In this document: one piece after another, positions 1-32,000 of the stretch
Layout of the letters: every line of letters begins with the position of its first letter
Numbering within the stretch: the first letter of the stretch is position 1
Assembly: GCF_900083515.1 (NCBI RefSeq)
Contig: NZ_LT671858.1
Location: 30,001 to 62,000 of the forward strand
Source of the DNA: Cuniculiplasma divulgatum
GTDB lineage: Archaea; Thermoplasmatota; Thermoplasmata; Thermoplasmatales; Thermoplasmataceae
DNA length: 32,000 nucleotides
Direction: 5' to 3'
The notes under the pieces: model-generated
What the model was told of the DNA's origin: nothing
Databases searched by the model: none
The model's input: only the letters and a program-made list of their open reading frames with translations
Made by a program: the position numbers and the translations under genes

Positions 1-248
1 TACCTGTCCAGATGAACTTCATATCTATCCCTGTACTCAACGGCGTGGACACACTGGGTTGTGCCTGGAACAGATGCTCTCCAGTCTGCTATCTGACCCT
101 TAATCTCACCAAGAGATCTCCTGAATAGCCCAGAATCCCTGGGCTTAGGAACATTGCTGATCCCATCATTCTTTGGCACAACCACAACATCTCCCTGTAT
201 TGCCTCAGTTATCTTTATCTGCCAGAATGATCTTGAATTCTGATCCAT
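1..248 (-). CDS. hypothetical protein, N-terminal part (gene runs off the left edge)
   Basis: My own reverse-strand translation starts at the ATG (complement of 246-248): MDQNSRSFWQIKITEAIQGDVVVVPKNDG...CVHAVEYRDRYEVHLDR. It stays open for 82 codons to position 1. It is absent from the track because no stop lies in the window. It is divergent from pyrG across an AT-rich spacer. No family recognised. Confidence 0.4.
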   Translation of the reverse strand, partial: MDQNSRSFWQIKITEAIQGDVVVVPKNDGISNVPKPRDSGLFRRSLGEIKGQIADWRASVPGTTQCVHAVEYRDRYEVHLDR

Positions 249-411
249 ATAATTCAGAAATGCCAAATCTTTATAATAACATTGGGTGATTCTATTTACC
301 GGCATGCGGATAAGGCCAATTAAGGTATTTTGACGGTTAATATGTGAAGATTGTAACATTATTTTAATCATTGATACAACAATTTTAATAACAGCCAACT
401 ATTCATTAAAA

Positions 412-2025
412 ATGAAGTATATTGTAATTACAGGAGGTGTCCTTTCCGGTATTGGAAAGGGAACAATTGCCTCAAGTTTATGTCACATACTTACTAATAG
501 TGGGGTCAAGGTAACAGCATTAAAAATAGACCCATATCTCAATTATGATGCAGGAACAATGAACCCATACCAGCACGGAGAAGTTTTTGTACTGGATGAT
601 GGAAGTGAGGTCGATCTAGATCTAGGAAATTATGAAAGATACCTGGATAGAAGTCTAACAGGAAATAACAATATCACAACAGGAAAGGTTTACAAGGAAG
701 TCATAGAAAGGGAAAGAAGGGGAGAATATCTTGGTAGTACCGTACAGATCATACCTCACATAACAAATGAGATAAAGAGAAGGATAAGAAAAGTTTCAAG
801 TGCCGAAGATCTCGATGTGGTTGTAATCGAAATAGGGGGAACTGTGGGAGACATAGAGTCAATGCCATTTCTGGAGGCAATAAGGCAGCTGAGAAGGGAA
901 GAAAAAGGACAGGTGTTTCTCGGTCACGTAACACTTGTACCGGAAATAGGAAGGGAAGAGGAACAGAAGACAAAACCAACACAGCATAGTGTTAGGGCAT
1001 TGAAGGAAATTGGACTGCAACCTGATCTCTTACTTTGCAGATCAAAGAACCCACTGTCTAAGGAGGTGAAGAAAAGAATATCACTGTTCACTGATGTGCC
1101 TGAAGAGGCCGTTATAAGTGTTTATGAAGTGGAAAATGCCTATCAGGTTCCTGAAGTAATAGAAAAACAGTCTGTAATCGATATTATTAAATCACAGCTG
1201 GGTTTGCAGACCACAGTGTTCAGGGACAGCTGGGAAACGTACAAGGAAAATCTGCTCTCCCCGGACTCTTTTGTTGATATAGGAATAATAGGAAAGTACA
1301 CAGAGTTGCATGATGCCTATATTAGTCACAGAGAGGCAATGAACCACGCAACTGGGAGTACGGGCATTGGAGTTAATATTATCTGGCTGGATTCAGATAT
1401 GGTAAAGGAAAATCCATCAGTACTGGAAAAATTAGATGGAATACTTGTAACACCCGGATTTGGATACAGAGGGGTAGAGGGTAAAATACTTGCAGCAAAA
1501 TATGCGAGGGAAACCAATACACCATACCTTGGCATATGTCTTGGATTTCAGGTTGCAGTCATAGAATACGCGAGAAACGTTCTAGGGCTTGAAGACGCAA
1601 ACAGCACGGAGTTTTCAACAGATTCAAAAAATCCTGTTATAGATATCCTCCCAGAACAGGTTGGCGTCAAGGATATGGGTGGTACCATGAGGCTTGGAGC
1701 CAAGAAAGTTGTTGTAAGTGAAAATACACTGGCCTTTGATCTTTATAAACAGAATGAAATAATGGAAAGGCACAGGCACAGATTTGAGGTTAATCCAGAA
1801 TATATTAAAAAGCTGGAAGATCATGGTCTTATATTCTCAGGAAAAGATGAGGAGGGAATAAGAATGGAAATACTTGAGATTAAGAACAGAAAGAATTTCA
1901 TTGCATCCCAGTTTCATGCAGAATTCAAGTCTAGACCACTTAAACCATCTCCACTGCACTTACATCTTGTTAAGATGGCATTTGAATTCAGGAAGGAAAA
2001 AGTACAAATGGAACAGAGAGCATGA
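412..2025 (+). CDS. pyrG: CTP synthase
   Basis: 537 aa. The N-terminus [17 protein letters not shown] is the canonical CTP synthase P-loop-like start. The C-terminal glutamine amidotransferase has GICLGFQ (nucleophile Cys) and HRHRFEVN. Confidence 0.97.
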
Positions 2026-2031
2026 TATGGT

Positions 2032-5000
2032 ATGGCCACCATAAGTGAAACTGATTATCAGCTGCTGGTCAGGAAAAAAGTCAATGAATGTTATGATGTG
2101 GCCAGGGTGGCAAGGTCAAGGGGACTGGACATTACTGACAGGGTTGAAATACCACTGGCCAATGATATGGCAGACAGGATAGGAGAACTGCTAAATCTAA
2201 AGGATATAAGTCAGGAAATTAGAGATTTATCCCTGACAATGAGCAGAGAAGAAGTGGCCCTTGAGATGGCAAAGAGGACCGCACAGAAATATTCCGGCGA
2301 GGGGATGGATAAGGCCGTTGATATGTCAGTGAGGGTCGGTCTCGCAATTCTTACCGAAGGCATCCTTGTTGCACCTCTGGAAGGGATTTCCAGGGTAACC
2401 ATAGGTAAGAATTTTGATGGCACAGATTATGTTTCAGTTGTATATGCAGGGCCTATAAGGGGAGCTGGAGGAACCGCTCAGGCTCTTAGTGTACTTATTG
2501 CAGATCTTGTGAGGAGACAGCTAAATATAGGAAAGTTCCAGATCACAGATGAGGAAATAGAAAGATATATTGAGGAAATTCAGAGTTACAACAGGGTGAA
2601 ACATCTTCAGTATCTCCCGGATGATCAGGAGATAAAGAATGTCCTGAAGAACTGTCCAGTATGTATAGATGGAGAGGGAAGTGAAGATGAGGAGATCTCA
2701 GGTCATAGAGATATGGAAAGATTCAAAACTAACAAGATCAGGGGTGGAATGTGTCTGGTTTTATGTGAAGGACTTCTCCAGAAGACAAAGAAGGTTCTGA
2801 AGCACACCACTAAACTGGGAATAAATGACTGGGACTTCCTTGAAAAATCAGGAAAGAACACAACAGATGTTGCAGTTGATCGGAAAGCCACAAAATTCCT
2901 TGGAGATCTTGTGGCAGGCAGGCCTGTTTTCGGCTACCCAAACAGACCTGGGGGCTTCAGGCTTAGATATGGAAGATCAAGGTTATCAGGACTTGCTGCA
3001 GCTTCCATACACCCTGCAACAATGATCATACTGGACGATTTTGTTGCCACCGGAAGCCAGCTGAAGGTAGAGCTGCCAGGAAAGGCAGCCGCAATGACAC
3101 CCTGTGATGAAATCGAAGGCCCCATGGTTCTTTTAGATGACGGAAGACATCTCAGAATCAGGGACGAAAAGCAGGCTAAAGAGGTTGTAAAAAAGGTAGT
3201 TGAGATCACAGATCTGGGGGAGATACTCATATCATATGGTGATTTTCTTGAGAATAACCATGTTCTTGAACCCTCTCCATTTGTAATGGAATGGTGGAAT
3301 AAACTCGCAGTTGCAGCAAATGTTCCAAGGGAAAGAATTATAGTAAGGAATGTAAAGGATGCAATTGACCTAAGTAAAGAATTCCACATACCTCTTCACC
3401 CGGACTATAACTTTTTCTGGCATGATCTCTCTGTTGAGGAAATTAACGAACTAGGGGATATCATAACTGATTCTGTGAAAAAAAAGAATTACCCATCAAT
3501 CAGTGGTGCAGATAAAACTGAGGATATATTGAAAAAATTAGGAGTTGAATATCACACAGTAGGAAATGAGATCATACTTGATGACAAAAACATACTCAGG
3601 GAATTAATGGGCAATTTCAGGCATATAGAAACAACTGATCCTATGGAATGCATAAGCAGTATTGCGGGAGTTACCATTATGCCAAGAGCTCCGGTACGAA
3701 TAGGTGCAAGGCTTGGAAGGCCAGAGAAAGCGGGAGAAAGAAAGATGAAACCAAAGGTGCACTCCCTTTTCCCAATTGAAAACACAGGCTCTTCAAGACG
3801 TTCAATAATGGATGCTGCAAAGTCATCACACTCCAAATATGAGGTTGAAGTAAATGTCAGAAAGTGCACAAACTGCAATCATGTGGGACCGGAGGTAAGA
3901 TGCAGCGAATGTGGCTCTCCAATGAAGGATTCCGGGACATATGAAAAAATCAAGGTTGATCTATCAAAGATATGGAATTCAGCGCTGGATAATCTCGGGG
4001 TTAGTCCAAATGATCTAAAGGAATTCAAGGGCGTAAAGAAGGTAATGTCAAAGGGAAAGCATGTTGAACCACTGGAAAAGGGAATTCTACGCTCGCTGAA
4101 TAATGTATCAGTGAATAAGGATGGAACATGCAGGTATGATATGAGTGACGTACCAATAACACATTTCAAGTCCTCTGAAATTTTCCTTCCTGAGGAGAAG
4201 GCAAGGGAGATCGGGTATGAACCAGGAATGAATGAACTATTCACGCAGGATATCATAATACCGATGGACTGTGCAAGATATCTTTTAAATGTCTCAAAAT
4301 ATGTTGATGACTTACTGGAAAAGTATTATAAAATGGATAAGTTCTATAATTGCAGGGATGAAAGTGATCTTATAGGACATATTGTCATAGGACTTGCTCC
4401 GCACACTTCAGGTGGTATAGCCGGAAGAATTATAGGTTTCTCAAGGGTGAACGGGGGATATGCACATCCGTTTTATCACGCTGCAAAGAGGAGGAACTGT
4501 GATGGTGATGAGGATTCTGTAATGCTCCTGATGGATGGACTTCTCAATTTTTCTAAAGATTTCCTTCCTTCAACAACCGGGGGTCTAATGGATGCTCCAC
4601 TTGTAATGACTCTTTTGCTGAGACCTGATGAGGTTGACAAGGAGGCCCTGAATGTGGACTCACAATCAGAATATCCACTTGAATTTTATGAGGCAACACT
4701 GAAGAGGATTAAGCCTGCAGAGATAGAAGAAATGATGAAACCTGTGAAGTATATGGTAGAAAAAACAGGGTCTGCCAGAGGAATGGACTTTCAGTTCAGT
4801 ACAAAAGACCTCAATTCAGGGGTTTTATTATCATCATATAAAACTCTTGAAACAATGTCAGAAAAGATAGAGAAGCAACTCAACCTTGCAAAAATCATAA
4901 GGGCAGTTGATCAGGACGATGTAGCATCCAGACTTATAAATTCACACTTCCTTCCGGATATGTTTGGAAACTACAGGGGCTTCTTCTCTCAGGAAATGCG

Positions 5001-5298
5001 CTGCACAAAATGCAATGCAAAGTACAGGAGAATTCCACTTTCAGGAAAATGCCAAAAATGCGGAAATGATAACTTGATCCTCACCATACACAGAGGAGGA
5101 ATAGTGAAATACATGGAAGAAACTAGAAAATTAATGAAGAATTTCAACCTGCCACCTGCACAGATGTACAGGATAGAGAATATTTTCAGGTCAATAGACA
5201 CATCATTCAACAGTACCGAGGATATTCAGAGGGTCGAAACACACATTGAAAATCCACTGGATAATTACGGTGAAATTGAGGAGGAGATTCTGGAATGA
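2032..5298 (+). CDS. polC: DNA polymerase II (PolD) large subunit DP2
   Basis: 1088 aa, the typical DP2 length. It has Cys-cluster zinc modules (CTNCNHVGPEVRCSECG and CTKCNAKYRRIPLSGKCQKCG) and conserved blocks such as GRPEKAGERKMKP and NCDGDEDSVMLLMD. The length argues against an intein. Confidence 0.95.
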   Translation: MATISETDYQLLVRKKVNECYDVARVARSRGLDITDRVEIPLANDMADRIGELLNLKDISQEIRDLSLTMSREEVALEMAKRTAQKYSGEGMDKAVDMSVRVGLAILTEGILVAPLEGISRVTIGKNFDGTDYVSVVYAGPIRGAGGTAQALSVLIADLVRRQLNIGKFQITDEEIERYIEEIQSYNRVKHLQYLPDDQEIKNVLKNCPVCIDGEGSEDEEISGHRDMERFKTNKIRGGMCLVLCEGLLQKTKKVLKHTTKLGINDWDFLEKSGKNTTDVAVDRKATKFLGDLVAGRPVFGYPNRPGGFRLRYGRSRLSGLAAASIHPATMIILDDFVATGSQLKVELPGKAAAMTPCDEIEGPMVLLDDGRHLRIRDEKQAKEVVKKVVEITDLGEILISYGDFLENNHVLEPSPFVMEWWNKLAVAANVPRERIIVRNVKDAIDLSKEFHIPLHPDYNFFWHDLSVEEINELGDIITDSVKKKNYPSISGADKTEDILKKLGVEYHTVGNEIILDDKNILRELMGNFRHIETTDPMECISSIAGVTIMPRAPVRIGARLGRPEKAGERKMKPKVHSLFPIENTGSSRRSIMDAAKSSHSKYEVEVNVRKCTNCNHVGPEVRCSECGSPMKDSGTYEKIKVDLSKIWNSALDNLGVSPNDLKEFKGVKKVMSKGKHVEPLEKGILRSLNNVSVNKDGTCRYDMSDVPITHFKSSEIFLPEEKAREIGYEPGMNELFTQDIIIPMDCARYLLNVSKYVDDLLEKYYKMDKFYNCRDESDLIGHIVIGLAPHTSGGIAGRIIGFSRVNGGYAHPFYHAAKRRNCDGDEDSVMLLMDGLLNFSKDFLPSTTGGLMDAPLVMTLLLRPDEVDKEALNVDSQSEYPLEFYEATLKRIKPAEIEEMMKPVKYMVEKTGSARGMDFQFSTKDLNSGVLLSSYKTLETMSEKIEKQLNLAKIIRAVDQDDVASRLINSHFLPDMFGNYRGFFSQEMRCTKCNAKYRRIPLSGKCQKCGNDNLILTIHRGGIVKYMEETRKLMKNFNLPPAQMYRIENIFRSIDTSFNSTEDIQRVETHIENPLDNYGEIEEEILE

Positions 5299-6074
5299 AA
5301 GGGGCACTTTTTGTAGCCGGACCAGCGGGAACAGGTAAGTCGACATTCTGTGCTTCATTCAAGGACTGGCTAACAACCAACAACATGGATGCAGCCATTG
5401 TGAATCTGGACCCTGGGTCAGAATTCATTCCATATGAAAGTGATATAGACATAAGAGAATGGATATCCATAAGCGACATAATGAGCGAATTCAACCTGGG
5501 ACCAAACGGTGCCCAGATCGTGGCTTCAGATCTCATAATAGAAAATGTAGATAGAATAAAGGCACTTCTGGATGAACTCACTGACTACTATGTAATCTTC
5601 GACACACCGGGACAAATAGAACTCTTTACCCTGAGATCTTCAAGTTCAATGATAGTGGACTCTCTTGGGGGCAAGAAATCCATGCTGGCATTCATTGGAG
5701 ATTCTATCATATCATCAATCCCATCCGGATATATATCGCAGAAACTTATGTACGCATCAGTAATGACAAGGTTCTTCAAACCAACACTGTATATAATGAA
5801 TAAATCAGATATTCTTCAGGATGATCAGCTTGAAACGATTTCGCAGTGGGATGAGTCTGTTGACAACCTAATGGACAGCCTGATGGAGGAAAAGGTAGAT
5901 CTTAGAAAGGACTTCTTCTACAACGTGATGAATTCTTTCGATGAAAGCGGTCTAAGCAGTAAGATGATACCTGTGTCTTCAAAGAACATGTTCGGAATGG
6001 AAGACGTTTATTCTGCCATGTCGCTCTTCCTTTCAGGAGGGGAAGATGAGGACACTATGTATAAAGATGATTGA
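5295..6074 (+). CDS. GPN-loop GTPase (PAB0955/Npa3 family)
   Basis: 259 aa. Motifs: Walker A GPAGTGKST, the GPN motif in FNLGPNGAQ, DTPGQIELF (G3) and NKSD (G4). The start overlaps the polC stop (ATGA), which suggests translational coupling. Confidence 0.88.
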   Translation: MKGALFVAGPAGTGKSTFCASFKDWLTTNNMDAAIVNLDPGSEFIPYESDIDIREWISISDIMSEFNLGPNGAQIVASDLIIENVDRIKALLDELTDYYVIFDTPGQIELFTLRSSSSMIVDSLGGKKSMLAFIGDSIISSIPSGYISQKLMYASVMTRFFKPTLYIMNKSDILQDDQLETISQWDESVDNLMDSLMEEKVDLRKDFFYNVMNSFDESGLSSKMIPVSSKNMFGMEDVYSAMSLFLSGGEDEDTMYKDD

Positions 6075-6160
6075 AGGAAGACATTTCAAAACTTCCAATT
6101 TCGTCAAAATTTATCCATTATCATTTCATATCTTTTGAGAAATTTTATGGAAAATTATCT

Positions 6161-6196
6161 GGTAAACATTGAGAAAGTTTAAGTAAATAGTTTACC
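6161..6196. promoter_or_regulatory. inverted repeat GGTAAAC-N22-GTTTACC bracketing a TATA-like box upstream of the PadR gene (candidate operator)
   Basis: GGTAAAC at 6161-6167 and its reverse complement GTTTACC at 6190-6196 flank TTTAAGTAAATA. This lies about 8-20 nt upstream of the candidate starts. Confidence 0.3.
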
Positions 6197-6203
6197 TATT
6201 AGA

Positions 6204-6554
6204 ATGTGGCATCATATGAAACTGTCCGATGAAAAAATACTGAGAGGATTGCTCAGTATATACCTCTTAAGGGAAATGTGCATTAAACCACGTTACGGAT
6301 ACGAACTAAACAGGGAAGTTACGGAAAAAATAGGAGTGGAACTTCCAAAGGGTACAGTTTATGTTTTGCTCAAAAACCTTAAAAATAAGGGGCTTATAGA
6401 AAATGAAGGATCCTGTGAAGAGGATCATCAAAAGGCAGTAATATACAGGATAACAGATAAGGGACATGAGTTCGTAAAATCCCATTATCAGGCTCTGAGA
6501 CTTGCCAGAGGCATGATAGATGATATCCTTATGACAATTGATAATAATTTATGA
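6204..6554 (+). CDS. PadR-family winged-helix transcriptional regulator
   Basis: 116 aa. PRYGYELNREV...GTVYVLLKNLKNKGLIE matches the PadR wHTH signature. The true start may be the ATG at 6216 (MKLSDEK), given a TATA-like box near 6178-6189. Confidence 0.8.
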   Translation: MWHHMKLSDEKILRGLLSIYLLREMCIKPRYGYELNREVTEKIGVELPKGTVYVLLKNLKNKGLIENEGSCEEDHQKAVIYRITDKGHEFVKSHYQALRLARGMIDDILMTIDNNL

Positions 6555-6588
6555 CTAAGTTATTTATCCTTATTTGTAATCACTAATT

Positions 6589-7251
6589 ATGAGCATTAAA
6601 GTTTTAACAGCACCAGGACCAGTTTGTTTTCCACTGCTTGCAGTTGACAGTAAGGATATAGATGTAAAATTTGGAAAGGATGGGAATGCTGACATAATCA
6701 TGGATTCTTCAATCTCACTGATCAAGAGAAAGTTGCCAATTCATATGGTATTATTAAGTGGATTATCGATGGTTAGCCCAGATTTCAATGGAACAACAGC
6801 AATATTGAGAAAGGGTGGAGCAAGTGATGTTTTATCAAAAATTATTGTGAGGAATGAATCCTTGCCAGTAGACTTTGTTTATGGAGAGAATATGGAAGAA
6901 ATTAAAGCACTGTTAAATAAGGGTAAGGCAACTTCAGCAGTAGTTATGTCCATGAGTGGAATGAAAGGTATTACACTGGAGGAAAGGGCTAAGAAAGCTG
7001 GGATCTATGTCCCAGGAAGCTGTTCAGCCTCATTTGAGGATAGGAGCACTCTAAACGATTTCAGGACCATTTACAACCAGGGACTGGAGGAATTTAATAA
7101 AAATCCGGAAAAGGCTGCAGAGACAGTTTCAAAAAAATTACCGAATAAATTTCCTCTTGAGTTCATAATTGGCACCATGAAATCCATGAAGCCAATACTG
7201 GAAAAACCTCAAGATTACAGCAAGCTGGAAGGGGCAGTACTTAATGCCTGA
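6589..7251 (+). CDS. hypothetical protein (alpha/beta, possibly periplasmic-binding-protein-like; family not recognised with certainty)
   Basis: 220-aa ORF sits between the PadR and MFS genes on the same strand. Its stop overlaps the MFS start by 8 nt. No catalytic motif recognised. Confidence 0.6.
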   Translation: MSIKVLTAPGPVCFPLLAVDSKDIDVKFGKDGNADIIMDSSISLIKRKLPIHMVLLSGLSMVSPDFNGTTAILRKGGASDVLSKIIVRNESLPVDFVYGENMEEIKALLNKGKATSAVVMSMSGMKGITLEERAKKAGIYVPGSCSASFEDRSTLNDFRTIYNQGLEEFNKNPEKAAETVSKKLPNKFPLEFIIGTMKSMKPILEKPQDYSKLEGAVLNA

Positions 7252-8455
7252 AAATTCAAACACAGATAGGCAAATAGATCATAGGACAGTAATCGTAATC
7301 ATAGCGGTCATCCTTTCGATGACCTTTGCCATCAGGTCCAGTAACAATATGTATGTTACATCTGTACCTCTCTTGGCAAGGTACTACTTTTTCTATTCCA
7401 ACGTCGAGATAGGTCTTCTGGCTTCAGCTGCATCCCTGACTACCTTTATAATGAGTACATTCATCAATGCAAGAGCTGAGTCCAAAACAAGAAGGAAAAT
7501 TTTCATTATTTCGTCAATAATATATGCAGTTACTTTTCCGCTCTTCTATATATCAACTCCCTTCACAATATGGATAATTCTGCCAGTTGCATCTTTCACA
7601 CTGGGTTCCATAATGCCCAATATTATCACATCAGCGTCTCTTTTTAAGGATAAACGACAGAGGGAAAGAATCCTTTCCATTTACACCCTCACTCTCAGTC
7701 TTTCATTGATACTTGGACCGTATATTGAAAGTGAACTGCTCCACTACGTATCATTCCAAGAATCATTCCTTATATTCTCCATTTTACCGGCCGTAGGAAT
7801 GATCGATTCATTCTTCATAAAATTTCCAGATGAGATGGGTGTCAGGAGAAGAGGATTTGATATAACAGTACTAAAGGATAAGGGATTTCAATCATCACTT
7901 CTCAACATCCTTGCCTATAACATCCCCTTTGCCTTTCTCACCACGTATGGTGGGCTCTTCGGCATATCTGACTTCAATATAAACATCTCTACGGTCAATC
8001 TGACATTCAGCCTTTTCTTTCTAACATCATTCATATCAAGACTTGTATTTTCTGTGAGGGTACCAGAAAGATTGCCAAGATTGATGTTTTCAGCGGTTAT
8101 TCTTTCCGCCATAGGATTGCTTGTACTTGGAACAGCAAAATCCTATGATTATTTTATGTTAGCATTCCTGATCCTCGGCATCCCCCATGGACTTACATAT
8201 CCACTTTCTGTAATGTCCATAACAAGGAGTTTTCCAGAAAACAGGAGAAATATGGCTAACAGTTATTTCTTTTCCATAATGATGGCCATTGGTACAGTAA
8301 TGCCATTCATATCTGGTGAGGTAATAAAAATAGTAGGATACAGAAACGCATTCCTCGTGGTCATACCTGTCATATTTGTAATTCTGGCAACTCTGTACAT
8401 TGTACTCAAGGCTAAGGAGCGAGAAGAATCAACCTCAACAATGGAAAAAACATAA
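7244..8455 (+). CDS. MFS-type transporter
   Basis: 403 aa with about 12 hydrophobic segments in a 6+6 arrangement. A basic central loop (DKRQRERILS) is typical of major facilitator proteins. Confidence 0.8.
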   Translation: MPENSNTDRQIDHRTVIVIIAVILSMTFAIRSSNNMYVTSVPLLARYYFFYSNVEIGLLASAASLTTFIMSTFINARAESKTRRKIFIISSIIYAVTFPLFYISTPFTIWIILPVASFTLGSIMPNIITSASLFKDKRQRERILSIYTLTLSLSLILGPYIESELLHYVSFQESFLIFSILPAVGMIDSFFIKFPDEMGVRRRGFDITVLKDKGFQSSLLNILAYNIPFAFLTTYGGLFGISDFNINISTVNLTFSLFFLTSFISRLVFSVRVPERLPRLMFSAVILSAIGLLVLGTAKSYDYFMLAFLILGIPHGLTYPLSVMSITRSFPENRRNMANSYFFSIMMAIGTVMPFISGEVIKIVGYRNAFLVVIPVIFVILATLYIVLKAKEREESTSTMEKT

Positions 8456-8571
8456 TCATAGGGGTCTTATCTTCCGGTAAAATTTCGGTGATAATAATTC
8501 TTAAAAAACAATTATTTAAACGTTATCGATACAATTTTTAAACCAGTAAATAATATTGATCTGGTGAAAAA

Positions 8572-9189
8572 ATGGTAGAAAAATGGGAAAAGAAAAATCA
8601 ATTCAAGCCAAAGGGACTGGATGGTATATCAGATCAGCAAATAGAATATCACTTTGAGACGCATTATAATGGGTACGTCACAAAGTTGAATGAGATTTGG
8701 GAAAAACTTCCAAATGCAGACAGAAGCAAGGCAAACCAGAATTACAGCGAATTCAGGGAACTTAAGCTGGAAGAAACCTTCAATTATGATGGTTCGCTTC
8801 TTCACGAGATATATTTCGAGTCACTGAAAAAGGATGGTCTCAAGAATCTATCTGAAGAACTGAAAAAGAAGATCTCAGAAGATTTCGGAAGCTATGAGAA
8901 ATGGGTTGAGGACTTTAATGCTACTGGTACTGCATTCAGGGGATGGGCACTTCTTGTATATGACCTGAACACCGGAAAGCTGAGAAACATTGGTGCTGAT
9001 GTACACAACACAAATGGAATATGGAATGCCATAGTCGTCATGGCTCTAGATGTCTACGAACACGCATATTACGTAGACTACGGGGCAAAGAGGGCACCAT
9101 ATCTGGACGCATTCATGAAGAATGTAGATTGGGCATCAGTGAACAAGAGATTCGAAAAGGCTCACAAGGCATATCTCGCATTCAAATAA
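8572..9189 (+). CDS. sod: Fe/Mn superoxide dismutase
   Basis: 205 aa. HFETHYNGYV (N-terminal metal His) and DVYEHAYYVDY (the D-x-W/Y-E-H-A-Y-Y signature). A GGTGA SD-like motif precedes the ATG. Confidence 0.95.
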   Translation: MVEKWEKKNQFKPKGLDGISDQQIEYHFETHYNGYVTKLNEIWEKLPNADRSKANQNYSEFRELKLEETFNYDGSLLHEIYFESLKKDGLKNLSEELKKKISEDFGSYEKWVEDFNATGTAFRGWALLVYDLNTGKLRNIGADVHNTNGIWNAIVVMALDVYEHAYYVDYGAKRAPYLDAFMKNVDWASVNKRFEKAHKAYLAFK

Positions 9190-9425
9190 ACCCTCATTTT
9201 TCATTTTAATTTACAACCATAATTTTTTAAAAGTGGTAATTCGGTCTATAAAATTTGTGAAATCATACTTAAGAAATAAGAGCATATCTGCGAAATTATG
9301 TAATTTTAAAAATGTAGAATTGAAGGCAGAGGTAGTTATTTAGAGATTTTTAATTTAATGTCGTTACAAACCAAATACAATAAGCATAAAAGTGGAATAA
9401 TTATTTGATCTAAAGTTAATTTAAA

Positions 9426-10331
9426 TCAGGATTTTGCGCCCTTCCTCATCTTTCTGGTAATAGTCTCAGAGTTTTTCCAGTCCTCCTTGAACTTGTTATT
9501 GAATATCTTCTTCATCCCGTATTTCTTCACCATGATCCCTACTTCCCTGTTTTTCAGTAGACTTGTGGATGAGAAATTCTGTGAACCAATGAACACGAAC
9601 TTTCCTGTATGGATCATCTTGGCGTGCATATAGAGTTTTTCAGCAGGCATTACCCTAATTTTTGCACCATTCTTCATGAGTTCATCTGCGTTATTCATGT
9701 CCTCATCGGAAATGCTTGAAGGAAGTATCATCCTTAATTTCTTTCCCTTGGTCTTCAGGGTGTCAAGAATTACCCTGTCATTACCAAGTTCTTCTGTTTC
9801 TATGAATAGCTTCTTTCCGTCCCTCAGTATTCCAAGGATCCTGTTCTCAGAGTCTGGTGAAACAATCAGATCCTTTCTATCAACCTCACCTGCTCTTTCT
9901 CCCTTCCAGTCTGATTCAAATATACTTGCAAGGGATTTTAGAACCTTTCTTTCATCGCCTATTACAAAGTACTCCCTGTTGCTCTTGAATGCTGCATCTG
10001 TCAGATTCATTGTTCCTATTAGGAACCTCTTTTCATTGTACATGTATTTCGCATGATCAAAAACGTCAGTATTATCAAATCTTGAAGGAGAAAGATTAAC
10101 CTGTGCGCCTGTCCTTCTGAGTGCCTCAAGGCTGGAATGACTGCTTCCCTCATATGGCTCGCCATCAATTATTATCTGAACGTTTACCTTATGGGATACC
10201 CTGTCCTCGATTGCCTTCATGAATTCAGGATCGTCAATGAGATAGTAGTTCAGGTGCAGGAACTTTTGGCTTTCCCTTATGATCTCAAGTACAGGATTCT
10301 TTCCATCTTCGGGTTCAGTATGAATGTTCAT
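9426..10331 (-). CDS. phospholipase D superfamily protein with two HKD motifs
   Basis: 301 aa. HKD-like motif 1 is DHAKYMYNEKRFLIGTMNLT and motif 2 is MHAKMIHTGKFVFIGSQNFS. No hydrophobic membrane segment was seen. Confidence 0.85.
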   Translation of the reverse strand: MNIHTEPEDGKNPVLEIIRESQKFLHLNYYLIDDPEFMKAIEDRVSHKVNVQIIIDGEPYEGSSHSSLEALRRTGAQVNLSPSRFDNTDVFDHAKYMYNEKRFLIGTMNLTDAAFKSNREYFVIGDERKVLKSLASIFESDWKGERAGEVDRKDLIVSPDSENRILGILRDGKKLFIETEELGNDRVILDTLKTKGKKLRMILPSSISDEDMNNADELMKNGAKIRVMPAEKLYMHAKMIHTGKFVFIGSQNFSSTSLLKNREVGIMVKKYGMKKIFNNKFKEDWKNSETITRKMRKGAKS

Positions 10332-10442
10332 ATAGGGGACTAATAGCGTCTACCTTTTAAAAGTTAGCAGTAAACCTTTTAAGGGAATATCAAGGCAATA
10401 TTCAAAAGAAATAGAACTGAATAGAAAGACTAATTCACATAA

Positions 10443-11117
10443 ATGCGGTACAGAGTCAACAAGGATAACATGACTGGTAGCAATATAACAGCACAGAAAG
10501 TATGGTTCACAGAACTGGAAGATCTAATTAATTCCAAATTCAGGGACGAGGTGAATGAAAGAGTTAAGGAATTCGAATCATTCAGAAAGAAGGATGGACC
10601 AGAGATTTTTTTTGAGCTATGCTACTGCTTCCTGACAGCCAATACTTCTGCAGAATTAGGCATAAAGATGCAGAGAGAGCTGGGAGTACAGCCATTCATA
10701 GAGGATAGTACAGAAGTTTTAACTGCTAAATTAAAAAATGCGCATTATAGATTCTACAATACGAGGGGTAAATTTATTTCGGAGAACAGATGGATAATAC
10801 CTGAACTACCTGTACTGTTGAATCATCCCGATCCATGGGTCGCAAGAGAGTTCATTGTGGAAAATGTTAAGGGAATAGGGTATAAGGAATCATCTCATTT
10901 TCTAAGGAACACTGGTGTTTTTGACTTTGCAATACTTGATAAACACATCATAAGAATGCTGGACGGGGAATTTGCAAGATCAGGTAAGGCCCTGAATAGA
11001 AAGCTTTACATGAAGTATGAACAACAGGTGATCCAGATTTCAGAACAGCTTGGGCTGAAGCCAGGTGTACTGGACCTTTACATGTGGAAGATGGCAACTG
11101 GAAAGTTAATAAAATAA
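10443..11117 (+). CDS. ogg: archaeal 8-oxoguanine DNA glycosylase / N-glycosylase-DNA lyase (Ogg2-type, HhH-GPD)
   Basis: 224 aa. FELCYCFLTANTSAE and KGIGYKESSHFLRNTG...AILDKHI (HhH with catalytic Lys and Asp) resemble the Methanocaldococcus/Sulfolobus Ogg family. Confidence 0.8.
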   Translation: MRYRVNKDNMTGSNITAQKVWFTELEDLINSKFRDEVNERVKEFESFRKKDGPEIFFELCYCFLTANTSAELGIKMQRELGVQPFIEDSTEVLTAKLKNAHYRFYNTRGKFISENRWIIPELPVLLNHPDPWVAREFIVENVKGIGYKESSHFLRNTGVFDFAILDKHIIRMLDGEFARSGKALNRKLYMKYEQQVIQISEQLGLKPGVLDLYMWKMATGKLIK

Positions 11118-11184
11118 TCTAATTAGATTGAATGTAACAATCAAAAAACACAAAAAAATATCTAATTTGGTGCAATTGTAAAGC

Positions 11185-11463
11185 ATGGGAAAACTGAGAA
11201 ATAAATTTATCAAATATATTATCAATGGAACACCGCTTGCTTCTGTAGTAGCTCTTGCCGGAAGTTTGTATATTCGTATTTCCACCTCTACATTAAAAGG
11301 ATCCATTTCACCCTATACTGCAAACAGGATCATTTCACCGTATACGTCAACTTCTGGTCCATATGGCCTTAGCTCATCTTATATTTATATAATAGTGGGT
11401 GATATAATTATACTACTTTTTATTGCGCTTGCAGTTGGTATGTTAAAGAAAAGGGGGCAGTAA
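11185..11463 (+). CDS. small hypothetical membrane-anchored protein
   Basis: 92 aa. It has an N-terminal hydrophobic segment, an internal ISPYT/ISPYT repeat, and a C-terminal TM helix followed by KKRGQ. No homolog recognised, so coding status is uncertain. Confidence 0.35.
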   Translation: MGKLRNKFIKYIINGTPLASVVALAGSLYIRISTSTLKGSISPYTANRIISPYTSTSGPYGLSSSYIYIIVGDIIILLFIALAVGMLKKRGQ

Positions 11464-11641
11464 ATTTATATATAGATCAAAGGAAAATGATCATTTTTTA
11501 ATTCATTTGTTATATTTTATTGTAAGTTAGTGAGATAGTGCGAAAATTATTAGTAATTTCCACAAATATAATAAGCTGAATTTAAAAGTGTTTTCCAATT
11601 AAATTTAAATAAAACATCTTTATAAGCGTTTGAGGATTTTC

Positions 11642-11941
11642 ATGATTTATAGCGTTGGAACGTTTGCATGGAGTGCTGTGGTAACAGCAATGGCGACAAC
11701 CAGTTCGTCTAACTATGTGGTTAGTACTTATGCACTGGAAGCTATTGCGGCTGCCATAGCCATTGCAGGCGGATTGATTGGAACTGGAATGGCCCAGCAG
11801 GGAATAGGTGCATCGGGTATGGGCATCATAGCCGAGAAGCCGGAGAAGTTTGGACAGGTACTGATATTTTTCGTCATTCCAGAAACCCTGTGGATTATAG
11901 GTTTGGTTCTTGGATACGTGCTTTTGAAAGCCATACTGTGA
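11642..11941 (+). CDS. atpK: A-type ATP synthase proteolipid subunit K (c)
   Basis: Gly/Ala-rich helix AIAIAGGLIGTGMAQQGIGASGMG and a second helix with the carboxylate in FFVIPETLWI. The track ORF starts at TTG 11630. I prefer ATG 11642 because GAGG lies just upstream and AT-rich TATA-like boxes lie at 11603-11625. Confidence 0.85.
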   Translation: MIYSVGTFAWSAVVTAMATTSSSNYVVSTYALEAIAAAIAIAGGLIGTGMAQQGIGASGMGIIAEKPEKFGQVLIFFVIPETLWIIGLVLGYVLLKAIL

Positions 11942-11948
11942 TATCAAA

Positions 11949-12518
11949 ATGTCAGCAGAGGATATAATAGAAGAGATAGAAAAAAAGGGTAAGGAGCAAA
12001 TCAATAGAATATCCGCTGACTGTGAAAAGAGCCTTAAGGAAATAAGGGACAGAAGTCAGGAAAGACTGAAAGAACTTGAAAAGAACATGTCACGAAAACT
12101 CGAGGAGAGCCTGAAGAAAATTGAAGTGACATCAAAAGACGAGATACTGATTGCAATTAAAACCATAGAGATGGAAAGGAAGAGAAAACTTCTTGAGGAT
12201 TTCTGGGAAATTGCATATAATTCTGAGTCTATCATTAGGAAGGACCCAAAATATGAAGAGTTTATCAGGAATTCCATAAAGGAAGCAGGTTCTAAGCTTG
12301 GAAAGGGCTTCAAAGTTCTAGGTTCCAGTGAAGATAAGAACATTATAAGCAAGGTTAATGGAGATTTTACCTTTGAGCAATCAGAAAGGATAAGGCTTGG
12401 GATACTCGTCACATCATCAGATGGAAAGAGGACCCTTAATATGACTTTTGATTCCATTATGAGCGATCAGAAAGAAAAGATCGAGGAGATGATAATGGAA
12501 AAGATGGGTGCGGATTAA
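11949..12518 (+). CDS. atpE: A-type ATP synthase subunit E
   Basis: 189 aa. It has a charged coiled-coil N-terminus (MSAEDIIEEIEKKGKEQINRI...) and a globular C-terminus. It sits between K and C. Confidence 0.85.
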   Translation: MSAEDIIEEIEKKGKEQINRISADCEKSLKEIRDRSQERLKELEKNMSRKLEESLKKIEVTSKDEILIAIKTIEMERKRKLLEDFWEIAYNSESIIRKDPKYEEFIRNSIKEAGSKLGKGFKVLGSSEDKNIISKVNGDFTFEQSERIRLGILVTSSDGKRTLNMTFDSIMSDQKEKIEEMIMEKMGAD

Positions 12519-13576
12519 TGGATGCAACTTTTTTCGGGAGTGCGTCCAAGTGCCGATTACTCAATGATGAGCTTCTAAAGGAAGAAACCTTCAGCGAACT
12601 CATAAATGCAGAGAGTTTTTCAGATGTTTTAAGAATAATGGACGGAACCCCGTACAGCACCCATATTCAGGCTCTATCAGGATTATACAGTTCCTATGAA
12701 CTTCTTGAGATTGCATCCAACAGAAGGATGATGAATCTTGTACTGAAAGTTGCAGAATCTCCTCCAGCAAATGGAAGGGAAGCAATTAAGAGTTACATAT
12801 CACGATGGGATATAGATAGCATAAAAAACATCATTACTTCAAAGTATCTTGGGAAAGATATAAAGAAGAGTGATATCTTTGTTGTTGACAGAAACAACTA
12901 CCCTGTGGGTATGCTTGGAAACGTGCTTACACCAGAAGATTATACATTAATGATAAATGAAAACGACATAGAGGGAATTTCTAAATATCTTGTGAAGCTA
13001 AGTTACGGAATATACCTATTAAAATATCTCGATGAGTACAGGAAGGAGAGAGATGTATCAGTGCTTCTGTATTCACTGGATATTGCATATTACTCAAGGC
13101 TTTTCGAAAGTGTTAAATATTTTCTTGGGAATGAGGAACCAGCGAGATTTTTTATAAGGGATGAGGTCGATCAAAAGAATCTTATGACACTGATAAAGGC
13201 AAAGACCCTGGGACTGGATTTTGAGGCCATAGATAATGGTCTAATGAACATGGGTAATATTGACATACAGAAGCTGAGAGAGATGTACAATTCAAGTGAA
13301 TCAGAAAATATAGCAATAAAGTGTTTGAACCTTTACGGAGTAAAAGGAATAGAAAATGAAAATGGAATTTCATCAGGAGAAGCAGAAACTCTCATGAAGA
13401 GGACTCTTCTGGAGAGGACCCTTCCGAGATTTTCCCTTCAATCGAATTCCATAGGTTCCATATTTAATACGCTTCTAAGGTTTGAGAATGAGAGAAATAA
13501 TCTGAGGATAATATTTGCTGGAAAGGCATATGGAATGGATAAGGAAAGAATAAGGAAGATGATGGTAAATATATGA
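12518..13576 (+). CDS. atpC: A-type ATP synthase subunit C (V-ATPase d homolog)
   Basis: 352 aa, all-helical, with the size and position expected of AtpC. There is a 1-nt TAATG overlap with atpE. Confidence 0.85.
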   Translation: MDATFFGSASKCRLLNDELLKEETFSELINAESFSDVLRIMDGTPYSTHIQALSGLYSSYELLEIASNRRMMNLVLKVAESPPANGREAIKSYISRWDIDSIKNIITSKYLGKDIKKSDIFVVDRNNYPVGMLGNVLTPEDYTLMINENDIEGISKYLVKLSYGIYLLKYLDEYRKERDVSVLLYSLDIAYYSRLFESVKYFLGNEEPARFFIRDEVDQKNLMTLIKAKTLGLDFEAIDNGLMNMGNIDIQKLREMYNSSESENIAIKCLNLYGVKGIENENGISSGEAETLMKRTLLERTLPRFSLQSNSIGSIFNTLLRFENERNNLRIIFAGKAYGMDKERIRKMMVNI

Positions 13577-13902
13577 TCAATCAAAAGCAGGATGAAGGTA
13601 GAATTGCGGTAATTGGGGAAAGATCAATCTCAATGGGGTTCAGGCTCATAGGAATAGAAGATACTTTTGAGGCTGAGGGCAAGGAGGCACTTGAAAAACT
13701 TCAGTCAATTGAAAAGTCAGGGAAGTACTCCGTGATCTTTGTATCAGAAAGCCTGAAGTCAGTTATGGATAAAAGACTGCTTAATTATTATGAGAGCACA
13801 CTTAAGCCTCTCGTTATGTTCATCCCCCTGCCAGGTGTGGACAGAGAAGAAAGTTTAGAAACAATGGCCAAAAGAATATTGGGCGTAGATATAGGAAGGT
13901 GA
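13573..13902 (+). CDS. atpF: A-type ATP synthase subunit F
   Basis: 109 aa. IAVIGERSISMGFRLIGIED is typical of the AtpF N-terminus. The gene overlaps the atpC stop. Confidence 0.85.
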   Translation: MINQKQDEGRIAVIGERSISMGFRLIGIEDTFEAEGKEALEKLQSIEKSGKYSVIFVSESLKSVMDKRLLNYYESTLKPLVMFIPLPGVDREESLETMAKRILGVDIGR

Positions 13903-13906
13903 AAAA

Positions 13907-15661
13907 TTGGGAAAGATAATCAGAGTTTCCGGTCCAGTAGTGGTCGCGGAAGATATTGAAAACCAAAAAATGTTTGATGTGGTTAGAGTAGGTGAACTCA
14001 ACCTCGTGGGAGAAATCATAAAGCTGAACGGTAACAGGGCAACAATACAGGTATACGAGGATACAAGTGGGATAAAGCCGGGAGAAAAGGTCGAGACAAC
14101 CGGAAAGCCTCTTTCAGTTGAACTGGGACCTGGATTACTTAAATCCATTTACGATGGTATCCAGAGACCTCTGGACATCATACGGGAAAGCAGTGGAGAT
14201 TTCATAAGGAGAGGTTATACAGCAAATCCCATAGATCTGAAGGCGAAATGGGAATTCAAGCCTCTGGTGAAAAAGGGTGATGATATAAAACCTGGACAGA
14301 TACTGGGAACAGTTCAGGAAACATCTCTTATAGAACATAAAATAATGGCTCCAAGGGACATAGAAGGTCAGATTAGTGAGATCCTTGAGGGCAGCATGAC
14401 CGTTACAGACGTCTATGCTCATGTTAAAACAAAGAATGGAGATAAAAAATTAACCATGAGGCAGGAGTGGCCTGTAAGGACTATCAGGGGTGTAAAATCA
14501 AAATTACCACCTTCCATACCACTTGTAACAGGTCAGAGGGTAATTGATACATTTTTCCCTGTAGCAAAGGGTGGAACAGTTGCAGTTCCAGGTCCATTTG
14601 GATCTGGAAAGACCGTGGTTCAGCACCAGCTGTCCAAGTGGGCAGACAGCGATATAGTTGTTTATGTGGGATGCGGTGAAAGGGGAAATGAAATGACCGA
14701 AATTCTCACAACATTCCCTGAACTGCAGGACCCAAAGAGTGGAAAGCCCCTCATGGAGAGAACAATATTAATAGCAAACACCTCAAACATGCCTGTTGCA
14801 GCAAGAGAAGCCAGTATTTATACTGGAATATCCATAGCAGAATATTACAGGGATATGGGATATGGAATTGCTCTAATGGCTGATAGCACATCAAGATGGG
14901 CAGAGGCCTTAAGGGAAATATCTGGTAGACTTGAGGAAATGCCAGGAGAGGAAGGATATCCAGCATATCTGGGAAGGAGGCTTTCTGAGTTCTATGAAAG
15001 ATCGGGAAATGCCATAATCTCTGGAAATCCAGACAGAAATGGTTCAATAACCATAGTGGGTGCAGTCTCACCACCTGGTGGAGATATATCAGAGCCTGTT
15101 TCACAGAACACCCTGAGAGTTACAAGAGTTTTCTGGGCACTTGATGCATCTCTCGCCTCGAGGAGGCACTTTCCATCAATAAACTGGCTGAACAGTTATT
15201 CGCTATATGAAAGTGAACTTCTGCCATGGTTCAGTGAGAATATATCCAAGGATTGGCCAACAATTTACAGTAAGATGATGAATATACTTCAGAAGGAATC
15301 TGAATTGCAGGAGGTTGTCCAGCTGGTTGGATATGATGCCTTACCAGACAGGGAAAAATCAGTTCTGGATGTTGCCAAGATAATAAGGGAAGATTACCTG
15401 CAGCAAAGTGCCTTTGACGATGTGGATCAGTTTTGCTCACTTAATAAGCAGATCGTGATGATGAAACTGATCATGCACTATTCCAATGAGATAGAGAAGA
15501 CAATTGATCAGGGATTCTCAATGTCTCAGATAGAGAATATACCTTCGAAGGAGAAAATTTCAAGGATAAAAGAGGTAAGAGATCCGGATCTGGAGAAGTA
15601 TTTCAATGAAACAGTGACCAGCATAGATTCAGATCTAAAAAGAATCAGGGGTGAAAAGTAA
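13907..15661 (+). CDS. atpA: A-type ATP synthase catalytic subunit A
   Basis: 584 aa with a TTG start. It has the Walker [12 protein letters not shown], a GERGNEM block and [26 protein letters not shown]. The length is consistent with no intein. Confidence 0.97.
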
Positions 15662-17037
15662 TGGTTAAGGTTGGATACAAGAATATAAGCGAGATAAGTG
15701 GTCCACTGATCTTTGTGGAAGGGATCTCAGACGCAGGCTATAATGAAATGGTCACCATAGAGACACCCAGTGGGGAGATAAAATCAGGTCAGGTTCTCGA
15801 CACAAGAAATGGGCTTGCCATAGTACAGGTTTTCGGCTCAACATCTGGTCTGGACAGCAATAATACAACTGTAAGATTCAGGGGTGAAACTGCCAGGATC
15901 AAGGTATCTGATGAGGTTCTTGGAAGGATTTTTAATGGTCTTGGTGAACCAATAGACAACGGACCACAGCTTCTGTCCAAAGAAAGTGTTGAGATAGTTG
16001 GAGATGCAATAAATCCATATTCAAGAGAGGAGCCATCAGAATTCATTCAGACTGGAATATCCACAATAGATGGAATGAACACGCTTGTAAGGGGACAAAA
16101 ACTTCCCATATTCTCAGGTTCCGGTCTCCCACATAATGTGCTTGCATCGCAAATTGCAAGGCAGGCAAAAACCCTGAAGACTGGGGAAAGCTTTGCCGTG
16201 GTGTTTGGGGCCATGGGTATTACAAGCGAAGAGGCAAATTTTTTCATGAACGAATTCAGGAAGACAGGAGCTCTTTCCAGGGCTGCAATATTCATGAATT
16301 TATCATCCGATCCATCCATGGAAAGGATAATTCTTCCCAGGGTTGCCCTTACAACTGCAGAGTACCTTGCGTATGAGAGAGAATACCATGTTCTTGTTAT
16401 ACTTACGGATATGACAAATTACTGTGAATCCTTAAGAGAAATATCATCAGCAAGAGAGGAGGTTCCAGGGAGAAGGGGATACCCAGGATACATGTACACA
16501 GATCTTAGTACTATTTATGAAAGAGCAGGAAAGATAAGGGGAAGAAATGGATCAATAACACAGCTACCCATACTTACAATGCCAGGTGACGATATAACAA
16601 ATCCAATACCCGATCTTACAGGATATATAACAGAGGGCCAGATCGTAATGAGCAGGGAACTCCAGAGAAAGGGCGTTTATCCTCCAGTGGATGTTTTACC
16701 CTCACTTTCAAGGCTGATGAATCAGGGAATTGGAAAGGGAAGAACAAGAGAGGATCACCGTGGTGTTGCAGATCAGCTATATTCAGCCTATGCAACTGGA
16801 AAAGATCTCAGATCACTGAGTGCAATAGTAGGAGAGGAATCTTTGAGTTCAAGCGATAAGAGCTACCTAAAGTTTGCAGATAATTTCGAAAACAAATACG
16901 TAGCCCAGAAGCTGGACGAGGATAGGACAATAGAGGATACACTGGAAATAAGTTATGATCTTCTATCTGAACTGCCTGAGACAGAAATGAAGAGGTTGAA
17001 AAAGGACTTCATACAGAAATACGGAAAATGGAAGTGA
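15661..17037 (+). CDS. atpB: A-type ATP synthase subunit B
   Basis: 458 aa. Conserved blocks include [27 protein letters not shown] and [16 protein letters not shown]. The ATG overlaps the atpA stop (TAATG). Confidence 0.97.
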
Positions 17038-17041
17038 GAAA

Positions 17042-17707
17042 TTGGCAGACCTTAACATAAAACCGACCAGAATTGAGCTCATCCAGCTAAGGAAGAGAAT
17101 TAAGCTGGCACAGAGGGGATATGAGCTGCTTAAGATGAAAAGATCAGCACTCATAATGGAATTCCTGAAGATGGCAAAGGACCTAAGGGGCATGAGGGAG
17201 AACTTAAGAAAAGAAGTTGAGAATGCACTGGAAAAAATGGCCATTGCAGAGGTCAGAGAAGGAAGGATGAAGGTCGAGAGTTATGGTTTCATGTCAGGGT
17301 CTGCTGATGTAACCTTAAAGGCGAGAAATGTAATGGGCGTGAGGATACCTGAACTGGGCATAATGATGGAAAAGGCCGTTCTTACAGAACGATTTAGGGC
17401 CATTTCTGTTCCTGCACCCATAGACGATGCCATAGATGCATATGATCGTCTGTTCCGAAGTCTTGTGGAAGTTGTGGAGAAGGAGAAATCCATGAGAAGG
17501 CTTCTTATGGAAATTGACAAGACCAAGAGAAGGTCAAATGCCATTGAATTCGTTATGATACCAAAGTTAAAGAGCCAGTCACAATATATAAGAATGAGAC
17601 TTGACGAACTTGAGAGAGACACGTTTACAACTCTTAAATTTGTCAAGAAGAAGATGATATCAGAGGAGGAGGACAAAAATAAGGAGGGGGAATTACAGGC
17701 AGTATAG
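17042..17707 (+). CDS. atpD: A-type ATP synthase central stalk subunit D
   Basis: 221 aa with a TTG start. KPTRIELIQLRKRIKLAQRGYELLKMKRSAL is the classic AtpD/V-D N-terminal helix. Confidence 0.93.
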   Translation: MADLNIKPTRIELIQLRKRIKLAQRGYELLKMKRSALIMEFLKMAKDLRGMRENLRKEVENALEKMAIAEVREGRMKVESYGFMSGSADVTLKARNVMGVRIPELGIMMEKAVLTERFRAISVPAPIDDAIDAYDRLFRSLVEVVEKEKSMRRLLMEIDKTKRRSNAIEFVMIPKLKSQSQYIRMRLDELERDTFTTLKFVKKKMISEEEDKNKEGELQAV

Positions 17708-17717
17708 TATTAATGAA

Positions 17718-17819
17718 ATGAACAGACAGCAGTTGATCCTGTTCACCCTTAGGAAATACATGTTTCCCATAAGGATCATAATAATTGTTGTCGTACTTTT
17801 TACACTGGTGAGATTATGA
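17718..17819 (+). CDS. possible 33-aa hydrophobic micro-ORF inside the ATPase operon
   Basis: My own translation: MNRQQLILFTLRKYMFPIRIIIIVVVLFTLVRL. Its TGA (17817-17819) overlaps the atpH ATG (17816-17818) as ATGA. It is below the track cutoff and may equally be non-coding spacer. Confidence 0.2.
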   Translation: MNRQQLILFTLRKYMFPIRIIIIVVVLFTLVRL

Positions 17820-18142
17820 ATGCAGATGGAATTGATAAGATCAAAAAGATAAGGGAAACAGAGGAATCTGTTAACAGATCAATAGAGGAAGAAAAGCAGA
17901 AATGCAGGGAAATGACAGAGTCTGAAAAGGCAAAGACAGAGAAGGAATATAAGGATCTTGAGGACAGCCTCCAGATAAAGTATGAACTTGCACTGAAGGA
18001 AAAGAAGGCCGAATTTGATAAGCTGATGCAGGAAAAAGTCAGGGAAGAGAACGAAAAGGTGGCTGGAATCAAGCTGAACATTGACAGTAAAAGTACTGTA
18101 GATTTGTTACTTGGCATTATGAAGGATTATGTGAGTGACTAA
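17816..18142 (+). CDS. atpH: A-type ATP synthase peripheral-stalk subunit H (V-ATPase G-like)
   Basis: 108 aa, highly charged coiled coil (IDKIKKIRETEESVNRSIEEEKQK...), immediately upstream of atpI. The call rests on size, composition and context. Confidence 0.6.
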   Translation: MNADGIDKIKKIRETEESVNRSIEEEKQKCREMTESEKAKTEKEYKDLEDSLQIKYELALKEKKAEFDKLMQEKVREENEKVAGIKLNIDSKSTVDLLLGIMKDYVSD

Positions 18143-18144
18143 AG

Positions 18145-20073
18145 ATGGGTTTTAAGCCGGTGCCAATGGCAAGGATGAGGATAATTGCCTACAGGGAGAA
18201 GGCCGCAGGTCTACTTACACTTCTACATGATATGAAATCCATTCAGTTTGAGGACGTTACGGATTCCTACAAGGAGGGAATGAAATCCTCGACAGAGATA
18301 GAGGGAAGAGGAAGGGTAATAGAACTGATGAATGAGATCAGGGGAATGGAAAATCTCCTGCCTCCAAGGAAAATAACTGGAAAGAGAAAATTTTCAAGCG
18401 TGCAGGAAATAATCTCCGCAGCTGAATCAATAAGGATCGGTGAAGATCTGAGAACTGCTGTCAATTCCATAAATGACCTGAAAACGGAGCTGAAGAGCAT
18501 AGATAACAGACTTGAAATTGTGGAACCTCTTGAATCACTTGATGTGGATATGTCCTGTTTTAACAATTCTGTGATCTCATCCTATCTAATCCAGGGAGAA
18601 TACGAGGGAAAGATAGGGGAAAATTACATTGTAAACAGGGTTAACGGAAACACGGTGCTTTCAATGCCCAAGAGTGGAGAAAAGGAGTTCGCCCAGAGCA
18701 TTGGTTCTCAGTCTGGAAAGGCAATTTATATAATGCAGATGCGTGGAAAGCCCAGGGAGATCAGGGATGATCTTCTGAATCTCAAGAAGAACATAAACGA
18801 GAAGATAAGCGAATTGGAAACAGGTATAGGTGAGCTATCCGATAAGCATTATTCAGAAATAGTTTCTGTCAGGGAGGCCCTGGAAATAGAGGCAAAGAAG
18901 ATAGAAGCAGCAATGAAGATGCCATCTTCCCAGAGTATATTCGTTATGGAGGGCTGGGTTCCAGAACCCAAATTCCAGAAGATATCAGATGCCGTTGAAA
19001 GGAAAGCTGATCATCTCTGCATCATAGAAAGGGTAAAAACAGATGAAATAGGTCCAACACTACAGGATAATCCAAGGAGATTCAGGCTGTTTGAGTCATT
19101 CATACGTTTCTATTCACTACCTCAGGATATTGAGATAGATCCCACCATAATATTTGCCATAGTTTTCCCCATATTCTTCGGTATAATGGTAGGTGATTGG
19201 GGATTTGGAATAGTAATACTTCTACTATCGCTCTGGCTTATAAAAAGAATCAATTCAACTGGACCCAAGAAGCCACTTCCAAAAAAGATGACTGGATTCA
19301 TCACGTCCATATTCTCACCCTATCAGCTTCAGATACTGGCAAAGGCAATGCTTCCGGGTTCAATTGTGGCCATAATTGTAGGGATTCTATTCAACGGCTT
19401 CTTCGGCTTCGCCATACTGCCCACAACCATAGGGCCATTCCACATAACATATTTTAATCCAATTGTGTATACATCAAAAATACTGCTGATGACAGGCTAT
19501 TTCGGTGTTGTAATGGTGTCATTCGGTTTCATCCTGGGTATACTGAATGACTATTATTACAATCACAAAAAGATGATCATCGGGAAGGTAGGGTGGCTCC
19601 TTTTCGTCTGGGGAATAGTAATTTACGGATTATCACTAATATATAAGTTAAATCTCAGCCTTACCACAAACCCATTTGCTGATATTGACATAGCATCAAT
19701 GATACTTGGAGTAGTAATGATAATAGGCACGGAGAAGGGAATAGGTCTCATAGAATTGCCGTCGGTTATAAGCCACGTTCTATCATATCTGAGAATTATG
19801 GGAATCCTCCTTGCATCGGTAATTCTAACCAAGCTTGTGAACACATTCTTCATTTCAACACTGCATGATCCGGTTCTCATAATATTCGGTGTTATCCTTC
19901 TGATCATTGGGCAGCTGTTTGCTTTGCTGCTGGCTATTGTGGAATCTGGTATCCAGGGTGTAAGGTTGCTGTATGTTGAATTCTTCTCAAAATTCTACAG
20001 GGGAAATGGTAAACCATTCACACCCTTTGGATCAAAGAGAAGATATACTGAAGAAGTGAACGAAATAGAATAG
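18145..20073 (+). CDS. atpI: A-type ATP synthase membrane subunit I (V-ATPase a homolog)
   Basis: 642 aa. It has a soluble N-terminal half (PMARMRIIAYREKAAGLLTLLHDMKSIQFEDV) and a polytopic C-terminal half with the conserved Arg context SHVLSYLRIMGILLAS. Confidence 0.9.
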   Translation: MGFKPVPMARMRIIAYREKAAGLLTLLHDMKSIQFEDVTDSYKEGMKSSTEIEGRGRVIELMNEIRGMENLLPPRKITGKRKFSSVQEIISAAESIRIGEDLRTAVNSINDLKTELKSIDNRLEIVEPLESLDVDMSCFNNSVISSYLIQGEYEGKIGENYIVNRVNGNTVLSMPKSGEKEFAQSIGSQSGKAIYIMQMRGKPREIRDDLLNLKKNINEKISELETGIGELSDKHYSEIVSVREALEIEAKKIEAAMKMPSSQSIFVMEGWVPEPKFQKISDAVERKADHLCIIERVKTDEIGPTLQDNPRRFRLFESFIRFYSLPQDIEIDPTIIFAIVFPIFFGIMVGDWGFGIVILLLSLWLIKRINSTGPKKPLPKKMTGFITSIFSPYQLQILAKAMLPGSIVAIIVGILFNGFFGFAILPTTIGPFHITYFNPIVYTSKILLMTGYFGVVMVSFGFILGILNDYYYNHKKMIIGKVGWLLFVWGIVIYGLSLIYKLNLSLTTNPFADIDIASMILGVVMIIGTEKGIGLIELPSVISHVLSYLRIMGILLASVILTKLVNTFFISTLHDPVLIIFGVILLIIGQLFALLLAIVESGIQGVRLLYVEFFSKFYRGNGKPFTPFGSKRRYTEEVNEIE

Positions 20074-20076
20074 TGT

Positions 20077-20715
20077 TCAGGCATCCTCATCAATGGGGAT
20101 TCTTACAAAATTCACAAGGAATCTCGGGTCAATACCCTTCCTTATGTGATAACCACCATTCTTTCTTACTTTCCTTACCTTAATTCCTGATTTTTTTGAA
20201 AAACCTGCGATCTGTGTATGTATGCTCCTCATGATTTTATTATTCACCGGATCTTCACTGGTGAATCCTATTCTGAGGGAAACGCCTGCCTTTCCACCTC
20301 TGTGGTGATAAATTGCCACGTCAAGATACACGTCATTCTCAGCAACATTATGTATAAATGCTATATTCTGAAGGAGTGACGGAACCATTATTGGACCGTC
20401 AGCTCTGTAGCTGGTTACCCTGTACAGGTTGAATGCCTTTACTTCTTCCACACTCTCTTTTTCCTCCTCATATTTCAGGGGGTAGAGCCTAGAGAAGAAG
20501 CTCTTCATGAACCTGAGAGACAGGAGATCATCACTGCCTAAATAGAAATCAGTTATCTCTCCAGTTGCCTTTATACGAAACCTGTTTGTACATCCCTTCT
20601 GCGGTATGAGCATTTCACACATCTGCCTGTAAATGAAAACATCTGTTTCAGGCTTCAGATCTGTGAAAATTATCTTTTCCCACTTAAATCTATCAGGACT
20701 TTTCCCTTCCTTCAT
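20077..20715 (-). CDS. hypothetical protein (no recognisable domain)
   Basis: The track ORF is 20077..20799. The first 28 codons lie inside the upstream aminotransferase gene, so I prefer Met29 (MKEGKSPDRF) at 20715. The gene is co-directional with and overlaps the aminotransferase stop. Its stop lies 3 nt from the atpI stop (convergent). Confidence 0.55.
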   Translation of the reverse strand: MKEGKSPDRFKWEKIIFTDLKPETDVFIYRQMCEMLIPQKGCTNRFRIKATGEITDFYLGSDDLLSLRFMKSFFSRLYPLKYEEEKESVEEVKAFNLYRVTSYRADGPIMVPSLLQNIAFIHNVAENDVYLDVAIYHHRGGKAGVSLRIGFTSEDPVNNKIMRSIHTQIAGFSKKSGIKVRKVRKNGGYHIRKGIDPRFLVNFVRIPIDEDA

Positions 20716-21724
20716 GATATTCACATAATTTTTCCAGATCCTTCCTGAACTGATCTGGGCTGGATGTAATGCATAGCCTGTATCCTGTGGGTATACCAAA
20801 ATATTTACCCGGACTTACAAAAATGCCCTCTTTGGATAACATATCCTCTGCCATTTGAGACGAATCACCATCTGTATGAACATAAACGAAAGAAGATCTG
20901 TCTGGCGTGGTGAACTTAAGGCCTGCCTTAGGAAGCATCTCCTTTACCGTCTTCCTGTTTTCATCCATAACTTTTTTTACAATTTTCTGAACCTCATTTC
21001 TCTTTTCAAGTATTTTCATGCATGCGTAAAGTGAAAATCTGGCTGTGCTTCCTGTTGTTAGGGATCTGTAACTCCTTAGCTCCCTGATTTTCTCCTTATT
21101 CCCCAGCATCCATCCAACCCTCCATGAGGCTCCTCCAAAGAATTTTGTCATGGTGGTTGATACGACTGCCTCCGGATATTTATGCAGAAGGGTATATGGT
21201 TTTTCTGGAAACATGAATTCCCTGAAAGTCTCGTCTATATACATCTCATGTTTTCCATCAAGATATTCTTCAAGATTTCTTTCACCTTCAAGGTCACCTG
21301 TTGGGTTATTCGGAATGGTTGTGCTCAAAGAATTTCCCTTACCAGGATGTAGTTTAACGTAAGGATTTACCCTCTGTGTTTTGAAACCCATGGATTCAGG
21401 AACCCTGTACATAGGTTCATATTCAGGCACCGGTACATCTATACAGTCTGAATTTTTATGAAGAAAGATTGAACCAAGAGCGATTCCTTCGGTACCACCA
21501 GTAGTGGAAAGTACCTGATCTGGTTCCACATCAAACATCTGTGCGATCAGGTCGTTGAATTCCCTTTCTATATTCTCTCTTCTCTTCTTGTACTCATCAT
21601 AATCAACTTTCACTCCAATAGAGTTCAGATCCAGCTCGGGCATTCCACTCAGGCAGAAGTTGTGTTTGGATTTACTCATTCCTCCAGTAATCCAGGTGAA
21701 AAGGTTATCATTAATATTATACAT
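20693..21724 (-). CDS. PLP-dependent aminotransferase, class I/II (HisC/CobD-like size)
   Basis: 343 aa. TTMTKFFGGASWRVGWM matches the S-x-S/T-K-x-x-G-x-x-G-x-R-x-G PLP-lysine motif. IPNNPTG is the conserved Asn-Pro-Thr-Gly block. Confidence 0.85.
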   Translation of the reverse strand: MYNINDNLFTWITGGMSKSKHNFCLSGMPELDLNSIGVKVDYDEYKKRRENIEREFNDLIAQMFDVEPDQVLSTTGGTEGIALGSIFLHKNSDCIDVPVPEYEPMYRVPESMGFKTQRVNPYVKLHPGKGNSLSTTIPNNPTGDLEGERNLEEYLDGKHEMYIDETFREFMFPEKPYTLLHKYPEAVVSTTMTKFFGGASWRVGWMLGNKEKIRELRSYRSLTTGSTARFSLYACMKILEKRNEVQKIVKKVMDENRKTVKEMLPKAGLKFTTPDRSSFVYVHTDGDSSQMAEDMLSKEGIFVSPGKYFGIPTGYRLCITSSPDQFRKDLEKLCEYHEGREKS

Positions 21725-21993
21725 GGTGACTCATAGTCTTATCGAGGAAAAAAAGTTTGGGGAAACTGCAAAATTTCAGGTAAGTTCATTACTGTATATA
21801 GGACTGAATAAATGTGATTATCTAAAATATAGTTATTGAAAAATCTATTCTTGAAATTTGTTTATGAATTTGGAAATATGGTTAAAATATTAATGCTATA
21901 TTGAAAAAATTTACTTACAAAACAATAAGTTAAAAAAGTCAGTCGAAGGAAACAAAACCTTAACCTAACAAAAATTAAAATTTAATAGTACCT

Positions 21994-22623
21994 TTAGTCA
22001 AGTACTATTTCTCCCTGCATCCAGCCAGGGGTCTCCATTGCTCCTCCCCAGCCGCTTGCTCCTGTACCACAGTCAACTTCACACTGCCAGTTGTATACAC
22101 CAGATGCTGGTGTGTGGAAGTAGGCAACCACAATGGATTCAGATGGAACCATTATGTTAAGGTTCATGTTTGGTACTGTGAATGTATGTGCAAGATCAGA
22201 GAAGGGAACTGAGCTAATCCAGTGACCTGTCTGGGCCGTTGTGTTAACGCTTGTATCATTGAACACATATTCGGTGTTGTTTAATGTTCCAGTAACCTTG
22301 TTGTATGTTGAGGATGTAGTTCCAGGTCCGGTATCGTAATTAATTATGGTCATTCTTATGAGTGAATCACCAGGCAGATATATCTGGGCGGATGACATTA
22401 ATTTTCCATTCTCAAGTACATAATAGGCGGGCTGGTTCTGTCCTGCACTTGCAAGATAATTCTGGTTTGTAATAACTAAGGTAATATTATACTCATTAGT
22501 TGAACTCTGGGTTGAAGTTGAAGGTGAAGCGTGGCTTATTGCTCCCTCGTAATACATCCCAACACCAAATATCAGGATAACAGCCAACAGTCCTACATAG
22601 AACCATGTTTCAATCGTTTTCAT
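21994..22623 (-). CDS. membrane-anchored cupredoxin-fold protein, cytochrome oxidase subunit II-like with non-canonical CuA region
   Basis: 209 aa with one N-terminal TM helix (WFYVGLLAVILIFGVGMYY). The C-terminus AHTFTVPNMNLNIMVPSES...GVYNWQCEVDCGTGASGWGGAM parallels the CoxII pattern H-S-W-x-V-P-x-L-x-x-K...G-x-Y-x-G-Q-C-S-E-x-C-G-x-x-H-x-x-M. Confidence 0.65.
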   Translation of the reverse strand: MKTIETWFYVGLLAVILIFGVGMYYEGAISHASPSTSTQSSTNEYNITLVITNQNYLASAGQNQPAYYVLENGKLMSSAQIYLPGDSLIRMTIINYDTGPGTTSSTYNKVTGTLNNTEYVFNDTSVNTTAQTGHWISSVPFSDLAHTFTVPNMNLNIMVPSESIVVAYFHTPASGVYNWQCEVDCGTGASGWGGAMETPGWMQGEIVLD

Positions 22624-22788
22624 TTTTTCTCACTAAGTAAACAATGCATAATTTCTATTTGAGAAGTGACCCTTACATATGAGGCAACTTTGATTTTATG
22701 TGTTAAAAACCAGCAAAACACGGGATTACTGAAAAAAATTAATTAAAACAGGTAATTAATCTGTACAATTTATTCAAAATAGTGAAAA

Positions 22789-23742
22789 TCAGGACATCTG
22801 GGAATATATTTCTTTCACTGCCAGTGCAACAGATTCATCACTGTTCAGTTTGTTCACATATCCATATTTTCTGATCCTGTCGGTTGAAAGCTGTGCTATT
22901 TTCACATCTCCCTTCCATCCCCTTCCCTCTGATCCACCTGTAAAATTAAATTTCACATCCTTTAAACCCATTTCACTGCACACTGCATGTGCAATGGTCT
23001 TTACACTGGTTCGCTGGTCATTTCCCAGGTTTACAACATCTCCTTCAGTTGAATTCTCATATACATGCAGCATTGCATTTATGCAGTCATCAACATGTAT
23101 GTACGATTTCTCCTGTGTACCATCACCAAGTATCTCAAGTTCTGAAGGATTCTTTTGAAGCTTTATGACGAAATCATGTATCACACCATGGGTTGAATTT
23201 CTTCCCACAACATTTGCAAACCTGAAGATCAATGGTCTTATGCCGTAATAGTGGTAATATGACCATATGTATCCCTCATTGGCTAGTTTGGATGCGCCAT
23301 ACAGTGATATTGGTAGTTCCGGACCATAGTTCTCTGGAGTTGGTATGGTATTCGCTTCACCGTATACTGTGGATGTGGAAGAGAAAAGCAATTGCTTTAT
23401 GTCTGATCTCCTTATAAATTCAAGAACATTGTGCGTTCCAATAACGTTTGTCTGCATATCTATTTCAGGATCATCGCTGCCAGATCTTACATCTGAATTT
23501 GCTGCCAGATGCACAACAAGATCAAAATCCTTCTCAAGCTTGAAGAAGAAATCCCTCTTTGTTATATCACCCCTTATGACCTTTATACTTTTCCCAACCT
23601 TAGATTCGTCAAGGTTCTTTAAGGTACCACCACTGAAATCATCAAGCACTGTAATCTCATTGTTTTCAGATAATAAATTAGCCATGTTGGATCCGATGAA
23701 TCCCGCTCCTCCCGTTATGAGGATCTTCTTTGAACTGATCAT
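22789..23742 (-). CDS. NAD-dependent epimerase/dehydratase (extended SDR, UDP-glucose 4-epimerase-like)
   Basis: 317 aa. It has the Rossmann motif ILITGGAGFIGSN and the catalytic YGASK (YxxxK). Confidence 0.9.
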   Translation of the reverse strand: MISSKKILITGGAGFIGSNMANLLSENNEITVLDDFSGGTLKNLDESKVGKSIKVIRGDITKRDFFFKLEKDFDLVVHLAANSDVRSGSDDPEIDMQTNVIGTHNVLEFIRRSDIKQLLFSSTSTVYGEANTIPTPENYGPELPISLYGASKLANEGYIWSYYHYYGIRPLIFRFANVVGRNSTHGVIHDFVIKLQKNPSELEILGDGTQEKSYIHVDDCINAMLHVYENSTEGDVVNLGNDQRTSVKTIAHAVCSEMGLKDVKFNFTGGSEGRGWKGDVKIAQLSTDRIRKYGYVNKLNSDESVALAVKEIYSQMS

Positions 23743-23801
23743 TGATGTGAATTAAGCACCCGTTATTAAATCATGGTTGTTAAGAAATGAAAAAGTTGCT
23801 T

Positions 23802-24359
23802 CTATACTGAACCAACATCTATTTTCTCAATGGTTGCCCTGCTGCTCTGTATCCTGCTCATGCCGCTTTCATCCTCCATGACAAGGGTGAATGGAAATAT
23901 CTGCCATTTTTCTATCATATCCATCTTTTTCCTGGCAGCTTTCTCCTCATTCTCCGTACCCTCAAAATCAAGGAGTGCCGAATACATTCTTTCCCACATC
24001 CTTGTGACAACACCCTCAACAGTTGTAACCTCACCATCAGATATCTCTCCAGGATCAATCTCTGCCCCTATTTCCGGGATAACGACCCTTGCCTGAGGTG
24101 ATCTGTAGACAACAACCCTGAGATCATCCATGTTTCTGATTAAAAGGCTTTCTCTCACAGGCTCACCTGATTCTATCTGTGTGACCTCATTCTTTTTGAA
24201 AAGGCATTTCTTGCAGAAATATGTCTGTATAAGTATCTGCTTTTCATAGGCAATGCTTGTCATCATCTGTATAAAGTACAATCTTTCTCCGCATACAGGG
24301 CACTTAACCTCTGTTAGCTCTTCCTTCGGTGGATCAAAATCTTCTGTCATAGTAATCAC
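23802..24359 (-). CDS. ZPR1-type zinc-finger protein
   Basis: 185 aa. It has CPVCG...CKKC zinc-ribbon pairs, then EGVVTRMWERM and FTLVMEDESGMSRI, resembling the ZPR1 A-domain motif (ftl.i.DPsG.S.i). It overlaps the fni 3' end by 26 nt, so an alternative start at Met4 is possible. Confidence 0.75.
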   Translation of the reverse strand: MITMTEDFDPPKEELTEVKCPVCGERLYFIQMMTSIAYEKQILIQTYFCKKCLFKKNEVTQIESGEPVRESLLIRNMDDLRVVVYRSPQARVVIPEIGAEIDPGEISDGEVTTVEGVVTRMWERMYSALLDFEGTENEEKAARKKMDMIEKWQIFPFTLVMEDESGMSRIQSSRATIEKIDVGSV

Positions 24360-25392
24360 TCCACTCCTTCAATTCACCATGGATAAATTTATCCGCCCTC
24401 TTCAGGTCTTCAACATTTCCAGAACCTGTAAGGAACATGGCAATCTTCAGTTCCCTTATGATTGCGTTTATGTTTTTCTCAATACTCTCTCTGGATTCAT
24501 CAGCTCCCTTCAGAAGTGTTCTGGCAAAGCCGCCCATGGATGCTCCCATGGATATGGCCCTTGCAAGATCCAGGCCATTTCTTAAACCACCACTTCCAAT
24601 TGCTGGTATCCTTCCATTGATGATCTTCAAACTTATGGGAGATGGCACACCCCAGTTCCAGAACGTCTTTCCTGCTATGGCCTTCTCACCCTCACCCTGC
24701 CTCTCTGCCCTGTAATATTCAATGGCTGCGAATGTTGTGCCTCCGAGACCACCAACATCGATGGCCTTAACATTGGCATCTATAAGCATGTCAATATCCC
24801 TTTCTGAAAAACCTGCACCAGTTTCCTTGGCTATTACAGGGTAACTGGCTGCGAGTTCCTTCACCTTTTCCATAACGCCCTTTGCATTTCTGTCCCCTTC
24901 GGGCTGTATCATCTCCTGAAGAAAATTGAAGTGAATTATGAGGAACTTTGCATCTATGAGTTCCATGAGATAATCTATCTTTTCCCTGCTCATTGCATCC
25001 TTGTCCTGCCCGATAAGCTGTGGTGCTCCAATGTTGGCCAGTTTGAATGGTATTTTGTAATTATTTATAACCGAATATGTACCTGCTAGCTCCTTCTTTT
25101 CAGCCGCGGCCCTCATGCTCCCCAAGCCCATGGGAATATTGAATTTTTCAGCAGCCCATGCGAGATTTTCATTGATCTTCTTTGCAAGATCTGTACCACC
25201 TGTCATTGACGATATCAGGATGGGATATTCTACCCTGTTGCCATGGAAATTTACCCTGGTGTCAATGCTGTCATAATCCACCTCAGGGATAGATCTGTGA
25301 ATTAGAGTAATGTCATCCCAGTAATTGTGAGATGCATTGACTTCCTTTCCCTCTGCTATCCTTATATGATCCTCCTTTCTGTTTTCTATCAT
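24334..25392 (-). CDS. fni: isopentenyl-diphosphate delta-isomerase, type 2 (FMN-dependent)
   Basis: 352 aa. Typical IDI-2 blocks are present: RKEDHIRIA at the N-terminus, ISSMTGG, VGGLGGTTFAAIE and GSGGLRNGLDLARAISMGAS. Confidence 0.93.
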   Translation of the reverse strand: MIENRKEDHIRIAEGKEVNASHNYWDDITLIHRSIPEVDYDSIDTRVNFHGNRVEYPILISSMTGGTDLAKKINENLAWAAEKFNIPMGLGSMRAAAEKKELAGTYSVINNYKIPFKLANIGAPQLIGQDKDAMSREKIDYLMELIDAKFLIIHFNFLQEMIQPEGDRNAKGVMEKVKELAASYPVIAKETGAGFSERDIDMLIDANVKAIDVGGLGGTTFAAIEYYRAERQGEGEKAIAGKTFWNWGVPSPISLKIINGRIPAIGSGGLRNGLDLARAISMGASMGGFARTLLKGADESRESIEKNINAIIRELKIAMFLTGSGNVEDLKRADKFIHGELKEWSDYYDRRF

Positions 25393-26120
25393 TAAAATTC
25401 AGTCCCCACAAAATCTTCTTTATCTATATTTTCAATTCTTTCTGGAAAATTCCCGTTGAGTAAATATGTTTTAACACCTGCTTTTTTGCAGTTTATCATT
25501 GATCTGAACTTGAGTTCCATGCCACCAGTAACATCATTGGATATGGCACCAAAATTCACTATTTCCTTTGAATACTTCCTGATCATTGCTGCATTTCTGT
25601 ATTTCTTTGGATCCATGTCAAAAACACCATCAACATCACTGAGGAAGATTGCCCTCTCAGGTTTGAACATTTCAGCAAGTGAAACCATAATATGATCTCC
25701 TGACAGGATTCCAATTTCATGATTCCTTAAATACACATCCCCATAAAGTACAGGAATGAAATTCATTTCCAGTACCTTCTTCACCAGATCGTAATTGAAT
25801 GAGTTATTTCTATCAAGGAAAAATGGTGAGATGCCAATTGCAGGTCTTCCCATGTTGTTAAGCATTTTCACTATCCTCTGGTTCAGATCAGCCATATCAT
25901 ATTTGACTATGGCTGCAGCCTTTATTCTCTCCTCTGATACCTCCCCCGGCAAACCGTATTTTTCACTGATGTAATGACCGAAGGAACCTCCCCCATGAAC
26001 AAGTATGAAACTTTCCAATCTTGAGAGTCTCTGGATGATGGTTGATGTTTTTTTCTGGTAAAACTTCCTGTATACTGTCTTGTCTGTAAGCAGGCTACCA
26101 CCGATCTTGATTATATCCAT
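25392..26120 (-). CDS. ipk: isopentenyl phosphate kinase (amino-acid kinase fold)
   Basis: 242 aa. IIKIGGSLLTDK, LVHGGGSFGH and SDVDGVFD are present. It lies directly upstream of fni with a 1-nt overlap, the common archaeal mevalonate-pathway pairing. Confidence 0.88.
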   Translation of the reverse strand: MDIIKIGGSLLTDKTVYRKFYQKKTSTIIQRLSRLESFILVHGGGSFGHYISEKYGLPGEVSEERIKAAAIVKYDMADLNQRIVKMLNNMGRPAIGISPFFLDRNNSFNYDLVKKVLEMNFIPVLYGDVYLRNHEIGILSGDHIMVSLAEMFKPERAIFLSDVDGVFDMDPKKYRNAAMIRKYSKEIVNFGAISNDVTGGMELKFRSMINCKKAGVKTYLLNGNFPERIENIDKEDFVGTEF

Positions 26121-26213
26121 TTCACTAATGATGTCATTCGCTCTTAATTATGTTTTTGAAGACCTGTCCATGACAGTATATGTTGAAATGTGCAGTTCCT
26201 ACGGTGAATCAAG

Positions 26214-26229
26214 CAAAAATTAAATTATG
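26214..26229 (+). promoter_or_regulatory. TATA/BRE-like box for the tRNA-Ala gene
   Basis: The AT-rich AAAAATTAAATTAT is centred about 30 nt upstream of tRNA position 1, the spacing expected for archaeal promoters. Confidence 0.4.
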
Positions 26230-26251
26230 TATTAACACATACTGGTGAAAA

Positions 26252-26323
26252 GGGCCGGTAGATCAGCGGTAGATCGCTTGCTTTGCAAGCAAGAGGCCTC
26301 GGGTTCAAATCCCGACCGGTCCA
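26252..26323 (+). tRNA. tRNA-Ala (anticodon UGC), no encoded CCA, no intron
   Basis: Hand-folded cloverleaf. Acceptor GGGCCGG/CCGGTCC with G3:U70; D stem GATC/GATC; anticodon stem CTTGC/GCAAG with loop TTTGCAA. Variable loop is AGGCC; T arm is TCGGG-TTCAAAT-CCCGA; discriminator is A. Confidence 0.93.
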
Positions 26324-26372
26324 TTTAATTTATTAATCGAATACTTTTTATCTCGGCACTCGTTATGTTCTC

Positions 26373-27662
26373 ATGACCATGCAGCCGAAGTACCAGGAAC
26401 TGCTTCTTGACGAGGACGTGCGAAGATGGTTTGAGAACCTCAGGGCAAAGTCCGTTCTTACTGCAACAGTGGCATTGAGAAATCTGGGCCACTATTGCGA
26501 ACTTACTCAGACCAACCCAAAAGAGATCCTGAAAAAGGCAGAGGCAGATGAGAAGGATTTCAGGTACGAATTCACAGATTTTGTCAGGAAGATGGAGAAA
26601 GAGGGCAAGGCAGGCTCTTACATAGCGAGGTTCAAGAAGGTTATTTTGTCATGGTTGAAGTTTAACGGTATCAGTTTGCAGTTAACCGTTAACATATCCG
26701 GGGAAAACGAAACACCGACAATCGTTAACGAAAGAGTACCTAGTAAGGAGGAATTGGCCAGAATATTAAGGAAAGCCACTTCAAGAGGCAGAGTTGCCAT
26801 AGCAATTATGGCATTCTCAGGCCTTCGACCAGAGTCCCTGGGAGACTACGAGGGCACAGATGGTCTCAGACTTGGAGATATCAAGGACCTGAGGATATCG
26901 GAAGAAATCAAGTTTGACAAAACACCAGCTATGATAGTGGTAAAGAACAAGCTTAGTAAGGCAAGGCACCAGTATTTCTCTTTCATAGGAGAAGAAGGAA
27001 CCACTTACATAATGGAATATCTGGAAGAGCGGAGAAAGCAGGGAGAGGAGCTAACTTACGAATCACCATTACTGCAATTCGATGTCCGTGGGGTGAAGAA
27101 AAACGACTTTCTGCGCACTACTCTCGTCACAAGGGATATACGGGAAGCAATAGAGAACTCAGGGCTGAAGATGCGCCCTTACGTTCTCAGGGCATATTTC
27201 AGCACAGCCCTTGATATCGCAGAAGCAAAAGGTCTCATTTCCCATCCTTGGAGACAGTTCATCATGGGCCACAAGGGCGATATCGAAGCGAGATACAGCA
27301 CAAACAAGAGATTGCCTCCAGATGTGATTGAGGAAATGAGAGAAGCCTACAGAAAGAGCACAAAGTTCCTTGAAATCAGATACAGCGAACTTGAGGAGGA
27401 CAAGGCAAGAATGTACCTGCAGCAGCAGCTCTTGTTGGCAGTGGGTTACAAACCGGAGGAGATTGATAAAATGGATCTAACGGAGATAAGCAACGATGAT
27501 TTCCAGAAGCTTCTCAGGGACAAGGTTGCAGGTGCAATGGCGAGCAATGGCTCGAAGCAGAGGCTCGTTCCCATGAACGAGATTGAGAAGCTCCTTAGCG
27601 AAGGATACGAATTCCAGGCAGTTCTGCCAAACGGAAAGGCTATAATGAAAATGCCTTTTTAA
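26373..27662 (+). CDS. int: tyrosine recombinase / integrase
   Basis: 429 aa. Arg I is in AFSGLRPESL, Arg II in PYVLRAYFST, and box II IMGHKGDIEARYS carries the nucleophile Tyr308. A long tail of about 120 aa follows the Tyr. Confidence 0.9.
   Translation: MTMQPKYQELLLDEDVRRWFENLRAKSVLTATVALRNLGHYCELTQTNPKEILKKAEADEKDFRYEFTDFVRKMEKEGKAGSYIARFKKVILSWLKFNGISLQLTVNISGENETPTIVNERVPSKEELARILRKATSRGRVAIAIMAFSGLRPESLGDYEGTDGLRLGDIKDLRISEEIKFDKTPAMIVVKNKLSKARHQYFSFIGEEGTTYIMEYLEERRKQGEELTYESPLLQFDVRGVKKNDFLRTTLVTRDIREAIENSGLKMRPYVLRAYFSTALDIAEAKGLISHPWRQFIMGHKGDIEARYSTNKRLPPDVIEEMREAYRKSTKFLEIRYSELEEDKARMYLQQQLLLAVGYKPEEIDKMDLTEISNDDFQKLLRDKVAGAMASNGSKQRLVPMNEIEKLLSEGYEFQAVLPNGKAIMKMPF
26662..26730. 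repeat. cluster of GTTAAC-type palindromes inside the integrase gene (TTAACGGT-N15-ACCGTTAA inverted repeat; GTTAACCGTTAAC; CGTTAACG)
   Basis: Read directly: TTAACGGT at 26662-26669, GTTAACCGTTAAC at 26681-26693 (contains AACCGTTA at 26684-26691), CGTTAACG at 26723-26730. Confidence 0.5.
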
Positions 27663-27690
27663 TTGTGGGGTGCTTACTGCCTAACCATTT

Positions 27691-28374
27691 CTACTCAAAA
27701 TATGTGTCGATTTTCTTCATATGAATCAGCTTCTTTGAATTGTTGTAGTGAGTACTGCACCTCCAGACCAACTCTCCTGTCTCTTTTAAGACGTATTCCC
27801 CATTTCTTGAAGCCACCTCTTTCTTAACCTGCAATTTTGGTTTTACTTCCTTACCACAATGACTGCACTCTGCTTTTAGGTAGTTCCTCCACTCTCTTAC
27901 TGACGTTATGAAATCCCATATTACATGAGTTTGAAAATCATACATCTCTTCGGGAACATAACCTATCCTCTTTATGTAATCACACAGAATTTTCGATTCG
28001 TTCAGGGCTAACAGAGTAATATTGTTCTGAGAATCGTATATTTCTTCCAAATACCCATTTCCTTTCAACTCATTTATGTGATCCACAACAGTATCATATG
28101 CGAGTATCTTCTTCCGCGGGATTTTGATCGGCGTCTCTCTTTTAGACCTCCTGTGACCAAACATTTCAGTGATTCTTTCCTGTTGAAAAGCAGGACTTTC
28201 TGCCATATGGGGAATCTGAGGTGGTTCCAATTCATCATATTGCCTGATCATTGCCTCAACTATTTGTTGACAATGTGGACAAGACACAGTTAATCGGACT
28301 CCGGCGAATTCCATATTTAAAGACCATGATTTGTATTTCAAATTAAAGCTTAACATGATCGTAATGGAAAACAA
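27691..28374 (-). CDS. hypothetical zinc-ribbon protein (CPHC ... CSHC ... C-x2-H)
   Basis: 227-aa track ORF, with a likely real start at Met21 (MEFAGVRLTVSCPHCQQ, nt 28314). It has Cys pairs at both ends and a basic central stretch (HRRSKRETPIKIPRKK). It is transcribed divergently from the 28554-31103 operon. Confidence 0.55.
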   Translation of the reverse strand: MFSITIMLSFNLKYKSWSLNMEFAGVRLTVSCPHCQQIVEAMIRQYDELEPPQIPHMAESPAFQQERITEMFGHRRSKRETPIKIPRKKILAYDTVVDHINELKGNGYLEEIYDSQNNITLLALNESKILCDYIKRIGYVPEEMYDFQTHVIWDFITSVREWRNYLKAECSHCGKEVKPKLQVKKEVASRNGEYVLKETGELVWRCSTHYNNSKKLIHMKKIDTYFE

Positions 28375-28567
28375 AAATCCCTTGCTAGATGCACAACAAG
28401 TCTCTTTGATTAGCTTAAAAAAAGGGTTCTCATCGAAATTCCCAACGAGTCCTCTAAATCAAATACTTATCTCGGAGCCTGACTATGTAACTATAACTGA
28501 GCTTCTAGCGAAATCACAGACATGGTTTTCCATTTTGGAGAACAAGAGGAGGAATGGAAATGAATAA
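28355..28567 (+). CDS. possible small protein (about 67-70 aa), weak helix-turn-helix-like C-terminus
   Basis: The track ORF 28331..28567 starts at TTG, with in-frame ATGs at 28355 and 28364 downstream of the AT-rich TTTCAAATTAAAG. The stop overlaps the next ORF. YVTITELLAKSQTWFSILENKRR is only vaguely HTH-like. Confidence 0.3.
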   Translation: MIVMENKNPLLDAQQVSLISLKKGFSSKFPTSPLNQILISEPDYVTITELLAKSQTWFSILENKRRNGNE

Positions 28568-28910
28568 AGTGAGAAGAACTGTTTTGAATGAACCTGAGTA
28601 TTTGGGAGAAGACCAGCCCGAAATAATACAATATGAAATTGCCCCACAGAAGAAAGGCACCATAGAGAGACTGCAGGAAACCGTTATCGATAACACGGTT
28701 AACCGTTACGAGATTGAAGATCGCAGGCAGATAGCAGCCATAAGAGAGTTTATGGAGCGGAATCCCGACATCAGCTATGTGGAATATGAGTCCAATCCGG
28801 TGCTCAGGATGGATCTCGTAATAACGAGACGTGGTCTGATTTTCAAGCGGGAAGAGGCATCAATATCGGCCACACTGACGCCAAACAGGAGATTCAGGGC
28901 CCAGAGGTGA
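28554..28910 (+). CDS. hypothetical soluble protein, first gene of the element operon
   Basis: 116-118 aa. GAGGAGG at 28546-28552 fits the second ATG (28560, MNKVRRT) best. The stop lies 3 nt before the next start. No motif recognised. Confidence 0.5.
   Translation: MEMNKVRRTVLNEPEYLGEDQPEIIQYEIAPQKKGTIERLQETVIDNTVNRYEIEDRRQIAAIREFMERNPDISYVEYESNPVLRMDLVITRRGLIFKREEASISATLTPNRRFRAQR
28679..28709. repeat. two AACCGTTA copies 22 bp apart flanking the palindrome GTTATCGATAAC, second copy embedded in GGTTAACC
   Basis: Read directly: AACCGTTA at 28679-28686 and 28701-28708, GTTATCGATAAC at 28683-28694, GGTTAACCGTTAC at 28697-28709. Confidence 0.5.
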
Positions 28911-28913
28911 GTT

Positions 28914-29321
28914 ATGGAACTTGATGAGAAAGCGGGCCTTATATGCGTGATATGGGAATTATTCCTTATATTCTCAGCTATTTTCATGCCATCTGTTTGG
29001 CATGCTTTCCTCTGGCTTCTGGCATCAGGAAACATCTTTTTGGAAATCATAGGAGTAATAGGTATAGCAATAGCCCTCATAGGATTCCTGATAATCCTCT
29101 ACTACGTTATTTCTTACATTGTCCTTGCATTGGTCATCCTTTTCACTTTCGGTGCTCCCGCCTTGGCGCTTTATTATTTCCTTGGGCTAGACCATTCCAT
29201 CATCCTTGCTCTGGTGATCGCAGTGGCCATCATTCTATATCTTGTAGAGACCAGAGCAGTGAGAGTAGAACACCACACAGTCACCGTGGGCTTGAACAGG
29301 CGATACGTAATTAAAAGGTAG
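28914..29321 (+). CDS. polytopic membrane protein (about 4 TM helices)
   Basis: 135 aa, almost entirely hydrophobic helices (LICVIWELFLIFSAIFM, IIGVIGIAIALIGFLIILYYV, IVLALVILFTFGAPALALYYFL, IILALVIAVAIILYLV) with a basic C-terminal tail. GAGGTGA lies 3 nt upstream. The alternative frame 28943..29314 was rejected. Confidence 0.65.
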   Translation: MELDEKAGLICVIWELFLIFSAIFMPSVWHAFLWLLASGNIFLEIIGVIGIAIALIGFLIILYYVISYIVLALVILFTFGAPALALYYFLGLDHSIILALVIAVAIILYLVETRAVRVEHHTVTVGLNRRYVIKR

Positions 29322-29327
29322 GGAAAA

Positions 29328-31103
29328 ATGGATAAATATTTGAAAAGCCCAAGTCAAATTATGCGAGAAATGGGCTTTTCTGAACTTATCAATGCACGAA
29401 AGGTTCTATCCAGACCCATAATCGAATTGCCCTTAAAGAACGAGGAAAGGCTATTTTATCATCCAGAGAAAAGGCTCAAGAGATTCTCTGGCCGTACTGC
29501 TATTGCTTATGCCATCATACCCGACAGTGAGAGGGGGAAGTTCAGGAGAGAAGAGTGCTCTCCCAAGGTCTCATCTCTCAGAGATTATGTGATTCATAAG
29601 GGAAACAGGAACGTATCAATAACAGGAGTGTCAGGACAGGGGAAAAGCTATCTGACCACGCATCTTATATCCATATTCAGCGACAAGGAGACGATCATAT
29701 TCTCATTCAAGCCCAATGACCATGAACTGCATCTCGGAATTCCAGTGATAGATGCAAAAGAGTGTTTGCCAAATCCCTTCAGGGACGTGAATGCTTTTTC
29801 AGAGGCTTATATGACGGCTTTCTTTGGAGAGAAGACGTCATCAGGCATACAGCTGCAGCAGACTCCTGGATTTCTGCAGGAGATCGCTTCTGAAAGCGAC
29901 ACCTGGAAAGACTTCATGAAAAGCCTCTCTGAAAGAAAGAGAACTGCGTCAAAGAATCAGGTTGAGGCCCTGAATGCCATAGAGCAGAACGTGAAGACCC
30001 TCGTTATTGAGGACATGGATAGCGTCACTCTGAACAATGGGAGCATTGTCTTTGACTTCTCTTCACTGCCGACAAAGCAAGCCCAGAATTTCTATGCCGA
30101 GCTTATGCTGAGGCAAATATACAGGGAAATGGAGGAGCGCAAGAGGGAAGACGTTCTTGTACTCATAGACGAAGCTCATAGACTCACCAAGTCATATCAT
30201 ACAATCCTTGACATCATGTCCAGGGAGATAAGGGACAAGGGAATGCTTTGGATTATTACGCAAAATCTCATCGACATACTACCTGAAATGAGGGCAAACT
30301 TCGGAACAAAGTTCACCTTCAGACTTGGTGATGCCGATCTAAACATGCTGTCATACAATCCGCTGATGAGATTTGCCGTTGAGATACTACAGCCAAGGCA
30401 GTTCATAGACATAGAGTTCCCGGAAGGCTCATCATTTTCGCCGGTATTCACATACGTTTCGAATGGCTTGGAGCACAAGGAAACACAAAAGGTCGCGGCG
30501 GAGGTATCGGAGCCAAAGAGGGAAGTGGGAGTCGGAGGGAGAGGGGAGATCATCGACTTCAGGAGGGAGGCCCAGGAAATCCTCAGCGAGAAGATGTCTT
30601 ATGCAACAGAAATGGGAAAGATAATCGCAGAGAAGTATGGTATCACGAAGGATCAGGCAAAACTCAAGCTGAAATCTGCTCTTGAAGAACTCAAGAACAA
30701 CAACGAAGTTGGTAGGGTGAAGTATCTCAGGGAAGGAAAGCCAATAGTTATGTATTATTCCAGGAATCCGAATCTGTCGAATCTGCATACAGGAATGCAG
30801 AGCCAGGTGGTGGGAATCCTGAATGATCTCGGTGTAACTATAAACAGGATATCCACCACGGGAGAAAGGAGTGCATTTGACATCGAAACAGACTTCTTCA
30901 TGATCGAGATTGAAACGGGCTTGAAACACAGCATGGAAGACCTGAAAGACAGAATAAAGAGCACCAACCTGAGAGTGATCATTATTGTACCGAACAAGGA
31001 ACTAATGGAGAAGTATATAGGATTAGAAGAGAACGTAATTGTTGCTACCATTGACTCCTTCAAGGTCCTTCTTGAAGAGCCTCAAAAAAATAGAGGCTCA
31101 TAA
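29328..31103 (+). CDS. HerA/FtsK/VirB4-superfamily P-loop ATPase fused to a C-terminal wHTH and restriction-endonuclease-like (Hjc/Mrr-like) module
   Basis: 591 aa. Walker A is GVSGQGKS (nt 29625-29648) and Walker B is VLVLIDEAH (30153-30179). REIRDKGMLWIITQNL...FRLGD resembles the Arg-finger/sensor region of DUF87/HerA-type ATPases. Residues about 410-478 look like a wHTH. Residues about 483-560 follow the pattern seen in Hjc-type nucleases. Confidence 0.8.
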   Translation: MDKYLKSPSQIMREMGFSELINARKVLSRPIIELPLKNEERLFYHPEKRLKRFSGRTAIAYAIIPDSERGKFRREECSPKVSSLRDYVIHKGNRNVSITGVSGQGKSYLTTHLISIFSDKETIIFSFKPNDHELHLGIPVIDAKECLPNPFRDVNAFSEAYMTAFFGEKTSSGIQLQQTPGFLQEIASESDTWKDFMKSLSERKRTASKNQVEALNAIEQNVKTLVIEDMDSVTLNNGSIVFDFSSLPTKQAQNFYAELMLRQIYREMEERKREDVLVLIDEAHRLTKSYHTILDIMSREIRDKGMLWIITQNLIDILPEMRANFGTKFTFRLGDADLNMLSYNPLMRFAVEILQPRQFIDIEFPEGSSFSPVFTYVSNGLEHKETQKVAAEVSEPKREVGVGGRGEIIDFRREAQEILSEKMSYATEMGKIIAEKYGITKDQAKLKLKSALEELKNNNEVGRVKYLREGKPIVMYYSRNPNLSNLHTGMQSQVVGILNDLGVTINRISTTGERSAFDIETDFFMIEIETGLKHSMEDLKDRIKSTNLRVIIIVPNKELMEKYIGLEENVIVATIDSFKVLLEEPQKNRGS

Positions 31104-31244
31104 ATGAAGCATGAAGAGGATTGCCAAGACTATAACGAATGCGATACCTGCTTTGACTAGACTCTTGAAAATGACGAATAGGATGAAGAACACAATCAGT
31201 GCTCCCCCAATAGAGGCTTCAATCGGTGAAATTGGAACTGCCAC
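31098..31244 (-). CDS. possible 48-aa two-helix hydrophobic protein
   Basis: My own translation from GTG (complement of 31242-31244): MAVPISPIEASIGGALIVFFILFVIFKSLVKAGIAFVIVLAILFMLHL. Its stop TGA (complement of 31098-31100) abuts the ATPase stop codon. It is below the track cutoff. Confidence 0.25.
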   Translation of the reverse strand: MAVPISPIEASIGGALIVFFILFVIFKSLVKAGIAFVIVLAILFMLHL

Positions 31245-31291
31245 ATGGGTTGCGCGCAATATTTAAACCTGAACTTGCATGAGAATGAACA

Positions 31292-31519
31292 ATGAACTGG
31301 AAGCTGACATCCATTCTTGTGATTGTTGTCGTGGCATTCATATTCTTAGTTCCTGTAGTTCCCGCTGTTGGATTATTACCCGGTGTTGCCCAAATCCAGA
31401 ACCATCCAGTATATTTCCACTATTACAAATCGATAAGCGGTGTATTCACTCCATTCGGGACAAGCTTCTATGGGAAATACTACTTCCATCCGTTTCCGTT
31501 TTGGGGTACTTATGCTTAA
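31292..31519 (+). CDS. small secreted/membrane-anchored protein, aromatic-rich C-terminus
   Basis: 75 aa with an N-terminal hydrophobic helix (LTSILVIVVVAFIFLVPVVPAV). The TATA-like AATATTTAAA at 31258-31267 lies about 27 nt upstream of this ATG, which fits a leaderless mRNA. This favours it over the overlapping 31279..31584 frame. Confidence 0.4.
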   Translation: MNWKLTSILVIVVVAFIFLVPVVPAVGLLPGVAQIQNHPVYFHYYKSISGVFTPFGTSFYGKYYFHPFPFWGTYA

Positions 31520-31570
31520 CAGTGATTATCGGCAATAGACCGGCAAGCCCTATTTTTTCAATTTTTGAAA

Positions 31571-31620
31571 ACGTTAACCACTAACCGTTACTCCAAGCAG
31601 GTTAACCATAAACTTATAAC
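31571..31620. promoter_or_regulatory. parA upstream region: GTTAACC, TAACCGTTAC and GGTTAACC motifs followed by a TATA-like TTATAA
   Basis: Read directly: GTTAACC at 31573-31579, TAACCGTTAC at 31582-31591, GGTTAACC at 31600-31607, TTATAA at about 31614-31619, with the parA ATG at 31643. This is candidate operator/centromere-like DNA. Confidence 0.35.
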
Positions 31621-31642
31621 CCTTTCCAGACAAGTTTGATTG

Positions 31643-32000
31643 ATGATCATCGCCATCGCTAACCAGAAAGGAGGTTGCGGAAAGACAACCACCGCAGCGA
31701 ATCTTGGAGCGTTGCTATCGAAGAAACACAGAGTGCTTCTGATTGACATCGACCCGCAGGGAAATCTCACCACTCATTTTGGAATCAACAAGGCAGATCA
31801 AAAGCGCACAATATACGATGTAATGTTAAATGGCAGGATTGAGGAATCAATAATCCGAAAGGACGGGATCGACATCGTACCAAGCACCATCGACCTTGCA
31901 GGTGCGGAGGTTGAGCTAACAGGAAGGATTGGCCGCGAGTACATTCTGGATAATGAACTCAAGAGGATTGCCAGGAAATACGACTTTGTAATCATAGATA
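31643..32000 (+). CDS. parA: ParA/Soj-family partition ATPase (N-terminal 119 aa; continues beyond the window)
   Basis: My own translation: MIIAIANQKGGCGKTTTAANLGALLSKKHRVLLIDIDPQGNLT...DFVIID. It shows the deviant Walker A KGGxGKT and the DxDPQ motif. It is absent from the track because no stop lies in the window. Confidence 0.9.
   Translation, partial: MIIAIANQKGGCGKTTTAANLGALLSKKHRVLLIDIDPQGNLTTHFGINKADQKRTIYDVMLNGRIEESIIRKDGIDIVPSTIDLAGAEVELTGRIGREYILDNELKRIARKYDFVIID

Follow-up and report, generated by a model that had tools for sequence, protein, structure and literature searches.

A four-gene operon in the archaeon Cuniculiplasma divulgatum may encode a membrane-anchored, site-directed double-stranded DNA (dsDNA) translocase that serves the horizontal transfer of the integrative plasmid in which the operon resides. 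We hold this reading, which draws on sequence, predicted structures, and analogy with known systems, at somewhat short of an even chance, and the large ATPase encoded by the fourth gene is the best candidate for a protein that would move the element between cells. The operon lies in a 32,000-nucleotide stretch of contig NZ_LT671858.1 (the whole of the DNA analyzed, hereafter the window; Table 1).

Table 1. Features of the integrated element within the window and domains of its 591-aa ATPase (nucleotide positions are those of the window; domain positions are residues).
Feature	Position	Strand	Basis or remark
tRNA-Ala(TGC)	26252-26323	+	ARAGORN
Left attachment site of element (tRNA-Ala 3' part, T-arm to 3' end)	~26296-26323
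Tyrosine recombinase (integrase), 429 aa	26373-27662	+	NCBIfam XerA E 2.8e-9; PHROG 1 integrase
Double zinc-ribbon protein, 207 aa as called	27691-28314	-	weak zinc-ribbon Pfam matches, two CxxC pairs
orf70, small basic protein, first gene of operon	28355-28567	+	translation; overlaps p118 start
p118, soluble acidic protein, 116-118 aa	28554-28910	+	118 aa, or 116 aa from the start at 28560 that many gene callers use
tm135, polytopic membrane protein, 135 aa, 4-5 hydrophobic helices	28914-29321	+	hydropathy, alignments
ATPase, 591 aa	29328-31103	+	AlphaFold2, Foldseek vs PDB, PDB profile search, alignments A1, A4, A5
ATPase, lineage-specific N-terminus with beta-hairpin	residues 1-90
ATPase, HerA/VirB4-like P-loop motor	residues 91-~395		Walker A 100-107, Walker B 276-284, TQN 311-313
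ATPase, winged helix-turn-helix (wHTH)	residues 407-480
ATPase, alpha-beta-beta-beta-alpha-beta domain	residues 481-591		H487, D518, E527, E529, K533
Small conserved ORF, strand ambiguous	31111-31266	.	51-aa basic protein (+) or 53-aa two-helix membrane protein (-, 31098-31259)
s75, small protein with N-terminal hydrophobic helix	31292-31519	+	ORF, hydropathy
ParA-type partition ATPase, 5' part only (window end)	31643-32000	+	KGGCGKTT in translation

The element that hosts the operon is plasmid-like, is integrated in the chromosome at tRNA-Ala(TGC), and extends past the end of the window; PolD, the operon for the A-type ATP synthase, and IPK mark the window around it as core chromosome. Alignment of eight loci showed the tRNA to be host-specific in its 5' half and the sequence from the T-arm onward to be common to the element, with homology to other element copies beginning at 26249-26251. 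The integrase is 80-100% identical in at least 25 related loci, in every case adjoined by tRNA-Ala, and its orthologues have a weak precomputed Phage_integrase match on record. The zinc-ribbon gene, the reading frame of which is open to 28374, belongs to a variable region of the element; the protein is found, at 100% identity, in the closest copies only, and other genes take its place elsewhere. The full 250-aa ParA orthologue matches AAA_31, CbiA, and ParA and is conserved in nearly all related elements. In near-identical copies, ParA is followed by a resolvase, a Cdc6-like AAA replication protein, and type III Mod/Res, such that the element reads integrase, operon, ParA and then, as seen in those copies, resolvase, Cdc6-like protein, and type III restriction-modification. 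A search for the right end (attR) did not locate it. An earlier note, made from the sequence alone, had supposed that the operon is element-borne, and the tRNA-Ala gene, tyrosine integrase, ParA, resolvase, and Cdc6-like replication protein bear this out. The backbone comprises the integrase at tRNA-Ala, ParA with a 90-aa protein for partition, a serine resolvase for the resolution of multimers, and an Orc1/Cdc6-like replication protein, and we propose that the operon is a conserved 'fourth module' of this Thermoplasmatales integrative plasmid. Judging from the proteins that they share, the element is an integrated relative of the Picrophilus plasmid pPO1.

The three open reading frames (ORFs) previously described as an operon are present on the forward strand, are separated by 3 and 6 nt, and have the purine-rich motifs GAGGAGG, GAGGTGA, and AGGTAGGG just upstream of their respective starts. 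While the three genes are real, the description of a three-gene operon overlooked a fourth, orf70, which was called as a 70-aa gene in three loci (L001-L003), is 38-65% identical in all close loci, and was also detected by HMM search directly upstream of a distant ATPase with fused transmembrane (TM) helices in two others (L048 and L049). Public homologues number more than 180 for the ATPase, 106 (as protein clusters) for p118, and 39 for tm135, which, together with the third-codon-position pattern of p118, indicates that the three ORFs are genes and did not arise by chance. Among the operon's proteins, p118 is the most conserved, with residues 35-118 nearly invariant in 31 distinct genes and third codon positions that vary freely. 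In line with its earlier description as soluble and free of recognizable motifs, it is hydrophilic (GRAVY -0.81) and has no match in Pfam, NCBIfam, PHROG, or PADLOC; its database homologues share 66% identity or more, and none has a name. p118 and tm135 are specific to one Thermoplasmatales sub-lineage and do not accompany the ATPase family in general. Downstream of the ATPase lie one or two small ORFs. The first, found in only some relatives, cannot be assigned to a strand by its substitution pattern because both frames have the same wobble position; the second, s75, occurs in a subset of relatives and has third-position-biased substitutions (4/5/29).

Many gene callers start the ATPase at M12 (580 aa), but the start at 29328 is favored since residues 1-11 are conserved in the homologue from Thermoplasma volcanium. 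The Walker A (GVSGQGKS), Walker B (VLVLIDEAH), and RDKG..IITQNL..FRLGD motifs reported earlier are all present, and K106, E282, and Q312 are invariant in an alignment of 60 sequences. AlphaFold2 models had pLDDT values of 89.6 (591-aa protein) and 93.8 (second model), and the best Foldseek matches among PDB folds were HerA (4d2i) and VirB4 (4ag5), with E-values on the order of 1e-10 (2e-10 to 4e-10), which agrees with the earlier placement of the protein in the HerA/FtsK/VirB4 superfamily. Profile searches placed the ATPase in no curated family: NCBIfam matches, to ATPases of conjugation and DNA import, were weak (Mycoplasma ICE VirB4, 3.4e-7; CedD, 4e-4), and Pfam AAA_10 was found in 25 of the 60 family members, a few of which matched FtsK_SpoIIIE (weakly), P-loop_TraG, or TrwB_AAD_bind.

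The wHTH domain, which the earlier description missed, comprises three helices and a beta-wing and matches PadR/Lrs14/RosR (PDB profile search E 1.4e-3; Foldseek). In the C-terminal domain, H487, E527, E529, and G531 are invariant and D518 (often as PD) and K533 are at least 90% conserved among sequences that are only ~20% identical. The protein had been called an ATPase-nuclease fusion with no basis given; the fold topology and the conserved PD..ExE..K residues make a nuclease role plausible, but searches by profile and by structure turned up no nuclease match for this domain.

tm135 is strongly hydrophobic and polytopic, as noted before, with a GRAVY of 1.47 and a hydrophobic stretch that spans approximately residues 8-112. 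Its SGN..F.E.IG motif is conserved, as is the basic tail at its C-terminus (ET..V.VEH.T.T...RRY..KR). It is fast-diverging (34-89% identity) and always directly upstream of the ATPase, at 6 nt in the window. Neither fused forms nor family matches were found for it in Pfam, NCBIfam, or among database homologues, and no similarity to VirB3, CedA, or the fused TM segments was detected. Most full-length distant homologues of the ATPase, from Micrarchaeota and Nitrososphaerota, have two N-terminal TM helices fused before Walker A, which supports a functional link between the membrane protein and the ATPase; the subfamily in the window lacks fused helices and has the separate tm135 upstream instead. 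In mosaic copies, the N-terminus of the ATPase travels with the type of tm135 (in one such locus, L008, the ATPase core is 93% identical, residues 1-55 are 69% identical, and tm135 is 40% identical), a co-variation for which physical linkage alone could account.

N-terminal TM helices combined with a sequence-reading wHTH are a hallmark of the membrane pumps FtsK, SpoIIIE, and TraB and, to our knowledge, are no hallmark of the HerA ATPases of known defence systems. TM anchor, motor, and C-terminal wHTH follow one another as they do in FtsK, and the protein could act in maintenance, reading oriented sites via its winged helix, clearing or segregating element copies at division, and handing dimers to the resolvase or integrase. 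The co-conservation of the module with the resolvase and tyrosine recombinase and the weak FtsK_SpoIIIE matches in the family are consistent with such a role. So is the annotation of the pPO1 homologue, solely as 'FtsK-related' (COG0433) and with no functional study (Angelov et al. 2011; PMC3177234), by which the ATPase is not wholly undescribed. However, the elements are already equipped for partition by a ParA-based pair and have a resolvase, active segregation would be less needed at the ~12-15 copies per genome of pPO1, and the fold of the ATPase is nearer to HerA/VirB4 than to FtsK. A maintenance function would also give the extra nuclease-like domain no role and leave rapid inter-lineage spread unexplained, and we consider it distinctly improbable.

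Copies of the element, one of a family of elements integrated beside tRNA-Ala genes in the acidophilic, wall-less Thermoplasmatales, were identified in T. volcanium GSS1, Cuniculiplasma, Acidiplasma, and acid-mine genomes. The element has spread recently between lineages: 8963 bp of it are 99.96% identical in two contigs with syntenic host flanks that are only ~70% identical, and the window holds a 99.9% identical copy at a different tRNA-Ala gene. Loci were collected via the ATPase (30), via the replication gene (3), and, for the others, via the pair of small proteins. Wherever the upstream DNA of a Thermoplasmatales locus reached far enough, the genes ran orf70, p118, tm135, ATPase, decayed copies excepted, and the co-inheritance of the original trio, for which a gene-neighbourhood check had been suggested, is thereby confirmed. 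Family profile searches detected no pilin, VirB6-like channel, or coupling protein and no other candidate transfer genes in the element backbone.

These distributions bear on whether the operon might be a defence or exclusion module, in which a HerA-type ATPase located at the membrane and fused to a nuclease would recognize incoming foreign DNA from a virus or competing plasmid there and destroy it, as cargo that benefits both host and element, by analogy with Sir2-HerA, DUF4297-HerA, TdpAB, and DndFGH. The lowest profile E-value of the ATPase was to mad8, a PADLOC model of a defence-system ATPase (1.8e-10), although this match covers only the generic P-loop core, and further Foldseek matches include Sir2-HerA, DUF4297-HerA, TdpAB, and the DndH C-domain. 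The invariant acidic residues of the C-terminal domain suggest an enzyme, restriction-modification genes occur on both the element and pPO1, and some distant homologues of the ATPase lie not in plasmid backbones but beside housekeeping genes or, as in defence islands, near integrases and genes for DndB-like, C5-methyltransferase, DUF87 ATPase, and EVE-domain proteins. However, no non-decayed relative lacks the module, by whichever gene it was found, and the position of the module in the backbone is fixed in every intact one, whereas the cargo of restriction-modification genes is exchanged. A single genome or bin can host two to four related elements, and each of these has a module of its own (two copies in CP009479, four contigs in YS3.bin24, three in FK5.bin124), unlike the prediction of mutual exclusion. 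Moreover, neither a partner effector nor further mad genes occur at the operon or element, where, as stated earlier, the usual partners (NurA, Sir2, relaxase, VirB6, and capsid) are absent, and the TM helices and wHTH of the family point to a membrane DNA pump and away from HerA defence ATPases. We favor a transfer apparatus over a defence module, which we regard as unlikely.

The ATPase also has a terminase-like set of parts (a motor, a nuclease-like domain, and a DNA-recognition domain) and lies between small membrane proteins, and it could, with them, load element DNA into a vesicle or an unrecognized virion, as at PRD1-type packaging vertices or in the vesicles of plasmid pR1SE. A weak match to the PHROG 2666 'terminase large subunit' (3.2e-8) and BFVD matches to packaging ATPases of membrane-containing viruses (PH1, 9e-8; Corticoviridae, 5e-6) would fit such a motor, and vesicle transfer has been proposed for pT26-2 and pR1SE (PMC6972569). 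However, the strongest BFVD matches were VirB4-like 'conjugal transfer' proteins, no capsid or other virion gene was recognized in ~16 kb of the element, and neither IMG/VR nor the phage and archaeal-virus records of GenBank yielded relatives. In its vesicle version, this reading overlaps with the transfer pump that we prefer and is inseparable from it in silico; as a separate explanation, packaging seems very unlikely.

In our preferred reading, orf70, p118, tm135, and the ATPase would form a membrane-associated DNA pump. The ATPase, presumably ring-forming, would bring its own winged-helix DNA recognition and a restriction-endonuclease-like C-terminal domain, and tm135 would stand in for the fused TM helices of distant relatives and hold the motor at the membrane. 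The winged helix would select element DNA, the C-terminal domain would cut or grip it, and the motor would then push dsDNA across the single membrane of the wall-less cell, either into a cell that touches it or into a vesicle that buds off. If so, this would be a minimal transfer system like Streptomyces TraB/FtsK or a terminase and not a full type IV secretion system.

Streptomyces TraB and FtsK/SpoIIIE are single-protein dsDNA translocases with a membrane anchor, a hexameric pump, and a C-terminal site-reading winged helix, and TraB on its own reportedly suffices for plasmid transfer. The ATPase in the window resembles them in domain order and, by analogy, in functional logic. It differs in that its motor is on the HerA/VirB4 side by fold, has no FtsK_SpoIIIE Pfam match, and is joined to an extra nuclease-like domain, in an archaeal host. 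HerA systems (HerA-NurA in repair; Sir2-HerA, DUF4297-HerA, TdpAB, and DndFGH in defence) provide the best structural matches of the ATPase core and pair the ATPase with a nuclease or other effector. Unlike these, the ATPase in the window has no match to a HAS-barrel-type N-domain, and partner genes for NurA, Sir2, or DUF4297 are absent; the putative effector is part of the same polypeptide, which is probably linked to the membrane.

Precedent for archaeal DNA transport by such ATPases comes from CedB and CedD, TM-containing HerA/VirB4-like proteins that drive DNA import (PMC11868833). Together with archaeal VirB4/TedB, these are HerA/VirB4-type ATPases that move DNA across the membrane in concert with polytopic membrane proteins; about half have TM helices at the N-terminus (PMC11868833, PMC9905601). 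The ATPase in the window is far under the cut-off of the NCBIfam CedD family (19 against 600 bits), and its system lacks a VirB4-like N-terminal domain and a CedA/VirB6-like or CedA1/VirB2-like partner; conversely, neither the wHTH nor the C-terminal domain is found in Ced proteins. The Ced system is encoded on the chromosome and induced by UV, whereas the module in the window is plasmid backbone. The pT26-2 family of Thermococcales and Methanococcales is likewise integrative, with a core of a HerA/VirB4-like ATPase and membrane proteins that is a suspected, though unproven, DNA-transfer device (PMC6972569). That core comprises 7-12 genes, 9 of them for membrane proteins, as compared to four genes here, and is associated with an SSV-type 'suicidal' integrase rather than an intact tyrosine recombinase at a tRNA gene (PMC6972569); no sequence relation between the two was found.

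The closest described system is that of pPO1 from Picrophilus oshimae (NC_016049.1 / JN032732), a free 7.6-kb plasmid that lacks the integrase, ParA, orf70, p118, and tm135. Its 658-aa ORF has hydrophobic helices in the same reading frame, unlike the ATPase in the window; a transcription start was mapped inside the TM-coding part, past those helices (PMC3177234), such that the fused form may not be the sole product. ORF1 of pPO1 is nevertheless a true homologue (32% identity over residues 92-563, 80% of the query) in which the ATPase, the wHTH, and the C-terminal domain with its EIETGLKH sequence all recur, and the plasmid also shares the resolvase (60%) and the Cdc6-like replication protein (43%) with the element.

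Three same-strand open reading frames (ORFs), separated by 3 nt (p118/tm135) and 6 nt (tm135/ATPase) and each with a purine-rich motif 5' of its start, had been described in an earlier note on this DNA as a three-gene operon encoding a small protein, a membrane protein, and a HerA/VirB4-like ATPase-nuclease fusion. The coordinates, gaps, and motifs of these ORFs were all borne out, but the operon proved to contain a fourth gene, orf70, that had been overlooked. Many database homologs were identified for each of p118, tm135, and the ATPase, indicating that these are real genes and not chance ORFs. The ATPase start at 29328 is favored over the M12 start chosen by many gene callers, because residues 1–11 of the long form are conserved in Thermoplasma volcanium.

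Features of the operon and its integration site in the window
Feature	Position	Strand	Description
tRNA-Ala(TGC)	26252-26323		followed by element genes
orf70	28355-28567	+	small basic protein; overlaps the start of p118 and is conserved together with it
p118	28554-28910	+	118 aa, hydrophilic
tm135	28914-29321	+	135 aa; hydrophobic residues ~8-112 and basic C-terminal tail (hydropathy)
ATPase	29328-31103	+	591 aa
s75	31292-31519	+	small protein gene, 3' of the ATPase

The orf70 product is possibly a regulator. In p118, amino acids are nearly invariant among 31 distinct copies while third codon positions are free to vary, and this extreme constraint suggests that p118 probably binds a conserved partner. 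Two adjacent 12-bp palindromes lie within p118 (GTTATCGATAAC and ACGGTTAACCGT), and a related repeat is also found near the gene for p90, a 90-aa protein that accompanies ParA. A cis-acting DNA site within p118 was considered and rejected, since third positions in the palindromes vary as they do in the rest of the gene, which points to chance or coding constraint. A further conserved small ORF at 31098–31266 can be read either as a 51-aa basic protein (+) or as a 53-aa, two-helix membrane protein (-); the two frames have a common wobble position and substitution phase, and the conservation pattern therefore cannot choose the strand.

The ATPase carries the Walker A (GVSGQGKS, residues 100–107), Walker B (VLVLIDEAH, 276–284), and downstream (IITQN, 309–313) motifs quoted in the earlier note, and K106, E282, and Q312 are invariant in an alignment of 60 family sequences. 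With this alignment as input, an AlphaFold2 model (pLDDT 89.6) was obtained, the core of which had its best Foldseek matches in the PDB to HerA (4d2i, 2e-10) and VirB4 (4ag5, 4e-10), each with a probability of 1.00, followed by HerA-type repair and defense ATPases and the DndH C-domain. The invariant residues and modeled fold agree in identifying the protein as a member of the FtsK-HerA superfamily, in line with the resemblance pointed out originally.

Profile searches placed the protein in no well-characterized family. Matches in Pfam (ResIII, AAA_22, AAA_10), NCBIfam (Mycoplasma ICE VirB4, 3.4e-7; CedD, 4e-4), PHROGs ('terminase large subunit', 3.2e-8), and PADLOC (mad8, 1.8e-10) were weak or sub-threshold, and PDB sequences yielded no match. 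Only ~90 residues precede Walker A, in place of the large N-terminal domain expected of VirB4/TrbE, and bit scores fell below the family cut-offs for NCBIfam VirB4_plasma (28; cut-off 590), TraC (15.6; cut-off 567), and Pfam AAA_10 (23.5; cut-off 27.5). Homologs of VirB6, VirB3, VirB2, and VirD4 were detected neither in the window nor in ~16 kb of identical element. As for HerA, the window ATPase had no DUF87 or HerA_C match in Pfam (weak matches occurred in only 10–13 of 60 relatives), and no NurA was identified near the operon. The FtsK alpha/beta motor domain (PF01580) did not match the window ATPase, and matched 8 of the 60 relatives at 5e-4 or weaker. By such membership tests, the ATPase falls outside of VirB4, HerA, FtsK, coupling proteins, described defense systems, and viral packaging ATPases. 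When 1.84 billion representative proteins were searched exhaustively, only 253 related clusters (50% identity) were returned, and the ATPase and its relatives define an unclassified clade of the HerA/FtsK/VirB4 superfamily.

Two domains are predicted to follow the motor. Residues 407–480 are modeled as three helices (411–421, 426–437, and 441–457) and a beta-hairpin (461–478), and match the winged helices of PadR/RosR/Lrs14 proteins both by profile and by fold. The model thereby provides the C-terminal winged-helix DNA-recognition domain typical of an FtsK/SpoIIIE/TraB-type protein, the similarity observed being to PadR/RosR/Lrs14 proteins. Residues 481–591 are modeled as alpha-beta-beta-beta-alpha-beta-alpha-beta-alpha, and DSSP applied to two AlphaFold2 models identified helices at 485–500 and 537–544 and strands at 505–508, 519–521, 524–528, and 549–554. 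This arrangement matches the alpha-beta-beta-beta-alpha-beta core topology of the PD-(D/E)xK type. H487, E527, E529, and G531 are invariant in this last domain among sequences with an overall identity of ~20%, across which conservation of D518 (often 'PD'), K533, P555, and Y563 is 90% or higher. The resulting pattern comprises (P)D518, eight residues, E527-x-E529, and then K533 four residues on, in which ExE may be a variant of the kind found in BamHI. Both the predicted topology and this arrangement of PD, ExE, and K agree with a restriction-endonuclease-like fold.

Neither a nuclease nor any other consistent family was returned for the last domain by Pfam searches on the whole protein, on 60, or on 30 family members, by phmmer or profile searches against PDB sequences, or among the top 50 Foldseek matches of a separate C-terminal model, which were dominated by the winged helix. 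We infer a possible nuclease role for residues 481–591 from the modeled fold and residue pattern; the fusion proposed in the earlier note is compatible with these two features but drew no profile or structure match. A weak match to ACT domains (E 0.0045–0.02) was rejected as incompatible with the predicted topology. The combination of transmembrane (TM), motor, winged-helix, and nuclease-like domains is covered by none of Pfam, NCBIfam, PHROGs, and PADLOC, and the ATPase is a new clade and domain architecture within a known superfamily.

Most full-length distant homologs of the ATPase (600–660 aa; from Micrarchaeota, Nitrososphaerota, and other Thermoplasmata) have two hydrophobic helices fused before Walker A. 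The same fused helices are present in the ORF of the Picrophilus oshimae plasmid pPO1, the mapped transcription start of which lies downstream of them (PMC3177234). Window-type ATPases have no fused TM helices and instead have their own 80–90-residue N-terminus; in this subfamily, tm135, with a conserved cytoplasm-type basic tail, is always encoded 6 nt 5' of the ATPase. The two proteins may interact. In one mosaic copy (L008), identity to the window is 93% for the ATPase core, 69% for residues 1–55, and 40% for tm135, and among mosaic copies the type of ATPase N-terminus goes with the type of tm135. Such co-variation is compatible with an interaction, yet linkage alone suffices to account for it. 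The possibility that tm135 is a detached N-terminal TM domain was rejected, as hhalign comparison of the tm135 family with 24 fused N-termini gave a probability of 1.5%; this split-gene reading is also opposed by HMM searches, which identified no relative of tm135 or p118 at any distant locus. Rather than being a homolog of the fused helices, tm135 may be their functional replacement.

The ATPase genes of L008 and two further loci (L010 and L011) are mosaics, the latter two being 91–95% identical to the window in the last domain and 78–79% in the core, which implies recombination within the gene between co-resident elements. Some copies of the membrane protein (111 aa; L065:10378-10710 and L022:8184-8516) lack exactly 23 of the residues of tm135. 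The missing residues constitute one entire hydrophobic helix, and the SGN motif and C-terminal tail are kept in both forms; at face value, the topology of one end should therefore flip.

The operon resides in integrated DNA. The window 5' of 26250 is ordinary archaeal chromosome, with genes for CTP synthase, the PolD large subunit, an A-type ATP synthase operon, a type-2 IDI-like FMN enzyme, and isopentenyl-phosphate kinase. Next to the tRNA-Ala gene lies that for a tyrosine recombinase of 429 aa. Beyond it come a divergent zinc-ribbon gene, the operon, and one or two small ORFs, and the window ends within ParA. Other copies are 99.9% identical to the window from the tRNA onward and continue with ParA, p90, small membrane proteins, a serine resolvase, an Orc1/Cdc6-like AAA protein, type III Mod/Res, and a ParE toxin. 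Along the backbone, the integrase and a variable region precede orf70, p118, tm135, the ATPase, and small ORFs; ParA and p90 come next, and beyond a second variable region lie the resolvase, the Cdc6-like protein, and variable restriction-modification cargo. Integration targets are tRNA-Ala genes with anticodon TGC or CGC, and alignment of eight junctions revealed a clear left junction in the 3' part of the tRNA, where the 5' half is host-specific and the T-arm onward belongs to the element. No right-hand att repeat (attR) was detected within 17 kb by exact and 4-mismatch searches with the att core or by a longest-common-substring search in L057, one of the element copies.

Several copies differ in structure. 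L012 has two copies of the att core 4.6 kb apart (2366–2390 and 7024–7048), 5' of the integrase and with no intact tRNA identified by ARAGORN, which suggests tandem integration or a second element of which only part is left at this site. An insert of 1.26 kb that the window copy does not have is present in L058 (also L057, L059, and L064). It contains three small ORFs (203, 83, and 70 aa), lies between perfect 40-nt direct repeats of the integrase 3' end (L058:5079–5118 and 6336–6375), and resembles a cassette acquired through recombination at that end. In L001, direct repeats of 71 bp (13240–13310 and 13979–14049; 94% identical) surround a gene for a 177-aa DoxX-like membrane protein, a gene found only in the closest element copies. 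A G+C-rich, non-coding region of ~600 bp with short repeats lies 3' of the ParE toxin gene (L057:19150-19760), contains a 19-nt inverted repeat (19280–19298/19413–19431), and might serve as a replication origin or mark where the element ends on the right.

Among plasmid records, only pPO1 encodes an ATPase relative (32% identity, covering 80% of the protein), and the window-type element also shares with it a Cdc6-like replication protein (43% identity) and a resolvase (60% identity). These shared genes indicate that the window holds an integrated, larger relative of pPO1. ORF1 of pPO1 was annotated in 2011 as 'FtsK-related', without study (PMC3177234), and we found no description of the element family or protein in the literature beyond this annotation. 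The pPO1-type element family is clearly plasmid-like and previously undescribed. It is widespread in Thermoplasmatales, with members in T. volcanium GSS1 (BA000011.4), Cuniculiplasma divulgatum, Acidiplasma aeolicum, Thermogymnomonas acidicola, Caldiplasma, Ferroplasma type II, E- and I-plasma, and many acid-mine MAGs. The T. volcanium copy (L065, BA000011.4:1554065-1574439) is a full element in a classic reference genome, apparently undescribed, with genes for an integrase, orf59, p124, tm111, a 593-aa ATPase (76% identical to that of the window), ParA, resolvase, a Cdc6-like protein, and type III Mod/Res.

Micrarchaeota are DPANN symbionts of Thermoplasmatales. Their MAGs (L037–L046, L051, L053, L055, and L056) encode TM-fused ATPase relatives that are 30–54% identical. 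Some are within a few kb of housekeeping genes (PolB, Cgi121, TruD, and malic enzyme); others have as a neighbor an integrase, a transposase, or a gene for a DndB-like protein, a C5-methylase, or a DUF87 ATPase. A contig of 7.3 kb (L020) that was assigned to Micrarchaeota by binning has a Thermoplasmatales-type module (75% identity), reflecting either mis-binning or a common host range.

Loci were retrieved with a pattern built on a 12-sequence ATPase alignment, the 60-sequence alignment being too divergent. All four genes were present in the same order in 30 of 30 ATPase-retrieved Thermoplasmatales loci with upstream DNA available, and retrieval via s75 and via p118 gave the same four-gene result. 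Among loci retrieved independently, via the replication gene, the module was present in each of the three in which this gene was intact and upstream DNA was sufficient. Module-less copies have a truncated replication gene adjoining the integrase, which identifies them as deletion remnants. Co-inheritance, one of the checks set by the earlier note, was thus observed, with the genes kept together in all intact Thermoplasmatales loci examined. At an ATPase identity of ~75%, p118 (residues 35–118) is ~92–98% and tm135 33–50% identical. Neither p118 nor tm135 had detectable relatives outside this Thermoplasmatales sub-lineage; orf70 is also found 5' of a distant ATPase version (L048 and L049).

In L088, L097, and L086, the integrase or unrelated DNA abuts the C-terminal part of a truncated Cdc6-like gene, and the operon, ParA, and resolvase are gone. 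In L062 (5150–8070), a MULE-family transposase (464 aa, opposite strand) stands in place of orf70, p118, and tm135 next to an intact 580-aa ATPase, making this locus a natural knock-out of the small operon genes.

Two contigs carry elements that are 99.96% identical over 8963 bp, whereas identity is ~70% in the syntenic host DNA on either contig (RFC, DEAD helicase); the copy in the window, 99.9% identical, occupies a different tRNA-Ala gene with yet another flank. Near-identical elements beside diverged flanks show that the element has recently crossed between lineages. No other candidate transfer genes were identified in the conserved backbone. Integration, partition, resolution, and replication are covered by other backbone genes, leaving the operon as the one remaining conserved module. 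Its products would combine anchoring in the membrane with a ring-type DNA motor and a winged helix that reads sites, the architecture of the membrane DNA pumps FtsK, SpoIIIE, and Streptomyces TraB. Archaeal precedents exist in CedB and CedD, TM-containing HerA/VirB4 ATPases that move DNA (PMC11868833). Based on the leftover module, its pump-like architecture, and these precedents, we tentatively propose, at somewhat below even confidence, that the operon encodes a dsDNA translocase, anchored in the membrane and specific to the element, that serves horizontal transfer through cell contact or vesicles. The domain order also agrees with an FtsK-like role in segregation or dimer resolution, a role that would be redundant beside ParA and the resolvase and would leave the extra domain and the spread of the element unexplained; we consider it improbable.

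A provirus was considered and rejected, as no link to virions was obtained: PHROGs recognized no virion genes, capsid genes included, in the element, neither IMG/VR nor INPHARED (GenBank phage and virus records) contained relatives, and matches to packaging ATPases in BFVD were weaker than those to VirB4-like proteins. The element is plasmid-like and no recognizable provirus. The operon is element-borne and, as first described, without the usual partners, with no NurA, VirB6/3/2/VirD4 homologs, or capsid genes nearby. With no virion gene, a role in virus or vesicle packaging appears very improbable, and its vesicle version merges with the translocase hypothesis.

A defense or exclusion module, which we regard as unlikely, would account for the mad8 match (PADLOC, 1.8e-10, ATPase core only), for which the MADS preprint gives no domain information, and for the HerA-type defense folds among structural matches, the conserved acidic residues, and the defense-island-like neighbors of some distant homologs. 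It is at odds with the fixed position of the module in the backbone, the presence of several related elements side by side in a single genome, the TM and winged-helix architecture, and the missing partner genes. PADLOC identified no other system component among the operon proteins and the upstream zinc-ribbon protein.

Returning to the translocase, Thermoplasma, Ferroplasma, Acidiplasma, and Cuniculiplasma have no cell wall, such that a single membrane per cell would have to be crossed. A bolder, and in our view doubtful, proposal is that of a minimal archaeal conjugation system, in which one HerA/VirB4-type protein that combines winged-helix recognition, PD..ExE cutting, and pumping, and that is held in the membrane by TM helices of its own or by a small polytopic partner, would be enough to move dsDNA plasmids between wall-less Thermoplasmatales cells. 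TM-fused relatives from Micrarchaeota and Nitrososphaerota might act likewise across Thermoplasmatales-Micrarchaeota symbiont contacts.

To our knowledge, nothing is known of how plasmids or integrated elements move between Thermoplasmatales. Acid-mine populations of Ferroplasma and relatives recombine frequently by an unknown route, for which the module is a concrete and compact candidate, being carried by an element that is near-identical in hosts whose own DNA is ~30% diverged. If true, minimal conjugation would mechanistically explain the extensive gene exchange in these archaeal populations; if the module is instead a defense or maintenance device, its architecture would still be new for such a role. 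The idea is directly testable, because the module is present in cultured strains (T. volcanium GSS1, A. aeolicum, C. divulgatum, T. acidicola, and P. oshimae with pPO1), among which T. volcanium GSS1, with copy L065, offers a cultured, sequenced host for experiments.

Among known systems, the added nuclease-like domain of the operon ATPase is the feature that it would share with terminases. On the minimal-conjugation reading, the ATPase would be an archaeal counterpart of Streptomyces TraB on another branch of the ATPase superfamily.
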